A program made the translations under genes and the position numbers. DNA of 61,660 nucleotides from Bacteroidota bacterium (lineage in GTDB: Bacteria; Bacteroidota; Bacteroidia; AKYH767-A; OLB10): positions 1 to 61,660 of the forward strand of contig JANOAX010000264.1 of NCBI GenBank assembly GCA_031411335.1. The letters are read 5' to 3'. A model generated the notes under the pieces. The model made no database searches, was not told the origin of the DNA, and worked only from the letters and a program-made list of their open reading frames with translations. Each line of letters starts with the position of its first letter. The stretch's first letter is position 1. This document shows, in pieces, positions 1 to 61,660 of this stretch.

Positions 1-1275
1 TCCCGGATTTTGTGCATCTAACGTTGCCGATGTACCGCATTGTCCCAAATCGGGTCCTAGGTTGACAAGTGGCAATGGGTTAATCACCACATCCACCGTA
101 TCCGTTCCTGAACATCCGTTGACATCGGTTACAATAACATGATAGCTTCCACTCAACGTTGCAGAAATTTGTGCTGTTGTTGCTGATGTATTCCATAAAT
201 ACGTAGCATTCGGAAATTGGGGTGATAATATCGTACTACCACAGGCAGTAACATCACTGCCTAAAGTCACAGGAATAAGTGCAGGACAAACAGAAATGTT
301 TTTACAATGAATATTCGTACCTCCGCAAGTATCCGTAATTGTTAAACATACTTGATAAGTACCAAATGTGGCATAAGTATGCGAAGGGTTAACAGTATTA
401 TCTAACGGTGATCCATCACCGAAATTCCATGAATAGCTCGCTGCATTTTGTGATGCATCGGTAAAATCTACGGTTGGATACGTGGTCACATAACTATAGC
501 TTGCTAAAGCGGGAGCAGGGCAAATAATTAATGTGGTACAAGCAGTATCACTCGAACATGAACCCGTTACATATGTGCAGACAGTGTATGTGCCTGGAGA
601 TGCATACGTATGTGTTGGGTTATAGGCGGTATCTAACGGTGACCCATCTCCGTAATCCCAGATGGATGTTGCCAACGCAGAAAATCCATTAGTAAAAGAA
701 TAGATGGTTCCTCCTTGCCATGTATAAGTCAGGTTGGCAGTTGATGATGTATCATAATACATAAATACACGGCTAATACTTCCGCCTACTTCTGTCCAAA
801 GATCCTGGGGAGCGGTTGATGATAAGTTAAACTGCATTCCTAAACGCTCAATAGTTACCGGGAAACTTCCGATTGACGTAGAAAAAGGAGAGGTCCCATA
901 AGAATTGGCGTCTGCTCTGTTTCCGAGTATGCCAATTACATCGCCTATTTGCACAGGGATGTTTAATGAGATCATTCCGGCGGCGGTATCATTTTGGGTG
1001 AGGTACAAAACAGTAAAATTGTTGGTTACTGTACCGAAAACCGGAGGCGCAGAATCCAATTTAACGATGGCAATGTTTTGAAACCCTGTTGAAGCGTCCG
1101 TTGGCACCTCAATGCCAGAAATAGTAAAGCAGGTTGGGGAGGTAAACCAATAACCACGTACGTTTCCAGAAAAAACAGTGTTCTGAGCAGGCAATTGCAT
1201 TTGAATTAAACTTTGTGCAAAAACGCTTGTAGTTCCTAATAAAATAAATATAAATAACAGTAGATTTTTCTTCAT
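1..1275 (-). CDS. PKD-repeat secreted/cell-surface protein, N-terminal part only (gene runs off the window start)
   Basis: Absent from the ORF track because it is open to nt 1. The reverse-strand ATG at 1275..1273 gives MKKNLLLFIFILLGTTSVFAQ (signal peptide), and the frame stays open for 425 codons to position 1. The translation contains PKD-type motifs (IWDYGDGSPLD, SWNFGDGSPLD, NPTHTY-like) and Cys-rich linkers. Confidence 0.75.
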   Translation of the reverse strand, partial: MKKNLLLFIFILLGTTSVFAQSLIQMQLPAQNTVFSGNVRGYWFTSPTCFTISGIEVPTDASTGFQNIAIVKLDSAPPVFGTVTNNFTVLYLTQNDTAAGMISLNIPVQIGDVIGILGNRADANSYGTSPFSTSIGSFPVTIERLGMQFNLSSTAPQDLWTEVGGSISRVFMYYDTSSTANLTYTWQGGTIYSFTNGFSALATSIWDYGDGSPLDTAYNPTHTYASPGTYTVCTYVTGSCSSDTACTTLIICPAPALASYSYVTTYPTVDFTDASQNAASYSWNFGDGSPLDNTVNPSHTYATFGTYQVCLTITDTCGGTNIHCKNISVCPALIPVTLGSDVTACGSTILSPQFPNATYLWNTSATTAQISATLSGSYHVIVTDVNGCSGTDTVDVVINPLPLVNLGPDLGQCGTSATLDAQNPG

Positions 1276-1579
1276 GATCTGTTTGATTAATGGGTTGAAA
1301 AACAAACTTAATAAAAAAAGGAGAACATCCAAACATCCTTACAAATTTAATTCCTTTTGCCTCTGTTATATAAGAAAACCAGCATTGAGTTTATTCGGTC
1401 TGCTGCTCAATTCTACCAACCTTCATTCTAATTTACGAGACCACTTGGCTTTTTCAACTAAAAGCATGAAAATGCAATTTAAGTACACATACCATTTCCT
1501 ATAAACAATAAATATGCTGCTAATTATTCCCTTTATAGGAGTAGTTTCTGTTCATTAAAAAAATGGCTTTGTGTTCAAC

Positions 1580-2803
1580 TCACAACGAATTTAAAAATGT
1601 AAGTAACGCAGATTTGTCTGATGCCGAAAGATTTTGATACTTCGTTTTGCTGCCCGAAGCTTCTCCTCCATGCATTAAAATTGCTCCTTCTATGCTCGTA
1701 GCCCTACCATCATGCATTAAGAAAAATTGACCTCCCTGTGATTTCGGAGAAAGTCCCAATCCCCATAATGCGGGCGTTTTCCATTCGAATGTTTTTGCCT
1801 TTCCCTCGGTATATCCATCATCCAATCCTGTTCCCATATCATGTAAGAGCAAATCGGTGTACGGATGAATCGTTTTATTGGATAAAGCATCAACAGAAGA
1901 GGAGCCTGTCATCAATGTAGGCGTATGGCATTTATCACAATCCGTATTACTAAAAAGTTGTCGACCTAAATTAACAGTGGCATCATGTTGATTTCTTTGG
2001 ATGGGCGCCTTCAATGTTTGTACATAAAAAACCACATTCAACACTTCTTGAGTGGAAACTTCCGGATCAATTTCTTGGTAAGTATACACATCATGCGGTT
2101 CATATATTGAAGTAATTCCCATATCTTGATTGTAAGCATTCGCGATTTGCTGCAACAAATTAAACACGCCAGCCTTCTTTCCAAATCGGCCAATGTATTT
2201 TCCATTTTGTTGAATCGCATTTGTTGGCGGCTGAACGTAAGCAGGAATATTAATCCAGTTTGGAACTCCAGAAATCCCATCACCATTTGCATCATTTGGA
2301 TCCGACAAAGCCAAAATGTCTGCATCTGAAACGAGTTCAATAAAACCAAGTCCCGTTGTTCCTGGTGGAGTGATTCGAGTAAACGTTGCCCCTGCCGGAA
2401 TTTGTTCTGGTGTATAGCCTGGTAGTGCTCTGTTCTGCAATTGTGGTCCGCCCAAATGCAAAAATTGATTCCCGGAGCTGTCCACTTGACCAAACCGTGT
2501 TAATGTTGTAAACGGGTGCCCTTTTCCATCACCCGCATGGCATGAACCACAACTTGACGCTACAAAAACGGATCCCAAACCTGAGCTAGCGGTAAAGATG
2601 CGAGTATTAAAGGCAATATCTCCTCTTAAAAATTGAGCCGTTTCACTATGAGTTAATCCATCAACAGGGCCATCTAGTATTTCATCGTCGGCAGGGGCTT
2701 CCGGTGACAATTTCTCACAAGAATTCAAGGAAACCATCGATCCTACCAGTAGGATCAAGATGGTTAATTGCTTTTTACTCATTGCGCTTTTCAACTTTCT
2801 CAA
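1580..2803 (-). CDS. Di-haem cytochrome c oxidoreductase/peroxidase-like lipoprotein (DUF1111-type)
   Basis: 407 aa. Has a lipoprotein-type signal (LVGSMVSLNSC) and two CxxCH haem-c motifs (CGSCHAGDG and CDKCHTP). Length and layout are typical of the DUF1111 thiol-oxidoreductase/peroxidase-like family. Confidence 0.8.
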   Translation of the reverse strand: MRKLKSAMSKKQLTILILLVGSMVSLNSCEKLSPEAPADDEILDGPVDGLTHSETAQFLRGDIAFNTRIFTASSGLGSVFVASSCGSCHAGDGKGHPFTTLTRFGQVDSSGNQFLHLGGPQLQNRALPGYTPEQIPAGATFTRITPPGTTGLGFIELVSDADILALSDPNDANGDGISGVPNWINIPAYVQPPTNAIQQNGKYIGRFGKKAGVFNLLQQIANAYNQDMGITSIYEPHDVYTYQEIDPEVSTQEVLNVVFYVQTLKAPIQRNQHDATVNLGRQLFSNTDCDKCHTPTLMTGSSSVDALSNKTIHPYTDLLLHDMGTGLDDGYTEGKAKTFEWKTPALWGLGLSPKSQGGQFFLMHDGRATSIEGAILMHGGEASGSKTKYQNLSASDKSALLTFLNSL

Positions 2804-2838
2804 CCTTATTTAAAATTTGACTCAACAAATATACATAA

Positions 2839-2852
2839 TTAGACTCGTCTAA
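2839..2852. promoter_or_regulatory. 14-bp inverted repeat TTAGAC-TC-GTCTAA in a divergent promoter region; candidate metalloregulator operator
   Basis: A palindrome with perfect 6-bp arms lies between the divergent DUF1111 gene and the DtxR/MntR-family gene. The TTAG...CTAA arms resemble DtxR-family operator half-sites. No binding data. Confidence 0.3.
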
Positions 2853-2902
2853 TAAAATAAGTTTAGTTTTTATTACTTTTGGCATATATTCCACATGAAA
2901 CC

Positions 2903-3556
2903 ATGCGATCTTTAACCGAAGAAAATTACTTAAAAGCCATTTATCGTCTCTCCTTAAACAAGAAACTGAAGATATCTCCAACCGCCATTGCCGATGAAAT
3001 GGGGGTTAGTGCCGCTTCAGTCATAGATATGATTAAGAAGCTCAGTGAAAAAAAGCTGATTTCATATGATAAAGTAAAAGGAGCAAAGCTTTTAGAGCGC
3101 GGACAAAAAGAAGCCGTAGCAATCATTCGTAACCATCGTTTATGGGAAGTATTCTTGCTAGAAAAACTTAATTACTCATGGGATGAAATTCACGACATAG
3201 CTGAACAGCTCGAACACGTGAAACATCCTGAATTAGCCGATCGTTTGGATGTGTTTTTAGGGCATCCCGAATATGACCCTCATGGTGATCCTATTCCCAA
3301 GTCGAACGGAGAGATTCCAACTACCGTGAAAACGCTGCTTTCGGAAATTGAAATTGGAAAAAGTTGTCGGGTGGTTGCTGTAAAAGATACCTCTTCGGTT
3401 TTTTTACAATATCTAGAGCAGCTTTCCGTGAATATAGGAACTAAAATTAAAGTGCTGGATATTGTTCCTTTTGATAATTCGATGTTGCTTCAAATTGGAA
3501 AAGAAATTAAAACTACGGTTAGCAAGAGGTTTGCTGAGAGCTTACTGGTGGATTAA
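2903..3556 (+). CDS. DtxR/MntR-family metal-dependent transcriptional repressor with C-terminal FeoA/SH3-like domain
   Basis: The N-terminus MRSLTEENYLKAIYRL plus the winged-helix segment (ADEMGVSAASVIDMIKKLSEK) and the metal-site region (HRLWEVFL...EQLEHV, HPEYDPHGDPIP) are typical of the family. The ORF-track start at 2879 is a TTG, so the in-frame ATG at 2903 is preferred. Confidence 0.85.
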   Translation: MRSLTEENYLKAIYRLSLNKKLKISPTAIADEMGVSAASVIDMIKKLSEKKLISYDKVKGAKLLERGQKEAVAIIRNHRLWEVFLLEKLNYSWDEIHDIAEQLEHVKHPELADRLDVFLGHPEYDPHGDPIPKSNGEIPTTVKTLLSEIEIGKSCRVVAVKDTSSVFLQYLEQLSVNIGTKIKVLDIVPFDNSMLLQIGKEIKTTVSKRFAESLLVD

Positions 3557-3629
3557 GGAAATTTTGTTTTTATATTTCTACGGCGTGTTCCAAAGAAAGA
3601 AATAGTAGATGCTTAAAAAAATATTGTAG

Positions 3630-3875
3630 TTACGCCTTTTCCTTTACTGTGATGGTACTTACCTGCGGCTCTTTATTTTTCATCAAATTTAAACCATAGG
3701 TATAATTTGTAGAAAGGATAACATCGTTACAATCGAAATGTTTTATAGTGCCATTCTTTACGAGTGCAATCACCCAACAAGTGTTTTGATGCATACCATA
3801 GTCGATGATAAAGAGTGCCTGCCCGCTGCCGAGAGGTGTTTCAACTAAGATGGATGGATTTAATTGATGAATCAT
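3630..3875 (-). CDS. Hypothetical small protein (81 aa)
   Basis: This is the only sizeable ORF in the interval and has a non-repetitive, globular-looking composition. No family recognised. Confidence 0.4.
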   Translation of the reverse strand: MIHQLNPSILVETPLGSGQALFIIDYGMHQNTCWVIALVKNGTIKHFDCNDVILSTNYTYGLNLMKNKEPQVSTITVKEKA

Positions 3876-4342
3876 TTTACGGGAATTTACAAAATTAAGT
3901 GTTGCTCGTTCTGATTCTCTTAATGGAAAAGTTTTTCGTTTTGGTATTTAGAATTTATGCAAGCTCGTTTTAAAAATATTTAATTAGCTTTCAAACTACA
4001 TACATTTTTTTTACACCCTTATTTCCGATTGGTATTTATTTTCTACTTTTTTATGGGAAAGGGGAAGAGTTGAAGCTGTGATCGCTTAAAATAAGTTTTA
4101 CTTGTGTTCCTGCAGAATTGTTGTTTGTTTGTTTAAAATAGGCAAACCCTATCATCAACACGATTCTACGTTACAGCTATACCAGCTTCAACTACTTTTC
4201 CCCTTTTTATCTTCCAAGTATTTTCCTTCTCCTATGCTGGATCTATCTTCGTACATGTTAGTTATTAGCAAACCTATATCATTAGTGCCATAGTCAACAA
4301 GTACTTTCATTTGAAGTGAAATACTTAAAATTGTGATTTCAA

Positions 4343-4804
4343 TTATTCTACTTCTACTAAAGCATCACGCATCGTTTTTACTTTGTCGTGATCAGCTTTA
4401 ATCAGTGCGTGCTGTGCATTCAATAGAGTTTGTTGTGCTGCAGAGATGTCTCCTATATTATTTCTTAGTGCTTTGTTGTACGTGTCAACGGCTACGTCTT
4501 CACCATATTCGCAAGAGTCGAGAATTGCTTTACGGTCTTTACCGGTGAGTGCTGCCTTTACATCCATCCATACACGAAAAAACTTTCCTGATGTCATGGT
4601 TCCTTCAGCTACTTCGCCGCCCAACCTTGTTACTTCACTTACTAATTCTTGTTTGCATTTGCGACTTGTTGAAATAAATTTTCCAAACAATGTCTTTAAT
4701 TCTTGTTCTTCGGTTTCTTTAGATGCTGTTTCGTAACCTTCAATTCTATCGTTATTGATGGTGATCAGTGTATTTAACACTTCAATTGCTTTTTCTTTTT
4801 CCAT
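4343..4804 (-). CDS. PA2169/DUF2383-type four-helix-bundle (ferritin-like) protein
   Basis: 153 aa and all-helical. The pattern VLNTLITINNDRIEGYETA ... DSCEYGEDVAVDTYNKAL resembles the DUF2383 family. Confidence 0.6.
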   Translation of the reverse strand: MEKEKAIEVLNTLITINNDRIEGYETASKETEEQELKTLFGKFISTSRKCKQELVSEVTRLGGEVAEGTMTSGKFFRVWMDVKAALTGKDRKAILDSCEYGEDVAVDTYNKALRNNIGDISAAQQTLLNAQHALIKADHDKVKTMRDALVEVE

Positions 4805-4824
4805 TTTATTTATTTGTTGGTTTT

Positions 4825-5229
4825 TTAATATTTTTTTGGCGTTTCTGGAGCGGTGGGTGATGTAGGTGTTGTGGTATTCATTGAAATCGTATAACCAAAA
4901 ACGTCCATGTGTTGACCTTCTTTCATCATCATTTTTGTGCCCCCTTTTTTCATGTAGTATCCATTAGTCATGATTACTGTTCCATTTGAGAGTGTGACAT
5001 CTTTTTCCATCATGGTTACTTTTCCGTCTTTTACGACCATCATTTTTCCGTTTTGCATGGTGTAGCCATCAGGATGGGTTGTCATTGTGTCGCGAGAAGG
5101 ACTTTGAATAATTCCATCGTTTGGATTGTTGATTTCAGGAGGACTCATCTTGTTCGTTGTTGAGTCGGTCTGCGCATAAGCACCTGAGGTGATTATAAAT
5201 GTTGTAATTACTACGAGAATTGTTTTCAT
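4825..5229 (-). CDS. Secreted Met/Gly/Thr-rich protein of unknown function
   Basis: 134 aa with a signal peptide (MKTILVVITTFIITSGAYAQ). The mature part has repeated GxxMM(x)KDGK / NG(T/Y)xM motifs. Confidence 0.55.
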   Translation of the reverse strand: MKTILVVITTFIITSGAYAQTDSTTNKMSPPEINNPNDGIIQSPSRDTMTTHPDGYTMQNGKMMVVKDGKVTMMEKDVTLSNGTVIMTNGYYMKKGGTKMMMKEGQHMDVFGYTISMNTTTPTSPTAPETPKKY

Positions 5230-5534
5230 TTTTATTTTGTTTGAGATTATTTAATTAAAATATATGTTGATTGTTTCTGCATTTTAAAACGAAGAAAAAC
5301 CTTACTCAAAAGCTTTGTCCTACCTTATTAAAGGGTAGTTAAAAAGCTTGCATTTTATTTCTGTTATCTCCTTTAACCTGCATTCATTAGATTGATTGCG
5401 ATTGTCAAAAGGAAATCAGTCCTATGATATATAGTTATAAGCTTATACGAACTGATGTGGTACAAAGGTGTTGAGGTTGGGCAAAAAAATCATTACACAA
5501 TTATTTAAAAGGTTTGCATGATTCACATATACAC

Positions 5535-5569
5535 AAAAAAGGTTGCCCGGTAAAGAGGCAACCTTTTTT
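5535..5569. terminator. Bidirectional rho-independent terminator closing the R-M/defence operon
   Basis: AAAAAAGGTTGCC-cggtaaaga-GGCAACCTTTTTT forms a 13-bp perfect stem (including the A/T runs) with U-tracts on both strands. It lies about 120 nt downstream of the last minus-strand gene (stop at 5690). Confidence 0.75.
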
Positions 5570-5689
5570 ATTGGTATAATACAAGAAATTAAAGTTAGAA
5601 ACTACTTACCTAATTAGGTCCAGATTGCTTAGACAAAAGATGCTTATTAAGCTTAAATAGTTCCGAAAATTCAATTCCTTAGTAATCTC

Positions 5690-6682
5690 TCAACTTTTAC
5701 TTGAAGTTTTTGGGTTGTGTTTTTCAAAAAGTTCATATCGCTTATTGGCAGTACTTTCATTTAAGTGCTTTGGGAAACCATTAAGTACTTTTTCATACTC
5801 AACTTTGCCAATAACTTTACAAATATATGATTCATGAACAAAATTTAAGTAAGAAACTATATCAGATAAATACTGGTGGAATCTATTGAAGTTAATATCA
5901 GCATTTATAAATGATTCAATATCGTGATAATTGGCTTTGATTCTTAATCTATATAGCATATTTAATATAGTTGTTTCTGGAATTGTTGTGTATATTAAAT
6001 CCCAATGTGATTTATTGAATGTTTTTCTAAATTTTCCAGAATTGTTAAAAAAACGAGGGTCTTTAGCATTTTCTAGTTTTTCTCTCTTTACTTCTGCATT
6101 CTTTTTTCGAGTTGATTTGAGAAATGAAGCAATTTGATTTTGAGCATCCTCTATACAATTAATACTTGATAAACCATTAAAATTATCTGGAATACCATTA
6201 AATTTTATTAATCTCTTATATTCAAATTCCTCATGTAAACCACTGCAAGAAAAACTAATTGGTAACGGATAATGTTTGTCCTTAACTGAATTGCCGAATA
6301 TTTTGATGGATTTTTCATGTTGATCTGAAGCTATATTTTGTGTTTCATGAAAAGCTGTCATACCCAAATAAACTGTATAATATGCTTGTGGGAAATTCCA
6401 GTGTAATGCGAATTTGTAATAGTCGTCATTATCTACCTCGCCAGTCATTTTAAATGCATATTCAGTACTCCACGAATTCCATAATAACTTCTTTACTAAA
6501 TTTAAATCTAAAGTTCGATTTTTCAACTTTAAACGGTTAAAATAATCATTACTTTTTAAATCAAAACGGTTCTTACTTTGATTGATATGCATAGCGATTG
6601 CAGAAAAATGATTGAAAAAGACTTTAGAAGGAATTGCCTTTTTTGCTTGTTCATCAAACGACTTAATAATTCTTGGTTTCAT
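5690..6682 (-). CDS. Uncharacterised all-alpha protein with a HEPN-like Rx5H motif (YaaC/HEPN-like); last gene of the R-M operon
   Basis: 330 aa. The motif LYRLRIKANYHDIESF (R247..H253, nt about 5924-5944) fits the HEPN Rx4-6H signature. An upstream helix (HWNFPQAYYTVYLGMTAF) is reminiscent of YaaC-like proteins. The gene starts 47 nt downstream of hsdM. The family call is tentative. Confidence 0.45.
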   Translation of the reverse strand: MKPRIIKSFDEQAKKAIPSKVFFNHFSAIAMHINQSKNRFDLKSNDYFNRLKLKNRTLDLNLVKKLLWNSWSTEYAFKMTGEVDNDDYYKFALHWNFPQAYYTVYLGMTAFHETQNIASDQHEKSIKIFGNSVKDKHYPLPISFSCSGLHEEFEYKRLIKFNGIPDNFNGLSSINCIEDAQNQIASFLKSTRKKNAEVKREKLENAKDPRFFNNSGKFRKTFNKSHWDLIYTTIPETTILNMLYRLRIKANYHDIESFINADINFNRFHQYLSDIVSYLNFVHESYICKVIGKVEYEKVLNGFPKHLNESTANKRYELFEKHNPKTSSKS

Positions 6683-6729
6683 AGATAATTTTTCAAAATG
6701 TTGGGTGGGTTATTCAGTTTAACACTCCA

Positions 6730-8220
6730 TCACTTTCCATTTATCGTCAACATTATTTCTCTGAAACTTGCTAAACCCGCTTCTAGGTTTTCAATTATTT
6801 CTCCAGCTAAAACCTCTGGGTCGGGTAGATTGTCAAGGTCTGCTAAAGATTTATCTTTTAACCAAGTGATGTCCAAAGAGGTTTTATCACGACTGGTAAT
6901 TTCGTCAATAGAAAATTTTCTCCATCGACCTTCTGGGGAAGTTGAACCTTTCGAAGCTTCACTCCACGTTTCTTTTCGTTTATGTCGGTTTTGGGGATTG
7001 TAGCAAGTGATAAAATCTCGCATATCTTCCAGCGACAACTGATTTCTTTTAAGAGTGTGATGAATATTAGTCCGGTAGTCATACACCCAGACTTCCTTAG
7101 TCCAGAATTCTCTTCCTGCTGGTTTGTTGTCAAAGAAAATCACATTTGCTTTAACTCCTTGAGCATAAAAAATTCCTGTTGGTAATCGAAGTATGGTATG
7201 AAGGTCTGTAACCTCCAACAATTTCTTACGGACAGTTTCGCCTGCTCCGCCTTCAAACAAAACATTATCGGGAACTACAACGGCTGCAATGCCTGTAGTC
7301 TTTAGCATTGTTCGAATATGCTGAACAAAGTTTAATTGCTTGTTACTAGTAGTTGCCCAAAAGTCTTGCCGATTGTAAGTCAAATCTTCTTTCTCTTGTT
7401 CGCCTTCTTCGTTGGTAAAGGTTTGTGAACTCTTTTTACCGAAAGGTGGATTTGCTAAGATGTAATCATAAGTAGTTGGGGCTGCTGAAATCAACGCATC
7501 AGCAGGAGAGATGAAATTTTCTGAATCAATATCACCGATGTTGTGTAAAAACAAATTCATCAATGCCAACCTTCTTGTACCTGCCACGATTTCGTTTCCA
7601 AAAAAAGTATTGTACTTTAAAAATTGCTTTTGAGATTTATCCAAATCATGTTTCTCTACCAAATAATCATAGGCTGCCAAAAAGAAACCACCTGTGCCAC
7701 ATGCAGGGTCGGCAATGGTTTTCTTTGGTTCGGGTTGCACACACTCCACCATTGCACGAATCAAAGCCCGAGGAGTGAAGTATTGACCTGCGCCACTTTT
7801 CGTGTCTTCTGCGTTTTTCTCCAACAGCCCTTCATATATATCTCCTTTGTCTTTCACGCCCATCATTACCCAATTTTCCTTATCAATCAAGTCAATTAGT
7901 TTTGAAAGTTTAGCGGGGTCTTGAATTTTGTTTTGGCTCTTTGTAAATATTTGCCCTAAGATTCCTTTTTCTTTCCCCAACTCACGTAGTAAATTGATAT
8001 AATGCACTTCTAACTCTGCACCTTTCATTGAAGTTAATGTTTCCCAAACAAATTCTTTAGGAATAGGAAGTTTACGGTTGTGAGGCGGCTTGCTATATTC
8101 ATCAGCCATTTTTAAAAACAGCAAATAAGTAAGCTGTTCTAAATAATCTCCGTAACCAACACCATCATCACGAAGGGTGTTGCAGAAAGACCATACTTTT
8201 TGAACTATTGGACTATTCAT
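6730..8220 (-). CDS. hsdM: Type I restriction-modification system, N6-adenine DNA methyltransferase subunit
   Basis: 496 aa with an HsdM N-terminal domain (FCNTLRDDGVGYGDYLEQLTYLLFLKM), SAM motif I (DPACGTGGF) and catalytic motif IV (NPPFG). Confidence 0.95.
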   Translation of the reverse strand: MNSPIVQKVWSFCNTLRDDGVGYGDYLEQLTYLLFLKMADEYSKPPHNRKLPIPKEFVWETLTSMKGAELEVHYINLLRELGKEKGILGQIFTKSQNKIQDPAKLSKLIDLIDKENWVMMGVKDKGDIYEGLLEKNAEDTKSGAGQYFTPRALIRAMVECVQPEPKKTIADPACGTGGFFLAAYDYLVEKHDLDKSQKQFLKYNTFFGNEIVAGTRRLALMNLFLHNIGDIDSENFISPADALISAAPTTYDYILANPPFGKKSSQTFTNEEGEQEKEDLTYNRQDFWATTSNKQLNFVQHIRTMLKTTGIAAVVVPDNVLFEGGAGETVRKKLLEVTDLHTILRLPTGIFYAQGVKANVIFFDNKPAGREFWTKEVWVYDYRTNIHHTLKRNQLSLEDMRDFITCYNPQNRHKRKETWSEASKGSTSPEGRWRKFSIDEITSRDKTSLDITWLKDKSLADLDNLPDPEVLAGEIIENLEAGLASFREIMLTINGK

Positions 8221-8238
8221 TTTGTGTTTTTTATATTA

Positions 8239-8847
8239 TTACCTGTGTGCCAATGCTGCTTTTAAGTGCTGTTCTGTTTGTTGATCTAAAACCAAATCGT
8301 TTTCTGTTACATATGCGTTTAATTCTATTGCTCTGAACCTTGCCATTTTTGGAGAGTCTAAACCGAACATCTTAATTGATGCAGTTGCTTCTGCGCTGTT
8401 AGATTGAATTACAATTCTCTTTGCATTGTCAACCCATGTGTAGTGTATATCAGGATTATGAAAATACGGATGCACAATTAGGAAATCACAATTACCATAA
8501 ACTACATTTTTTGTTCTGATAGTTTCTTGCTGAAATTTTTTCTTTGGCCCGTTACAAAAATTGCAAGCTAAAACTAAGTTCTGTTCTGTGTATGTAAATT
8601 CAGGATACCTTGCTTGTCCCTTTGCTGCAATGTGTTCAATTTCTCCCGCACTTGTTCCACCTAATTCTAATCCACAATAAGCACAACTTGTTTGAGTAGC
8701 ATCTAACTGTCCTCTTATTTTAATTTTCAAAACTTTTGTTCTTGCAACTGGTTTATCCCATGTTTGTCCCATTGGCGGATTCAAACCCGCAATGTGGTTT
8801 GTATCGGATTGGTCGAAAATAATAGGACAAATTAATTGAACAATCAT
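8239..8847 (-). CDS. ptuB: HNH endonuclease, Septu PtuB-like (TIGR02646-type)
   Basis: 202 aa. The HNH core is CAYCG...EIEHIAAKG...NLVLACNFCNGPKK. Its start overlaps the stop of the upstream AAA ATPase by 4 nt (8844-8847). Confidence 0.75.
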   Translation of the reverse strand: MIVQLICPIIFDQSDTNHIAGLNPPMGQTWDKPVARTKVLKIKIRGQLDATQTSCAYCGLELGGTSAGEIEHIAAKGQARYPEFTYTEQNLVLACNFCNGPKKKFQQETIRTKNVVYGNCDFLIVHPYFHNPDIHYTWVDNAKRIVIQSNSAEATASIKMFGLDSPKMARFRAIELNAYVTENDLVLDQQTEQHLKAALAHR

Positions 8848-10385
8848 AGTGTTGAACGATAGGTTTTGATTTGTTTGATAATTTCAATTGTTGGGTCGGC
8901 TTCACTTAATTTTAATTTATCTAACCTCCCAATAATTTCATCCAACTCAACTGTCTCTGTGTTTTTATTTGTTATTTGCTTTAATGCTTTTCTTAAATCC
9001 ATTTCTAAATAATAGTTTGAAGTAGATTTAACATTAAACACTCGATACAAAACATCTTCGGCTGGCCATCCATAAGTATTTGTCTGCTCAGGAATTTCAA
9101 CAGTCTCTATTTGCTCATCTCGTTTCAGTCCAATAATTTTAGAATTCTCGCCTTTCAAATCTGAAATGAGAAAATGAGAATGCGTTGCAATAATAAAGTG
9201 ACAACCAGTGTATTTCTTAAAGAGTTTATTTATGATTTCAAAGTATTGCATCTGCCAATTCGGATGCATGCTTATTTCTGGTTCGTCAATTAAAATAACA
9301 CTGTTGTCTTTTACTTTGGCTAATAAACCAATCAATGAAGTGAAGATATGGTATTCCCCTGAACTGCTGTCTTCAAAATCATAAACGGTATTTGTTTCTC
9401 CATTAATTACTTGAATGAATGGAAATGAAATCAGGTCTAACCAACCTAATTGTTTTATCATTTCAAATTCTTTCTTGATGTCAAGTTCGCCGAAAATGTG
9501 AAGTTCAAATTTCTTGCTGTTTGGGTGGTCATTACTATATGGAATAATTTTGTAAACCATCATTTGAATATAATTTACAATTGCTTGAAGTAAGTCTTTG
9601 TCGTTCTCAATTTTCCGAAAATGTTTTTCTCCTCTTAGTGGCGTTGTTCTATTCTTCTTTGCATAATCATTAAAAAACTCTTTAAGACCCTCAACCGATA
9701 ATTCTTTGCTGTAAATTTCTTTAAAGTATCTTGGTGTATATCCAATAATAATGTTCCCATTAATGTTTAAGTATTTTAAAATCTGTTCAAGATTTTCAAG
9801 AAAGTTCTTGTCATCTGAAATCTCGACAAGATTTTGTGCCGTAATACGAGCTAAGGTTCTTGTTCCAGCTACTGATGGTGTTCTTCGAACTCCTAAGTAA
9901 TTGTAAATATCAAAACCTTGCTTGGCTGCTATCACTGGAAATTTATCCGTTAACATGATCGAACTTGCTAAAAGTTTTTCGGGCAGTTGAATATCCATTA
10001 ATTCTTTTATTGGCTCCCCATTTTGCTTACAAGTTAACATTGAACCCTTTGTAAAAGCTTTTAGCAGTTTTATATTATCGCTTTTAACAATGTTTCCAAT
10101 CTCATAAACATTTTCATTGTATGAATACTTAATAAAAAAGCTGCCTGTTATGTGAAAGGGCCGCTTGCCTTGAATTTTATAATCAAATATTTCTCTGATA
10201 ATGTCAATAAGAGTTCTAAGTATATAACTTTTGCCTGTTCCGTTGGGCCCAATTAATATTGTAAAATAGTTCCCGTGAAGCTTATCATTATCATTTGTAA
10301 AAGACAAGTTGAGAGTTCCAAGATACCTGTTCTCGTAGGTTTGTAACTCATAAATTTTAAATCCTTTGTTCATAAAAAAATACAT
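8844..10385 (-). CDS. ptuA: ABC/AAA_15-21-type ATPase, Septu PtuA-like
   Basis: 513 aa with Walker A (GPNGTGKS), Walker B (VILIDEPEISMHP) and an H-loop (IATHSHFLISDL). It is paired by overlap with an HNH gene. The likely real start is MNKGFKIYEL at 10373. Confidence 0.75.
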   Translation of the reverse strand: MYFFMNKGFKIYELQTYENRYLGTLNLSFTNDNDKLHGNYFTILIGPNGTGKSYILRTLIDIIREIFDYKIQGKRPFHITGSFFIKYSYNENVYEIGNIVKSDNIKLLKAFTKGSMLTCKQNGEPIKELMDIQLPEKLLASSIMLTDKFPVIAAKQGFDIYNYLGVRRTPSVAGTRTLARITAQNLVEISDDKNFLENLEQILKYLNINGNIIIGYTPRYFKEIYSKELSVEGLKEFFNDYAKKNRTTPLRGEKHFRKIENDKDLLQAIVNYIQMMVYKIIPYSNDHPNSKKFELHIFGELDIKKEFEMIKQLGWLDLISFPFIQVINGETNTVYDFEDSSSGEYHIFTSLIGLLAKVKDNSVILIDEPEISMHPNWQMQYFEIINKLFKKYTGCHFIIATHSHFLISDLKGENSKIIGLKRDEQIETVEIPEQTNTYGWPAEDVLYRVFNVKSTSNYYLEMDLRKALKQITNKNTETVELDEIIGRLDKLKLSEADPTIEIIKQIKTYRSTL

Positions 10386-11612
10386 TTATAGTAACCCCCC
10401 TTCAAACGCTTTCTTCAAAATACTTTGCTTCAACATTTCTGCTTGATGTAGCGCGCTTGTAATTGCTTCTTCGACCTTATCACAAACACACAATCTGCTT
10501 TCAATTTCTCGAACAATCACCTTTTGCTCTTCCATAGGTGCAAATGGAATGATGGATGCTTTAAGTTGGGTTGTATTTATTCTTGGTCTTGTTGCTCCAT
10601 GAATATGATTTACTAGCTGATTTTGCATTGCCTTCGTTGAAAAATAAAATGCCAAATAATTCTTGTTGATTTTTGTTTCTTCAACCCGAACAAGAAAACA
10701 ATCTGCTTTGTTGATTGCTTTGTCAATGTAATCAGGTAGAATAACTGAACGAATTATACCCATAATAAAAGACGAAAAAATAATATCACCCTTGCCTACA
10801 GTATGTCGCTTTAGCGTCTCATATTTTTCATGTGATATGAACGTTTTGTGTTCATTTCTAAATTCCATTTCACCGATATTTTCCAAACGAATTACTCTTA
10901 CACCTTCGTTAACATAATCATTGCTTTTCAGATTAGATCCAAAAGGTCCATCTGATATTCTTTCAACTAATTCTTTTAGTTCAATTTGTTTCCATCTGTT
11001 TGGCAAATCACCGTTTACCTTTTTGTTTGTTAATCTACCTTCAAAGGCCCATTTTAAAACTGATTGCCTGTAAACTTTTAATTGCTGTTGGGCTATTTCA
11101 AGTTGCTGAATTCCATTTTCTAAATCACTTAAAAGTTCTTCGATTTTGGAAATGATTTCTTCTTGTTCTTTCATTGATGGCACAAGCAATTCAAAATTCC
11201 AAAGTAATGTTGGTTCTATGTGTGGAATACCGACACCTTTTGGTTTTGTGTTTAAGATTTGGAATTTGGAACTTATGAAGTGATACAAATATTCTTTATG
11301 AATATTTTCCTTTGGCAAAATTTTCATGAGTGTAGAACCAACTGCCCCTTTCTTTGCTTTACCAATCAACCCACATCTTGCACCATCCCAAACCATCAAC
11401 AAATCTTTGTCCTCACATAAATTACATTTTGCCCCGTTAGTGTATTCAGCAAAAATTCCTTTCTCAAATGCTTTGATGTTGATGTAAGGAATTTTACATT
11501 CTTTATTTACTTTTTCTACTAAAACCTGTGGCTTTTTTCCTTTGGAGTAAGTGCACACTTCCCCTAACTTTTTAAATTGGCTTTGCTTTTGTATTTTACT
11601 TTGTTCAATCAT
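10386..11612 (-). CDS. hsdS: Type I restriction-modification system specificity subunit
   Basis: 408 aa with two target-recognition domains. They are separated and followed by conserved coiled-coil spacers (EQEEIISKIEELLSDLENGIQQLEIAQQQLKVYRQSVLKWAFEG and EEQKVIVREIESRL...QAEMLKQSILKKAFEG). Confidence 0.9.
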   Translation of the reverse strand: MIEQSKIQKQSQFKKLGEVCTYSKGKKPQVLVEKVNKECKIPYINIKAFEKGIFAEYTNGAKCNLCEDKDLLMVWDGARCGLIGKAKKGAVGSTLMKILPKENIHKEYLYHFISSKFQILNTKPKGVGIPHIEPTLLWNFELLVPSMKEQEEIISKIEELLSDLENGIQQLEIAQQQLKVYRQSVLKWAFEGRLTNKKVNGDLPNRWKQIELKELVERISDGPFGSNLKSNDYVNEGVRVIRLENIGEMEFRNEHKTFISHEKYETLKRHTVGKGDIIFSSFIMGIIRSVILPDYIDKAINKADCFLVRVEETKINKNYLAFYFSTKAMQNQLVNHIHGATRPRINTTQLKASIIPFAPMEEQKVIVREIESRLCVCDKVEEAITSALHQAEMLKQSILKKAFEGGLL

Positions 11613-13387
11613 TACTGCAGTGCCGTAAATATTTTTTTAAATTTTATAACTGTTTGGTCACTTAATTCCACTTTTTCTTTTTGAAGAAATAATATTTGTA
11701 TGGCAGTATTGAACTTTGATTTATCATAATTTTGCACTGATTTGTCTAAATATTTTGTGATCTTTAGTCTTTCTGTGTCGTTAAACAGAAATTCGGTTGA
11801 GTAATTGTATGCGGGATCAATGTCTGTATAGGTTGTTATTTTATCTTCAACCACACCATTAAATTCGTCAACATAACGTTGTTTTGCCTTATTGCCTGGA
11901 GGATCACCATCTAGCAAGATTTTAAATTCTCGATTCCAAGCAAGATAGAGTGCAATTACTTGCTTGTTTCTATCTGCTCCTGTTCCCGGATAAAAATTCA
12001 GCGCGAATTCATTCTCTCCAAGTATAACTTCATTGATATATCGAAGGGCATAATAATCATTTTTTCCTTCTGTAATTATAATTTTTGGAACTTCTTCCAA
12101 TAAACCAGGTTGATAGTCCAACGCATCAAGAATAGGTTGAAAATAGGTTCTTTGCTCAGGATTCTGGCTTGCAAATTGTTTGTATGGGATAGCTTCAATA
12201 TCCGTTTTTTCGCTGTCAAAATTTAATTCATCATCATAATCAAGATTTTTATTTCGAATAATAAATGCGCCAGAAAGCCAATCTGGGTTTATTAAATGAT
12301 GACTATGTGTTGTATAAATCAATCTGCTTTTATCAACTAATTTCTCAAAAGTTTTTAGAAGATTTTTTTGAGCAGTGGAATGTAAATTAGAAGCGGGTTC
12401 ATCAAGAAGAAATAAAATTTCTCCTTCATTTTTCGATCGCATTTTTCTAAACTCAGTAAAAAGCAAAAATGTGAAAAACCATTTAAATCCCAAACTTCTT
12501 TCTGCTATCTGATAATGGTTTGAACCCTCCTTTAATCTGACTTCTAAGTAATATCTTTTCTCTGCGCCTTGCTCAATGTCTGGTTTTAAAATAATTTCTT
12601 TTCCTTTTGATTGGAAGAGTGTTTCCCATGCCTGAAAAACAGTTTTAGAAACTTTAGCACTCATTTTATTAATGGTTGACTCCAAAGCTTCCTTTGCATC
12701 ATCCTTCGTACTTTTCATTCGTTCAAGTAAATGTTCCTGGGTATTCAAACCACCACCAATTGAATCTAAAATATCACTGATTACTTCTCTATAAGTTCCC
12801 TGCTCCCCAGTTTCGGAGGCATACTTTTCTAAATATATTCTTGCAGGAAATGAAAATAAAAAGTCTGGATAGTAAATGATTGGTGGGATCAAATTACTCT
12901 CTATAAAATCGGTTATTTTTATCCAATCATCTGAATCCGATTTAATTGACCTTTTCCTCTTGGAATCTTCTTTTATCCCTTTTAACTCCAATTCCCATAT
13001 AGGGTCAGATTCTTCTATTACAAACACAGAATTTTTAAAAACTTTTACTTTCTCAATTTCAATTTTCTTAATCCCTTCCAAAGAATGAATTCCGATTGAT
13101 TTTGCATAATCTCTAATTGCCTTTTCATCCTGTTGGTCGAGCTTCAGAAAGGCTTTTATAGATACTGAGCCGTTGAAGTTTAATTTTTTTTCCTTAGGAA
13201 TTAGTTTGTGACATTCTTCATTGGGAATATCCTTTTTAAATAAAGTTATTGCTTCTAGGATGGAAGTTTTTCCGCTTTCATTAAGACCGACTAGAGTTAA
13301 CACTTTTGACTTTGGTTCTTTTTCCAAGTCAACAGTAAGGTCTTTGATTCCTTTGTAATTTTTAATAATAAACTTCGAATAACGCAT
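11612..13387 (-). CDS. OLD-family ABC ATPase fused to a C-terminal TOPRIM/DUF4435-like nuclease domain (class-1 OLD or fused PARIS AriA-AriB-like)
   Basis: 591 aa. The N-terminus is FIIKNYKGIKDL...VGLNESGKTSILEAI (Walker A). Other ATPase motifs are the signature-like SLGFKWFF, Walker B (LFLLDEPASNLH) and H-loop (YTTHSHHLI). The C-terminus has TOPRIM-type acidic motifs: IIITEGKNDYYALRYI (E440) and KILLDGDPPG (DxD, 493-495). Its stop overlaps the hsdS start by 1 nt. Confidence 0.75.
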   Translation of the reverse strand: MRYSKFIIKNYKGIKDLTVDLEKEPKSKVLTLVGLNESGKTSILEAITLFKKDIPNEECHKLIPKEKKLNFNGSVSIKAFLKLDQQDEKAIRDYAKSIGIHSLEGIKKIEIEKVKVFKNSVFVIEESDPIWELELKGIKEDSKRKRSIKSDSDDWIKITDFIESNLIPPIIYYPDFLFSFPARIYLEKYASETGEQGTYREVISDILDSIGGGLNTQEHLLERMKSTKDDAKEALESTINKMSAKVSKTVFQAWETLFQSKGKEIILKPDIEQGAEKRYYLEVRLKEGSNHYQIAERSLGFKWFFTFLLFTEFRKMRSKNEGEILFLLDEPASNLHSTAQKNLLKTFEKLVDKSRLIYTTHSHHLINPDWLSGAFIIRNKNLDYDDELNFDSEKTDIEAIPYKQFASQNPEQRTYFQPILDALDYQPGLLEEVPKIIITEGKNDYYALRYINEVILGENEFALNFYPGTGADRNKQVIALYLAWNREFKILLDGDPPGNKAKQRYVDEFNGVVEDKITTYTDIDPAYNYSTEFLFNDTERLKITKYLDKSVQNYDKSKFNTAIQILFLQKEKVELSDQTVIKFKKIFTALQ

Positions 13388-13399
13388 TAGTTTTAAGCT

Positions 13400-14044
13400 T
13401 TAAAGTTTAATACGGGTACATAGGTATTTAGAGCTAATAACATCGATCATCAAATAACCATCAAATAAGAATTGGCTGATTATCAATGCTAATTGGCTCC
13501 AGAATCGCATAATTGTCAAATAGCCATCAAATAATATTTTTGGGCTTTCTGTTACATACCTGTTACTTAAGAATTTGATTCTCGCGCGGGTTTTTATCAC
13601 ATGCCAGTCACATAACAAAGTGTTGGTTTTAAAGGGGTTAATTTTTGAAAGCCGGCTTTTAGTCACATACCCATCACATAATAATTTAGTCCAATAAATT
13701 GATTCTTTTACGAATCTATTGTATGCTTTTTGAAAGGAATACAACCCTTCCATCAAATAAACTTCCATTAAAGATTTGTGGCAAAATCGATTCCTTGTTA
13801 CATAGCCGTTACATAAGTTTTTGCCATTCAAAAGGGGTTCTATCACATGCCCATCACATACCAACATGATGATTTTCAATACTAAATTGTTAAAGGGGGG
13901 TCGTTCTATCACATGCCCATCATATAAACGTTGAGGGCAAAAACTCCCTTCAGGATTATCTTTTCCAGTCAAATACCAGTCAAAAGGGATTTTAAACATC
14001 TGCATGTTTTTAAAAATTGGTAGGTAATTGCTTTTCTCTATCAT
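13400..14044 (-). CDS. Basic repeat ORF with about 10 copies of L-[CFY]-[DN]-[GW]-[YH]-[VL]-[TI]; no family recognised and coding status uncertain
   Basis: A 214-aa ORF in an AT-rich stretch. All repeat-to-repeat distances are multiples of 3 (66, 36, 45, 66, 90, 45, 45, 66, 60 nt), so one frame is preserved. Composition is K/R/L/I/F/Y/C-rich and acid-poor. It sits between DUF3800 (76-nt gap) and the OLD-like gene (12-nt gap). Confidence 0.45.
   Translation of the reverse strand: MIEKSNYLPIFKNMQMFKIPFDWYLTGKDNPEGSFCPQRLYDGHVIERPPFNNLVLKIIMLVCDGHVIEPLLNGKNLCNGYVTRNRFCHKSLMEVYLMEGLYSFQKAYNRFVKESIYWTKLLCDGYVTKSRLSKINPFKTNTLLCDWHVIKTRARIKFLSNRYVTESPKILFDGYLTIMRFWSQLALIISQFLFDGYLMIDVISSKYLCTRIKL
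13450..13985 (-). repeat. Array of ten 17-nt units, each a hexamer pair spaced 11 nt start to start
   Basis: Plus-strand units by start position. 13450: tcaaat-aacca-tcaaat. 13516: tcaaat-agcca-tcaaat. 13552: ttacat-acctg-ttactt. 13597: tcacat-gccag-tcacat. 13663: tcacat-accca-tcacat. 13753: tcaaat-aaact-tccatt (degenerate). 13798: ttacat-agccg-ttacat. 13843: tcacat-gccca-tcacat. 13909: tcacat-gccca-tcatat. 13969: tcaaat-accag-tcaaaa. There is a higher-order repeat of about 246 bp (units at 13552/13597/13663 versus 13798/13843/13909). Confidence 0.85.
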
Positions 14045-14120
14045 TTGTTTTTACTTTTGCCTAATAAGTCTGCTAAGCATGAATGTCGGCTCCAAGCCGT
14101 TTTCGGGTGCAAAACCTGAA

Positions 14121-14966
14121 TTAGTGCTTTTGTGGACTTATTTTTTTTGATCCTGTTAAAGGGTTTTTAGGTGAATAATAGTTGCGCCATTCATAAAAAT
14201 TATTGGTATCGTATAAATCCACAACTAAAGAAATTTGCGGCAACAGAAAGTCGTAAAAGCGTGTTTCTCCTTTTTCAAATACGCGCTGAATTGTCCAACA
14301 AAAATAATCGGCTACACACAATAATGGTTCCTGTGTAGGATTTTGAACATTAAAAACAGTGTTGGCATTTATATCGTGCCGGGAAACTTTTTCTCCTGTG
14401 TTTTTTCTTGTGCGTGTTTCAGCTAAGCGTTCCTTCGCTTTTTCTAAAGCCAAAGTAAGGTTATGGTGTTTCGTACTACTGCCTCGCTCAGATACATTTA
14501 AAACCAGTTTGTGTTCTTTCTCAATTTTATTTTTAAGCAAATGCGAAAGTAAATCGGCATAAAAATATTCCTCTCTGCCTTTGTGTTTTGTTTCATAGCG
14601 TTCCAGAGATTTTCTTCCAACCACGGCTTCAAATGAACAGTTTAAGGATTTTATCAGATCGAAAAATAGTTTTCTGGTTTCTGGTAAATCATCCGTTGCA
14701 TGAAAATAAAATCCAGTTGCATTTTTCTTTTTTAATACAGATGGCGCTTGAAAATATGGATCGTTTGCTATTTTTTCTTGCAATACTACTACTTTATCGC
14801 GGACGTCTTCTAGTGGCTCTTTAAACTTCACCATACCAATAATAAAACAGCTGGAAACACCTTGATTGCCTAAAATTGCTTTTTTACCCTTGCCATAAAA
14901 TGAAGTATCACCGGCCTCATCTAAAAAGCGGTGGTTCGATTTTATTTTTTTATTATTCAAGCTCAT
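14121..14966 (-). CDS. DUF3800-family protein
   Basis: 281 aa with the hallmark N-terminal FLDEAGD motif, a mid-protein FHATDD and a C-terminal LLCVADYFCWTIQR segment. Its ATG overlaps the hsdR stop (TAATG, nt 14964-14968). Confidence 0.7.
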   Translation of the reverse strand: MSLNNKKIKSNHRFLDEAGDTSFYGKGKKAILGNQGVSSCFIIGMVKFKEPLEDVRDKVVVLQEKIANDPYFQAPSVLKKKNATGFYFHATDDLPETRKLFFDLIKSLNCSFEAVVGRKSLERYETKHKGREEYFYADLLSHLLKNKIEKEHKLVLNVSERGSSTKHHNLTLALEKAKERLAETRTRKNTGEKVSRHDINANTVFNVQNPTQEPLLCVADYFCWTIQRVFEKGETRFYDFLLPQISLVVDLYDTNNFYEWRNYYSPKNPLTGSKKISPQKH

Positions 14967-17821
14967 TATCCTGCCAATGCTTGGTTTAGTTCTTCGATAA
15001 TAATGTCAGTGTTGTCCCCGAATAATTGCCACATCTTGCTCAAGCCACCTTGTGCGTTGAAGGGGTTTAAATCAAAATCATCTTTCTCAATATTATAAGA
15101 TGTTGCTACATACTCTTTAATCATACGCAACCATTGCATTTGTTCTTCTGTAAAACGGTTGTGTTGCCCTGCGTTCTTTTTTAAAATCCAGTCACGAAAA
15201 TTCTTGTCAACCGTTTTTGAGAAATCATTCAAGGTTGTATCCATACCAGTTACATTCCGCAACAAACTCACTAAAGCAATCAACTCGTTTTTAGGCTGGC
15301 CGGTAACTTTTTCCAACTGTTCGTAGCATCGCCAAATATATATAGGCGCTAGATTGGGTTTGGCGGCAACCAATTTTTGCAACACCTCTTTAATCATCGA
15401 ATAAGTAAGTTCTCGTCTTCGGTATGGTTGTTTGTAAAAAATTTGTAATGCAGTTAACTCATCTTTATTTTCCTGCATCCATTGTTCAAAATCTTTTATA
15501 AGTGCCTCGGCCTTTTGCTTATTGTCTTTGTCCCAACCAACATTTATTACGCTGTCGGGATTTAGTAAATCAATTTTCTGTTCGTGTGCCTTGCGAACAT
15601 TTTCAATGTATTCATTTAACTCACCTGAGAAAACTTTTGCCGCGCTGTTCTGTAACGCTGTAACCAAAGCATTATACTTTTCTTCTTTCTCTGTGTGTGC
15701 AGCACCTACATTTTCGGTTTCAACCTTTGTCCGAATATCTTCAAGCGTATCAGGATTAAAGGCGTTTAACAAATCTTTCACAACTTGCGAAACGGTTTTG
15801 CCTTCAGCTATTTTTTCAAACTTCTGTTTTTCCTTTTCTGTAATTTGTTTGTCAAGACGTGTAAGTCGATTTGCAATCGATGTGAATATTTCTTCTTCTC
15901 GTGCACCGTATGAAATAGCTTGTAATAATTCCTTTAATGGAACACCTGGCTTTTTCTCCAAAGGACGGCTATCTGTTTTCAAACTTTTAGTAACGCCAAT
16001 TGCATCAACAATTACAAAATGGTCTTTCGTGCTTTTTGCTGTAGGTGTAACTTTTTTCAAATCATCCAACAGAATTGTACGTGTGCCTCTGCCTTTCATC
16101 TGCTCAAAATAATTTCTGCTTTTTACATCCCTCATAAAAAGCAAACATTCCAACGGCTTTACATCAGTGCCTGTTGCAATCATATCAACCGTTACTGCTA
16201 TTCTAGGATAATAATCATTTCTGAATTGAGCCAGTACGCTTTTAGCATCATCGGCTTTGTACGTTATTTTTTTGCAGAAACGATTTTCTTCTGCAAATTC
16301 TTTACGTACAGCCTGTATTATATCATCAGCGTGTGAATCGGTTTTGGCGAATATTAAAGTTTTAGGAACTTCAAACTGCCACACAGTATCATTTGGGCCG
16401 TGCTTCATAATTGGAAAAAAGCATTCCTCCTTCTTTAAATCATTATTTAAAAACCATCTTTCTGGAAATAAATTAGGTAGATTTTCTTTAAAAGATCTTA
16501 TGATGGTAGTAATTTGATTGGGGTTCACAATGTCTTTATCCAACTGTTGCGACGTGTACGTTTCATCTTCGTCTTGCAACTCCAATCTTTTCTTTCTACT
16601 CAATCGCTCTCGATGTTCTACATATTCACCTTTCCAAATAGTTGCTCCTTGCTTGGTAATTTTTGTTTCAATAATAAATACATTATAACCTACATTCACT
16701 CCATCTGCAACAGCCATTTCATGTGAATATTCGCTCACCACATTTTGTTCAAAGTATGCAATGGTTCTTGCATCCGGTGTCGCTGTAAGACCCACTTCAA
16801 AAGCATCAAAATAATCTAACACTTGCTTCCACAAATTGTAAATGCTCCGATGGCACTCGTCAATAACAATGAAGTCAAAAAACTCGATCGGAATTTTTTC
16901 ACTGTATGCAATTGGAGGCACTTCTTTAGGTTGCCACTTTCTTTCATTAGGGTTTTCTTCTTCAGCACTTTCTTCTAACTCTGTTCCTTTAAGAATTGAA
17001 TACAGTCGCTGAATAGTGCTGATGCAAACTTGACTATCACTGGCAACAAAACTTGAACGCAACCTTTGAACATTGTAAAGCTCTGTGAACTTTCGGTTGT
17101 CGTCAACGGGAATATAATTGAGAAATTCTTGTTCTGCTTGTTCGCCTAAGTTTTTAGTATCAACCAAAAACAAAATGCGTTTTGCTTTTGAGAACTTTAG
17201 CAAGCGATAAATAGAGGTTATTGCAGTAAAGGTTTTTCCTGCACCTGTTGCCATTTGTATTAATGCTTTTGGTCGATTCGCTTTGAAAGAAATTTCCAAA
17301 TTGTTGATCGCCGAAATTTGACAATCTCTCAAACCGTTAATAGCTAATACGGGCAAGTCGGCCAATCTTCCTCTTAAAGAGACAGCTTGTTCCTTATCCT
17401 TACTAATCCTCAGCCACTCTCGAAAAGTTTCGGGTCTATGGAATGAAAACACTTCTCTTGACCTTGGTTTGGGGTCATGGTAATCGGTGAAACGCGTTAC
17501 TGTGCCTGTGCTTTCATACACAAAAGGTAAAGGCTTATTATCAAGGTGTTTGAGCTTTGCTTTTGAATAATCTTCACTTTGATTTTCGTGAAACGTTAAG
17601 CGATGGCCTTCTTCTTCCCGTTTAGCTTCAATGATTCCACATGGTTTACCATCTACGAACAAAACATAATCCGCGGGCCCAATATCGGTTTGAAATTCTC
17701 TAACGGCAACTCCAATGTTGGCTTGCAAGTTAATTCTTGCCTTATCCTGAATAGCCCAACCACTACGTTGCAAAGCAACGTCTATTTGGTCTCTTGCTAT
17801 TTGTTCAGGGTTCTGGTTCAT
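14966..17821 (-). CDS. hsdR: Type I restriction enzyme, restriction (helicase/endonuclease) subunit
   Basis: 951 aa. The N-terminal nuclease region reads DYVLFVDGKPCGIIEAKRE (PD-(D/E)xK-like). SF2 motif I is QMATGAGKTF and motif II is VIDECHRS. The long helical C-terminal domain is typical of the EcoEI-R-like C-terminus. Confidence 0.95.
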   Translation of the reverse strand: MNQNPEQIARDQIDVALQRSGWAIQDKARINLQANIGVAVREFQTDIGPADYVLFVDGKPCGIIEAKREEEGHRLTFHENQSEDYSKAKLKHLDNKPLPFVYESTGTVTRFTDYHDPKPRSREVFSFHRPETFREWLRISKDKEQAVSLRGRLADLPVLAINGLRDCQISAINNLEISFKANRPKALIQMATGAGKTFTAITSIYRLLKFSKAKRILFLVDTKNLGEQAEQEFLNYIPVDDNRKFTELYNVQRLRSSFVASDSQVCISTIQRLYSILKGTELEESAEEENPNERKWQPKEVPPIAYSEKIPIEFFDFIVIDECHRSIYNLWKQVLDYFDAFEVGLTATPDARTIAYFEQNVVSEYSHEMAVADGVNVGYNVFIIETKITKQGATIWKGEYVEHRERLSRKKRLELQDEDETYTSQQLDKDIVNPNQITTIIRSFKENLPNLFPERWFLNNDLKKEECFFPIMKHGPNDTVWQFEVPKTLIFAKTDSHADDIIQAVRKEFAEENRFCKKITYKADDAKSVLAQFRNDYYPRIAVTVDMIATGTDVKPLECLLFMRDVKSRNYFEQMKGRGTRTILLDDLKKVTPTAKSTKDHFVIVDAIGVTKSLKTDSRPLEKKPGVPLKELLQAISYGAREEEIFTSIANRLTRLDKQITEKEKQKFEKIAEGKTVSQVVKDLLNAFNPDTLEDIRTKVETENVGAAHTEKEEKYNALVTALQNSAAKVFSGELNEYIENVRKAHEQKIDLLNPDSVINVGWDKDNKQKAEALIKDFEQWMQENKDELTALQIFYKQPYRRRELTYSMIKEVLQKLVAAKPNLAPIYIWRCYEQLEKVTGQPKNELIALVSLLRNVTGMDTTLNDFSKTVDKNFRDWILKKNAGQHNRFTEEQMQWLRMIKEYVATSYNIEKDDFDLNPFNAQGGLSKMWQLFGDNTDIIIEELNQALAG

Positions 17822-17944
17822 TTAAAATATTCAATAATAAGATTGACAAAGTAACAAAACAGAACCGAAGATTGCTCTTCGAAGCGGAAAAAGCGAATGA
17901 ACAACACTCTTCCTATTATTTTAATGGGCTAATAACTATAAATT

Positions 17945-18994
17945 TTACTCCACCACCAGCTTCCCACTTGCATTTAAACTTTTCACCGACCACAAATAAA
18001 CTCCGTTTTGTAAATTGTTTACATAAAAAGAATATTGCTTTATGCCTTTCATTGGGGTTTCACGTATCACTTTCCCGTTCATATCACAAAGCTGGAAAAT
18101 GTCGTTTTTGGTTCCTTCCTGTGGTAAAGAAACATTAACCAGATTGGATGTCGGATTTGGGAATACATGAACAGTGGTTGTTGCTGATGGATTTTCGCCT
18201 ACCGATGTGGTAAACCAGTTATACATATAGGCACTTCGGCTGCATTGTGTTCCTGCGCTATCTGCTTCCAATGTTAATACGATGGTTGGTTGCGATCCTT
18301 TAAACCAACGGTAAAGTGTATTTTGTTCTATGGATGGAGGAGAAAATGAAAAAAATACTCCGTTCCCTGCGGTATCTGCTAACAAACTATCGGTTATTAT
18401 TTCTGTTTGTTTCGTGCGAAGGGAATTGGCGTGAGTTACTCCTGGCAACTGAAGAGTGCCATAACCGTCGCACAAAAATGAAATATTTACTTGATGTACA
18501 AATCGAATATAAGGCAATGCTGTATCTATATCAATCACATATTTATACATGCTGTTATAATTATCTAAGTACGTGAACGGCGTTGGAACAAATCGATATG
18601 CTGGAGCAAAAGGAATTGCGTTTTGTCCAAAGGGTGGTTCAACAGTATAGAAATAATACCCATCTAAATAGAGTCCAGAAATATTGCTGGTGACATATAA
18701 ATACGAGCTGTCTTCTTCTTGATGAATTGCTAAATTAGAATTGGGAAAATCACTTGCACCATAGGGCGTACTTGCCGCTGTTAAAAGGGTGGTAGTATCT
18801 AGTGATGTTGTTAAAAGACCTGAATAGTTCCATGTTTGATTTGCGCCTCCAGGGGTAATCGCAGCATTATAAAATTCATCTACCGCTTCTATCCATGTTT
18901 GTCCAGCTGGAGGAAGGTGAGTGCTGTTAATGGTGATTTGTGCAGACACCTGTAAGCTGCAAAATATAAATACAAGATGTAGAATTTTTTTCAT
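17945..18994 (-). CDS. Secreted protein with a T9SS (Por) C-terminal sorting domain
   Basis: A signal peptide (MKKILHLVFIFCSLQVSAQ) starts at the internal ATG 18994; the ORF-track start at 19030 adds 12 implausible residues. The C-terminal tail VHVFPNPTSNLVNVSL...GVYLWSVKS...GKLVVE is typical of a type A T9SS sorting domain. Confidence 0.75.
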   Translation of the reverse strand: MKKILHLVFIFCSLQVSAQITINSTHLPPAGQTWIEAVDEFYNAAITPGGANQTWNYSGLLTTSLDTTTLLTAASTPYGASDFPNSNLAIHQEEDSSYLYVTSNISGLYLDGYYFYTVEPPFGQNAIPFAPAYRFVPTPFTYLDNYNSMYKYVIDIDTALPYIRFVHQVNISFLCDGYGTLQLPGVTHANSLRTKQTEIITDSLLADTAGNGVFFSFSPPSIEQNTLYRWFKGSQPTIVLTLEADSAGTQCSRSAYMYNWFTTSVGENPSATTTVHVFPNPTSNLVNVSLPQEGTKNDIFQLCDMNGKVIRETPMKGIKQYSFYVNNLQNGVYLWSVKSLNASGKLVVE

Positions 18995-19067
18995 GATGGT
19001 AGAATCAGACAATAAAAGTAATAATACCAATTGAATTAATTGTTTGAACCAATATTAATTTTCTTGT

Positions 19068-19091
19068 AGGGGCGCATTGCAATGCGCCCCT
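19068..19091. terminator. Perfect palindromic GC-rich hairpin overlapping the methyltransferase stop codon
   Basis: AGGGGCGCAT-tgca-ATGCGCCCCT has a 10-bp stem and 4-nt loop and overlaps the stop codon of the minus-strand methyltransferase. There is no clean U-tract, so it could be a REP-like element or a terminator. Confidence 0.5.
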
Positions 19092-19980
19092 ACTTCTTCG
19101 TAAAAACATAAAGCAACGACGAATTTTTATCAATGTCCCTTTTTCCTTTGATGGTCGTTTGCATTCCATACCACATAGCCGAAATGAAATTTTTTGATCC
19201 GTTTTTATACCCTCCACTCAATAGCGAAATGTAGAAAGGATCAAAGAACAAGGGTTGAATACTGTGACACTCAAAACCGGCATTCGCCATCAATTGGAGC
19301 ATTGGCTTTCTACTAAAATGATATAAATGACGTGGAACATCGTAAGCCGCCCAATGGGGTCCATAAATTTCGGCTTCATACGCCGTTCTATTAGGAACCG
19401 CTATCACCAAAACCCCTTTCGAGCTTAAGCATCTTTTAAGTTGATCTACTGTCTCCTTTAGCAGATGTACATGTTCTAATACATGCCACAAGGTAATCGC
19501 ACCAAATTGTCCAGAAGGAAGTTCTTTTAAATATTCGGGGCGATCCACATTCAATGAATGATTTTCTATTGCTAGTTTTCTAGCGTCATCGTCTGGTTCT
19601 AACCCCGCGCAAATCCATCCTTCTGCTTTTGCTGCTGCTAGAAACTCTCCTGTACCACAACCATAGTCAAGAAGAGTCCGCGGAGTAGGATCTAAAGTGC
19701 TTATAAAATCAAGCTTTGTTCGAATTGCACGTTTTCTCGCTAGTTGATAAAGGCTATTCATTAAGCCCTTTCCACTGTTCGTATGGCTAATGTAGTCGCT
19801 TGATTTATAGTACTTACCAATTGCATTGGGTGCTGGGCGAGGATTGGTATAAACGAAGTCGCAGGAAGGACATTTCACAAGTTGGAAAACCTCTTCCGAC
19901 ACGGTATAATCTTTTACTTCGAGATAGGGAACCGACCCTGTATGTCCACATACTGGACAATGTTCAAGCAACTCTGGCAT
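19090..19980 (-). CDS. Class I SAM-dependent methyltransferase with an N-terminal zinc ribbon
   Basis: 296 aa with CPVCGH...CPSCDF (4-Cys ribbon), SAM motif LLDYGCGTGEF and post-I/II motifs (ITLWHVLEHV). Confidence 0.8.
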   Translation of the reverse strand: MPELLEHCPVCGHTGSVPYLEVKDYTVSEEVFQLVKCPSCDFVYTNPRPAPNAIGKYYKSSDYISHTNSGKGLMNSLYQLARKRAIRTKLDFISTLDPTPRTLLDYGCGTGEFLAAAKAEGWICAGLEPDDDARKLAIENHSLNVDRPEYLKELPSGQFGAITLWHVLEHVHLLKETVDQLKRCLSSKGVLVIAVPNRTAYEAEIYGPHWAAYDVPRHLYHFSRKPMLQLMANAGFECHSIQPLFFDPFYISLLSGGYKNGSKNFISAMWYGMQTTIKGKRDIDKNSSLLYVFTKK

Positions 19981-20350
19981 ATTTTCGTATAGGCGTCAAC
20001 GTTAGACTCTCCCATAGAGCAAATGTAACGATTATCATGGTTATAATGAGCAATTTGACTGACTTTTTAGGGCAATTTTAGCGTGTATTTTTTATGTTAA
20101 CTCTTATTCGTATTGATTTAGCAGCGCCCATGTTACTCTTAAACTTGAGGTTCCACGAAAAACATCTGTTTCATATGGAAGTACTCTGTATTTCGGTTTT
20201 TCTATTTGATTTTACGTTGATTTAAACTGAATTTTTACCACAATTTAGCTCTCAAAATACCTGAATTAAGGTGTGAATTATTGGATCGGAACCCTCCATT
20301 GTCTATTCAAGTTTCTCTCAAGATAAACATCAACAAACTCCCATTAAGAC

Positions 20351-20591
20351 TCTATTCACTTTAGACGAGCTTTTACTAACGGTCACTTTTAGCCCCGAAA
20401 CTTCACTTCTTTGCAATTTCTGATTCAGTGGAAGGCTTATTACCGGTCTATCTAACCCCTATTTTTTCATTCTATGTCTCTTTTTACTGTAGACGAAGGT
20501 TTACTAACGGTCTATCCAACCCACACCTTTTCACTTTATGTAACTTTTCACTGTAGACGAAGGTTTACTAACGGTTAGTTCCACGTGGAAC
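20351..20591. repeat. Non-coding tandem repeat of about 64 bp, four copies (two well conserved, two degenerate)
   Basis: The core cactgtagacgaaggtttactaacggtctatccaaccc is present at about 20486 and 20549. Diverged copies lie at about 20356 (cactttagacgagcttttactaacggtcac) and about 20426 (cagtggaaggcttattaccggtctatctaaccc). The array ends in the palindrome GTTCCACGTGGAAC (20578-20591). Confidence 0.8.
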
Positions 20592-20622
20592 CACCCAGTT
20601 CACACAGACTTTTTAAAAAAAT

Positions 20623-22494
20623 TTATCTTCCTATATAAACCATCAATATGGATATATCAGCAGGGTTTACGCCTGATATTCGACTGGCTTGACCCAGCGT
20701 TGCAGGCCTAATTTCTGTGAATTTCTGGCGAGCTTCATTACTTAGACTTTGGATTTTGGAGTAGTCAATGTCTTCCCGTATGCCTACATTTTCCAATCTA
20801 TTCATCTTTTCCGCAAGTTCAAACTCACGTTCAATATAGCCTTCGTACTTAATGTTTATTTCAGCTTGCTCGATCGTTTCTTCGTCTTTTGAAATTTCAT
20901 TTACCAACTTTTCTACAACCGGAATTGCGTTCATCATTTCATTGAGTCCAACTTGAGGCCGACTCAAAATATTTACAATTTTTAGTTTTTGACGAATTGG
21001 ATCTGTTTTTAACACTTCCAACCACGGATTTATTTCTTCTGGAGAAATAGACGTTTCTTTTATTGATTTCACAATTAGCTGATAATCAATACTTTTTGTA
21101 TTTGAGGCGTCAAATCGTTCTTTTGTTGCAAGTCCAATTTCGTATCCTAAAGGCGTTAATCTTAAATCCGCATTATCTTGACGCAATAAAGTTCTGAATT
21201 CTGCCCGGCTTGTAAACATTCGATACGGCTCATCCGTACCCTTGGTAATTAGGTCATCGATCAAAACTCCGATATAGGCATCGGACCTTCCCAATACTAT
21301 TTCCGAAGCTTCATTCATTTTCCGGTGGGCATTGATTCCAGCCATCAATCCCTGGCAGGCTGCTTCCTCATATCCGGTGGTTCCATTGATTTGTCCGGCG
21401 AAATAAAGTCCCTCCACAAGCTTGGTTTCAAGTGTTGGCTTAAGTTGTGTAGGCGGGAAATAATCGTACTCAATGGCGTAACCTGGACGGAACATTTTGC
21501 AGTTTTCAAAACCTTCAATTAACCTCAAAGCCCTCAATTGAACATCCTCGGGGAGCGATGATGAAAACCCATTAACATAGATTTCGACCGTATCCCAGCC
21601 CTCCGGTTCAACAAATAACTGGTGGCGATCGCGGTCGGCAAAGCGGGAAATTTTGTCCTCAATACTTGGGCAATACCTTGGACCCAAACCTTGAATTCGA
21701 CCCGTAAACATGGGCGATTTCTCGAATCCAGTCCTCAAAACATCGTGTACATTCTCGTTGGTATAGGTAATATGACAAGGCCGCTGCGTAGCCGGAATCG
21801 GCGTTTTTGTAAAGCTAAATCGACCTGGATGGGCATCTCCTTCCTGAACTTCCATCTTCGAATAGTCAAGCGATCTGCCATCAATTCGAGGTGGTGTACC
21901 CGTTTTCATTCGACCACTGGTAAACCCAAGCTCTATGAGCTGTTCGGTAATGCCCGTAGAGGCCTTTTCGCCCGTTCTACCGCCTCCAAACTGCTTCTCG
22001 CCTATATGGATAATCCCATTTAAAAAGGTGCCATTGGTAAGCACTACAGAGCGCGTATTGAAAACAAGTCCCATGGATGTTTTTACTCCAGTAACCTTAC
22101 CCTGTTCCACGACAATCCCATTGGCCATATCCTGCCAGAAGTCGACATTGGGAGTTTGCTCTAACATCTTCCTCCACTCGGAGGCAAATAGCATTCGGTC
22201 ATTCTGTGTCCTTGGGCTCCACATGGCAGGTCCTTTCGACCTATTTAACATCCTAAATTGGATGGCAGATCGGTCACTAACAATCCCCGAATAGCCTCCC
22301 AAAGCATCAATTTCTCTTACAATTTGCCCTTTGGCAATACCGCCCATAGCGGGATTACAACTCATCTGAGCGATGGTTTGCATATTCATGGTCATCAACA
22401 AAACCGTTGATCCCATGTTAGCGGCGGCGGCGGCGGCTTCGCAACCTGCGTGTCCTGCCCCCACTACAATTACATCGTATGTTTGATCATTCAT
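20623..22494 (-). CDS. mnmG: tRNA uridine-5-carboxymethylaminomethyl(34) synthesis enzyme MnmG (GidA)
   Basis: 623 aa with an FAD motif ([16 protein letters not shown]) and conserved GidA blocks along the whole length ([46 protein letters not shown]). Confidence 0.97.
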
Positions 22495-22725
22495 TGTTCC
22501 ACGTGAAACGCTAGTTTAAACTATACACAGGATGTGTATAAAAACAAATATATTGTATATCAACCAATTATACAAGTTAATAAACAGTTAATGAACTGAG
22601 TTATAAACAAGTAAATGTGCATTTTAGAAAATACAGTTACCTTTCGAGTACCGACATCTCGTCCTAATAAAATGAAATCATCGAATAAATAGAGTAAATT
22701 TAACGGGTGCCAAGGGCACGTGGAA

Positions 22726-23157
22726 CTACAAAAACTTTCTCTTTACAAGATAAAAATTCTCCTTTTGAGTCATCTTCAACTTTGATTTCGGGTCCTTATC
22801 GCCATAACCACATAAATGAAGAGTGCCGTGTACAATTACGCGGTGTAATTCATCTATTAGATTGATATTTAGTGTCTTAGCGTTATCTTTGATGCGATCT
22901 AGACTAAGGTATAGTTCGCCAGAAACTTCGATTTTACTTTCTGACTGATCAAAAGTGATAATATCCGTATAGGTTTTGTGTTTAAGATACTGCACATTCA
23001 TCTTAAATAAATACTCATCACTACAGAGGATAATGCTTAATTCTCCGAGACGAAATCCTTCTTTCTTGATAACATCAGACAGCCATAAACGGATCCCGTT
23101 TTTACTTCGCAAAACGTAGGACACATCGGCATTAAAAAATGAAATGGAAGCGGGCAT
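22726..23157 (-). CDS. ybeY: rRNA maturation endoribonuclease YbeY
   Basis: 143 aa with the zinc motif HGTLHLCGYGD (HxxxHxxxxxH-type) near the C-terminus. Size is typical. Confidence 0.9.
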   Translation of the reverse strand: MPASISFFNADVSYVLRSKNGIRLWLSDVIKKEGFRLGELSIILCSDEYLFKMNVQYLKHKTYTDIITFDQSESKIEVSGELYLSLDRIKDNAKTLNINLIDELHRVIVHGTLHLCGYGDKDPKSKLKMTQKENFYLVKRKFL

Positions 23158-23230
23158 TTAGAGAGGGAGATAATTCATCTACAAAAACCCAAGAGTAAAC
23201 ATGGGAGACGAATCCTGTAAGTACTGACTT

Positions 23231-23704
23231 TTATTCGGCAATATGGCCACTCGTTTTGAAATATAATTCCACCACGCGTCCATTTTCCGAAAAGATAATT
23301 TGATCAGCCAAATGTTTCATTAGAAACACACCTCGGCCTGTTGGCTTTTCTAGGTTTACTGGATCAGTTGGATCAGGAAGGTTCATATAGTCGAAGCCTT
23401 GGCCTTCATCGGAAATTGTGAATGCGATTTGGTCAGGGTCAATTTCAAAGGAGATATTTACCATCTTATCAGCATCGTATTTATTGCCATGCTGAATGGC
23501 ATTATTTACAGCTTCCGTTACAGCAACTAAAATATTACCATAACACTCTTCATGTAAATTATTGTCGGCTTTAATCTCGTCAATGAGTTTCTCTACCTGA
23601 TTGATGCTCTCGGGCTGTGAGGCAATTTGCATAGTTGAAGTCTGCTTTTCTGTGTTCATGTAAATCATGTTGCTGAAACTGCCTATTTCTTTGTCACTTT
23701 CCAC
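23231..23704 (-). CDS. Anti-sigma regulatory factor (RsbW/SpoIIAB-like Ser/Thr kinase, HATPase_c_2)
   Basis: Has an N-box-like VTEAVNNAIQHGN and G-boxes DEGQGFD and GRGVFLM. The start is uncertain (M1, M13/M16 or M25). Confidence 0.7.
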   Translation of the reverse strand: MESDKEIGSFSNMIYMNTEKQTSTMQIASQPESINQVEKLIDEIKADNNLHEECYGNILVAVTEAVNNAIQHGNKYDADKMVNISFEIDPDQIAFTISDEGQGFDYMNLPDPTDPVNLEKPTGRGVFLMKHLADQIIFSENGRVVELYFKTSGHIAE

Positions 23705-23876
23705 CGAGGTGGCTTTTGTTGATTCTTAAGACTACGAAACTACAAAGTTCCTGCAAGTGCGAATGTAATAGAAAAGTTTTTTTACTAACCGATGAGTGTT
23801 AGGTTATATTCCCAAAATTCTGAATCTCCTCCACCTTGTTCTTCCTCGTCAACAAACGAATAGAAGGAGAGAAGGA

Positions 23877-26800
23877 CTAATTCTGCAGATTTTGAAAATA
23901 AGAGTTCACTAAGTTCTTATAAAAACCATTGAATCCGGGAGGGATGGTTTTTAGTAATTCGGTCTCTCGACCCTTCATTTTCATAAACTCAGTAAATTGT
24001 GGAGGTGTGCGATTTATATCTCGAGCCTCATTCGATTCTCTTCTTTCTTCTTGCTCTCTTTCGCGTTCCGCCTTTTCAGATTCTAAAAGTCGGGTCAGAA
24101 TTTCTTGCTGACGCTTCATGGTAAGTTCGCTAATGCGCTTATTCACAATGTCTTTCTCGTTTTGCTCCATCTGCTCAGCGAGTTTACTTAAGTCGCCCAA
24201 CTTCCCTTGCCCGTCTTTATTGTCTTTCATGTTAAGCTGATTGATGGCGTTTCGAAGGGCCTCTTGTTGAGCAGCCATTCTTGCTAACTCTTCACTCATT
24301 CCATCTCCAGGTTTTCCACCAGGCTTATCACCGGGTTTCTCTCCGGGCTTCTTCCCTTTTTCCATCTTCTCTTTCATCTCCTTGAGCTGTTGTCCCAGCT
24401 TTTCCTGCATCTTTTTAACGTCGCCCGCAGTGGGTCCTGGCTTCGGTTTGCCTTTTCCAGGCTTTGGCTTTCCTTGACCTGGTTTATCACAGCTCGCATC
24501 ACTTTCCTTCTGTTCTTTCTGCATCTGATCCAAGCTCTCACTTAGCATAAGCGCCAAATTATTTACAGCTGTCATTATGAACTGTTGGTTGGCTCTAGCC
24601 TGAGGAACGGTTCTATCTTGTAGATTTAAAAGTGCTTTTTCGGTATTGGCATTGATGTCGGTGATTTGCTCGTTTACGGCAGAACTAATCTGCACCACCC
24701 TTTTACTCAAGGCCAATAACGAGTCTTCCAAAATCTTTGCATCATCCTTCAGCTTTCGTTGCTCTTGGGCCATCTTCAAATATTGAGGATTGTTGATATC
24801 AACTCCTTTCAACTTTTCCATCAACCCTTCCTGATCGAAACTAAAGCGCAACAGGTTTTCCAATAGGGCGCGCATCGCCTGCATGTCTTCCTCGTTTTGC
24901 TCTTCCTCTTTTTCCTGTTGTTGTTTCTTTATTTTCTGACTGAGGTCTTTCATTTTCTCTGCCGCCTTTTTTTGACTTTGCTTTGCGTTCTTCTTTTTCC
25001 CATTGGAAAGTTGTTGTTCGCTGTCTTGCATGTCTTCCTTGATGGATTCCTCTTCTTTCTCAAAATCCTTCAACTCCTGAGAATATTCTAGCTCTTCGTT
25101 TTTCTTCTCTATATCTTCAAGACTCTTTTCGATGTCTTTAAAGTCCTTGTTCAACTCTTTTTGCTCTTCTTTTAATTTTTCACTTTCAGCATCTTTCTGA
25201 TCGTTCTTGTCGGCAAGCTTCTCTTGCTCTTCGGCGAGCTTCTCGAGGTTCTCTGCCGTTTCTTTCATCTTCTCTTCTAACTCTAGCTGCTTAAAAAGTT
25301 CCAAAGTGCGATCGAGTTGTTTTTCCAGATCCTTGCTATCGAGTTTCATCTTCTCTACCATATCTTGAAGTTTCTGCTTGTCGAGTTGTGCCATTAGCTT
25401 TTCCAACTCTTCCATCATTTTCTTCATTTCGGGCGACATCAACTTCTCGAACAGCTCCTCTAATTGTTTTTGCTTTTGGGCTAATTCAGGATCGGGGGCG
25501 CGGAACTCATTCTGTTGTTTCGCATTTTCGTCTTGTTGCTTTTGAATTTCGGCCACTTTCTGCTCCAACTCTTTTTGTTGATTCAAAATATCACTCACCT
25601 TCTTACGATCTTCGTAACTAAGGTTCTTTTTGTTCAATAAGTCTTTATTCAGGTTGCTTAGATCTTTTTGGAGATCCTTTGCTTTTTTGATGCTCTCGCT
25701 TAAATCTTCTTTGAGTGACTTATTCCTCGACTCATTCTCCTTTGCTAATTCTTGCACGCTGGGTGCTTTGAAAACGCTAGAGGTGGATCGAGCGCTTTTT
25801 GGACCATGAACTCCATCATTGTCCCAAACCTCAAAATAATATTCAATCTCATCGCCTGCATTTAATTGAATAGTGGCCAAATCCCAGAAATGATAAAACT
25901 GATCTTGGGTAACGCCCTTATTAAATCCCAGTGGAGCAGCCTTCGCTTCTTCTTGAACATCCTGCCCATCCTTCTTCAAAAAACGATACCTGAATTGTAG
26001 TTTACTTAAACCATAATCGTCCATCACCATACCTCTAAAATAAATTCTTTGGTAGGAGTTGGAATCTCTTTGCTCTTCCACTTCAATTTGTGGATACTGA
26101 TCCGGAATCACATTGATCACATAAGCAACGGAATCTTTCGATTGAATAAATTCATTTCGAGTGCTGATGGTATATCCGCTACTGGAAAGTAGTTTTCGCA
26201 CTAATGAATAATTATTTTCTTCTCCTTCTTTCAAGGTGTAGGTGCTATCGGCAAAGCGTATACGAAGTTCACTTGTATTTTGTGTGCCGATGTTCCACGT
26301 GGCACGAGTTCCAGCAGGAATTAAGAGGTCGCCGGTATTCTTGATGGTTTCGTTTTTACGTCCTAAATAGGCCGGGTAATTTAGCTCAACAGAAAAATCA
26401 ACCAACACTGGATTTGGTACAGCTGTCAATGTATAGTCGTCCGAATAAAACCCATCTGCCATTAAACGAAAACTGGTATTTCCCTGAACATTTCTAAATG
26501 TATAGTGGAGCTTATCTAAATTTTCTTTTTCTAGTTTGAAGGTGTTATTGCCAACCTCAACATATACATCGCGGGGAATTTCATTACCACTTATTTTTAC
26601 ATCGATGGTAAAATCGTCGAATTGAACCACCTGCAATTTCTCATTCGTTACGTTAAACTGAAACGGTGCTGGCTTCGAATATTTCTTTGTGTGATGCAAA
26701 AGTCGGCTTGCTGGATCCGTAATTAAACTTGGTGCAGCAAACAAAATAACGATCAGTGCTAAAAGAGGGAAAGCAGCATAAGGCAAATACTTTCTATTCT

Positions 26801-27281
26801 TCCTTAGATCGATTGCTGATGAAAAAGCAATGGGGCGCAGCTCCGCACTTTTTTGGTTGATGGATGCATGAATCAACGACAAATGCTCGGGCTCTTGACT
26901 CACCTGATCATGAAGTTGAAGCGTATTTAACAGTTTGTCGCGAATGGGTTGAAAATGTTGACCTATGATATTGGCGGCTTCTGTGTGGCTGATGGTTTTA
27001 CCCAACTTATATAGCTTAAACAGAGGGGTAAGCACCAATTTCCAGAGTACAATCCCTGTAGAAATGAGGTATGAATAAAACAGAACCGCTCTTACTGTAG
27101 GATTAAACCAAGCCAACGATTCCAGGAGTGTAATAGAAATAAAAAACACCAGCAAGAGGGCGAAGGCATAAATGCCGCCACGCATCAACTGATTAGTATA
27201 AAACTTCCGGATGAAAGCGTCCAGCTTCTCCAGCAACTCACGATAATTATTCTCGGCGGTGGACATATTACAAATGTACAA
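23877..27281 (-). CDS. Large membrane-anchored coiled-coil protein (DUF4175-like)
   Basis: 1134 aa with N-terminal TM helices (GGIYAFALLLVFFISITLL, AVLFYSYLISTGIVLW) and another TM at about aa 170. A beta-rich middle is followed by about 450 aa of K/E/Q-rich heptad-like sequence and KPG-type low-complexity runs (GQGKPKPGKGKPKPG; GKKPGEKPGDKPGGKPGDG). The likely start is MSTAENNY at 27266. Confidence 0.6.
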   Translation of the reverse strand: MYICNMSTAENNYRELLEKLDAFIRKFYTNQLMRGGIYAFALLLVFFISITLLESLAWFNPTVRAVLFYSYLISTGIVLWKLVLTPLFKLYKLGKTISHTEAANIIGQHFQPIRDKLLNTLQLHDQVSQEPEHLSLIHASINQKSAELRPIAFSSAIDLRKNRKYLPYAAFPLLALIVILFAAPSLITDPASRLLHHTKKYSKPAPFQFNVTNEKLQVVQFDDFTIDVKISGNEIPRDVYVEVGNNTFKLEKENLDKLHYTFRNVQGNTSFRLMADGFYSDDYTLTAVPNPVLVDFSVELNYPAYLGRKNETIKNTGDLLIPAGTRATWNIGTQNTSELRIRFADSTYTLKEGEENNYSLVRKLLSSSGYTISTRNEFIQSKDSVAYVINVIPDQYPQIEVEEQRDSNSYQRIYFRGMVMDDYGLSKLQFRYRFLKKDGQDVQEEAKAAPLGFNKGVTQDQFYHFWDLATIQLNAGDEIEYYFEVWDNDGVHGPKSARSTSSVFKAPSVQELAKENESRNKSLKEDLSESIKKAKDLQKDLSNLNKDLLNKKNLSYEDRKKVSDILNQQKELEQKVAEIQKQQDENAKQQNEFRAPDPELAQKQKQLEELFEKLMSPEMKKMMEELEKLMAQLDKQKLQDMVEKMKLDSKDLEKQLDRTLELFKQLELEEKMKETAENLEKLAEEQEKLADKNDQKDAESEKLKEEQKELNKDFKDIEKSLEDIEKKNEELEYSQELKDFEKEEESIKEDMQDSEQQLSNGKKKNAKQSQKKAAEKMKDLSQKIKKQQQEKEEEQNEEDMQAMRALLENLLRFSFDQEGLMEKLKGVDINNPQYLKMAQEQRKLKDDAKILEDSLLALSKRVVQISSAVNEQITDINANTEKALLNLQDRTVPQARANQQFIMTAVNNLALMLSESLDQMQKEQKESDASCDKPGQGKPKPGKGKPKPGPTAGDVKKMQEKLGQQLKEMKEKMEKGKKPGEKPGDKPGGKPGDGMSEELARMAAQQEALRNAINQLNMKDNKDGQGKLGDLSKLAEQMEQNEKDIVNKRISELTMKRQQEILTRLLESEKAEREREQEERRESNEARDINRTPPQFTEFMKMKGRETELLKTIPPGFNGFYKNLVNSYFQNLQN

Positions 27282-27388
27282 TGAAATTTAGGTACTTAGT
27301 GAACGTTTTTAGAGTTAAATAATTGTACGTATTAGTAAGGCAAAGGGTTCCATCTCCCATTAAACCCATCTTAAGAGGAAAAAAACTG

Positions 27389-28270
27389 TTATTTAAGTCT
27401 TGCCACCACACCTAAAGGCAATACAACTCCACTGGTAGCCTGTAAATAAATTTCTCCTATTTCGGCTGTAGACGCTCTCTTTTCAAAATGCTCTTCTATT
27501 AAATTTTTAATGATGAGTGAAGAAAATCCGAGTGAGTAGGTGTTTAACACTAAAAATGAATTTTCGGGTTCTAAAAGTTCGGAAACACATTTCATCATTT
27601 CATTAATCATCTCTTCCAGTTTCCAGTTTTCACCATTGGGACCATGACCAAACGCAGGTGGGTCTAAAATAATTCCATGGTATCTTTTTCCTCTTTTTAC
27701 TTCACGTTTCACATAGGTCATCGCATCTTCCACTAACCAACGAATATCATCAAGCTTACTCAACTCCATATTTTCTCTAGCCCAAGAAACCACTTGTTTT
27801 ATAGAGTCGAGATGGGTGATATCGGCACCCGCTGCTTTGGCTGCTAAGGAGGATCCTCCTGTGTAGGCAAATAAATTTAAGACTTTAGGTTTTTCTACTT
27901 CCTTACTGATGCGTTTCACATTTTCATAAATGTATTCCCAGTTGACGGCTTGCTCGGGAAATACACCAACATGTTTAAAAGAGGTTAGGCCTAATCTAAA
28001 AAAAATACTACTGGTTGAATTGATATCATATTGTATTCTCCACTGATCGGGCATATCCTTTAACTTTTGCCAAGTACCTGCTGAGCTACTCTTAGGAACA
28101 AAGCGTACATGCGCTTTTTTATCCCATTCTTGATTTGACAATTTCTTACTCCAAACGGCTTGTGGTTCTGGACGAATTGTAATGTACTTACCAAAGCGTT
28201 CTAGTTTCTCAAAGTCACCACAGTCAATTAGTTCGTAGTCGGGGAATTGGGTTGGAGTTAATAAAATCAT
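27389..28270 (-). CDS. Class I SAM-dependent (rRNA-type, RlmI/RlmK-like) methyltransferase
   Basis: 293 aa with SAM motif VLNLFAYTGGSSLAAKAAGA and the catalytic-region motif GIILDPPAFG. Confidence 0.75.
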   Translation of the reverse strand: MILLTPTQFPDYELIDCGDFEKLERFGKYITIRPEPQAVWSKKLSNQEWDKKAHVRFVPKSSSAGTWQKLKDMPDQWRIQYDINSTSSIFFRLGLTSFKHVGVFPEQAVNWEYIYENVKRISKEVEKPKVLNLFAYTGGSSLAAKAAGADITHLDSIKQVVSWARENMELSKLDDIRWLVEDAMTYVKREVKRGKRYHGIILDPPAFGHGPNGENWKLEEMINEMMKCVSELLEPENSFLVLNTYSLGFSSLIIKNLIEEHFEKRASTAEIGEIYLQATSGVVLPLGVVARLK

Positions 28271-28931
28271 CGGTACAAAGTTAGTTTGTTTTTGGATGTT
28301 GGATGTTAGTTATTGGTTGTTAGATATGTGTTTTTAGATGTTATGACATTAAATATTAGTAGGGTATGCTTGTATCTTATAGCTTGTAGCTTGAAGCTTA
28401 ACAATATTCGAAGCTAAATTTCTAAACTACCAAAAAACCATATCAACGAAAAAAACATGTTCATACCTGTGTTCATAACGCAAAAACTTGTGTATATCTA
28501 TTCTATAAGATTATTTGGAAATGATAAACCTGTATGGCTTAATCAGGGGTTATTATAATCCAAAAATTTGGCTTGTTTTTTCCTAGTCTTTATAAACTTT
28601 CTTATACACGGAATTTACATTAATTCTATTCACAATTATTCAACAATCACTGATGTTAACACTTGTTAATAAGTGTAAGGTTACTTATTAATCAATACTT
28701 TACTTTATACGTTTATTATATAAAATTGTGAATAAAGCCTAACAACTGAACTCAACAATGCTTTTAATAAAAAGGAATACACATTATGAACAGTACATTA
28801 TTAACATATATTATTATTTAAATAAATATATTATAATATATACTGTTGATTAAAACGCTTGATGGTTTTTCGACAATTTTTAGAAGTCGTTTTTAAATAA
28901 TAACAATCTCCTTTTTTCCGTTTTAACCCTG

Positions 28932-28939
28932 TACTTTTG
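28932..28939 (+). promoter_or_regulatory. Candidate Bacteroidota sigma-A -7 box (TAnnTTTG) for nadA
   Basis: TACTTTTG matches the TAnnTTTG consensus and lies 22 nt upstream of the nadA ATG. Position alone supports it and no -33 element was confidently identified. Confidence 0.3.
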
Positions 28940-28961
28940 CCCAAGTAATCCAGTAAATCTC

Positions 28962-29957
28962 ATGTCGAATTTTAACGCCGTTTCCGAAGTAAATACCCAA
29001 GGGTTTGTGAATGAGGCGGTCGACCCACGCCTTGACCTTTTCGAAGCTATAAAATTATTGAAAAAGGAGAAGAACGCGGTGATCTTAGCTCACTACTACC
29101 AGGATTCTGATATTCAGGATATTGCGGATTACATAGGAGACAGTTTAGGTTTAGCTCAAGAAGCAGCTAAGACACAGGCAGATATCATCGTTTTTGCAGG
29201 TGTTCATTTCATGGCTGAAACAGCCAAATTGCTCAATCCCACCAAGAAGGTTTTAATGCCCGATTTTAGAGCGGGATGTTCATTATCAGAATCTTGTCCA
29301 CCTGATGAGTTTAGAAAGTTTAGAGAAGCCCATCCTCACCATGTTGTGATCAGTTACATCAATTGCTCTGCAGCCATCAAAGCGCAAACGGATATTATTT
29401 GCACTTCCAGTAATGCCATTAAAGTGGTGGAGAGTGTTCCAAAAGATAAACCGATACTATTTGCTCCTGATAAAAATTTAGGCGCTTGGGTAGCTAAAAA
29501 AACAGGTCGTGATTTATTGTTATGGGACGGTGCATGCATGGTACATGAAATTTTTTCATTGGAGAAAATTACCAAGTTGAAAGCATTACATCCTCAAGCA
29601 CTTTTTATTGCGCATCCTGAGTGCGAAGAACCCGTTTTAAAGTTAGCCGACTATATAGGCTCTACCACTGGACTTTTAAAATTCACGAAGGAAAACCCCG
29701 CCACAATATTTATTGTTGGTACAGAGAGTGGAATTTTACATCAGATGGAAAATTCATCTCCTGGAAAAACATTTATTCCAGCTCCTCCTAATAATAACTG
29801 TGCATGTAATGATTGTCCGCATATGAAATTAAATACGCTTGAAAAAGTGTATTTATGTTTAAAGCATGAATTACCCGAAGTACAAATTGATCCTTTATTG
29901 TTTGAAGATGCACTTAGACCACTTCAACGCATGTTAGAAATAAGTGCGAAGCCATAA
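28962..29957 (+). CDS. nadA: Quinolinate synthase A
   Basis: 331 aa with conserved NadA blocks ([57 protein letters not shown]). Confidence 0.95.
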
Positions 29958-30219
29958 TTTGTATTGTGTAATACCAGTTTTCTATTATATGTAATCAAAT
30001 TATTTAAGCCTAAAAGGAAGCATAACTAGAGAAATAAATATTAATAAAAAGTAATATTGTAAGGAACGGCGCGGAGGCCGCCCACGCAACAGTGCGAACC
30101 GATTTTTGCTGAACCGATGAAGTAAAGAAATAGCACAAAAGATTGTTTAGTGGTTGCGAAAGAAAGTAGAAAGCATAAACCGCAAAAATTGGTTGGTGTT
30201 GGGTGGCGTGCTTTCTTTG

Positions 30220-30250
30220 GTTACTTTCTTTTCACGCAAAAGAAAGTAAC
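30220..30250. repeat. Perfect 13-bp-stem hairpin inside a short GC-rich island (REP-like element or small RNA fragment)
   Basis: GTTACTTTCTTTT-cacgc-AAAAGAAAGTAAC. It lies within a locally GC-rich patch (about 30062-30250) in an otherwise very AT-rich 620-bp spacer. There is no flanking U-tract. Confidence 0.5.
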
Positions 30251-30577
30251 AAGTAATTTAGAACTAGAATATTAATTAAAAAACTAAAATACTTATTACA
30301 AAAATTTGTGAACTACTTCACACTCATCTGTATAATATAAAATTCAGTGATAACGAAAATAACTTATTAGCAAAAAAAATATTATAACTATTTGCACTAT
30401 TTAATATTTATGATTGGTATAATAGAATAATCTACGGTGATATTACAATTGTACCTAAATTTTTAGTGTACTTTGTGTTAAACAAAATATTAAACAAGCT
30501 GTAAACATCAAAATCATAAAGTATTTAACATTTAGTATTGCTTCCTTAATTGTTGAACTAGTATATTAGCATTCTCT

Positions 30578-32065
30578 ATGAAAAAAATATTCTTTTTACT
30601 TCTTCTTTTATCGTCAGTAGTATTTGGCCAAGTAGATGGTCCAATGAAATACTATTACGCCAGCGGAAAATTAAGTTCGGAAGGTAACTTTAAAAATGGT
30701 CAGCCCGACGGTTACTGGAAATCGTATTATGAAAATGGGAATGTTAAATCAGAAGGAAATCGTGTGAATGGACAACTCGATAGCTTATGGAGTTTTTATA
30801 ATGAAGAGGGTAAAAAAACTTCGGATATCCATTACCATAATAATATAAAGAGTGGATGGCAGTACGATTATTTTCCAACAGGTAAAGTTTATATTCAACG
30901 TTGGATGGTGAATGGCATTACGGATAGTATTGCGCATTATTATCATGAGAAAGGATATTTAGAAAAAACAATTTTACTAAGTGGAGGGTTAGAAGATGGC
31001 ATTGCAAAAGAATTTTCAGAGGAAGGAAGAATTATTACACTCACTACGTATAAAAACGGATTTTTTGTTAAACAAGATAAAATAAATCGTTACGATAAGT
31101 TTGGTTTCAAACAAGGAGCCTGGAAAGAATTTTATCCATCAGGAGTTGTGAAGGAAGATGGAATGTGGAAAGATGATATGAAGAACGGTGTGTTCAGATG
31201 GTTGAGTCCAGATGGAATTGTGTTGAGAATGGAAGTGTGGAAGAGAGGAGAGTTAGTACAGGATGAATTAGCGAATGTTAAATTAGATATTAAACGCGAC
31301 TATCACAACAACGGTCGACCAAAAAGTTCTGTTAATATTATCAATGGAGTAAAAGAGGGCGTTTACAGAGAGTTTGATAAAGAAGGAAATATTACCATCA
31401 GTAAACTTTATGAAAAAGATAAAGTGTATGCAGAAGGCGGAACTGTAGACGCACAAGGAAGACAACAAGGAAAGTGGAAGTATTTTTATAAAGATGGAAA
31501 TACGAAATGGGAAGGGAGTTTTAAAGATGGATTAAGAGATGGTCCTTGGATATTTTATTATTCGAATAAGCAAATTCAACAACAAGGTAATTATTTAAAA
31601 AATAAACCTGATGGGAATTGGAAATGGTTTTATCCAGATGCAAAATTATTGCGCGAGGAAAATTATTCAGGTGGCACAGAAAACGGTGCGAGTTCAGAAT
31701 TTGATGAACAAGGAAATATCATTGCTCAAGGAAATATGGTAGATGGCAAGCGTGATGGAAATTGGAAGTATAAGAACGGCGAATACATTGCTGAAGGAAA
31801 TTATGTGGAAGGAAATCAAGATGGCATGTGGATTCAACTTTATGCAGATGGAAAAAAAGCTTTTGAAGGAGAATATTTTGAAGGATTAGAAAATGGAGTC
31901 CACAAATTTTATTTTAAAAATAGCAAACCAAAGGAAGAAAGAAAATATCGTTTAGGTTTGAAAGAGGGTGATTGGAAAGTTTGGGACGAAAGTGGCGAAC
32001 TACTTTTAACCACCACTTACGAGCGTGGAGAAGTGAAGAAAATGGAAGGAGTGAAAATAAAATAG
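30578..32065 (+). CDS. MORN-repeat-variant (YwqK-like) repeat protein, secreted
   Basis: 495 aa with a signal peptide (MKKIFFLLLLLSSVVFGQ). About 15 repeats of the type G(x)xDGxWKxYYxNGxxKxEGxxxNG follow. Confidence 0.8.
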   Translation: MKKIFFLLLLLSSVVFGQVDGPMKYYYASGKLSSEGNFKNGQPDGYWKSYYENGNVKSEGNRVNGQLDSLWSFYNEEGKKTSDIHYHNNIKSGWQYDYFPTGKVYIQRWMVNGITDSIAHYYHEKGYLEKTILLSGGLEDGIAKEFSEEGRIITLTTYKNGFFVKQDKINRYDKFGFKQGAWKEFYPSGVVKEDGMWKDDMKNGVFRWLSPDGIVLRMEVWKRGELVQDELANVKLDIKRDYHNNGRPKSSVNIINGVKEGVYREFDKEGNITISKLYEKDKVYAEGGTVDAQGRQQGKWKYFYKDGNTKWEGSFKDGLRDGPWIFYYSNKQIQQQGNYLKNKPDGNWKWFYPDAKLLREENYSGGTENGASSEFDEQGNIIAQGNMVDGKRDGNWKYKNGEYIAEGNYVEGNQDGMWIQLYADGKKAFEGEYFEGLENGVHKFYFKNSKPKEERKYRLGLKEGDWKVWDESGELLLTTTYERGEVKKMEGVKIK

Positions 32066-32194
32066 ACTATTTTTTTATGTTTTTCTAGCATAACTCATAT
32101 TTTCTAAGACTTTTTGAATATAATCTTTGCTAATGTCGGCAACCCGACATTCTTTTAATAGTAACCTTCCGACCTTGCACTCGAATTAAAAACG

Positions 32195-32662
32195 ATGAAA
32201 AGAACAATTCTATTTATTCTGCTAGCCTTTGTGTATACATGGAGTGCAGCTCAAACAGATCAAGAAAGAAAGGCAAGCTTTAATATTGAGAACAATATTG
32301 CCATTCAAGGATATGACCCTGTAGCCTATATTAAGTCGAACAAAGCCATAGAAGGCAAGAAGGAAATTGTAGCCTCCTATAAAGGAATTAACTATCGGTT
32401 TTCATCAAAAGAAAACTTAGAACTATTTAAGCAGGCGCCCGGTACTTATGAGCCAGCTTACGGAGGATGGTGCGCTTATGCGATGGGAAATTCGGGAGAA
32501 AAAGTGGAGGTGGACCCAAGCACATTTAAATTGATTGATGGAAAAATATATTTATTCTACAACTTCTATTTCAACAATACTTTGAAGTCGTGGAATAAAA
32601 TGGAACCAGAATTAAAAGCAAAGGCCGAAAATAATTGGAATAAAATTATTACCAAAAAATGA
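32195..32662 (+). CDS. YHS-domain (TRASH-like) periplasmic protein
   Basis: 155 aa with a signal peptide. The IQGYDPVAYI...YKGINYRFSSKENLELFKQAPGTYEPAYGGWCAYAM pattern is typical of YHS-domain proteins. Confidence 0.7.
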   Translation: MKRTILFILLAFVYTWSAAQTDQERKASFNIENNIAIQGYDPVAYIKSNKAIEGKKEIVASYKGINYRFSSKENLELFKQAPGTYEPAYGGWCAYAMGNSGEKVEVDPSTFKLIDGKIYLFYNFYFNNTLKSWNKMEPELKAKAENNWNKIITKK

Positions 32663-33060
32663 AAAACAAATTCAAATACCTAGATGTTATAGCGAAAGGC
32701 GTTGCGGCATTCATTATGTTACAAACCTTGTATTTTAAATTTTCGGCGAGTCCGGAATCAGTATATATTTTTTCCACTATAGGCATGGAGCCTGTGGGAA
32801 GAATAGGTTCGGGAATTGGAGAATTGATTGTATCGATATTGATACTTGTCCCCAAAACAACTTGGTTGGGTGCAATGGGAGCCATTGGATTAATGAGTGG
32901 AGCCATATTTTTCCACCTCACTTCGCTTGGAATTATGGTGATGGACGACGGAGGACAATTGTTTATATATGCCTGTTTAGTATTTTTAAGTGCGCTGTAC
33001 TTATTGATTCGAAATAAAGAAATACCCTTAGCGCTAATATTTAATAGAAAAAGTAAATAA
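32659..33060 (+). CDS. DoxX-family integral membrane protein
   Basis: 133 aa with four predicted TM helices. The start overlaps the YHS gene stop (ATGA). Confidence 0.6.
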   Translation: MKNKFKYLDVIAKGVAAFIMLQTLYFKFSASPESVYIFSTIGMEPVGRIGSGIGELIVSILILVPKTTWLGAMGAIGLMSGAIFFHLTSLGIMVMDDGGQLFIYACLVFLSALYLLIRNKEIPLALIFNRKSK

Positions 33061-33998
33061 TGAAAATAGTAAAATCGGTAGTCGCAATTTTTATTCTCTT
33101 AGCTGTATCTTTTGTAGATGTAAAAGCACAAGGCTGTAGTGATGCCGGTGTGTGTAGTATTGGTTCATCTCATACAATTGCGGATGATAGCACATCTATT
33201 GAAGGGCGCGGTACTTCATCTGTATCACTAACTACATCATTCGGAATGGGAGAAGAAGGAGTTTCTATTTTTCAAATCATGCCCGAACTAAACATTGGAA
33301 TCACAAAGAAATTATCTTGGCAAGCGCGAATTCCCTTTATGAACATAAATGGAAACCTAGGTGATGTTTCGGGAATTGGCGATGTGGTGACGGGATTTTC
33401 TTTTGTTGCCAATAAAAAACCAACCACAAAAACTGTAATATATGGAGGCGTAAAAATTCCACTGAGTGACGCCAACGAAAAAAAGAAAAACCTTTCCTTA
33501 CCGATGCCTTATCAAGTAGGAATTGGAACACTTGATTTTGTGGGAGGAATAAGTCATTCATTTTATAATTGGCAAACCACAATCGGTTATCAACATGTTC
33601 TTTACAATAGAAACAAAAACGAATTCACCAGAAAGTTGTGGGCAAACAATAAAGACGCGCAAAAATATTTTGAATCAAAAGGTTTTATAAGAGGGAATGA
33701 TGCATCATTTAAATTAGAATATAATTTCAAAAGGAACAAAGCCAATATTGCGCCCGGCGTTTTGGCTATTTACCGAATCAATAAAGATCAAATATTGGAT
33801 ACAAATAATGTTCACTATGCTATTAAAGGATCGGATGGCATCACCTTAAATATTACTGGCGACGCCACCTATGAAATCGGAAAAAAATCAACCCTCCGTT
33901 TCCAATTGGGGTTTCCCGTGATTGTACGCGATATCAGAGCGGATGGGCTAACACGAAGCCTAGTACTAAATCTAGGTTATTATATTAACTTGAATTAA
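33060..33998 (+). CDS. Putative outer-membrane beta-barrel protein
   Basis: 312 aa with a signal peptide, alternating beta-strand pattern and a C-terminal aromatic-rich strand (LNLGYYINLN). The start overlaps the DoxX stop (TAATG). Family not recognised. Confidence 0.4.
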   Translation: MKIVKSVVAIFILLAVSFVDVKAQGCSDAGVCSIGSSHTIADDSTSIEGRGTSSVSLTTSFGMGEEGVSIFQIMPELNIGITKKLSWQARIPFMNINGNLGDVSGIGDVVTGFSFVANKKPTTKTVIYGGVKIPLSDANEKKKNLSLPMPYQVGIGTLDFVGGISHSFYNWQTTIGYQHVLYNRNKNEFTRKLWANNKDAQKYFESKGFIRGNDASFKLEYNFKRNKANIAPGVLAIYRINKDQILDTNNVHYAIKGSDGITLNITGDATYEIGKKSTLRFQLGFPVIVRDIRADGLTRSLVLNLGYYINLN

Positions 33999-34001
33999 AT
34001 T

Positions 34002-34508
34002 ATGGAAATAAAAGATACATCCAAAGAAGTTTTGCAACAACTTGTAGAACTAATTGATAAGTTAGACAACGAACAATTTGCTCGACCCCTTTCTTTATTA
34101 TCAGGAAATACCATTGGCAAACATATTCGACATATCATAGAATTGTATGATCAACTTTTGATAGGTTACGATTCAGGTATCATTAATTACGATGATCGTA
34201 AAAGAGATTTGCGAACGGAGACAGAAACGAATTATGCCATTGATAAACTGGAGCGGATTATTCTCGCTTGTGAAAACAAATCGGACAAGTCTGTACAATT
34301 AATATTGGACTATTCCATCGACGATGTTGTAAACGATACGGTTAATTCATCTTACAAACGAGAGTTAGCCTATAATATTGAACATGCCATTCATCACATG
34401 GCAATTTTAAAAATGGCCGTTGAAAATTCTTTTTCTGGGATTATATTGGATAAAACATTTGGCATCGCTCCATCTACTATTAGATTTCAAAAGGAATGTG
34501 TACAGTAA
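34002..34508 (+). CDS. DinB-family (DinB_2-like) four-helix-bundle protein
   Basis: 168 aa with histidines spaced as in the DinB metal triad (GKHIRHIIELYD ... NIEHAIHHMA). Confidence 0.65.
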   Translation: MEIKDTSKEVLQQLVELIDKLDNEQFARPLSLLSGNTIGKHIRHIIELYDQLLIGYDSGIINYDDRKRDLRTETETNYAIDKLERIILACENKSDKSVQLILDYSIDDVVNDTVNSSYKRELAYNIEHAIHHMAILKMAVENSFSGIILDKTFGIAPSTIRFQKECVQ

Positions 34509-35212
34509 CTTATTTACCGTTAGAAAATGGAGGATTCATTTTAACCTCTAATCGTGATGAGAAGACGCTTAGAAAGTCTGCTCTACCACCAAGTAAGTAC
34601 CAGTTGAATAGCACGGCTGTATTTTTTCCAAAAGATCAACAAGCTGGAGGCACATGGATTGTTACATCTCATCATCAATACACTCTGTGCTTATTAAATG
34701 GCGCCTTTGTAAAACACGAGCGAAAAGAAAACTATAAATGGAGTCGAGGTCAAGTGCTACTCGATTTCTTTCACTATAACGATGTACCACTTTTTTTAAA
34801 GGAGTATGATTTTATCGGCATCGAACCTTTTACATTAATCATTGTGGAGGAAAAAGAAAGAATAGGTTTATATCAGTTGGTTTGGGATGGAGAAAACATC
34901 CATCTAGAAAAAAAAGATGCAGAGAAAGAAAATATTTGGTCGTCAGTAACCTTGTATGAACCCCAAGTAATCCAAGCACGAAAAAAATGGTTTGATACGT
35001 GGCTGGAGGAGCATCCATTCGATAAAAGAAATGAAATTACTAACTTCCATCGGTTTGGTGGAGATGGGAATCCGGAAAGCAACGTATTGATGAACCGAAA
35101 TAATATTGTAAAAACGGTGAGTATTACATCCGTATTTAGTAGTCAAGATGAAACAACCATGCAGTACTTCGACGTACTTGCTGATCAGGAATATAAAATT
35201 CGAATTCTATAA
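34496..35212 (+). CDS. NRDE-family protein (TANGO2-like, N-terminal Cys)
   Basis: 238 aa. It starts MCTVTYLP and contains the literal family motif TSNRDE. It overlaps DinB by 13 nt. Confidence 0.8.
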   Translation: MCTVTYLPLENGGFILTSNRDEKTLRKSALPPSKYQLNSTAVFFPKDQQAGGTWIVTSHHQYTLCLLNGAFVKHERKENYKWSRGQVLLDFFHYNDVPLFLKEYDFIGIEPFTLIIVEEKERIGLYQLVWDGENIHLEKKDAEKENIWSSVTLYEPQVIQARKKWFDTWLEEHPFDKRNEITNFHRFGGDGNPESNVLMNRNNIVKTVSITSVFSSQDETTMQYFDVLADQEYKIRIL

Positions 35213-36298
35213 ATGGATACTTCGTCAACGGCTATACTGAGAGATAAAAGGAATATTGTGATTCCCCAACTTCCTTTGTGGATGGTACGTATTGTTAATT
35301 ATGAATATTGGCCTTTCCAACTTCTATTTTTTCCGAGTATTTTTTATTGGCTATTTCTAAGTCTAAGAGCACGGTCCCTCGTTTATTTTACAGCTACAAA
35401 TCCCGCTATTGACTTAGGTGGATTTTTTGGTGAGTCAAAAATTAATATTTTAAATAAGGTGAGCGGCAAGTATAAACCACGAACACTTTTGATCGACAAG
35501 AATTGGACTTCTGCATATATTTTACATAAAATGGAGTCTGAAGAAATCTCATTTCCCATCTTCTGTAAGCCCGACAAAGGGGAGATGGGCTTCATGGTTC
35601 AAAAAATTTCTGACTCAGACGAGTTGGAAGAATATTTAAAAAGATGTCCGAGTGAAATATTGATTCAAGAGTTTGTTGATTATTCCATTGAGTTTGGCAT
35701 TTTATATTATCGATATCCGAATGGGAAATCAGGAATTACCTCCATCGTTGAAAAAGAATTTATGAGTGTAGAAGGAGATGGACAATCGACGGTGGAAGAG
35801 TTGATGCATAAAAAGGATCGATCACGATTTCAAATTAAACGATTTAGCGAAGAGAAAAGAGAATTGTTAAAAAGCATTCCACCAGCAAATCAAAAAACAG
35901 TATTGGAACCCGTCGGAAATCATTGTAAGGGCACGCGGTTCATCAATGGAGAAAGACTCATCAATAAAAAATTAGTTTCCGTATTTGATGAAATTACATC
36001 TACCATGGATGGTTTTTATTTTGGACGATTTGATCTAAAAGTTAAATCCATTGAAGATTTATTTCGAGGTGAAAACATAAAAATTATGGAAGTCAACGGA
36101 ACAACGAGCGAGCCAGCACATATTTATGGAGAGGGAATGACACTTTGGAGGGTCTATCGAGCTATTTTTCACAACATGAAAATTGTAAATGAAATCGCCA
36201 TTGAAAACCATCGTAGCGGAATTAAATACATGTCGATACCCGAAGTGGTAAACGTCGCTTCGCACCATTTTAAAATGAAAAAGAAATATGGGAATTGA
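35213..36298 (+). CDS. ATP-grasp-fold ligase with a hydrophobic N-terminal segment
   Basis: 361 aa. An ATP-grasp-like core is suggested by FCKPDKGEMGFMVQKI, ILIQEFVDYSIEFGILYY and the C-terminal Mg/ATP motif IKIMEVNGTTSEP. The N-terminus (YEYWPFQLLFFPSIFYWLFLSL) is membrane-like. The start directly abuts the NRDE stop. Confidence 0.6.
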   Translation: MDTSSTAILRDKRNIVIPQLPLWMVRIVNYEYWPFQLLFFPSIFYWLFLSLRARSLVYFTATNPAIDLGGFFGESKINILNKVSGKYKPRTLLIDKNWTSAYILHKMESEEISFPIFCKPDKGEMGFMVQKISDSDELEEYLKRCPSEILIQEFVDYSIEFGILYYRYPNGKSGITSIVEKEFMSVEGDGQSTVEELMHKKDRSRFQIKRFSEEKRELLKSIPPANQKTVLEPVGNHCKGTRFINGERLINKKLVSVFDEITSTMDGFYFGRFDLKVKSIEDLFRGENIKIMEVNGTTSEPAHIYGEGMTLWRVYRAIFHNMKIVNEIAIENHRSGIKYMSIPEVVNVASHHFKMKKKYGN

Positions 36299-36911
36299 TA
36301 TTTTCTTTTCTTTTTTACTTGCCACCGTGATCAGTTTTATTGGTTCTTTGCAGCCCGGATTAGTAAACATGGGTGTGCTTTATGCGGGATATCATCGCTC
36401 TCGAAATGCAGCTATCAAAATGGCTATTGGTGGCGTTTTACCAGAAATAATTTATTCGGCAATAGCATTATTTCTTTATATGAAGGCTGCTGAGTTTTCC
36501 TATATAAAAGTTGGGCTGAATATTTTATTTATTCCTCTTTTGTTCATTGCCGGAATTTATCTTTTAGTAAAGAAATCATCAAAAGAAGAAATGAAAAATC
36601 AAAATGACCATGATTTTACAAATGGCTTTATGATAGGTATGGTAAATCCATTGTTAGTTCCTTTTTGGTTGATCTGGATACAGCAAGCGGTACAACGAGG
36701 TTATTTGGAGTTAAACAATTTTTATACTCAAGTTGCCTTTGTTGTTGGAACCGCAGTTGGTGCACTCATTTTGCTTTTAGTGGTTGCATTTAACACCGCA
36801 AAATATAAAACACAGCTTGAAAAAATATTGAAGGGAAGGCTCAATTTCTTACTTGGACTTATTTGTATTATTTTAGCATGCGTAGAACTATTCCGTCTAC
36901 TCGTGGAATGA
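36288..36911 (+). CDS. LysE/RhtB-family amino-acid/metabolite exporter
   Basis: 207 aa with about 6 TM helices and the N-terminal pattern ATVISFIGSLQPGLVNM typical of LysE-type translocators. It overlaps the ATP-grasp gene by 11 nt. Confidence 0.65.
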   Translation: MGIDIFFSFLLATVISFIGSLQPGLVNMGVLYAGYHRSRNAAIKMAIGGVLPEIIYSAIALFLYMKAAEFSYIKVGLNILFIPLLFIAGIYLLVKKSSKEEMKNQNDHDFTNGFMIGMVNPLLVPFWLIWIQQAVQRGYLELNNFYTQVAFVVGTAVGALILLLVVAFNTAKYKTQLEKILKGRLNFLLGLICIILACVELFRLLVE

Positions 36912-37597
36912 GTCAAGAAACGCAATATTGGCATTTACGTAACCATAAATTATTTTCTGTTTTAACAAATGCTCAAATCGATGATTTGTGCATTATGACT
37001 CGTTATAAGAAAGCTTCGAAAGGTGAAATCATTTATTTTGCTGACGAACCCGAGAAACGCATTTTTATTCTAAAGAAGGGAACGATAAAAATTTGTGAGC
37101 ATGATGAGAAAGGAAATGAAGTAGTAAAGGAGTTGTTGATGCAAGGCGATCTTTTTGGAGAGATTAGTCTAGATCAAGGAAAGGGAAATGCAGAATATGC
37201 ACAGGCACTTTCCCAAGATGTAGTTATCTGTTCTTTTCGATTAGCAGATTTCGAGCATTTATTGGAAAGCTATCCAGGCATTGCACTTAAATACACCAAG
37301 TTGGTTGGATTTAAATTCAAAAAATTGAAAAACAGTTACAACAATCTCTTTTTTAAAGATGTTAAAACTCGACTTATTCATTTTTTACTCGATTGGGCTG
37401 AGCGAGAAGGACAACAGGAAAATTCCAGAATCATTTTAAAAAATTATTTAACGCATCAAGACATTGCAGGCGTGATTTGTTCTACTCGACAAACGGTTAC
37501 ACAACTAATCAATGAATTAGAGGCAAACAATATTCTTTCATATGGACGGAAAGAAATTATACTTGAAAGCGTTGAAAAACTTTCTTCCCTGAAATAA
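36908..37597 (+). CDS. Crp/Fnr-family transcriptional regulator
   Basis: Has a cNMP-binding-like beta-roll (IYFADEPEKRIFILKKGTIKI...GDLFGE) and a C-terminal HTH (THQDIAGVICSTRQTVTQLINELE). The start is taken at ATG 36908, which overlaps the LysE stop (ATGA), rather than the ORF-track start at 36863. Confidence 0.85.
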   Translation: MSQETQYWHLRNHKLFSVLTNAQIDDLCIMTRYKKASKGEIIYFADEPEKRIFILKKGTIKICEHDEKGNEVVKELLMQGDLFGEISLDQGKGNAEYAQALSQDVVICSFRLADFEHLLESYPGIALKYTKLVGFKFKKLKNSYNNLFFKDVKTRLIHFLLDWAEREGQQENSRIILKNYLTHQDIAGVICSTRQTVTQLINELEANNILSYGRKEIILESVEKLSSLK

Positions 37598-37871
37598 TTA
37601 GTGATCAATCCCGTCTTTTTAAGACAAGACGATTTTAAAACTCCTTTCGTATAATCAAATACTTAAAAGTCTATTTTTCAAGTTATTAGGCTTTATTTTT
37701 AGCCTTTAAAATAAAGTTAAATTAATTAAGAGTACAGAATGTAACCTCATTGGGATAAAGTCGTTAGAATAGAATGGATACTAGTATAATTTAAAGTTTT
37801 TTAATGAAGCAAAGTATAAAAAATCAATAAGTTATCAAACCATTACGCTTTTCTTTACACAAAGAAAAAGA

Positions 37872-40319
37872 ATGATTAATCCGAAGTTAGAAAAGCAGTG
37901 CGCCCCCTATTTTAATCATCCTAATCATCCTAATCATCCAACGATGAGTTCTGAATTGTTTTATACAATCAGCAAAACCTACGATGATTTTTTAGGAACA
38001 CAGGAAAGATTAGAAGCAAGAATAAGTGAACTGGAAGAAATGCTTTTGCAGCGTAATTTAAATCACTCAACAATAAATCAATCAAGCGAAAAATCGACTA
38101 CAGAAAGTAAATACAAAGAACTGTTTGAAAAAATGGCGGATGGTATTTACAAGAGTACGGTAGAAGGAAAATTTATTGATGTCAACCCTGGCTTGGTAAA
38201 GATGCTCGGCTATGATAGTATTGAAGAACTTTTAGCCATCGATATCAAGAAAGATTTATATTTTGAAGAAAGTGAACGAGAGGTAGACCCAGTAGAGGAA
38301 GAAGGAATTTCTATATTTCGTTTAAAGAGAAAAGACGGTTCTGAAATTTGGGTAGAAGATAGAGGACAATACATCACCGACGATTCGGGAAAAATATTGT
38401 ATCATGAGGGAAATTTACGCGATGTTACTTCAAGAATAAAGACAGAACAACATTTACAAAAAAGCCAGAAGGAAACTTCAGATTATAGAAAGGCGCTCGA
38501 CCAATCGCTTATTGTTTCGATCACAAATCAAGATGGTATTATCACTTATGCAAATAAGAACCTTTGTAAAATTTCTAAGCATTCAAAAGAAGAACTTATT
38601 GGCAAGCCCCATAGATATATCAATTATCATGGAGAGAACGATGAGAATATTTTGGAACAAGACGAGACTGTAGAGAAAGGGATCGTTTGGCGCGGCGAAG
38701 TAAAGAAGAAAGCAAAAGATGGATCTATCTATTGGGTGGACCAAACGATTGTTCCTTTTATTAATGACAGTGGAGAAATTTATCAATATTTAACCCTCCG
38801 AATTGACATCACGGAAAAGAAAAATGCTGAATTAAGAACTCGCGAAAGTGAAGAAAACTTCAAGGAAATAATTCAGTCAAGCAATGATTTGATACTAAGC
38901 TTAAACATCGATGGAACTTTTGATTTTGTAAATGCCTCTTGGTTAAAAACAATGGAATATTCAGAAGAAGAGATCAGTAAAATGAACATTTTCGACATCA
39001 TATGTGAAGATGTTTTGAGTGGGTGTTTAGAGAGATTTCAACGAGTATTAAGTGGAGAAAAGGTGGATAATGTTGAAACAACTTTTATAACTAAATCGAA
39101 CAGGAAAGTTATATTGGAAGGGAGTGCCGTTCCTAAAATAAAAGATAATAATGTGATTGGAGTCAGAGCATTCTTAAGAGATGTTACCGAGCGGGAAGTA
39201 GCAGAAGCGCAAACTGCTGCAGTAAACGAACAGTTAGAAATTAAAATTGATCAACTGAACGAATCGCAGGAAGTAGCACAATTAGGTACTTGGGTTTTAG
39301 ATTTCAAAACGGGAAAGACATCTCACTCTAAAGAATTTTGTAAGATTTTAGAAAGAGAGGAGAAAGAGTTAGAGATCCCCATAAATGACCAATTACTATT
39401 CTTTCATCCGGAAGATCGTTCCATTGTAAGCGAAGCGTTTATGAATGTTATTCAAGAACAAAAAGGGTATCAATTTGAAGCAAGATTGTTAATGCCAAAT
39501 GGCAAAGTGAAAAATATTTTTGCAATTGGACGATGTTCGGCTTTTGAAAATGGATCTCCATTACGACTCTTGGGCACCATTCAAGATATTACCGATCGAA
39601 AAATTGCGGAACTGAAACTAGAAAATAGCATCAGTGAATTGAAAAAAACAAATGCTGAACTAGATAAGTTTGTATATAGTGTTTCACATGATTTAAGAGC
39701 TCCATTAAGCTCGATGTTGGGCGTCATTGAAATAAGCGAAGAGGACACCACTGACGAAATGATGCTAACGCACCTGAAAATGTTGAAGAATAGCATTAAA
39801 AAGTTAGACGGCTTTATTTTGGACATTTTAGATTATTCGAGAAATGCAAGACTAGAAACAAAAAAGGAAGTTATTGACTTTAATGAAATGCTTTCCGATA
39901 TTACGCAAAATTTAAAGTACATGGGGGGTATTAATAGAATTGTTGACATTCAGGTGGAGGTGAATGAAAAATCAAAAATTCATTCAGACAAAAGTCGATT
40001 GAATATTATTTTGAATAATTTAGTTTCAAACGCTATTCGATATCAAAACGAACAAACCCCGAATCCTTTTGTAAATATTAAAATTGATACTTCGGATACT
40101 GAAACAGGAATCATAATTAAAGATAACGGCATTGGAATTTCTGCTAAATCTCAAGGGAAAGTTTTTGAAATGTTTTATCGTGTTTCCGAAGCTTCGGTAG
40201 GTTCTGGACTTGGACTTTATATTGTGAAAGAAGCAGTTGAAAAATTAAACGGTGAAATAAAATTGGAATCTGTACCAGGAATGGGCAGTACATTTAAAAT
40301 TAGGATACCCAATATTTAA
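37872..40319 (+). CDS. Multi-PAS sensor histidine kinase
   Basis: 815 aa with at least four PAS/PAC modules (RDVTSR, RIDITEKK, RDVTEREVAE, IQDITDRK boundaries). It also has an H-box (SHDLRAPL), N-box (NLVSNAIRY) and G-boxes (DNGIGI, GSGLGL). The start is ambiguous (37872 or the MSSELF ATG at 37944). Confidence 0.9.
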   Translation: MINPKLEKQCAPYFNHPNHPNHPTMSSELFYTISKTYDDFLGTQERLEARISELEEMLLQRNLNHSTINQSSEKSTTESKYKELFEKMADGIYKSTVEGKFIDVNPGLVKMLGYDSIEELLAIDIKKDLYFEESEREVDPVEEEGISIFRLKRKDGSEIWVEDRGQYITDDSGKILYHEGNLRDVTSRIKTEQHLQKSQKETSDYRKALDQSLIVSITNQDGIITYANKNLCKISKHSKEELIGKPHRYINYHGENDENILEQDETVEKGIVWRGEVKKKAKDGSIYWVDQTIVPFINDSGEIYQYLTLRIDITEKKNAELRTRESEENFKEIIQSSNDLILSLNIDGTFDFVNASWLKTMEYSEEEISKMNIFDIICEDVLSGCLERFQRVLSGEKVDNVETTFITKSNRKVILEGSAVPKIKDNNVIGVRAFLRDVTEREVAEAQTAAVNEQLEIKIDQLNESQEVAQLGTWVLDFKTGKTSHSKEFCKILEREEKELEIPINDQLLFFHPEDRSIVSEAFMNVIQEQKGYQFEARLLMPNGKVKNIFAIGRCSAFENGSPLRLLGTIQDITDRKIAELKLENSISELKKTNAELDKFVYSVSHDLRAPLSSMLGVIEISEEDTTDEMMLTHLKMLKNSIKKLDGFILDILDYSRNARLETKKEVIDFNEMLSDITQNLKYMGGINRIVDIQVEVNEKSKIHSDKSRLNIILNNLVSNAIRYQNEQTPNPFVNIKIDTSDTETGIIIKDNGIGISAKSQGKVFEMFYRVSEASVGSGLGLYIVKEAVEKLNGEIKLESVPGMGSTFKIRIPNI

Positions 40320-40326
40320 AGTAGTT

Positions 40327-40758
40327 ATGGAAAACTCTGACGTGAAGAAGATATTTAAAAAAGTGTTGGTCATTGACGATAGTGAAACGGATCGCTATGT
40401 TGCTAAACGAATGCTTCAAAAGTATAATTTTGCCGACGAAATTGTTGTACAAGAATCTGCAACCAAAGCACTCATTTATCTACAAACTATCGAGAACACT
40501 CCCGATGAATTGCCTCAGTTTATTTTTCTAGATATTCGAATGCCAGAAATGGATGGTTTTGGATTTTTGGAAGAGTTTAAAAAACTAAATGATACCACAA
40601 AGTCTAAGTGTACCATTGTGATGTTGTCCACATCGCTTGATTCGGAAGATTTCGATAAGGCGAGTTCAAATCCATTTGTAAATCGATTTTTAAACAAGCC
40701 ACTCGATAAAGAAAAGATGGAAATTCTAAGCCAGGATTTTCAGCCAAAATTCCCGTAA
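40327..40758 (+). CDS. Stand-alone response-regulator receiver domain
   Basis: 143 aa with an acidic pocket (VIDDSETD), the phospho-acceptor context (FIFLDIRMPEMDG) and MLSTS...KP. Confidence 0.9.
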   Translation: MENSDVKKIFKKVLVIDDSETDRYVAKRMLQKYNFADEIVVQESATKALIYLQTIENTPDELPQFIFLDIRMPEMDGFGFLEEFKKLNDTTKSKCTIVMLSTSLDSEDFDKASSNPFVNRFLNKPLDKEKMEILSQDFQPKFP

Positions 40759-40855
40759 AGAATTACACTTTAATACTTGAATTTTTTTCATCCAACAGCA
40801 GTAAATGAAACGATCGTACTATTGATCGCGTTAATTGATTTTAAAACCTATAATT

Positions 40856-42250
40856 TTAATAGGGTTCAAAGTAATAAGTATTATTGAGTGAAGTAATCGT
40901 TACGGGTTTTTTACTCCACGTTTCGATTCCATTTCTGTGTTTTACCACAATATAATACGAATTTCCACTATATAAATACGGCATAGAAATATTGACAATG
41001 CCACTGGTTGTTAAAATTGCAGAGATAGAATAGAGCATTGTGTAAGGCGATACGGTGCTTCTTAATTGAACCGTAATCGTATCTGCACTTGAGCTTCCTA
41101 GCGCCGAAGTCATCGTATTGCCAGCGATATACAACCCCTCTATGAAAAGTCGCATCTGAAAATTAGAAGTAGTAGGCGCAGGATATGTTGTAACCGTTTC
41201 TGTAATGCTTGTCACTTTTGTAGTTGTTCTGGTTCCATAAAAAGTGGGCCCCACAACATACGGATAAGCGGAATTAAAATTTGAATCGACCGTACAGAAA
41301 TAAGCATAAATCCCACTTGGATACTCGGGAGTTACACAAAAGCGACCGTTATGAATATCTAAATTATTAGGAGTAGTTGGCGTGACAAATTCATAATCTT
41401 CGCGAAAATATCCTAATGGATAGGTGACACTCACATTAGGGCCAGGCGTTACGGAGGCACCTGTGTAATATGTATTTCTTACCGAAATTGTTCTTAGTCG
41501 AAAACTAGATTTCATTCGCGTGACACCTCCTGTTCCATTTGTATTATAATATCCATAAGCCCCATAAATGGGAAAACCATCATATGCGAAACCGAGCAAT
41601 GGAGAATGCTTTGTTGCATCTATTACATAAAGCCCATCTGCATTGTAAAGATTGCAAACAGTAGAAATTACATTTTGATCTAATTTAAAAGCGCTCGGAT
41701 TTTGATGATGGTGATAGTTACCCATAGCAGGATGTCCCTTTGAACAATCGAATCCGCCCTTCTCTGCTACGATCGCATCTCGGTTCCACACATTATCTCC
41801 AGTACCACCAAGAGGACCACCAGCAAGCGAGTTGGTCGAGTTCCTCCAAGAAACACCATCTCTATAGTCGAAAAGCGCAACACCGTTTATAAAGATTCCA
41901 ATATTTCCACCAGTAGTAGCGGTAAGCGTTCCGGTATTTTGAATTGGATTTCTTGAAATTTTGAAGATCGCATTTTGGTTAGTTGCTAAAGATGGGTTTC
42001 CATCTAAAAAAGGTCCTGTGGTGTAAGATGGAATTCCTTTTGTTCGAATGTATACCCAGTTAGTAGAGTAATAGACAGTTTGTACATTGGCTGAGTCATT
42101 ATCTTGAATGGCCGTTGAATTCCCGCTAACATAATGGCTTCCTTTTTTTCCATTGGTGTTAATGAGCCATGATGTGATGATGGGTGATTGTGCAAATACA
42201 CATTCTACCAAAAGCATAAATAGGAGGAGAGAGGTTGTTTTCATAAACAT
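40856..42250 (-). CDS. YHYH-domain secreted protein
   Basis: The signal peptide MFMKTTSLLLFMLLVECVFAQ starts at 42250. The ORF-track extension to 42553 overlaps the opposite-strand gene and is not credible. Motifs are GHPAMGNYHHHQNP and GFAYDGFPIYG. Confidence 0.6.
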   Translation of the reverse strand: MFMKTTSLLLFMLLVECVFAQSPIITSWLINTNGKKGSHYVSGNSTAIQDNDSANVQTVYYSTNWVYIRTKGIPSYTTGPFLDGNPSLATNQNAIFKISRNPIQNTGTLTATTGGNIGIFINGVALFDYRDGVSWRNSTNSLAGGPLGGTGDNVWNRDAIVAEKGGFDCSKGHPAMGNYHHHQNPSAFKLDQNVISTVCNLYNADGLYVIDATKHSPLLGFAYDGFPIYGAYGYYNTNGTGGVTRMKSSFRLRTISVRNTYYTGASVTPGPNVSVTYPLGYFREDYEFVTPTTPNNLDIHNGRFCVTPEYPSGIYAYFCTVDSNFNSAYPYVVGPTFYGTRTTTKVTSITETVTTYPAPTTSNFQMRLFIEGLYIAGNTMTSALGSSSADTITVQLRSTVSPYTMLYSISAILTTSGIVNISMPYLYSGNSYYIVVKHRNGIETWSKKPVTITSLNNTYYFEPY

Positions 42251-42333
42251 GAAGGGTTGGTATGAAATAATTAGACGATAGAACATTAGCCAATCCCTCG
42301 CATCGTATAAAAAACATAGCTTTGTATTAAAGA

Positions 42334-42798
42334 ATGAGTGCGATGAATACCTTAGAGAAAAGGAAAATAGTGGAGTGGTGTCGTCAGCTAATCGATGAGC
42401 GGATAGAAGAAATGGTATTGCAGGGCAAGGCGCTTCAAGAGGGCGTTGCCAATGAATCCAAAAGCTCAGCTGGCGATAAACATGAAACGGCGAGGGCGAT
42501 GATGAACCTAGAGCAAGAGAAATTGGGGCGACAATATCAAGAACTGATGACAATGAAGGAGTATTTTGACAAAATAAATTTTGAAATCGTTTCAGACAAA
42601 ATTCAATTAGGCTCTATGATTGAAACAAATAAAGGATATTTTTTATTGAGTGTGGGATTTGGAAAAGTATCTTTTCATGATCAAGATATTTTATTATTGT
42701 CTATACCATCTCCCTTAGGAGAAGCATTGATTGGGAAACATGTTGGCGATAAGATTCAGATGAACTCATTTCAATACACTATTGAAAGCATTCATTAA
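42334..42798 (+). CDS. GreA/GreB-like protein (coiled-coil N-terminus plus GreA C-terminal-like domain)
   Basis: 154 aa with a helical N-terminal half. The C-terminal SIPSPLGEALIGKHVGDKIQMN resembles the GreA C-domain motif SPxGxALxGxxxGD. Confidence 0.5.
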   Translation: MSAMNTLEKRKIVEWCRQLIDERIEEMVLQGKALQEGVANESKSSAGDKHETARAMMNLEQEKLGRQYQELMTMKEYFDKINFEIVSDKIQLGSMIETNKGYFLLSVGFGKVSFHDQDILLLSIPSPLGEALIGKHVGDKIQMNSFQYTIESIH

Positions 42799-42815
42799 CC
42801 ATAATTATTAATGTA

Positions 42816-43376
42816 ATGAAACTTTATATTCGAAACATGGTTTGCAGCCGTTGCAAGTTGGTGGTGAAGGCGGAGTTGGAAAGACTTCACTTGCATCCAA
42901 CCCAAGTCGATCTAGGAGAAGTTGAAATTGAAGAGAACTTAAGTTCAGATCAACAAAAGCAATTGAACGGAGCGTTGCTAAAATTTGGATTTGAAATCAT
43001 TGATACAAGGAAAAGCAAAATCATAGAAAAAATAAAAAATTTAATTATTGATCTTGTTCATCAAAGAAAATCCAAATTGCACACGAATCTTTCTACCTAC
43101 CTCGCCAAGGAAATTAACGCTGACTATAATTACATAAGCAACTTATTTACCGATGTGGAAGGGACGACGATAGAACAATATTTTATTGCTCAGAAAATAG
43201 AGAAGGTAAAAGAGTTCTTAGTGTATGATGAACTCTCGTTAAGCGAAATTGCATTCGAATTGAATTACAGTAGTGTTTCCCATCTCAGCAAACAATTTAA
43301 AAAGGTAGTAGGCTTAACTCCAAGTCATTTTAAGGAATTGAAAGACAAAAAAAGATTACCGATTGATAAATTGTAA
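42816..43376 (+). CDS. AraC-family transcriptional regulator with an N-terminal HMA-like CxxC domain
   Basis: 186 aa. The N-terminus MKLYIRNMVCSRCKLVVKAEL has a ferredoxin-like metal-binding-site pattern. The C-terminal AraC HTH reads LSEIAFELNYSSVSHLSKQFKKVVGLTPSHF. Confidence 0.8.
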   Translation: MKLYIRNMVCSRCKLVVKAELERLHLHPTQVDLGEVEIEENLSSDQQKQLNGALLKFGFEIIDTRKSKIIEKIKNLIIDLVHQRKSKLHTNLSTYLAKEINADYNYISNLFTDVEGTTIEQYFIAQKIEKVKEFLVYDELSLSEIAFELNYSSVSHLSKQFKKVVGLTPSHFKELKDKKRLPIDKL

Positions 43377-43459
43377 ATTGTACAAATCATTTCCGAAATT
43401 GTATAACACCGTTGGATAATCCATGTTGTTTCTTTGCAAGGTAAAAAAACGATTTAGCA

Positions 43460-44176
43460 ATGACACATGTTTATGAAATTTCAGGAATGACCTGCTCCAG
43501 TTGTGTAGCAAAAGTAAAATCTGCACTTCTTAAAATCCCCGACATCGATTCGGTCGATGTTTCTCTGGAAACCCACAGTGCCAAAATTTCGATGAGTAAG
43601 CACCTATCAAATGGCGAGCTACAAAGAAAATTAAGTGAGGCCGGCAATTATAAAATAATTAATTCTGATCATAATGATGCTGTGGAAGTATCAAAAAGTT
43701 GGCTAGCGACCTATAAACCCATCTTACTAATTTTTGCATACACCATTAGTATCAGTTTGCTGGTCTCCATGGAAGCAGGTGAAATAAATGTAATGAGTTT
43801 CATGCGATACTTTATGGCTGGTTTTTTCATTTCCTTTTCCTTTTTCAAATTTATCGATTTAAAAGGTTTTGCAGAAAGCTATAAGATGTATGATGTCATT
43901 GCCATGCGTTTTGGTCTCTGGGCATTTCTCTATCCTTTCATTGAATTAAGTTTAGGCCTCTCCTATTTGATGAACATTAACCCTCTTATAATTAATGCTT
44001 TAACACTAATTGTGATGAGCCTAAGTATCATAGGAGTCATTCGAAGCGTTATCATGAAACAGCATATTCAATGTGCTTGCCTTGGTGCTGTATTTAATTT
44101 ACCAATGAGCACCGTTACCATTATTGAAGATGCAATCATGATAATAATGAGTGCCTTGATGTTATTTCTAATTTAA
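43460..44176 (+). CDS. Heavy-metal-associated (HMA) domain fused to a MauE/DoxX-like membrane domain
   Basis: 238 aa. The N-terminus ISGMTCSSCVAKVKSAL is a canonical GMTCxxC site. About 4 TM helices and a conserved Cys pair context (QCACLGAVF) follow. Confidence 0.7.
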   Translation: MTHVYEISGMTCSSCVAKVKSALLKIPDIDSVDVSLETHSAKISMSKHLSNGELQRKLSEAGNYKIINSDHNDAVEVSKSWLATYKPILLIFAYTISISLLVSMEAGEINVMSFMRYFMAGFFISFSFFKFIDLKGFAESYKMYDVIAMRFGLWAFLYPFIELSLGLSYLMNINPLIINALTLIVMSLSIIGVIRSVIMKQHIQCACLGAVFNLPMSTVTIIEDAIMIIMSALMLFLI

Positions 44177-44185
44177 ACCATACAT

Positions 44186-44605
44186 TTGCATTTCATGAGG
44201 AATCGTATTTTTATTTTATTACCGTTGATGGTAGCATATCTATTGATGCTTTCACATGACGTAATTCCCCATCATCATCATGAAACATTGGTAGAAGCAG
44301 AGCATCATCATGCAACAGAACATGCTGATCACCATCATCACGATGGTACAACGGGTGCACACGATCACACCATGCACTTTGTTCATTCACCCGACTTTGG
44401 TCATTACATTCCTTCTTCAAATTTTTCTATAAATAGTGAAACTGTAAAATTACTTAGCTGCTTAGTTATTGAATTAAATGATCTTTTTTCATCTAAACAA
44501 AGGGATGAAGGCACAATACAGTGGTATGAAGAAAATCCGCCTCCGCTTTTAAGTCAATATTCTTCGACCTTCCTTTTTCGAGGACCTCCTGTTACATTTA
44601 TTTAA
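44186..44605 (+). CDS. His-rich membrane-anchored hypothetical protein
   Basis: 139 aa with one N-terminal TM helix. Dense His runs follow (PHHHHE, EHHHATEHADHHHHDG, HDHTMHFVH). The operon context is metal resistance. Confidence 0.5.
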   Translation: MHFMRNRIFILLPLMVAYLLMLSHDVIPHHHHETLVEAEHHHATEHADHHHHDGTTGAHDHTMHFVHSPDFGHYIPSSNFSINSETVKLLSCLVIELNDLFSSKQRDEGTIQWYEENPPPLLSQYSSTFLFRGPPVTFI

Positions 44606-44723
44606 TCAGCTTTATATCTTGCCTGTTGGCAGGTATTAAGGGGCAAACCGTTTGTATTTATTAATACGAGCGGCGAGGCAATGTATCATTCAAATTTAAT
44701 CTAATCTTTAAAATTCATTTACG

Positions 44724-44972
44724 ATGAAAAAACAATTCGTATTTATTTCAATGGTTGCTATGTTTCTAGCAGCGTGCTCTAGCAATCAGAACAAAGAACA
44801 AAATAATCCCGATGAAACGCATCTCCATGAAGATGGCAGTACACATCAAAATCATGATGCAACCGACACGGTAAAGCAGGAAGAATTTAATGCAACTACA
44901 GACACAACACAAAATCAAATTGACAGCAACCAACATTCACATGACGGACATGATCATCCGCACCAGCACTAA
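44724..44972 (+). CDS. Small His-rich lipoprotein (putative periplasmic metal-binding protein)
   Basis: 82 aa with a lipobox (FLAACSS), a His/Asp/Asn/Gln-rich mature part and the C-terminal HSHDGHDHPHQH. Confidence 0.6.
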   Translation: MKKQFVFISMVAMFLAACSSNQNKEQNNPDETHLHEDGSTHQNHDATDTVKQEEFNATTDTTQNQIDSNQHSHDGHDHPHQH

Positions 44973-44982
44973 AAACAATCCA

Positions 44983-46476
44983 ATGAACAAGTTTATTTTA
45001 ACAGCAACACTGGCAGTATTGCTGCTTAACAGTTGCTCAAAAAAAGCGGAGGAGCAAGCGCACGACCATGGCCCCGAACCGTTAGCCTATACCATGTATT
45101 CTGAAAAATCGGAGATTTTTGTAGAGTTCAAACCACTTGTGGTGGGCAGCACATCAAAATTTGCTGCACATTTCACGGTACTTGGTGAAAATTTTTTGGC
45201 GCTCACCGAAGGCACAGTAACGGTTAGTTTGATTGTAAACGGAAATGGAATTAAACAATCAGCAACAGCACCGACGGTGCCTGGCATTTACCGGCTTGCG
45301 CTTACGCCTAAAACAGCAGGAACAGGAAAATTAATTTTTGACATCGTTACTAAATCATTCACCGATCAGATCGTGATTGATGATGTAAAAGTGTATGCAG
45401 ATGAAAAAGCAATGCTTGCTGATCAATCAGAAGAAAGTGCAAACAGCGACATAACTTACCTAAAAGAGCAGGCGTGGAAAGTGGAATTTGCTAATGCACC
45501 GGTAACAAAGCAGTCGTTTAACAACATCATTAAAACGAACGGTCAAATACTTTCAGCACCAGGAGATGAAATGATGGTAATTGCTAAATCAAGTGGCATT
45601 GTATTGTTTTCGGGAAACAAAACAATTATTGGATCCGAAGTGAACGCGGGAACAAATCTCTTCACCGTTACAGGTGCCGATATAGCCGAGGGAAACATTG
45701 ATGCTAAATACAGAGCCTCAAAAGCGAATTTCGAAAAAGCAAAATTGGATTATGATCGCGCAACGGAGTTGTTAAAAGACAAGATCGTTTCACAAAAGGA
45801 TTATCAACAAACGAAGCTCGACTTTGAAAACGCACAAACTACTTTTAATGCACTTGCCAAAAATTATTCTACGAAGGGGCAAGCCGTTTTAGCAAACATC
45901 AGTGGATATGTAAAAAATATTTTTGTTACCGAAGGTCAATTTGTAGAAGCAGGAACACCATTAGCCACTATTTCCAAAAACAAGAAATTGATATTACAAG
46001 CAAATGTTTCGCAAAAGTATTTCAATAATCTTTCTACAATCACTTCTGCAAATTTCAAAACCACCGAGAGCGAAATAGTATACAGCACAGCTCAACTCAA
46101 CGGAAAAATAATCTCATTTGGAAGAAGCGCATCGGCACATTCACCTTTTATTCCTGTAACATTTGAAATTGACAATACACAAAATTTAATTCCAGGCTCT
46201 ATTGCTGAAGTGTATCTGAAATCATTTCCAGTTCCGGGAGCGCTTGTCATTCCGGTTACATCTTTAGTAGAAGAGCAGGGAAACTTTTTTGTGTATGTGC
46301 AAACCGAAGGCGAAAGTTTTCAAAAGCGTGAAGTAGCGATAGGGGCAAGCGACGGAATAATGGTTCAATTGCTATCTGGCGTTGCAGAAGGAGAAAGAGT
46401 GGTTACTAAAGGTGCGTATCAAATAAAATTAGCAACCGCATCTGGAACACTTCCGGCACATGGACACGAACACTAA
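44983..46476 (+). CDS. czcB: RND efflux periplasmic adaptor (membrane fusion protein), CzcB/CusB-like
   Basis: The lipoprotein start MNKFILTATLAVLLLNSC is at 44983; the ORF-track start at 44890 overlaps the previous gene. The layout of barrel-sandwich, coiled-coil hairpin and beta-barrel is typical of MFPs, and the C-terminus is His-rich (HGHEH). Confidence 0.85.
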   Translation: MNKFILTATLAVLLLNSCSKKAEEQAHDHGPEPLAYTMYSEKSEIFVEFKPLVVGSTSKFAAHFTVLGENFLALTEGTVTVSLIVNGNGIKQSATAPTVPGIYRLALTPKTAGTGKLIFDIVTKSFTDQIVIDDVKVYADEKAMLADQSEESANSDITYLKEQAWKVEFANAPVTKQSFNNIIKTNGQILSAPGDEMMVIAKSSGIVLFSGNKTIIGSEVNAGTNLFTVTGADIAEGNIDAKYRASKANFEKAKLDYDRATELLKDKIVSQKDYQQTKLDFENAQTTFNALAKNYSTKGQAVLANISGYVKNIFVTEGQFVEAGTPLATISKNKKLILQANVSQKYFNNLSTITSANFKTTESEIVYSTAQLNGKIISFGRSASAHSPFIPVTFEIDNTQNLIPGSIAEVYLKSFPVPGALVIPVTSLVEEQGNFFVYVQTEGESFQKREVAIGASDGIMVQLLSGVAEGERVVTKGAYQIKLATASGTLPAHGHEH

Positions 46477-46477
46477 G

Positions 46478-46777
46478 GAATTGCAAATTGGCAAGTTGGT
46501 GAATTGGCGAATTATCATTGAGCAACACACAACTTAAAATTTACAGTTCTAAACTATAACTAAAGTTAAATTTTGGAAAATCAAGCTAAATTAACTAATC
46601 ATTATTCGCTTTCGCGAAGCTTCTTGACACCTCTTGCACTAATGACAATTCCCGTTATCTATTGTTACGACTGATCCATCAATCCATCAATCCATCAATC
46701 CATCAATCCATCAATCCACCAATTAGCCAACTTACCAATTAGCCAACTTACCAATTTGCCAACTTGCCAATTCACAA
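46478..46777. repeat. Structured spacer between czcB and czcA: inverted arrays of a 16-mer (NNAATTGGYAAGTTGG) flanking about 200 nt
   Basis: The left arm (46478-46516) is gaattgcaaattggcaagttggtgaattggcgaatt. The right arm (46718-46777) is ccaattagccaacttaccaattagccaacttaccaatttgccaacttgccaattcacaac, the same 16-mer in reverse complement about 3.5 times. The cores caacttgccaatt and aattggcaagttg are exactly complementary. Confidence 0.8.
46674..46721. repeat. Octanucleotide microsatellite (ATCCATCA), 5 perfect plus 1 imperfect copy
   Basis: atccatca repeats 5 times and is followed by atccacca. The repeat ends about 60 nt upstream of the czcA ATG (46780). Confidence 0.9.
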
Positions 46778-46779
46778 CT

Positions 46780-49700
46780 ATGCTTAATAAAGTAATAAAT
46801 TTCTCACTAGTTAATCGCTTGTTCATTCTTGTTATAAGCGTTTTGTTAATAGTATTTGGATCTTATATTGCGTCACAAATGGAGGTAGATGTATTTCCAG
46901 ATTTGACTGCACCAACCGTTGTAGTACTTACGGAAGCGCATGGCATGGCTCCGGAAGAAGTAGAAAAACTCGTAACCTTTCCGATTGAAACATCAGTGAA
47001 CGGAGCAACAAATGTGCGTCGGGTTCGGAGTTCATCATCAGCGGGAATCTCAATTGTGTGGGTGGAGTTCGAGTGGAATACGGATATTTTTAAAGCACGT
47101 CAAATTGTAAATGAAAAAGTAACAGCCGTAGCCGAAAAACTTCCTGTAGGTGTTGGAAACCCTACCATGGCTCCACAAAGTTCAATCATGGGCGAAGTAA
47201 TGTTCATTTCACTCACATCCGATACAACGTCATCAATGAAGCTCCGAACCATTGCCGATTGGACAATACGTCCACGACTTTTAGCAACCGGGGGAGTAGC
47301 CCAAGTAATTATTATGGGTGGCGAATACAAGCAGTATCAGATTTTGGCTTCACCTCAAAAAATGAATTACTACAATGTTTCGCTCAATGAACTACTCACT
47401 GCCACCGAGCAAGCAAACGGAAATTCTTCGGGTGGATTTATAAATGAATATGGCAACGAATACATCGTAAAAGGAATTGGAAGAACGAATGATATAAATG
47501 AGTTGGGGAAGTCGGTTATTAAATCGTCAAACGGAAAAGTAATTCGAATTGAAGATGTTGCTGAAATAAAAATTGGAGCAGCACCAAAAATAGGCGATGC
47601 TACCTCCAACATGAAACCTGCCGTGGTTCTTTCAGTAGCGAAACAACCCGCTACCAACACGCTTGAACTCACTCAAAAAATTGATGATGCGGTTGCTGAA
47701 ATGCAAAGCAATTTGCCTCCCGACATTCACATCAACACACATATTTTCCGTCAAGCGGATTTTATCAACGCATCCATCAGCAACATTCAAAAAACACTTT
47801 TAGAAGGGAGTCTTTTCGTAGTCCTTATTTTGTTTTTATTTCTGATGAATTGGAGGGCAACCGTAATTTCATTGCTTGCAATTCCTATTTCACTTATTAC
47901 AGCAATGCTCACTTTAAATTGGTTGGGCTACACCATCAACACGATGAGTTTAGGGGGAATGGCAATTGCTATTGGCGCATTGGTTGATGATGCCATCATA
48001 GATGTAGAAAATGTTTTCAAAAGACTGAAGCAAAATGCGATCAAACCACCTGAAGAGAGAAAAGACAAACTCACAGTAATTTTTGATGCATCAGTAGAGA
48101 TCAGAACTTCCATTATCAATGCCACTTTCATTATCATTGTTGCCTTTGTTCCACTATTCTTTTTGTCGGGGATGGAAGGAAAATTACTTGCACCTCTAGG
48201 CATTGCATTCATCGTTTCTCTATTTGCTTCCCTCGTCGTTTCTATTACGTTAACACCTGTTTTAGGAAGTTATCTTTTAGCAGATGAAAAAATGCTTCAG
48301 CGGCAACACAAAGAAAGCTGGTTGGTAGAACGTCTTCAAAAAATTTATGTTATTATACTCGATAAAGTGATGCAAAGAAAGAAAGCAATCATTGCAACTT
48401 CCGCTCTATTATTTATTGCATCTATTTTTTTAATGACACAGCTAGGAAGAAGTTTTCTCCCAGAGTTTAACGAGGGATCGTTAGTGATTAGTGTGGTGAG
48501 TTTACCAGGCATTTCATTAGAGGAAAGCAATAAATTAGGAACACAGGTGGAGAAAGCATTGCTCTCCGTTCCCGAAATAAAAATCACTACTCGCCGAACA
48601 GGAAGAGCTGAATTAGACGAACATGCACAAGGTGTAAACTCATCTGAAGTGGAGGCGCCCTTCACTCTTGATAAAAGAAGCCGTGAAGAATTTTTAACGG
48701 AAGTACGTGAAAAACTGGCTGGAGTTTCAGGAGTAAACATCACCATTGGTCAACCCATCGGACATCGCATTGACCATATGCTTTCAGGAACACGTGCAAA
48801 CATTGCCATTAAAATTTTTGGTGCTGACCTAAGTAAACTCTTTACACTTTCCAATCAAATCAAAAATGAAATTCAATCGGTGGATGGATTGGTTGATTTA
48901 AGTGTGGAGCAGCAAATCGATATTCCGCAATTGCAGATAAAGGCGAAGCGCGATATGCTCAATCATTACGGAATAACAATTGGAGAATTCAATGAATTTA
49001 TTGATGTGGCTTTCGCAGGTGAAAAAGTTTCTGAAATCTACGAAGGGAATAAAACCTTTGACTTAATTCTTCGGTTTGACGATGCCAACCGAGGCTCACT
49101 TGAAAATATTCGCAACACACTTATTGATGTAGGTGTAAGTAGTAACGATGCAATTCCCGAAAATGATTCTCAAAATATTCTTTCACAAAGTCAATCGCAC
49201 CACCGTAGAATTCCTCTGCACTATATTGCCGATATTGTAAGTACTAGCGGACCCAACACCATCAACCGTGAAAACGTGCAACGCAAAACGGTAGTTTCAG
49301 CCAATGTTGCAGGACGCGACCAAAAAAGTGTGGTGAAAGACATTCGTAAAATCATAGATGATAAAGTAAAACTTCCCGAAGGATATCATATTGAATATGG
49401 CGGCCAATTTCAAGCAGAAGCAGAAGCATCAAGAACCCTACTTCTTACTTCACTGCTTTCATTGCTTGTAATATTTCTTTTGCTATACCAAGAATTTAAG
49501 AATGTAAAAACGGCAAGCATTATATTATTAAATCTTCCTTTGGCATTAATAGGCGGAGTATTTAGTATTTGGTTCACAAGCGGCATAATGAGCATTCCAA
49601 GTATTATTGGTTTTATCACTTTGTTTGGAGTTGCCACACGAAACGGAATTCTACTTGTATCACACTACAAAACATTGCGTGAAGAAGGGTACAATCTATA

Positions 49701-49953
49701 TGACACAATCATCACCGGTTCAAAAGACCGCTTAAGTCCTATCTTGATGACAGCACTTACTGCTGGCTTAGCACTTGTTCCGCTTGCCATTGCAGGAGAT
49801 TTGCCCGGCAACGAAATTCAAAGTCCAATGGCAAAAGTTATATTGGGAGGATTATTCACCAGCACATTGCTCAATATCTTCATTGTGCCTGTAGTTTATT
49901 ATTTATCAAACTTGTCAGCTGAAAGGGCGGACACTAAAAAAGATTTACAATGA
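46780..49953 (+). CDS. czcA: CusA/CzcA-family heavy-metal efflux RND transporter
   Basis: About 1057 aa from ATG 46780 (MLNKVINFSLVNRLFIL); the ORF-track start at 46756 is a TTG inside the repeat. It has the 12-TM RND architecture and conserved blocks (GGMAIAIGALVDDAIIDVEN, EEGYNLYDTIITGSKDRLSPILMTA). Confidence 0.95.
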   Translation: MLNKVINFSLVNRLFILVISVLLIVFGSYIASQMEVDVFPDLTAPTVVVLTEAHGMAPEEVEKLVTFPIETSVNGATNVRRVRSSSSAGISIVWVEFEWNTDIFKARQIVNEKVTAVAEKLPVGVGNPTMAPQSSIMGEVMFISLTSDTTSSMKLRTIADWTIRPRLLATGGVAQVIIMGGEYKQYQILASPQKMNYYNVSLNELLTATEQANGNSSGGFINEYGNEYIVKGIGRTNDINELGKSVIKSSNGKVIRIEDVAEIKIGAAPKIGDATSNMKPAVVLSVAKQPATNTLELTQKIDDAVAEMQSNLPPDIHINTHIFRQADFINASISNIQKTLLEGSLFVVLILFLFLMNWRATVISLLAIPISLITAMLTLNWLGYTINTMSLGGMAIAIGALVDDAIIDVENVFKRLKQNAIKPPEERKDKLTVIFDASVEIRTSIINATFIIIVAFVPLFFLSGMEGKLLAPLGIAFIVSLFASLVVSITLTPVLGSYLLADEKMLQRQHKESWLVERLQKIYVIILDKVMQRKKAIIATSALLFIASIFLMTQLGRSFLPEFNEGSLVISVVSLPGISLEESNKLGTQVEKALLSVPEIKITTRRTGRAELDEHAQGVNSSEVEAPFTLDKRSREEFLTEVREKLAGVSGVNITIGQPIGHRIDHMLSGTRANIAIKIFGADLSKLFTLSNQIKNEIQSVDGLVDLSVEQQIDIPQLQIKAKRDMLNHYGITIGEFNEFIDVAFAGEKVSEIYEGNKTFDLILRFDDANRGSLENIRNTLIDVGVSSNDAIPENDSQNILSQSQSHHRRIPLHYIADIVSTSGPNTINRENVQRKTVVSANVAGRDQKSVVKDIRKIIDDKVKLPEGYHIEYGGQFQAEAEASRTLLLTSLLSLLVIFLLLYQEFKNVKTASIILLNLPLALIGGVFSIWFTSGIMSIPSIIGFITLFGVATRNGILLVSHYKTLREEGYNLYDTIITGSKDRLSPILMTALTAGLALVPLAIAGDLPGNEIQSPMAKVILGGLFTSTLLNIFIVPVVYYLSNLSAERADTKKDLQ

Positions 49954-51134
49954 GACATCAGATCATCATCATAAAATTTCTGTCGCTTGTTATTTGCACT
50001 TCTGTAAATGCACAGAGCACCATTGAAAATGTTCTTTCTGAAATCAGTAGGAACAATAAAACAATTCAGGCAACTGCGCAATATTACAATGCACAAGATC
50101 TCGAATTCAAAACCGGTCTTAATCCAAACAATCCAACTGCAGAATATGATTTCTTGAAAGGGTCACCATCCAATGCTGGCAACCAACATGACTTTACAAT
50201 AACGCAGCAGTTTGATTTTCCAGTCGCATACATCAAAAGATCGCAACTTGCGAAGACACAAATTGCAAAGTCAGAATTTGAAATCATTGCCAATAGACAA
50301 GACATTTTGCTTGAAGCGAAAAAGGTTTGCATTGCATTAGTCTATCACAATAAGTTGCAGGCACAATTGACCCAGCAAAAACTGAACCTAGAAAAATTAT
50401 TATATAGTGTTCAAACCAAATTAGACACAGGTGATGGAAACATATTGGATGTGAACAAAGCCAAATTGCAACTCATTCAAATCAAAAAGAAATTTCAGGA
50501 AAATGTTAGTGCCATCAACGAACTCAACATCAAGCTCTCAGAATTAAATGGAGGCAACGAAATTCCTTTTGCTGATACGGTTTATTTCTCTCCACCATCC
50601 ATTCCCGATTTCGCACAATTAGAGAGAGATTACGAAAAGGCAGATCCGCTTTTAAAAATTTTGCAACAGCAAAATCTCATCTCAAAAAAGCAATTGGAAT
50701 TAAGTAAATCGTTGTGGCTCCCCAAAATGGAACTCGGCTATCATTATCAAGGCATTCTCGGGCAAACATACAGTGGATTCCACACTGGAATTTCAGTTCC
50801 GTTATGGGAAAATAAAAACACCGTAAAGCAAAAAAAATCGCAACTTCTCTATAGCGAATCGCAGCTAGTTGCGCACACGAACGAACATTACTTCCACATC
50901 AAGCATATTTACGAGCGATACACCAATCTAAAAATTACCTTGCTTGAATATCAAACAATTTTCGGCACGCTTAATAACACCGCCCTATTGAATAAAGCAC
51001 TTGCACTGGGTGAAATTACAACGATGCAATACCTTGTAGAAATGAACTTTTATACCGAGGCGCAAACAGACTTTATACAAACGGAAAAAGAGTACCACGA
51101 AACAATCGCGGAATTGTATAAATACTTATTGTAA
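49950..51134 (+). CDS. czcC: TolC-family outer-membrane efflux protein (CzcC-like)
   Basis: 394 aa with a signal peptide and two helical-repeat halves typical of OEP/TolC proteins. It overlaps the czcA stop by 4 nt. Confidence 0.8.
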   Translation: MRHQIIIIKFLSLVICTSVNAQSTIENVLSEISRNNKTIQATAQYYNAQDLEFKTGLNPNNPTAEYDFLKGSPSNAGNQHDFTITQQFDFPVAYIKRSQLAKTQIAKSEFEIIANRQDILLEAKKVCIALVYHNKLQAQLTQQKLNLEKLLYSVQTKLDTGDGNILDVNKAKLQLIQIKKKFQENVSAINELNIKLSELNGGNEIPFADTVYFSPPSIPDFAQLERDYEKADPLLKILQQQNLISKKQLELSKSLWLPKMELGYHYQGILGQTYSGFHTGISVPLWENKNTVKQKKSQLLYSESQLVAHTNEHYFHIKHIYERYTNLKITLLEYQTIFGTLNNTALLNKALALGEITTMQYLVEMNFYTEAQTDFIQTEKEYHETIAELYKYLL

Positions 51135-51178
51135 TAAAATAAAGGCGCGATACATAAAATTAATTCACGACAATCCTT

Positions 51179-51844
51179 TTACATTTTCTCGTTAATCAAA
51201 TGAATATACTTGACAAGCTTGCTTTTTTCTTTGGTCAGATAATCATTGACGTTATCCCTCATTTCTCTTTTTATTTTCTCACTTTTATATTGTTCAAGAA
51301 GACTATGTTTTTCTAATAAATCTTCCATCACTTTATTATTCATTTCTAATATTTCTCCATTAATTGTTTGAGAATAAAAATCAAAAAATTTATCGTCATT
51401 ATTTCTACTAAAAGAGTAGTTATTTTTTGAGCCAGAGAAATCACCATGCTTAAATCGTATATAATAGCAGATTGGACCATTCACAACGATTTGATATAAA
51501 ACCCCGTCATATTTTCGCATCAAGGTACCATCACTGGTAGTTACCCAATTATAGGGTAATTCCTTAATTTTTACTTTTTCTTCGCTCCCTTTATTTATAA
51601 CGGTAATTTTTTCTGCTCCAAGAGTCATGCTATAACTATAAGGATCCCACTCGACATCGCTGATGGGCTTATTATGGTTATAATCTTCAAGGGAATTATA
51701 AAAATAACAAGCGTTAGGAAAGGTAGCGCGCATTTCCGCCGGTGTTTTCTTTGTAAAGTACATTGCTTTAGCTTGTTCACGTGTCATTTGTGCCTGAACG
51801 ATTACGCTCGAGAATAGAAGGCAGATTAAAATGATTTTTTTCAT
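51179..51844 (-). CDS. Secreted hypothetical protein
   Basis: The signal peptide MKKIILICLLFSSVIVQAQ starts at the internal ATG 51844 (ORF-track start 51934). No family recognised. Confidence 0.5.
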   Translation of the reverse strand: MKKIILICLLFSSVIVQAQMTREQAKAMYFTKKTPAEMRATFPNACYFYNSLEDYNHNKPISDVEWDPYSYSMTLGAEKITVINKGSEEKVKIKELPYNWVTTSDGTLMRKYDGVLYQIVVNGPICYYIRFKHGDFSGSKNNYSFSRNNDDKFFDFYSQTINGEILEMNNKVMEDLLEKHSLLEQYKSEKIKREMRDNVNDYLTKEKSKLVKYIHLINEKM

Positions 51845-52054
51845 GATTGTATCAATTAGGGTGAATAATTTTTTAATGTTAAATATTCCTATTCTAGGAT
51901 AATTCAAAAGTAATAAAAAGATAGAAACTTCCATGGAAAATGAAGAAGCGACACCGTTTCTCCTGGTTTGTTGATCGGATAAAGTGTTTTACTAACCAAA
52001 CTAGCTTAGAATATGTAATTTTGTATTCCATTAATTCTTGAATACTCTTTCACA

Positions 52055-53581
52055 ATGATCAGAACTCGTTTCGCTCCTTCACCAACCGGACCTCTTCACA
52101 TGGGAGGAGTACGTACCGCACTTTATGCCTATTTATTTGCAAAGCAACATAACGGTCAATTCGTTTTGCGTATTGAAGACACCGACCAAAATCGTTACGT
52201 ACCCGGCGCAGAAGAATATATTATTGAAGCCTTGAATTGGTGTGGCATCATTCCCGATGAAGGTGTTGGCTTTGGTGGTTCACATGAACCATACCGTCAA
52301 AGCGAAAGAAAGCATAAAGGATTTTATATGGACTATGCGAAACGACTATTAGATAGCGGTAACGCTTATTATGCTTTTGATAGCGCTGACGATTTAGACA
52401 TCGCTCGAAAAAATGCGGAAGCCGCCGGAGTACACGGTTGGCAGTATGATGCGTCGACGCGAATGAATTTAAGAAATTCATTGAGCTTGGCAGAGCAAGA
52501 AACAATACATCTTTTAGATCAAGGTTCATCTTATGTTATTCGACTTAAAGTACAGCCCGGACAAACACTAACGTTCACGGATATGGTAAGAGGTGAAGTT
52601 TCTTTTGATAGCGCATTGGTGGATGATAAGGTCTTGATTAAAGCCGATGGAATGCCGACGTATCACTTGGCACATATTGTTGATGATATCATGATGGAAA
52701 TTACGCATGCTATTCGTGGCGAAGAGTGGTTGCCTTCTGCACCCGCACATATTTTGATTTATCAATCGCTCGGAATTCCCATGCCTCACTACGCCCATCT
52801 TCCTTTATTACTTAAACCTGAAGGAAACGGAAAATTAAGTAAGCGCGATGGCGACCGTTTAGGATTCCCTGTGTTTCCTTTACAATGGAAAGATCCCATC
52901 ACAAGAGAAATTTCAAGTGGATATCGTGAAAAGGGATATTATGCCGATTCATTTATCAATATGTTAGCCTTGCTAGGATGGAATCCCGGTACAGAGCAAG
53001 AAGTTTTTTCTTTAGAGGAATTAGTAAAAATATTTTCATTCGATCGTGTTCACAAAGCGGGTGCGCGCTTTGATCCCGACAAAGCAAAATGGTTCAATGA
53101 GCAACGATTGCGACATACCGACGATACCATTTTAGGAGAGCATTTCTATAATGAATTGAAAAATATTTTAGGAGCAGATCATCCGTTGGTCACATTATCC
53201 TATGCAACAGGAGCAGTGAAACTTTTAAAGGAAAGAGTACAATTTGAAAATGAATTTTATGAAACGGGAAAATATCTTTTTGAAACGCCAACCTCCTATG
53301 ATGATAAAATAATTACTAAAAGATGGAATGATGCTGCTAAAGTTTTCTTACAAAATCTTCCAGATGTACTTTCTGGTGTTCCCGAATTTACTGCGGAATT
53401 AACAAAGGCCGCATTTGAAAAGTTGGCTATTGATCAAGGGATAAAACCGGGCGATGTATTGCAATTGTTTCGTGTGATCTTGAGTGGTCAAGGAAGCGGT
53501 GTTGATTTATTTGGCATGGTAGCTTTGTTTGGTAAAGAAGAGGTTTTTGAGCGGATTAATCGGTTTCAAAGCGCTTACTAG
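52055..53581 (+). CDS. gltX: Glutamate--tRNA ligase
   Basis: 508 aa with class I motifs RFAPSPTGPLHMGG (HIGH-type) and KLSKR. GluRS blocks are present throughout. Confidence 0.95.
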   Translation: MIRTRFAPSPTGPLHMGGVRTALYAYLFAKQHNGQFVLRIEDTDQNRYVPGAEEYIIEALNWCGIIPDEGVGFGGSHEPYRQSERKHKGFYMDYAKRLLDSGNAYYAFDSADDLDIARKNAEAAGVHGWQYDASTRMNLRNSLSLAEQETIHLLDQGSSYVIRLKVQPGQTLTFTDMVRGEVSFDSALVDDKVLIKADGMPTYHLAHIVDDIMMEITHAIRGEEWLPSAPAHILIYQSLGIPMPHYAHLPLLLKPEGNGKLSKRDGDRLGFPVFPLQWKDPITREISSGYREKGYYADSFINMLALLGWNPGTEQEVFSLEELVKIFSFDRVHKAGARFDPDKAKWFNEQRLRHTDDTILGEHFYNELKNILGADHPLVTLSYATGAVKLLKERVQFENEFYETGKYLFETPTSYDDKIITKRWNDAAKVFLQNLPDVLSGVPEFTAELTKAAFEKLAIDQGIKPGDVLQLFRVILSGQGSGVDLFGMVALFGKEEVFERINRFQSAY

Positions 53582-53942
53582 GTAATAGATTTCCTGTTCA
53601 ATTTCTTGCCTCGTCCTCCCTATCAGAATCTTTATTCTTTGAGGATGTATAGTGCGCATTATCTGTAATTATCTACTTTTTCATTTCACTTTTCAGGGAT
53701 GGAATCCATCGATTAGTATAGACGATGTAGTTGAATTATACAATAGAATTTCTCTGTGTCTTGATAAAAATAGGAATTATAAGAAATTTCCCAAAACACC
53801 TTTGTGATCCATTTTCGCTTCTTTACAACTTTGCGGCTCTGCGCCTTCGCGAGAAAAATTAGCGTAGAGAAATTGGCGAAGAAAGAAGCATTACTCGTAT
53901 GCGAATAAATTATTGTAAGCATATTGTTCAAGCCTCTCCCTT

Positions 53943-53963
53943 GCCCTCTCCAGGGGAGAGGGC
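53943..53963. repeat. GC-rich hairpin / REP-like element in the gltX-glnS spacer
   Basis: GCCCTCTCC-agg-GGAGAGGGC (9-bp stem). The same spacer carries two copies of gcgagaaaaattagcg (about 53859 and 54073) and other GC-rich patches in an AT-rich background. Confidence 0.55.
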
Positions 53964-54241
53964 ATTAAATAATTACAATAATCAAATAAAATTTGGATTT
54001 AATCATAGAAATCTTCGCGTCCCGCAGCGCCGTCGGCAAGCCTTTGGTGGCCGATGGATAGCTATCGGGATTGCGAGAAAAATTAGCGAGATGAAAGCTC
54101 CATAATCGTCGGCACGAATCACCTTGAACTTGCCGATTCAGACACAAACAATAAAGTAATTTAGTATAGTTTGAGATTAGGAATAAAATATATTGAACTA
54201 GAATATTATTCCATTCGCTATTATTGTAAATTTGTGCCATT

Positions 54242-55906
54242 ATGAGTACAGAAAAAGGCCCCAATTTCTTAGCCGAAATTATAGCAGAGGATGTTAAAAA
54301 TGGTAAACACGGAGGAAGAGTGCTTACTCGTTTTCCTCCGGAACCCAATGGCTATTTGCACATTGGACATTCAAAATCGATTTGTTTAAACTTTGGCATC
54401 GCTCAACAGTTTGGAGGAAAGACAAATTTGCGTTTTGATGATACGAATCCTGAAAAAGAAGAAACGGAATATGTAGATAGCATTAAAGCCGATATTAAAT
54501 GGTTAGGTTTCGAATGGGCGAATGAGTTTTACGCTTCCGATTATTTCCCGAAGCTATATGCTTTTGCGGTTCGACTCATCGAAAAAAATTTAGCGTATGT
54601 AGACGACAGCAGTGCAGAAGAAATTGCGAATATGAAAGGTTCTCCTACCGCACCTGGAATGGAAAGCCCGTATCGTTCACGTACTACAGAAGAGAATTTA
54701 GATTTATTTGCGCGTATGCGTAAAGGAGAATTTAAAGACGGAGAAAAAGTGTTGCGTGCAAGAATTGATATGGCATCACCGAACATGCATTTCCGTGATC
54801 CCATATTGTATCGCATCAAACATACCGATCATCATCGCACAGGAAGCGAATGGTGTATTTATCCGATGTACGATTTTGCACACGGACAAAGTGATGCCAT
54901 CGAAGAAATTACTCATTCTATTTGTACACTAGAGTTTGAAGTTCATCGCCCATTGTACGAATGGTTCATCAGTAAATTAGAATTGTTTCCAAGCCACCAG
55001 TATGAGTTTGCTCGACTCAATTTGAATTACACGGTGATGAGCAAACGAAAATTATTGCAATTAGTAAATGATAAACATGTGAGTGGATGGGACGATCCGC
55101 GCATGCCGACGATTAGCGCATTGCGAAGACGTGGTTATACACCCGAGAGCATTCGCAACTTTGCGGAGCGTGTAGGTGTAGCGCGAAGAGAAAATATTAT
55201 TGATGTAGGATTGTTAGAGTTCTGCGTTCGTGAAGACCTTAACAAAAAAGCTACACGTGTGATGGCCGTTTTAGATCCACTGAAGATGATTATCGAAAAT
55301 TATCCGGAAGGAAAATCGGAAATGCTCACTACCGATAATAATACTGAAAATGAAAATGCAGGCACTCGCGAAATTCCATTCAGCAGAGAATTGTTTATTG
55401 AAGCGGATGATTTCATGGAAACACCCGAGAAAAAATTTTTCCGTCTGGCTCCTGGGAAGATGGTAAGATTGAAAAGTGCGTTCATTGTAGAGTGTACCGA
55501 TTTTGAAAAAGATGAAAATGGAAAAGTTTCGTTAATCCGTGCCCGTTATGTTCCCGAGAGCAAAAGTGGACAAGATACCAGCGGACTTCAAGTGAAGGGC
55601 GTTATACATTGGGTGAGCGCACTACACGCTGTTCCTGCGGAGATAAGATTGTATGAACGATTATTTAATGTAGAAGATCCTTCGAGCGAAGAAGGCGATT
55701 TTAAAGAATACATAAACCCCGATAGTTTGCACATATTAAAAAATGCCGTGCTTGAACCTTCTCTTAAAGAAGCTCAGCCTGGAATGCTTTATCAATTTAT
55801 GCGCAAAGGGTATTTCACTCCAGATACAGAAAGCTCATCAGAGAAGTTAGTTTTCAATAGGACGGTAACATTGAAAGATAGTTTTGTGAAGGATAAAGTG
55901 AAATAG
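54242..55906 (+). CDS. glnS: Glutamine--tRNA ligase
   Basis: 554 aa with RFPPEPNGYLHIGH (HIGH), VMSKRK (KMSKS-type) and GlnRS-specific blocks (DDTNPEKEE, YDFAHGQSDAIE). Confidence 0.95.
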   Translation: MSTEKGPNFLAEIIAEDVKNGKHGGRVLTRFPPEPNGYLHIGHSKSICLNFGIAQQFGGKTNLRFDDTNPEKEETEYVDSIKADIKWLGFEWANEFYASDYFPKLYAFAVRLIEKNLAYVDDSSAEEIANMKGSPTAPGMESPYRSRTTEENLDLFARMRKGEFKDGEKVLRARIDMASPNMHFRDPILYRIKHTDHHRTGSEWCIYPMYDFAHGQSDAIEEITHSICTLEFEVHRPLYEWFISKLELFPSHQYEFARLNLNYTVMSKRKLLQLVNDKHVSGWDDPRMPTISALRRRGYTPESIRNFAERVGVARRENIIDVGLLEFCVREDLNKKATRVMAVLDPLKMIIENYPEGKSEMLTTDNNTENENAGTREIPFSRELFIEADDFMETPEKKFFRLAPGKMVRLKSAFIVECTDFEKDENGKVSLIRARYVPESKSGQDTSGLQVKGVIHWVSALHAVPAEIRLYERLFNVEDPSSEEGDFKEYINPDSLHILKNAVLEPSLKEAQPGMLYQFMRKGYFTPDTESSSEKLVFNRTVTLKDSFVKDKVK

Positions 55907-56001
55907 TACATTTACTGGATGAAGTGTGAATAATTTGAAAGATCGAAGAATGGATCTTTATCGTTTAGACAGAGAGATTGAAATTAAAGAAAAGGTATAA
56001 T

Positions 56002-56817
56002 TTAGATTTCCTTTGATAGATGCACCACTCTTTGCGGAAAGGGAATAATAATTTTATTTTCTCTAAATAGTTCAAAGATTTTTATTCGTGTATTGCTTAA
56101 AATATTTTCTACTCGGAAAACATTTTCAGTCCAGAAGAAGACGGTAAAATTAATTCGTGATTCGCCATATTCTTCAAAACGAACAAAGGGCTCTGGTATT
56201 TTTAAAATGTTGTCCTGTGCCACTGCCGCCTCTTTCATTAATTTCATTACTAGCTTTATGTCTGAATTATAGTCTACACCAACCGTAACATCAAAACGAG
56301 AGGCTTTTTTGTTGTGTGTCCAATTGATGAGTTGAAGTCGCGTTAAATCGGAATTAGGTAAGATGATGTATTTTTCTGAACGAGTAAAAACAGTGGTCGT
56401 TCTTAAGTTAATTTCTTGAACTCGACACACCAACCCATTTACTTCAATTACGTCGTCCACTTTAACAGAACCATCAACCAAAATAATTATTCCAGAAACA
56501 AAATCACTGAATAAATTTTGTAGGCCTAGACCAATTCCAACCAAAAGTGCAGCAGAACCAGCAATGAGTACCGACAAACTAAATCCCATCAGCTCTAGCC
56601 CAACAACAAACGCGATTACGAGTAAGAAATATTTGAGCAAGCTATAGATCGCAAATTTCTTTGCTAAATCATGGGACTTCGTGCTATAAATAAGTCGTTT
56701 AATAATTTGTAAAACAACAAATACAGATAGAAAATAAACTAAAATATATAAAATGGAAATTACTTTTATGGTATGATCTCCTAGCTGAAATAGCGTGGAA
56801 TTTAATAGATCGATCAT
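56002..56817 (-). CDS. mscS: Small-conductance mechanosensitive channel (MscS family)
   Basis: 271 aa with three N-terminal TM helices. The pore-helix/beta-domain motif reads GLGLQNLFSDFVSGIIILVDGSVKVDDVIEV. Confidence 0.85.
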   Translation of the reverse strand: MIDLLNSTLFQLGDHTIKVISILYILVYFLSVFVVLQIIKRLIYSTKSHDLAKKFAIYSLLKYFLLVIAFVVGLELMGFSLSVLIAGSAALLVGIGLGLQNLFSDFVSGIIILVDGSVKVDDVIEVNGLVCRVQEINLRTTTVFTRSEKYIILPNSDLTRLQLINWTHNKKASRFDVTVGVDYNSDIKLVMKLMKEAAVAQDNILKIPEPFVRFEEYGESRINFTVFFWTENVFRVENILSNTRIKIFELFRENKIIIPFPQRVVHLSKEI

Positions 56818-56951
56818 CGTTTGTTATGGAGTTGTTTACCTAACGATGAAAGTAGTAATAATTTTATTAGTTCTGCACCAATTATAGTATAAAATTTGTT
56901 TTTATATTTTGGATAATGGAATAATTGAGATGATGAGCTATTTATATAAAT

Positions 56952-56986
56952 AAAAAAACGCGCCCTATCGTTAGAAGGTCGCGCTC
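56952..56986 (-). terminator. Rho-independent terminator after the SulP/carbonic-anhydrase operon
   Basis: The minus strand reads AGCGCGACC-ttctaacgata-GGGCGCG followed by TTTTTTT. It lies about 25 nt downstream of the carbonic anhydrase stop. Confidence 0.7.
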
Positions 56987-57009
56987 TTTAAGTAAAATGT
57001 TGTATAATG

Positions 57010-57651
57010 CTATTTAATTATCGTCGCATCGTCATAAAACTCCACCTCTCCTGACGATACATCGTAATTACCGCCTGCAATTCCGATGGCTCCTGCTTCA
57101 ACCATTTCTTTTAATATGGGACTTCTTTCCAAAATAGCTCTTACTGATCTTTTCACATTAATGGATGCTACCTTTTCAACGAAAACATCATTCTTTGAAT
57201 TACGATTTTCTTTTGTAGTCATTTCATCGTCAACAGCAGGACGAATTTTGGTAAGTAGAGCAGTTAAGTTTCCCATCTCAACATGATCGCAGGCACCTTT
57301 AACCGCTCCGCACTTCGTATGTCCTAATACAACAACAATTTTCGCACCAGCAACCTTACATGCAAATTCCATACTTCCAAGCACATCTTCATTCACAATA
57401 TTTCCTGCTATACGAACGCTGAAAACATCACCCAATCCTTGGTCAAAGATCAATTCTGCTGAGGTGCGTGAGTCGATGCAACTGAGAATAACAGCAAAGG
57501 GATGTTGTCCGTCGGACGTTTCATTCGCCTGCTGTAATAAGTTGCGATTCACTTTTAGATTATTAGTAAATCGAGCGTTTCCAGCTTTTAGTATTTCAAG
57601 TGCTTGAGCGGGAGTTATAGAATCTTGAATTTCTTTAGTTAATGTTTTCAT
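57010..57651 (-). CDS. Beta-class carbonic anhydrase
   Basis: 213 aa with zinc ligand motifs SCIDSR and GHTKCGAV, plus the FSVRIAGN block. Confidence 0.9.
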   Translation of the reverse strand: MKTLTKEIQDSITPAQALEILKAGNARFTNNLKVNRNLLQQANETSDGQHPFAVILSCIDSRTSAELIFDQGLGDVFSVRIAGNIVNEDVLGSMEFACKVAGAKIVVVLGHTKCGAVKGACDHVEMGNLTALLTKIRPAVDDEMTTKENRNSKNDVFVEKVASINVKRSVRAILERSPILKEMVEAGAIGIAGGNYDVSSGEVEFYDDATIIK

Positions 57652-57660
57652 CTTTTTATT

Positions 57661-59214
57661 TTAATTAAAGGGTTGAGAAGGATTAATTAATTTTTCAACG
57701 AGAATGTTTTTCGTTAGCGCATTTTGTTCGAAGTCATTAATGAGTTCAACAACATCAAAAGAAATGGCCTTAGACTTTGTAAAATCAATAATAACTTTTG
57801 AGTTTTCGGGGATCGCATCTAATGCCTGAAGGATACTTGCCTTATTGAAAAACGAAACTTCTTCAGCAAGGGAAATTCGATGAACTTCATGGCCATTCTC
57901 CTTAGTAATGACATCATATAGATGGGAGTTTCTATAGCTTTCTCGTAACACATAAAAGATACCGAAGAGGATTCCAATTGTGATTCCTTTTAATAGATCC
58001 GTTAATAGAATGCCGACAACAGTAGCAATAAAGGGAATGAACTGCGTCCAACCCAATTGGTACATCTGTTTAAACAAACTGGGCTTCGCTAATTTATATC
58101 CTACCATCAATAGGATGGCAGCTAAACTGGCTAGAGGAAGCATATTTAAAACACTTGCAATCGTGATAGCGCTTATTAATAAGAATACACCATGTAATAT
58201 CGCAGAAAATTTAGTTTTTCCTCCGAAATTAATATTAGCCGAACTTCTTACAATTACTTGTGTAATGGGAAGTCCTCCGATAAGACCTGAAATAACATTT
58301 CCCAATCCTTGTGCTTTTAATTCGCGATTTGTTGGCGTAACTCTTTTGAGTGGATCCATTTTATCGGTGGCCTCCACACATAATAAAGTTTCTAAACTGG
58401 CAACAATTGCTAAAACAATGGCTACACCGTAAACATCGGGATTCGTAATAGCAGAAAAATCAGGTAGCGTAAATTGACTAACAAAACTTCCAAAATTATC
58501 AGGAACCGGGATGTTCACTAATTGATCTTTATTCAATGTAAAGTTTAAAACACCTGAAGCATATAATTTACTCATGATAATACCAAGCACCACTACTACT
58601 ATTGGTCCTTGGAGAAGTTGAAAGATCTTATGTTTCTTTGTTAGTACAGTGTCCCATAAAATTAATAGCGCTAGAGAAATCGCAGAAATTAAAAATGCTC
58701 CAGGTGTAATATAGTCAAGTGCACTTCCAATGGCAGAAAAAGTATTTTCACCATCGCTTTGCAAAAAAGCATCGTCGCCTTCAACATCTTTATCATATCC
58801 TAGGGCATGCGGTATTTGTTTTAATATAATGAGGAGTCCAATGCCCGTCAACATTCCTTTTATTACTGAAGAAGGAAAGAAGTAAGCAATAAAACCTGCT
58901 TTTGCATAGCCAAGTATAAGCTGTATAATCCCTGCAATCACTACCGCCAGCAAGAACGCTGGCCAAGAACCCAATGTTGAAATGGCGGTTAAAACGATCA
59001 CCGCTAATCCAGCTGCTGGTCCGCTTACTCCCAAGGGCGAACCACTCGCCACTCCTACTACAATTCCACCAATAATTCCGGCAATGATTCCAGCAAATAA
59101 AGGTGCCCCAGAGGCTAAGGCGATTCCTAAACACAGCGGCACAGCTACAAAAAATACGACTATACTCGCCGGCAAATCATTTTTAATCTCTTTCAGTAAT
59201 CCTTGTTTTTCCAC
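57661..59214 (-). CDS. SulP-family anion (bicarbonate/sulfate) transporter with a C-terminal STAS domain
   Basis: 517 aa, polytopic, with SulP blocks (GIIAGIIGGIVVG, ELKAQGLGNVISGLIGGLP) and a soluble STAS-like tail. It is separated by 9 nt from the carbonic anhydrase gene. Confidence 0.9.
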   Translation of the reverse strand: MEKQGLLKEIKNDLPASIVVFFVAVPLCLGIALASGAPLFAGIIAGIIGGIVVGVASGSPLGVSGPAAGLAVIVLTAISTLGSWPAFLLAVVIAGIIQLILGYAKAGFIAYFFPSSVIKGMLTGIGLLIILKQIPHALGYDKDVEGDDAFLQSDGENTFSAIGSALDYITPGAFLISAISLALLILWDTVLTKKHKIFQLLQGPIVVVVLGIIMSKLYASGVLNFTLNKDQLVNIPVPDNFGSFVSQFTLPDFSAITNPDVYGVAIVLAIVASLETLLCVEATDKMDPLKRVTPTNRELKAQGLGNVISGLIGGLPITQVIVRSSANINFGGKTKFSAILHGVFLLISAITIASVLNMLPLASLAAILLMVGYKLAKPSLFKQMYQLGWTQFIPFIATVVGILLTDLLKGITIGILFGIFYVLRESYRNSHLYDVITKENGHEVHRISLAEEVSFFNKASILQALDAIPENSKVIIDFTKSKAISFDVVELINDFEQNALTKNILVEKLINPSQPFN

Positions 59215-59342
59215 TTTCTATCAAATTAATTTCTGCAAAGATAGTAATACTATCACGAGTAATTGTAAAACTTTCTTACTTTTGTAAAATTAATCACACA
59301 AAATCTATTAAATAGTTGATATTCAATATATAAATTGTAAAA

Positions 59343-60017
59343 ATGGAATACTCATTAAATATAAAAATGAATGAAAAATTGTTTTTGCGCAATCCTGAGC
59401 AAACGGATTTAGGTAAAAACATCATTCTTTTTAGTATTCAATTAATCCATGAAAAAGGATTTGAGGATTTCACATTTAAGAAACTGGCAGTAGCAATCGG
59501 AACGACAGAGGCTGGGATTTATCGTTATTTTGAAAACAAGCACAAGCTTCTTATTTATATAACGGCGTGGTATTGGAGCTGGTTGGAATTTCGAGTAATT
59601 ACTTATACAGAGAACATTTCGGATCCTATAGAGAAGTTAAGAAAGGCAATTAAATTTTTAGCAACTTCGGTAGAAGATGATATTCGAACGAGCCATGTGA
59701 ATGAAAGTATTTTACATCAAATTATTATTTCAGAAGGAAGTAAAGCTTATTTAACAAAGCACGTCACTGAAGATAACCAAGACCAGTTTTTCAAACCCTA
59801 TAAAGATTTATGCGCGACCATCGGAAATTATATTTTGGATTGCAATCCAGATTATAAATATCCACGTTCGTTAGCAACTACGATTATTGAAATGGCACAC
59901 ATTCAAAATTTCTTTATGCAACACTTACCTGCATTAACTGATTTTGGAAAAAGTAAAAGTGAATCTAATATTTTAGATTTCTTGGAAGACCTCGTTTTTC
60001 ATGCGATAAAGAAATAG
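59343..60017 (+). CDS. TetR/AcrR-family transcriptional regulator
   Basis: 224 aa with an N-terminal HTH (KGFEDFTFKKLAVAIGTTEAGIYRYFENKHKLL) and a helical ligand domain. Confidence 0.85.
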   Translation: MEYSLNIKMNEKLFLRNPEQTDLGKNIILFSIQLIHEKGFEDFTFKKLAVAIGTTEAGIYRYFENKHKLLIYITAWYWSWLEFRVITYTENISDPIEKLRKAIKFLATSVEDDIRTSHVNESILHQIIISEGSKAYLTKHVTEDNQDQFFKPYKDLCATIGNYILDCNPDYKYPRSLATTIIEMAHIQNFFMQHLPALTDFGKSKSESNILDFLEDLVFHAIKK

Positions 60018-60060
60018 TTGTAAATCCTTAGTGAATCGAAAGCAAGAAAAAATAATCTAT

Positions 60061-60825
60061 TTATTTCACCCGAACATAAACAAGTTTTATCGACTTATTA
60101 TCGGTTGCTCTTTCATCAATTTCAAATTTTCCAATACTCTTTAACAACAAGGCTAATTTCATATACCCAAAATTTCTAGGATCGAAGGACGGTTGTTTTT
60201 TCAAAATTAAATTTCCTACGTCGCCCAAGAAAGCCCAACCACTATCATCACCTAAAGAAGTAATGCTGGTTGAAATAAGTTGGATAGTATCGTGACCAAT
60301 TTTTTGCAGCGCTTCTTTGCTTTCACTTTTCTTTTTCTTTTGATTTTTTCCTCCTGGGGAAGAGACTTCTACGACTTCTTCCGGAACTTTTAAAATTTCT
60401 AGGTATATAAATTTATCGCAAGCTACAATAAACGGATTTGGCGTTTTCTTTTCTCCTAATCCAATCACAAGCATTCCGGCTTCACGTAATCGTGTCGCTA
60501 ATCTTGTAAAATCACTGTCACTGGAAACAATACAAAAACCATCTACCTTTTCAGAATAGAGGATGTCCATGGCATCAATAATCATATTGGAATCCGTAGA
60601 ATTCTTTCCTTTCGTATATCCATACTGTTGAATAGGTGTAATTGCATTTTCAAGCAACACTCTTTTCCATCCACCCAAATTGGGCTGCGTCCAGTCGCCA
60701 TAAATTCTTTTAAAAGTAGGCGTACCATACTTTGCAATCTCCTCCATCATTTCTTTAATGTTGGTGGAGGGAATATTATCAGCATCGATTAAAACGGCAA
60801 TGCGGACTTCTTTATTTTCTTTCAT
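60061..60825 (-). CDS. NYN-domain (LabA/DUF88-like) protein with a C-terminal OST-HTH/LOTUS domain
   Basis: 254 aa with a NYN/PIN-like acidic core (IAVLIDADN ... CIVSSDSDFTRLATRLREAG). A K-rich linker and a C-terminal LOTUS-like module (GWAFLGDVGNLILKKQPSFDPRNFGYMKL) follow. Confidence 0.8.
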   Translation of the reverse strand: MKENKEVRIAVLIDADNIPSTNIKEMMEEIAKYGTPTFKRIYGDWTQPNLGGWKRVLLENAITPIQQYGYTKGKNSTDSNMIIDAMDILYSEKVDGFCIVSSDSDFTRLATRLREAGMLVIGLGEKKTPNPFIVACDKFIYLEILKVPEEVVEVSSPGGKNQKKKKSESKEALQKIGHDTIQLISTSITSLGDDSGWAFLGDVGNLILKKQPSFDPRNFGYMKLALLLKSIGKFEIDERATDNKSIKLVYVRVK

Positions 60826-60903
60826 TTTTTGATTTTCTTTTGAATAAATATTTCAAATATATTTTTTGTATAGATATAAATTGAAATAGTTTTGTTTTGA
60901 TAA

Positions 60904-61503
60904 TTAATAAGCATGTTTACCTACCGACCACCCTTTTGTTTTTAAAAATTTATTACCGGATTCAATGGCTCCTGCTTCCATTTGCGTACCCATTGAATCA
61001 TTCCATCGATTTAAAAATCCGAAGAGTGCAACCACTCCTAAAATTTCTACAATTTCTCCTTCGTCCCAATGTTTGCGAAGGGTATTTGCAATTTCATCAT
61101 TCACTGCATTTGGAATTACAGAGGCTGCGAATGCAAAATCTAACGCTGCTCTTTCTGCATCCGAAAAATAAGGATGTGTTTTATACTCCCAAATATTTTC
61201 CAATTGATTTACTTCAGCACCGTATCGTTCAGCAGCACGAATGGTATGTGCTTGACAATAGTTGCATCCTGCCGTGAAACTACTGATGTATCCTATCAAT
61301 CGTTTCAATGCACTTGTCACGCGCCCTTTATTTTCCATCACCGCTTTATTCATTTCAATAAACGAAGTAGCGATAATAGGTCGGTGATGCATAGTCATAA
61401 CACTGTTTGGACAAAAGCCTAGCGTTTCATTATAAAAGGCAATTAGCTTTTGAAGTTCAGGATCATTCACACTCGACTTCGGATTAACCAATGGTTGCTT
61501 CAT
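60904..61503 (-). CDS. Carboxymuconolactone decarboxylase/AhpD-like peroxidase-related protein
   Basis: 199 aa with the AhpD-type CxxC motif (AGCNYCQAH) and a helical fold pattern. Confidence 0.7.
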   Translation of the reverse strand: MKQPLVNPKSSVNDPELQKLIAFYNETLGFCPNSVMTMHHRPIIATSFIEMNKAVMENKGRVTSALKRLIGYISSFTAGCNYCQAHTIRAAERYGAEVNQLENIWEYKTHPYFSDAERAALDFAFAASVIPNAVNDEIANTLRKHWDEGEIVEILGVVALFGFLNRWNDSMGTQMEAGAIESGNKFLKTKGWSVGKHAY

Positions 61504-61660
61504 CTTATTTTCTTTGTAAATTTTAGTCTAAAGTAATAAAGGTCTATTGAATAAGTAATAAGAATTTGATTTATTATAACCAAGATATTACTTTCAGGGA
61601 TACCCATGCAATCAAAATAGTCGAGTTTAAAATAATTTCGTGCACAATATTTATTATGTG

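Follow-up and report, generated by a model that had tools for sequence, protein, structure and literature searches.

A chromosomal type I restriction-modification locus in Bacteroidota with probable slots for exchangeable defence cargo between its hsd genes

Guilt-by-embedding was described by Payne, Hughes, Fineran & Jackson in 2024 (doi 10.1101/2024.01.29.577857) for type I restriction-modification (R-M), BREX, DISARM and Hma systems, in which co-oriented genes are nested in a multi-gene defence system. In the parts of that work on which we draw, 96.7% of the embedded genes were co-oriented, and the family most often nested in Hma systems was that of the ABC ATPases. The same parts already describe embedding in type I R-M and the idea that cargo serves as a backup once the host system is blocked. 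The locus presented here shares with those systems the co-oriented nested genes, the prominent ABC-ATPase cargo (Septu and an OLD-like gene) and the same backup or co-regulation rationale. It differs in the number of nested items (four to five, spread over two slots, and a trailing gene besides), in belonging to a lineage with near-universal embedding (48 of 49 loci), and in two non-coding elements, of which those parts of the work make no mention.

In the E. coli prr locus, the gene of the anticodon nuclease PrrC lies inside EcoprrI hsdMSR and represents, as here, an effector gene between hsd genes. The DUF3800 gene of our locus resembles PrrC in that it also mostly, though not only, adjoins a type I subunit gene. 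Unlike the prr locus, ours encodes no anticodon-nuclease domain and most of its cargo is not specific to hsd loci; to our knowledge, neither a masking interaction nor an Stp-like trigger has been described for it. The Campylobacter jejuni rlo type I loci and the Vibrio cholerae VPI-2 type I R-M locus with TgvAB (PMC11411939) likewise hold variable genes between hsdR, hsdS and hsdM, whereas their cargo families (GmrSD-like in Vibrio), gene order and phylum are different. TgvAB protection persists with hsdR mutated (PMC11411939), showing that inserts between hsd genes can be independent defence systems. PrrC and the Campylobacter rlo genes, which the earlier note on this DNA had named as precedents, are the right ones.

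The window is the whole analysed stretch of 61,660 nt, and the features of the locus are listed in Table 1. On the minus strand, hsdR is followed by the DUF3800 gene, a "repeat ORF" (ORF3), the ABC-ATPase/TOPRIM (OLD-like) gene, hsdS, the PtuA and PtuB genes, hsdM and ORF9. The earlier note had correctly recognised these nine co-oriented ORFs as a type I R-M operon with defence modules set between its genes; the coordinates match exactly, and the identities of hsdR, hsdS and hsdM hold. The junctions were reproduced as well, with TAATG at hsdR/DUF3800 and (1-nt overlap) at OLD/hsdS, 0 nt at hsdS/PtuA, ATGA at PtuA/PtuB, 18 nt at PtuB/hsdM and 47 nt at hsdM/ORF9. The further gaps are 76 nt downstream of DUF3800 and 12 nt ahead of the OLD-like gene. 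All genes sit close together, bounded by a single intergenic region on the promoter side and by a single strong terminator, a 16-bp hairpin already proposed to close the operon. The terminator scan did not pick up this hairpin, which a separate fold closes with a 7-nt loop, and the scan found no internal terminator within the gene string. A weak hairpin (17865-17882; fold -7.4 kcal/mol, z -1.5) follows the gene preceding hsdR. Neither the sigma-70 consensus nor the -7 consensus of Bacteroidota revealed a recognisable promoter (the exact -7 motif is absent from the region upstream of hsdR), so the single transcription unit is a putative one.

As claimed before, there is no tRNA in the window, no integrase among the nine operon genes and ten nearest flanking genes scanned, and no flanking direct repeat of at least 10 nt. 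The island, suspected of being AT-rich, is AT-richer but only modestly so (GC 0.345 vs 0.372 in the rest of the window); by gene, GC is lowest in the cargo (0.28-0.32) and reaches 0.38-0.39 in hsdR and hsdM.

Table 1. Features of the hsd locus, in window coordinates.
Feature	Position	Strand	Basis
Intergenic region upstream of hsdR, presumed operon promoter	17822..17944	-	terminator-like site; promoter inferred
hsdR, type I restriction subunit, 951 aa	14966..17821	-	Pfam, PADLOC, motifs
DUF3800 protein, 281 aa, RNase H2-like fold	14121..14966	-	PF12686, PADLOC, AlphaFold2, Foldseek
Two-hairpin element, ~85 nt, from DUF3800 stop codon	14038..14124	-	alignment, consensus fold, covariance model
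"ORF3", open frame of 214 codons over repeat array	13400..14044	-	sequence, repeats, protein searches
ABC ATPase with C-terminal TOPRIM-like domain, 591 aa	11612..13387	-	Pfam, PADLOC, motifs
hsdS, specificity subunit, 408 aa, two target-recognition domains	10386..11612	-	Pfam, PADLOC
PtuA, Septu ABC ATPase, 513 aa	8844..10385	-	PADLOC, motifs
PtuB, Septu HNH nuclease, 202 aa, ATGA overlap with PtuA	8239..8847	-	PADLOC, Pfam, motifs
hsdM, N6-adenine methyltransferase subunit, 496 aa	6730..8220	-	Pfam, PADLOC, motif
ORF9, 330 aa, conserved all-alpha protein family	5690..6682	-	homologue search, AlphaFold2, Foldseek
Intrinsic terminator ending gene string	5535..5569	-	sequence; fold -21 kcal/mol, z -6.05

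We think it probable that this is a chromosomal type I R-M locus of the order hsdR-hsdS-hsdM, whose two inter-subunit gaps are slots for exchangeable defence cargo, mainly for linked inheritance and co-expression; such embedding would involve no dedicated protein complex, with DUF3800 as a possible exception. The R-S slot would hold the coupled DUF3800 gene with its 3′ structured element, a non-coding repeat array and the ABC-ATPase/TOPRIM nuclease, and the S-M slot PtuA/PtuB, while ORF9 would trail hsdM. Expressed jointly or in two units, the genes may provide layered immunity, in which the R-M enzyme would cut unmodified DNA and Septu, the OLD-like nuclease and the DUF3800 protein would serve as a second line of autonomous nucleases. 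Some of the embedded modules have relatives that are known to be triggered by anti-defence proteins of phages.

HsdR matched ResIII (4.9e-38), EcoEI_R_C (C-terminal, 4.7e-35) and HSDR_N in Pfam and REase_I in PADLOC, and contains the PD-(D/E)xK (D...IIEAK) and helicase DECH motifs. HsdS matched Methylase_S in two stretches (3.8e-28) and PADLOC Specificity_I (2e-68), and HsdM, with its NPPF motif, matched N6_Mtase (8e-68), HsdM_N and PADLOC MTase_I (1.9e-194). The ATPase and HNH pair described earlier was confirmed and assigned to Septu. PtuA covered positions 2-475 of the 479 in PADLOC PDLC00265 (1.4e-108), with Walker A GPNGTGKS and Walker B VILIDE; PtuB matched PDLC00312 (2.9e-29) and Pfam HNH, and carries CAYC and CNFC motifs with histidines. 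The full-length PtuA match and the overlapping adjacent HNH PtuB are as in known Septu systems, from which the pair differs by its setting in the hsdS-hsdM gap. Type I-A retrons likewise use PtuAB as their effector pair; a retron reading was rejected, as no reverse transcriptase was found among the nine operon and ten nearest flanking genes scanned.

The ATPase-TOPRIM identity given earlier to the gene before hsdS was upheld in the form of an ABC ATPase with C-terminal TOPRIM-like motifs. The protein matched AAA_15 over its full length (4e-24) and PADLOC AriA (9e-27), Old (1.5e-15) and ATPase-Toprim_I-B, and contains Walker A GLNESGKT, Walker B LFLLDE, ITEG and DGD. Searched alone, its C-terminal part matched only PADLOC mad4 (1.3e-5), and there was no match to the AriB/DUF4435 or OLD TOPRIM profiles. 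The product is thus a predicted single-gene nuclease of the OLD-family or ATPase-Toprim type, its TOPRIM part being read only from the motifs and the weak mad4 match. It resembles OLD-family nucleases, ATPase-Toprim retron I-B effectors, PARIS, HEC-04 and MADS mad3/mad4 in joining an N-terminal ABC ATPase to a TOPRIM-like metal-binding domain at the C terminus of the same polypeptide. In MADS, mad2 and mad5 resemble hsdM and hsdS, and the weak mad3 and mad4 matches are reminiscent of an ATPase/TOPRIM pair set within an R-M-like system; NCBIfam MADS scores were far under the cut-offs. Gabija was rejected for this gene, as a UvrD partner is not adjacent.

ORF3, earlier counted as a gene, is instead an array of a widespread nucleotide-level repeat. 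About nine units (13449-13992) consist of TTA, a heptamer, GGNY and the same heptamer; the palindrome TTGATAATCAA occurs in some spacers, and 65-nt spacings are found elsewhere. A conserved protein gene was ruled out by the covariation of the two unit halves at the nucleotide level, the lowest codon score among 36 ORFs, GC3 > GC1, and orphan status in 5.8 billion proteins bar one fragment of 97% identity. A sensitive search returned only ORFs of 51-124 aa made of the same motifs. The stretch is, on this sequence evidence, most likely non-coding DNA. If ORF3 is not translated, ~730 nt (14120 to 13388) are untranslated inside the "operon", and these could break polarity or hold an internal promoter or operator. 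The repeat had at least 120 metagenome matches, mostly adjoining AlbA_2/HATPase_c_4 and hsd genes. In the window, the array lacks its usual AlbA_2 neighbour, a weak match marks a possible AlbA_2 3′ remnant, and the array is perhaps a leftover of the AlbA_2/HATPase_c_4 gene that often fills the R-S slot.

For ORF9, the label "HEPN-like" found no support in Pfam, PADLOC, NCBIfam, PDB sequences or Foldseek, and the protein is not demonstrably HEPN. It had 207 homologues at E ≤ 1e-3. The matches listed share 55-67% identity with it, and none has a name or a Pfam domain; their alignment contains invariant residues. The AlphaFold2 model (pLDDT 88, pTM 0.87) gave no Foldseek match at E ≤ 1e-3 in PDB or BFVD. 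The homologues from Dokdonia and Polaribacter lie outside hsd loci.

We surveyed 80 genome loci with HsdM 79-85% identical, 49 of which hold all three hsd genes. The order R>S>M was kept in 80/80 loci wherever those genes were present, and 48 of the 49 three-gene loci had 500 bp or more of DNA in at least one of the two inter-hsd gaps. The split operon is not unusual: embedding is nearly universal in this hsd lineage, which is found mainly in Bacteroidota. The 179 embedded ORFs (116 protein clusters) included ABC ATPases, AlbA_2/HATPase_c_4, GmrSD, KAP NTPase, TIR, AbiC, Piwi, McrBC, RelA_SpoT and RhuM, which is, as judged from these families, typical defence material.

Alternatively, the hsd gaps might be recombination-tolerant sites collecting cargo with no regulatory or functional tie to R-M, in part as separate transcription units or decaying relics. 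We regard this as unlikely, even though cargo turnover in the lineage is extremely fast, cargo GC is below that of the hsd genes, and relics are visible (the ORF3 array without AlbA_2, the weak AlbA_2 remnant, the DUF3800 3′ element left in locus L059 with the gene itself gone, and a duplicated hsdR tail in locus L212). Nearly all of the cargo is co-oriented (167 ORFs vs 12 opposite), and the proportion given above from Payne et al. argues the same way. Moreover, the overlapping or 0-18-nt junctions and the absence of an internal terminator in the window indicate selection for read-through expression, and motif inspection found the catalytic motifs intact in all enzymes of the locus, including every embedded one.

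The least probable account is a PrrC-type guard, in which the HsdR/M/S complex would hold embedded protein(s) latent until a phage anti-restriction protein (Ocr, ArdA, Stp-like) disables it: the PrrC/EcoprrI precedent is established, and the parts of Payne et al. used here discuss the idea for embedded ABC ATPases and describe PARIS, Gabija and OLD (ABC-ATPase/nuclease) as triggered by anti-defence proteins, but the hsd lineage does not keep Septu, the OLD-like gene or ORF9 as conserved partners, no PrrC or RloC model was among the 25 PADLOC matches listed for any embedded protein, and TgvAB, a tested embedded system, is independent of HsdR (PMC11411939). The PtuAB of the window recurs in one surveyed locus (37% identity), and the OLD-like gene and ORF9 in no surveyed related locus. 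Embedded genes come and go among the surveyed loci, largely the pattern that the earlier note had named as counter-evidence, and this rapid turnover argues against the specific guard role that the earlier note had suggested for these three. Together with the ORF9 and DUF3800 homologues outside hsd loci, it leads us to favour, from the sequence comparisons, autonomous cargo gaining from co-transfer and co-expression over a co-evolved guard complex.

DUF3800 appears to be the exception among the cargo, with an unusually tight tie to hsdR through a conserved and, by its overlap, translationally coupled position. The identity proposed earlier was borne out by PF12686 (25.2 bits, cut-off 21) and PADLOC DUF3800_VII (5e-15); the AlphaFold2 model (pLDDT 83) matched archaeal RNase HII best in Foldseek (E 5e-5, probability 1.0). 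The gene start overlaps the hsdR stop codon, and homologues directly follow hsdR in 5/6 other contexts, and four of these retain the TAATG, which suggests stoichiometric co-translation and hints at more than passive co-residence. DUF3800 alone may therefore have a PrrC-like dependence, against which stand its presence in only 1/49 related loci having hsdR and one homologue forming a stand-alone pair with an HTH gene, the 3′ element being retained.

The DUF3800-I to -XI structured RNAs (Weinberg et al. 2017, PMC5737381) and type VII retron effectors (Mestre et al. 2020, PMC7736814) share with this gene a DUF3800 with an N-terminal DE motif, an RNase H2-like fold and a conserved structured element beside the gene. 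Here, in contrast, DUF3800 is coupled to hsdR, the genes scanned include no reverse transcriptase, and the element lies outside all Rfam 15 families, with no match even at E ≤ 10. We consider the element a candidate DUF3800-associated structured RNA. The covariance model R1 located it at 7/7 DUF3800 loci (including the stand-alone one) and one relic, and at no further place in the 1.4 Mb searched. Compensatory changes were seen in the alignment and consensus fold: 94% of cells were paired and 9 of the 13 pairs had double changes, a result reached by 0/500 shuffles.

All nine minus-strand ORFs that the earlier note had proposed for the operon were recovered at identical coordinates in our ORF listing, and the six junctions checked matched the sequence as described. 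The hsdR/DUF3800 and OLD/hsdS junctions both read TAATG (a 1-nt overlap in the latter), the TAA of hsdS was directly followed by the ATG of PtuA, and PtuA and PtuB shared an ATGA overlap. Gaps of 18 nt and 47 nt separated PtuB from hsdM and hsdM from ORF9, respectively, with a further 76 nt 3′ of the DUF3800 gene and 12 nt 5′ of the OLD-like gene. The predicted terminator at 5535-5569 folded into a hairpin of -21 kcal/mol (z = -6.05), and a terminator scan found nothing comparable within the gene string. The gene preceding hsdR encodes a product with a type IX secretion (T9SS) sorting tail, and just a weak hairpin (17865-17882) lay 3′ of it. As weak evidence on internal promoters, a sigma-70 scan performed no better than on shuffles, and the Bacteroidota TAnnTTTG motif was absent from the gaps.

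Coordinates of the operon genes, the heptamer-pair repeats and the two-hairpin element (L-numbers denote related loci fetched from genomes and metagenomes for comparison; R1 is the covariance model of the element)
Feature	Location	Strand	Source
hsdR	window 14966-17821	-	ORF listing
DUF3800	window 14121-14966	-	ORF listing
ORF3	window 13400-14044	-	ORF listing
OLD-like ABC ATPase	window 11612-13387	-	ORF listing
hsdS	window 10386-11612	-	ORF listing
PtuA	window 8844-10385	-	ORF listing
PtuB	window 8239-8847	-	ORF listing
hsdM	window 6730-8220	-	ORF listing
ORF9	window 5690-6682	-	ORF listing
Heptamer-pair array	window 13449-13992	-	repeat units
Heptamer-pair repeats elsewhere	L021:7599-7810; L061:7090-7230; L086:801-1380; L087:387-970; L106:360-640 and 2143-2290; L112:1105-1320		
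Two-hairpin element	window 14038-14124	-	alignment, R1
Two-hairpin element elsewhere	L046:3360-3444; L208:2000-2085; L210:8852-8937; L212:8864-8949; L213:8864-8949; L215:8813-8899; L059:1756-1837 (relic)		

Gene identities were assigned by Pfam, PADLOC and NCBIfam searches together with motif checks; two of the nine 'genes', ORF3 and ORF9, turned out to be mislabelled, and the other names stood. HsdR carried the ResIII, HSDR_N, Helicase_C and EcoEI_R_C domains (Pfam) and the motifs D...IIEAK, DECH and TAT, corresponding to a PD-(D/E)xK nuclease and an SF2 helicase motor. HsdM, an N6-adenine methyltransferase, matched the profile N6_Mtase (8e-68) as well as HsdM_N (Pfam), and contained the catalytic motif NPPF and the AdoMet motif PACGTG. 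Two Methylase_S stretches (Pfam) in HsdS represent two target-recognition domains, and PADLOC Specificity_I spanned its residues 14-407 (2e-68). Together, hsdR, hsdS and hsdM are predicted to be a type I restriction-modification (R-M) system. PtuA matched PDLC00265 over its full length (PADLOC, 1.4e-108), with intact Walker A (GPNGTGKS) and Walker B (VILIDE) motifs; because its adjoining neighbour PtuB is an HNH nuclease (PADLOC PDLC00312 at 2.9e-29, and Pfam HNH), the pair was assigned as a Septu system.

The N-terminus of the OLD-like protein is that of an ABC ATPase, aligning with positions 1-374 of the 374-position AAA_15 profile (Pfam) and bearing Walker A and B motifs. Its C-terminal part contained TOPRIM-like ITEG...DGD motifs, gave no Pfam TOPRIM or DUF4435 match and, searched alone, matched only PADLOC mad4, weakly (1.3e-5). 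Several known systems were considered and rejected. The AriA ATPase model of PARIS matched, yet the C-terminal 192 aa had no AriB or DUF4435 match. The 25 PADLOC matches listed for each ATPase were of the PtuA, AriA, Old, GajA and AbiL types, with neither PrrC nor RloC among them, which argues against an anticodon-nuclease fusion. For MADS, the NCBIfam scores fell below the cut-offs (94 vs 720 for MADS2, 19 vs 420 for MADS3, and 67 vs 400 for MADS5). A type VII retron was dismissed since no reverse transcriptase was found among the nine ORFs and the ten nearest flanking genes scanned; Rfam placed no retron or DUF3800 RNA family, nor any other family, at the locus.

The flanking genes are housekeeping ones, e.g. 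mnmG, ybeY and a gene for a DtxR-like regulator. The island had been judged AT-rich by eye; its GC content was indeed lower than that of the rest of the window (0.345 vs 0.372), but the difference was modest. By gene, the cargo, i.e. the genes nested between the hsd genes, was lowest (0.28-0.32), and hsdR and hsdM reached 0.38-0.39. In line with the earlier note, we found no tRNA in the window, no flanking direct repeat, and no integrase among the operon and nearest flanking genes scanned, which argues against the island being a mobile element.

Scanning genomes with HsdM yielded 80 loci (L002-L081) at 79-85% identity; most were in metagenome-assembled genomes assigned to Bacteroidota, and others in those assigned to Planctomycetes, Ignavibacteriales, Smithella, Spirochaetota, Fibrobacter and Margulisbacteria. 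This distribution suggests either widespread horizontal transfer of the hsd backbone or errors in binning. Wherever the genes were present, their order was hsdR>hsdS>hsdM in all surveyed loci. Splitting of the operon is the norm for this hsd lineage. Gaps of 500 bp or more separated hsdS from hsdM in 56 of 62 loci and hsdR from hsdS in 36 of 49; among the 49 loci with all three hsd genes, cargo occupied both gaps in 32, one gap in 16 and neither in a single locus. The window has 5.5 kb of inter-hsd DNA, equalled or surpassed in eight loci. Embedded ORFs numbered 1-7 per locus, formed 116 clusters, and were co-oriented in 167 cases vs 12 opposite. Among them were classic defence cargo families, including ABC ATPases, AlbA_2/HATPase_c_4, GmrSD, KAP NTPase, TIR, AbiC, M78+HTH, RelA_SpoT, Piwi, McrBC and RhuM. 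The cargo of the window rarely recurred: one locus each carried PtuAB (L020, 37% identity) and DUF3800 (L046, 62%), and the OLD-like gene and ORF9 were found in none of the surveyed HsdM-relative loci. In the window, and also lineage-wide, same-strand genes are nested within a known multi-gene system, as in the embedded defence cargo of Payne et al. 2024 (doi 10.1101/2024.01.29.577857).

Payne et al. report that 96.7% of embedded genes are co-oriented, that ABC ATPases are the commonest family embedded in Hma systems, and that PrrC is the near-exclusive type I example; they discuss both a genomic sink and a backup released upon inhibition as explanations. TgvAB, located inside a Vibrio cholerae type I R-M system, kept its protection with hsdR mutated (PMC11411939). 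The idea of the earlier note, that the embedded modules may guard the R-M complex as PrrC does, is therefore a published hypothesis. As a class, the locus is ordinary, a fairly rich example of a type I R-M system with embedded defence genes, and as a split operon it adds little beyond one more defence-in-defence embedding. The lineage nevertheless offers a convenient supply of candidate defence genes, ORF9 included, because cargo was present in 48 of 49 loci. We consider it probable that the modules would act as layered, largely autonomous defences, transcribed and inherited together with the R-M genes. Overall, we regard a guard role like that of PrrC as unlikely. Cargo turnover was in keeping with it for the DUF3800 gene only; every other module came and went uncorrelated with the hsd genes, and Septu, the OLD-like gene and ORF9 showed no near-exclusive occurrence in type I R-M loci. 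For DUF3800 and its RNA element the guard role merits a test, and such dependence can be tested directly because the gene is coupled to hsdR and has a private structured element.

The DUF3800 protein matched PF12686 with 25.2 bits (Pfam cut-off 21) and DUF3800_VII in PADLOC, and D16 and E17 of its N-terminal LDEAG motif were invariant in 38 homologues. Foldseek with the AlphaFold2 model (pLDDT 83) gave an archaeal RNase HII as the best match (E 5e-5, probability 1.0); the top 15 matches were all RNase HII, H2 or H3, with modest TM scores of 0.38-0.49. The model predicts an RNase H2-like fold, which agrees with Mestre et al. 2020 (PMC7736814). Searches yielded 1324 homologues at E ≤ 1e-10 and no match in plasmids. 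In five of six independent contexts, a small sample, the gene directly followed an EcoEI_R_C-type hsdR; the sixth was a stand-alone pair with an HTH_3 gene. The TAATG overlap was kept in L046, L208 and L213, and the corresponding junction in L210 read TAAaaATG. We must also note that in L212 (7950-8001) DUF3800 was directly preceded by the 3′-terminal codons of hsdR (...LAA, then TAATG), though a PDDEXK_3 gene was called between the two genes. This points to insertion of cargo by recombination, with duplication of the hsdR 3′ end.

In every DUF3800 locus, an element of ~85 nt with two hairpins and a conserved ACATTCATGCAGGGCAGAC stretch began at the DUF3800 stop codon. The covariance model R1 detected it at seven of seven DUF3800 loci, the stand-alone one included, and in a relic in L059, from which the DUF3800 gene is gone; nothing else matched in 1.4 Mb. 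In the alignment, which holds n = 8 sequences only and was fitted to the model, 94% of the cells paired and compensatory base changes were seen, with double changes in 9 of 13 pairs; none of 500 shuffles reached this level. The element had no match in Rfam 15, even at E ≤ 10. As reported by Weinberg et al. 2017 (PMC5737381), 11 unrelated RNA motifs are associated with DUF3800, and the element looks like a further one.

ORF3, which the earlier note had listed as a 'repeat ORF', is made up of arrayed copies of a widespread DNA motif, and its standing as a conserved protein gene was not supported. The array consists of ~9 TTATTTGATGGTTATTTGAC units, each formed by TTA, a heptamer, GGNY and the identical heptamer at an offset of 11 nt. 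The heptamers belong to the sequence classes TGTGAY, TGTAAC and TTTGAY, and TGTCAT was found elsewhere too (four classes). The heptamer pairs often lie in 65-66-nt modules with a TTGATAATCAA palindrome. A repeat protein was rejected on several grounds. Among 5.8 billion proteins, ORF3 was an orphan apart from one 97%-identical fragment, and a full HMMER scan of 1.8 billion representatives returned just ORFs of 51-124 aa built from the same motifs. Its codon-usage score was the lowest of the 36 ORFs in the window, with an inverted GC1/GC3 pattern. The identity of the heptamers held at the nucleotide level: in 144 of the 151 units detected with at most one mismatch between halves, the first five bases were identical, whichever the class, and for the TGTCAT class, a non-synonymous change in the first half had its counterpart in a synonymous one in the second. 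Elsewhere, units were spaced by 65 nt as frequently as by 66, and related arrays contained in-frame stops. Because none of 2000 shuffles matched its statistically unusual open stretch of 216 codons, ORF3 may still be translated in this genome.

Two further identities were rejected for the array. As a structured RNA, it gave no predicted pairs in RNAalifold over 21 modules, and Rfam had no match to it. The 65-66 nt period suggested a CRISPR-like array, but the 'spacers' in L106 and L112 were near-identical and repeat classes were mixed within one array. A literature search on the repeat sequences found nothing relevant. A 702-bp metagenome contig (L082:1-702), which carries the 97%-identical ORF3 variant, was 99% identical to window 13517-14161 over the DUF3800 3′ end and repeat units 1-8 and diverged completely right after unit 8, with all seven mismatches in the last 80 nt; since its coverage is low (2.4x), it may be chimeric.

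The 20-mer TTATTTGATGGYTATTTGAY occurred in at least 120 metagenome stretches. Upstream of these, 27 of 52 co-oriented ORFs encoded AlbA_2/HATPase_c_4, and in the cases examined the array started 4-18 nt after the stop codon of that gene. Downstream, 22 of 46 ORFs were hsdR (8), hsdS (6) or AlbA_2 (8), with 9-35 nt between the last unit and the hsdS or hsdR start codon among the cases listed. L086 and the hsdM-lineage loci L021, L061 and L073 likewise carried units just 5′ of hsdS. No AlbA_2 gene is present in the window; a possible, weak remnant of an AlbA_2 3′ end precedes the first unit. From these positions we infer that the array may be protein-binding DNA in an operator-like position, or a cassette-boundary relic. 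The finding corrects an annotation trap: the supposed gene of 214 codons consists of arrayed copies of a motif linked to AlbA_2/HATPase_c_4 and hsd genes, and the motif may serve an abundant but uncharacterised R-M-associated protein family as a regulatory site. A different tandem repeat, with units like tcgctcgttgagcggagtcg, lay between hsdR and a GIY-YIG gene in L059 (1000-1840); the GIY-YIG gene was followed by the DUF3800 3′ element without DUF3800 and by one heptamer-pair unit. These leftovers look like relics of earlier cargo.

A joint reading, doubtful as a whole, makes DUF3800 and its element a dedicated companion of this HsdR family and, in parallel, the heptamer arrays operator or cassette-boundary sites. 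The conserved TAATG overlap would keep synthesis of DUF3800 in step with that of HsdR, and the protein would serve, by analogy with PrrC, as an RNA-dependent guard or effector sensing the state of the restriction complex. The arrays flanking AlbA_2/HATPase_c_4, hsdS and hsdR could coordinate how cargo is expressed or exchanged in type I R-M operons.

The HEPN-like label given to ORF9 was unsupported by every test run. Pfam, PADLOC and NCBIfam searches gave no match of any kind for ORF9, nor for ORF3. The family is well conserved (207 homologues at E ≤ 1e-3); those listed were 55-67% identical, all unnamed and without Pfam domains. Within the RLRIKANYH stretch, R245, R247, N251 and Y252 were invariant in homologues, and His 253, required for a HEPN Rx4-6H motif, was replaced by R, L, K or N. 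An ORF9 profile retrieved nothing relevant among PDB sequences. The AlphaFold2 model was confident and all-alpha (pLDDT 88, pTM 0.87) and had no match at E ≤ 1e-3 in PDB and BFVD by Foldseek, which may miss small helical domains. ORF9 homologues in Dokdonia and Polaribacter did not adjoin hsd genes, and ORF9 looks like a mobile stand-alone gene. In Polaribacter dokdonensis (L084:1-20987), the homologue belongs to a string of more than 20 small genes that all point the same way, follow a tyrosine recombinase, are mostly unannotated and include a CdiI_3 immunity-like gene; the string resembles recombinase-associated immunity gene arrays. Unusual cargo was observed in the hsdS-hsdM slot of the DUF3800 locus L210 (10395-16316), comprising a 2OG-Fe(II) oxygenase, an HSP70-family protein, a UvrD-like helicase and a 517-aa unknown protein.

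Follow-up and report, generated by a model that had tools for sequence, protein, structure and literature searches.

The segment between the DUF3800 gene and the OLD-like ATPase gene of a type I restriction-modification (R-M) operon is probably a non-coding array of candidate DNA sites for Schlafen-like proteins that combine SLFN_AlbA_2 and HATPase_c_4 domains, and the open reading frame (ORF) covering it a by-product. This reading starts from a repeat family, its association in genomes with the genes of these proteins and a correlation between a protein helix and the repeated half-site, all of which we observed; physical binding, action at the level of DNA rather than RNA and a regulatory outcome are what we infer from them. 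An earlier note on the window (the whole 61.6-kb stretch of DNA analyzed here) had offered a novel nucleic-acid-binding repeat protein, a processed or decoy RNA and an array of protein-binding sites whose tandem half-sites are separated by one helical turn. The last of the three fits best.

The array and its host operon

The host operon (6730..17821) lies entirely on the minus strand and runs in the order hsdR (14966-17821), DUF3800 (14121..14966), array, OLD-like ABC-ATPase gene (11612..13387), hsdS (10386-11612), PtuA (8844-10385), PtuB (8239-8847) and hsdM (6730-8220). The ORF over the array (13400..14044, minus strand, 645 nt, 214 codons) has an ATG start, and the OLD-like gene begins 12 nt past its stop. 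Both neighbours of the array, DUF3800 upstream and OLD-like downstream, match retron-effector models. The DUF3800 gene occupies the slot where related operons carry a SLFN_AlbA_2 gene. A homologue of the latter was found nowhere in the 61 kb, either by tblastn or with the family HMM, so that the array is an orphan; tRNA and tmRNA genes were likewise not found in the window.

The repeat ORF of about ten units that the earlier note placed between the DUF3800 and OLD-like genes was recovered as a composite array of ten units at 13450..13986 (minus strand, as are all features within it). Each unit is a tandem pair of 11-nt half-sites of the TATKTRA type, and the half-sites fall into three classes, A (TTTGA), B (TGTGA) and C (TGTAA), in agreement with the three hexamer classes and the 11-nt pairing described before. 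On the coding strand the order is A-60-B-66-B-45-C-45-a-90-B-66-B-45-C-36-A-66-A, with start-to-start distances of 60, 66, 45, 45, 90, 66, 45, 36 and 66 nt; all nine are multiples of 3, as had been claimed. The 246-nt super-repeat reported with them is also present (13550-13633 versus 13796-13879, 73% over 84 nt). A strict pattern, TKTRAYNNNYATKTRA, has seven matches in the 61.6-kb window, all within the ORF, against an expectation of 0.59, and seven were reached in none of 100 shuffles. Tandem Repeats Finder applied to the array reported a single 11-nt pair only.

Unit 1 (13969..13986, class A, TTTGAC..TATTTGAC) is preceded by TTTAAAATC, which is the 'stop codon + AATC' junction usual after SLFN_AlbA_2 genes elsewhere. 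A remnant of the 3' end of such a gene may lie upstream of unit 1, a possibility that is suggestive only: the best nucleotide alignment of this DNA with the 3' ends of SLFN_AlbA_2 genes is not significant (p ~0.09). Units 2 (13909..13926) and 3 (13843..13860) belong to class B and form a 66-nt module; the first half of unit 2 is degenerate (ATATGA / ATGTGA), whereas unit 3 reads TGTGA/TGTGA. The spacer motif TTGAAAATCA between them (13870..13879) is the counterpart of yTGAWWATCAa, which elsewhere precedes the second unit of a module by about 8-18 nt. Unit 4 (13798..13815) is of class C (TGTAA/TGTAA) and unit 5 (13753..13770) is a degenerate member of class A (AATGGA / ATTTGA). They are followed by a second 66-nt module of class B, units 6 (13663..13680) and 7 (13597..13614), by unit 8 of class C with a degenerate first half (13552..13569, AAGTAA / ATGTAA), and by a 66-nt module of class A, units 9 (13516..13533) and 10 (13450..13467), whose spacer carries the motif TTGATAATCA (13477..13486). 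That both hexamers of a unit belong to one class holds for the seven clean units (A, B, C, B, B, A, A), and no unit among the ten mixes two classes; 'always', as first stated, was too strong, since the first hexamer of three units (ATATGA, AATGGA, AAGTAA) is degenerate.

Coding potential of the frame

The frame 13400..14044 is most likely incidental to the array, a by-product and not a protein gene. Its openness speaks for translation and against the DNA-site reading: a fully open 645-nt frame of 214 codons would arise at this composition (34% G+C) with a chance of about 5e-6. The nine spacings out of nine that are multiples of 3, the 12 nt between the ORF stop and the next start codon, and array ORFs in other loci (L036, L390, L391, L394) that overlap both neighbouring genes, the preceding one at its end and the following one at its start, point the same way. 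The segment could accordingly encode a fast-evolving basic repeat protein, or serve as a 'bridging' ORF on which ribosomes would cover the 650-nt intergenic stretch and prevent polarity, the peptide being irrelevant. We regard translation in either form as very improbable. The open frame is partly automatic, because the unit itself closes two frames and leaves the third open and because duplications that kept the frame made the array grow. An open frame is commoner in composite arrays within R-M operons than in single modules, and the openness is accounted for only in part by an open 246-nt super-repeat that was inherited.

The sequence of the frame also lacks the marks of a gene. G+C content at the three codon positions is 0.33/0.31/0.37, compared with 0.47/0.32/0.34 in 12 genes of the window, and differences between homologous modules are distributed over the codon positions as 0.35/0.47/0.47 and 0.29/0.31/0.39, with no excess at the third position. 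Unit nucleotides are conserved exactly in related modules while the spacing shifts between 65 and 66 nt; among 88 distinct related modules it is 65 nt in 34 and 66 nt in 50, and of the latter 16/50 are open in the motif frame versus 12/50 in another frame. The motif frame is closed in most single modules, and in one locus (L039) a stop and frame shifts split the array into pieces. The AlphaFold model of the 214-aa product has a mean pLDDT of 34 and no confident fold. The product is indeed very basic and rich in cysteine and aromatic residues (pI 9.4, 7 Cys, 31 aromatic residues), and, as the earlier note had supposed, it belongs to no recognizable family, with no match in Pfam, PADLOC and NCBIfam searches; among PDB sequences there was no meaningful match, one chain appearing at E = 0.026. 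Its database 'homologues', at least 192 short unnamed 'proteins' of 44-181 aa in tiny clusters, are ORF calls over such DNA arrays. These public 'hypothetical proteins' appear to be translations of the repeat and should not count as genes. The proposal of a novel nucleic-acid-binding repeat protein thus finds no support: a coding signature is missing, related modules lose the frame and the relatives are short ORF calls.

Related modules and their candidate partner proteins

The A-A module was found in 105 metagenome stretches, and the elementary element is best explained as a module in which two units of one class, 65-66 bp apart, enclose a TGAWWATCA motif. In related loci we counted 322 distinct units, of which 229 are TTTGA/TTTGA, 10 TGTGA/TGTGA and 8 TGTAA/TGTAA, class A being enriched because of how the loci were fished. 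Mixtures among the three classes occur in only 5/322, in line with the concordance seen within the units of the window. Like units are spaced 66, 87-89 or 97-99 nt apart, close to 6, 8 or 9 times 11; the spacings 36, 45 and 60 in the window array are not multiples of 11 and sit poorly with a reading as DNA sites. Another composite array (L391) reads A-33-B-66-B-33-A. Most loci with a named source are from Bacteroidota, and a high-G+C locus (L397) is likewise arranged as hsdS - gene - module. In phage contigs, single A-type units are frequent (118 stretches), mostly in another context, while what the scans of these contigs for units of classes B and C picked up was mainly chance matches. An antisense action against phages, which these sites had brought to mind, was set aside. 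A plasmid collection gave no meaningful match to the module or to the ORF. A sigma-70 promoter scan remained at chance level, and no Bacteroidetes -33/-7 arrangement (TTG / TAnnTTTG) was seen by eye in the unit or module. As a separate lead, the spacer consensus WATCARNNNNTTY resembles the E. coli IHF consensus and may be an IHF-like site.

The candidate partner is a protein of ~481 aa with SLFN_AlbA_2 and HATPase_c_4 domains, of a family that we take to be COG2865. Its gene adjoins the array in 21/38 loci in which the array is flanked by 1.6 kb of DNA or more in either direction, the module typically beginning 2-4 nt past the stop codon of the gene or abutting its start codon. The operons are ordered hsdS - X - ARRAY - hsdR or hsdR - X - ARRAY - hsdS, where X is the SLFN_AlbA_2 gene. 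The units of the window match those flanking these genes in the paired TATKTRA at 11 nt, in the 66-nt pairs and in the TGAWWATCA spacer. Homologues at 41-50% identity keep the layout of stop codon, tandem 10-11-nt repeat, 87-99 nt and the repeat again, with lineage-specific repeats (TTGCTTGATCG, TTTTGATCCGG, TAAGTTGCAG, TTCATGTCA, TTATGTAATT). The family is very large (7,988 of 8,000 scored candidates at E <= 1e-20) and inconsistently named in the sources, as RecG helicase, 'predicted HTH transcriptional regulator' or 'RNA-binding domain-containing protein'. The DUF3800 and OLD-like neighbours, previously suggested as binding partners, are probably the wrong proteins: no array precedes the OLD-like homologues in any of 34 loci (27-67% identity), and it is the SLFN_AlbA_2/HATPase_c_4 protein that co-varies with the sites.

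This co-variation concerns the residues that open the third of three predicted C-terminal helices (H445-457), which read N-A-A with TTTGA, N-Y-S with TGTGA and N-Y-P with TGTAA. TTTGA modules go with an N-[A/S]-[A/S] helix start in 21/21 distinct loci, these A-type loci having been gathered with an A-type DNA pattern, which weakens the count as support for DNA sites. N-Y-S accompanies TGTGA in 3/3 cases and [N/Q]-Y-P accompanies TGTAA in 4/4, seven N-Y cases in all that may be related by shared ancestry; among 120 close homologues, 41 (about one-third) have an N-Y helix start. Stated beforehand as a prediction, the code held on three proteins (P0164, P0232, P0221), each of which shares at least 79% identity with an A-type protein, with 1/12 half-sites deviating, in one protein. 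In the loci compared, the helix residues co-vary with the half-site sequence.

We propose that two subunits of one ~481-aa protein would bind a unit head-to-tail, one per 11-bp half-site. The protein would consist of SLFN_AlbA_2, a GHKL-type HATPase_c_4 and a C-terminal helical DNA-binding region, in which the start of the presumed recognition helix would set the half-site that is read (N-A-A for TTTGA, N-Y-S for TGTGA, N-Y-P for TGTAA), and the family would exist in several specificities. The two hexamers of a unit would then agree in spite of their different codon phases because a homodimer needs two half-sites of its own kind. The suggestion that matched hexamers reflect selection on the nucleic acid and not on the peptide gains in this way support and a concrete basis, in the co-variation of helix and half-site. 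As the module normally follows directly on the gene of the protein and directly precedes hsdR or hsdS, it would be placed to gate the expression of the next gene. The array of the window would be a composite for three specificities whose protein gene is absent. Paralogues encoded elsewhere in the genome may serve it in trans, or it may be left over from an exchange of cassettes. Sites with no partner in cis over 61 kb count against this proposal, and so do the low confidence of the C-terminal helices in the partner model (pLDDT 25-45) and the lack of a Pfam HTH match in the C-terminal 90 aa.

The same sites could act in the polycistronic mRNA, bound by the Schlafen-like proteins or by another RNA-binding factor. 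They would then govern how the message of the downstream hsd gene is processed, terminated or translated, or the RNA would act on a nuclease of the Schlafen type as its decoy or antitoxin. Arrays share the strand of their flanking genes in about 85-90% of loci; one of them (L261) is in a 5' UTR, to judge from a Bacteroidetes-type -7 box (TACCTTTG) ~30 nt upstream; the N-terminal domain of the partner resembles the N-domains of Schlafen 13/14/5, with a Schlafen fold; and many spacers hold a small hairpin followed by a T-run. The co-directional arrays and the name 'RNA-binding domain-containing protein' would fit RNA binding too. We nevertheless consider action on RNA unlikely. RNAalifold on 35 modules yielded trivial pairing only, with neither a consensus structure nor compensatory pairs, and the spacers fold only marginally better than shuffled sequences (mean z of the MFE -0.41), for which reason a terminator or attenuator hairpin was dropped as a general feature of modules. 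Rfam gave no match at the gathering threshold in the window or in 15 related loci, and chance-level matches only on the array region at a permissive E-value (E >= 1.7), which leaves the processed or decoy RNA of the earlier note with no positive support. The 11-nt and 66-nt phasing has no obvious meaning in RNA, and the residues correlated with the half-site belong to a region resembling a helix-turn-helix, which points to duplex DNA.

Besides binding sites, the arrays might be places of exchange. Comparison with a near-identical contig (L267) shows 549 identical nucleotides, then seven substitutions in 80 nt, and the homology stops within unit 9, beyond which the DNA is different; by this alignment, the window array marks a recombination breakpoint against a near-identical strain. 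One locus (L261) has the order array - SLFN_AlbA_2 gene - array where another (L229, 95-97% identical) has a single array and no gene; L391 retains the last ~40 nt of a 481-aa-type gene, with its array, behind a different gene of 552 aa; and arrays are found without the gene in L390 as well as in the window. The units could thus be primarily att-like or homology sites for swaps of defence cassettes in type I R-M operons, the arrays being exchange scars. This seems to us rather improbable as their primary role, a shade more so than action on RNA. The loci examined show no recombinase linked to the arrays, known core recombination sites have a layout other than tandem direct half-sites, and ordinary homologous recombination between conserved repeats of 20-90 nt explains the breakpoints equally well. 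The helix/half-site code would require a sequence-reading protein whatever happens at the junctions.

Returning to the reading as DNA sites, we put forward tentatively, and with clearly less confidence than the array itself, a fuller version. Schlafen-like ATPases with a two-residue/two-base 11-bp code may gate hsdR and hsdS through 66-bp modules, and composite arrays may both integrate paralogues and serve as junctions for the exchange of cassettes, which in this operon would be DUF3800, the OLD-like gene and Septu. Type I R-M systems are thought to be controlled mainly at the post-translational level. A dedicated DNA-binding protein whose operator modules lie just ahead of hsdR or hsdS would add control of transcription, and may also account for the way in which hsd operons take in and swap additional defence genes. 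A very large and unstudied family would gain its first testable handle in the form of a candidate site and an apparent two-residue/two-base code. Literature searches covering AlbA_2/HATPase_c_4, COG2865 and type I R-M together with Schlafen turned up no account of these repeats. The local importance of the array in the window may be small because it is an orphan.

Comparison with known systems

Several kinds of repeat locus were considered and set aside. A CRISPR array is at odds with three repeat classes, variable spacing and spacers related to one another. A retron ncRNA was rejected because none of ten neighbouring ORFs has a reverse-transcriptase domain, inverted repeats at the array reach only 12-15 nt and Rfam has no match. 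Type III toxin-antitoxin repeats of the ToxI kind were discarded on the spacing, which varies from 36 to 90 nt, on the differing spacers and on the downstream gene, an OLD-like ATPase; no ToxN-like gene was matched by PADLOC or Pfam among the neighbours of the array.

The prr locus of E. coli carries the anticodon nuclease PrrC between hsdS and hsdR, and eukaryotic Schlafens cleave tRNA. The candidate partner gene sits in the same slot (hsdM - hsdS - X - hsdR) and its product has a Schlafen-fold N-terminal domain; the likeness, however, concerns the absent partner gene and not the array, and PrrC is not known to have a cognate repeat element. Plasmid iterons and ParR/parC arrays are phased direct repeats bound cooperatively by an adjacently encoded cognate protein. 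They share with the present units incompatibility-like specificity classes that would co-evolve with the protein, whereas the array is chromosomal, lies inside an operon and has no Rep or Par protein. Winged-helix regulators of the OmpR/PhoB type bind tandem direct repeats with an 11-bp period, such as the pho box. Identical half-sites one helical turn apart, occupied by head-to-tail subunits, would likewise force one kind of half-site per unit, but the candidate partner has no receiver domain and no homology to these regulators, and the resemblance is in the possible mode of binding only.

The controller (C) proteins of type II R-M are short HTH proteins of the Xre type, acting on palindromic operators (C-boxes) upstream of their own gene. 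Here too a small cis-linked operator could determine when, or in what amount, the restriction subunit is made in relation to the methylase, although Schlafen and ATPase domains, tandem direct half-sites and arrays of several classes are all foreign to C proteins. RptR, reported across Gammaproteobacteria, is a small homodimeric repressor of a 6-bp palindrome, TAGCTA, which occurs three times as a repeat within the promoter of the island (Zhang et al., Nucleic Acids Res 2025, PMC12255303). An operator of the RptR type was rejected for the window, as TAGCTA is absent from the array and the operon holds no small regulator gene. The two systems are alike in tying a DNA-binding regulator (here a candidate) to type I R-M operons with embedded defence genes, in the direct repeats beside the controlled genes and in the joint conservation of protein and site across genomes. 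They differ in that the present one, mostly from Bacteroidota among the loci with a named source, has tandem 11-bp direct TATKTRA half-sites, a ~481-aa Schlafen-like/GHKL candidate partner, 66-bp modules placed after the gene and three or more specificities. If true, Schlafen-like gating would be a third kind of R-M controller, after C proteins and RptR.

The open frame and its repeat units

The ORF (13400-14044, - strand) is truly open over 214 codons from an ATG start, and its neighbours, all on the same strand, form with it a type I R-M operon with embedded defence genes. On one side lie hsdR (14966-17821, -) and the gene of a DUF3800 protein (14121-14966, -), whose best PADLOC match is DUF3800_VII, the model for effectors of type VII retrons; no reverse transcriptase was found near this gene. 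On the other side, between the array and hsdS (10386-11612, -), a stand-alone OLD-like ABC-ATPase (11612-13387, -) best matches the PADLOC models for AriA, Old and retron-type ATPase-Toprim proteins and has no Pfam match to a Toprim domain. Between hsdS and hsdM (6730-8220, -), a complete Septu pair occupies 8239-10385, with PtuA at 8844-10385 (-) and PtuB at 8239-8847 (-). A single hsd operon therefore contains three extra defence modules. Immediately downstream of hsdM, a 330-aa ORF (5690-6682, -) is without a Pfam match.

The coding strand of the ORF carries ten units, each a pair of TATKTRA heptamers at 11-nt distance. Their half-sites define three classes, A (TTTGA), B (TGTGA) and C (TGTAA), arranged with start-to-start distances in nt as A-60-B-66-B-45-C-45-a-90-B-66-B-45-C-36-A-66-A, where a is a degenerate A. 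Three of the ten have a degenerate first half, the other seven are clean and no unit is of mixed class, so that the repeat description of the earlier note, including its 246-nt super-repeat, was correct. The strict unit pattern matches seven times in 61.6 kb, always within the ORF, against 0.59 expected.

The idea that this ORF encodes a repeat protein is rejected. The profile searches and structure prediction proposed for the 214-aa product yielded no family and no confident fold: Pfam, PADLOC and NCBIfam gave no match, the sole match among PDB sequences was one chain at E = 0.026, and the AlphaFold model has a mean pLDDT of 34, itself weak evidence given the single sequence input. G+C content by codon position is flat (0.33/0.31/0.37, against 0.47/0.32/0.34 in twelve genuine genes of the window). 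Among 5.8 billion proteins, a word-indexed search recovered one 97%-identical fragment and nothing else; a full HMMER scan added 13 short proteins with the same three motifs (FDGYL, CDG[HY]V and CNGYV), and a profile search extended the relatives to 192. These are all short (44-181 aa) and without a name, fall into tiny clusters and look like gene-caller output over repeats. Third codon positions carry no excess of the differences between homologous modules (two like units 65-66 nt apart) from different arrays, and the array of locus L039 has a stop and spacings of 35 and 100 nt that interrupt the frame. The chance of a 645-nt open frame in DNA of 34% G+C is about 5e-6. This openness is explained in part because each unit has stops in two frames but not in the third, because the common spacings (66, 45, 36 and 33) are divisible by 3, and because the array grew by in-frame duplication, as in the 246-nt super-repeat. 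Operon-borne composite arrays are nevertheless open more often than single modules. Translation through the array may have a role, for example in avoiding polarity.

A dispersed element beside SLFN_AlbA_2 genes

Metagenome contigs were scanned for two A units 42-50 nt apart, giving 105 stretches and, once duplicates and plain minisatellites were removed, 88 distinct modules. The two units start 65 nt apart in 34 of these and 66 nt apart in 50; the remaining four have a distance of 64 or 67 nt. The motif frame is open in 16 of the 50 66-nt modules, similar to another frame (12/50); across modules, an open frame is not under general selection. The 44-45-nt spacer is variable apart from two motifs ahead of the second unit, TAAA (about -25) and yTGAWWATCAa (about -18 to -8). 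No conserved RNA structure emerged from the modules and no Rfam family matched. Among 322 distinct units, 247 have concordant half-sites in three classes against 5 mixed. The element family appears to be undescribed, being absent from Rfam and from the literature searched. Pure 11-nt minisatellites on four unrelated contigs (L175, L206, L266 and L159; TTATTTGATGG or GTAACGGCTTT repeated 7-15 times) matched the same patterns and were treated as noise.

In at least 35 loci, the module starts 2-4 nt past the stop codon of a gene for a protein of about 481 aa with SLFN_AlbA_2 and HATPase_c_4 domains and the C-terminal end ...SRKYASY[IV]PFWA. Usually the next gene is hsdR, which begins with MNEAETRAE 11-22 nt after the module. 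Elsewhere the module abuts the start codon of the SLFN_AlbA_2 gene, or this gene has modules on either side; overall, this gene adjoins the module in 21 of the 38 loci with enough flanking sequence. Composite A/B/C arrays like that of the window were seen only in type I R-M operons, ordered either hsdM - hsdS - (small inserted genes) - SLFN_AlbA_2 - array - hsdR or hsdR - ... - SLFN_AlbA_2 - array - hsdS - ... - hsdM. The OLD-like protein, suggested earlier as a binding partner, is not borne out, since none of 34 loci with homologues of its gene has an array.

Several observations concern the surroundings of these elements. In L261 (9230-9265), a promoter box of the Bacteroidetes -7 type (TACCTTTG) precedes the first unit by about 30 nt, which places the array between promoter and start codon of the SLFN_AlbA_2 gene. 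In the related type I R-M operons of L391-L396, L407 and L412, several hsd gene junctions, sometimes two in one operon, have insertions of a small PDDEXK_3 gene (126-143 aa) with an ORF of about 54 aa behind it; L412 also has a 23S_rRNA_IVP gene inserted in this way. Such insertions resemble a further class of intervening element in these operons. In L193 (4109-4195), L201 and L162, 7-9 tRNA genes are densely arrayed, probably on a phage or mobile element, and an A-type module (GGGTATTTGA variant) lies 3 nt past the last of them. Single A-type units are frequent on phage-like IMG/VR contigs (118 stretches in L041-L158, e.g. L079, L086, L111, L052 and L075). In 25 of the 90 distinct contexts there, the reverse complement (ATCAAATAACCATCAAATAA) is followed after 1-13 nt by an ORF that starts with ATG and is at least 60 aa long; only 11 show the forward orientation, at scattered distances; these units could be operators at phage gene starts, translation-initiation sequences or a composition effect.

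Orphan arrays and operon rearrangement

The 61 kb window holds no SLFN_AlbA_2 gene, its usual slot being taken by the DUF3800 gene, and the window copy is an orphan composite array; L390 likewise has an array without this gene. The junction before unit 1 (TTTAAAATC) resembles the usual 'stop codon + AATC', and the preceding region has a weak, non-significant similarity to 3' ends of SLFN_AlbA_2 genes (p about 0.09). Comparison with the near-identical metagenome contig L267 reveals 549 identical nt, then 7 substitutions in 80 nt, until homology is lost inside unit 9 and different DNA follows. Within another pair of contigs 95-97% identical, one has and one lacks the SLFN_AlbA_2 gene plus one array. 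At 6988-7060 of L391, the gene for a 552-aa SLFN_AlbA_2 variant whose C-terminus differs is followed by a tandem repeat of its own (CTCAATAGAA twice), then by ~40 nt from the 3' end of a 481-aa-type gene, with an A-33-B-66-B-33-A array behind it. This retention of the old gene's end and array behind the new gene suggests replacement upstream of a retained array. Arrays are thus sites of hsd-operon rearrangement, whether as a function or as a side effect of conserved repeats.

Co-variation with the candidate partner and a proposed dimer site

In the C-terminal segment ...[KQRH]-N-x-x-x-x-S-R-I-I... of the partner, positions 2-3 vary in step with the adjacent units. Position 2 is A or S in all 21 distinct loci with TTTGA modules; the helix residues are Y-S beside TGTGA modules and Y-P beside TGTAA modules. 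Helix type is not merely a marker of deep clades, since, of 120 proteins that share at least 78% identity with an A-type protein, N-Y is present in 41. Predictions were fixed before the loci were fetched: TGTGA units for protein P0221 (N-Y-S), TGTAA units for P0164 and P0232 (N-Y-P). The P0221 locus carries TTATGTGACGGTTATGTGAT after the gene and TTATGTGATGGTTATGTGAT 66 nt on, the P0164 locus TTATGTAATGGTTATGTAAC and, 66 nt on, TTATGTAATGGTTATGTAAT, and the P0232 locus has TGTAA at three of four half-sites. Homologues at only 41-50% identity, taken from viral-contig collections and including one high-G+C hsdS - X - hsdR locus, share a layout of stop codon, tandem 10-11-nt direct repeat, 87-99 nt and the same repeat again. 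The repeats are lineage-specific (TTGCTTGATCG, TTGCTTGMTGG, TTTTGATCCGG, TAAGTTGCAG, TTCATGTCA and TTATGTAATT), with Q-Y-P in the homologue bearing TTATGTAATT and N-Y-T in that bearing TTCATGTCA. In the AlphaFold model of the partner, the confident N-terminal domain has its matches in Schlafen N-domains and in 3lmm, an uncharacterised structure, and the middle part matches GHKL ATPase domains. The C-terminus is predicted with low confidence as three helices (408-422, 431-437 and 445-457), the third of which opens with the variable residues. A helix-turn-helix reads bases at the start of its third helix.

The protein-binding-site reading of the earlier note is supported and now has a specific candidate for the partner, along with a rule linking helix and half-site that allows predictions. 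Each unit would be the cognate site for a dimer of one SLFN_AlbA_2-type protein, whose two subunits would bind head-to-tail to half-sites about one turn apart. A homodimer would require two half-sites of its own kind, which would account for the matched hexamers in different codon phases, and the three classes would reflect three specificities of one protein family. Such a dimer site seems the simplest account of the unit. Binding might instead take place on RNA, as the strong co-orientation of arrays with genes could indicate. For the dimer-site account at the DNA level, the position of the module between the candidate regulator gene and hsdR or hsdS, the phasing of like units about 6, 8 or 9 x 11 bp apart and the conserved motif between them suggest an operator-like nucleoprotein complex gating the next gene. 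The closest precedent found is the small repressor RptR (PMC12255303), which acts on defence islands embedded in type I R-M operons; both this protein and its site differ from the partner candidate and the units described here.
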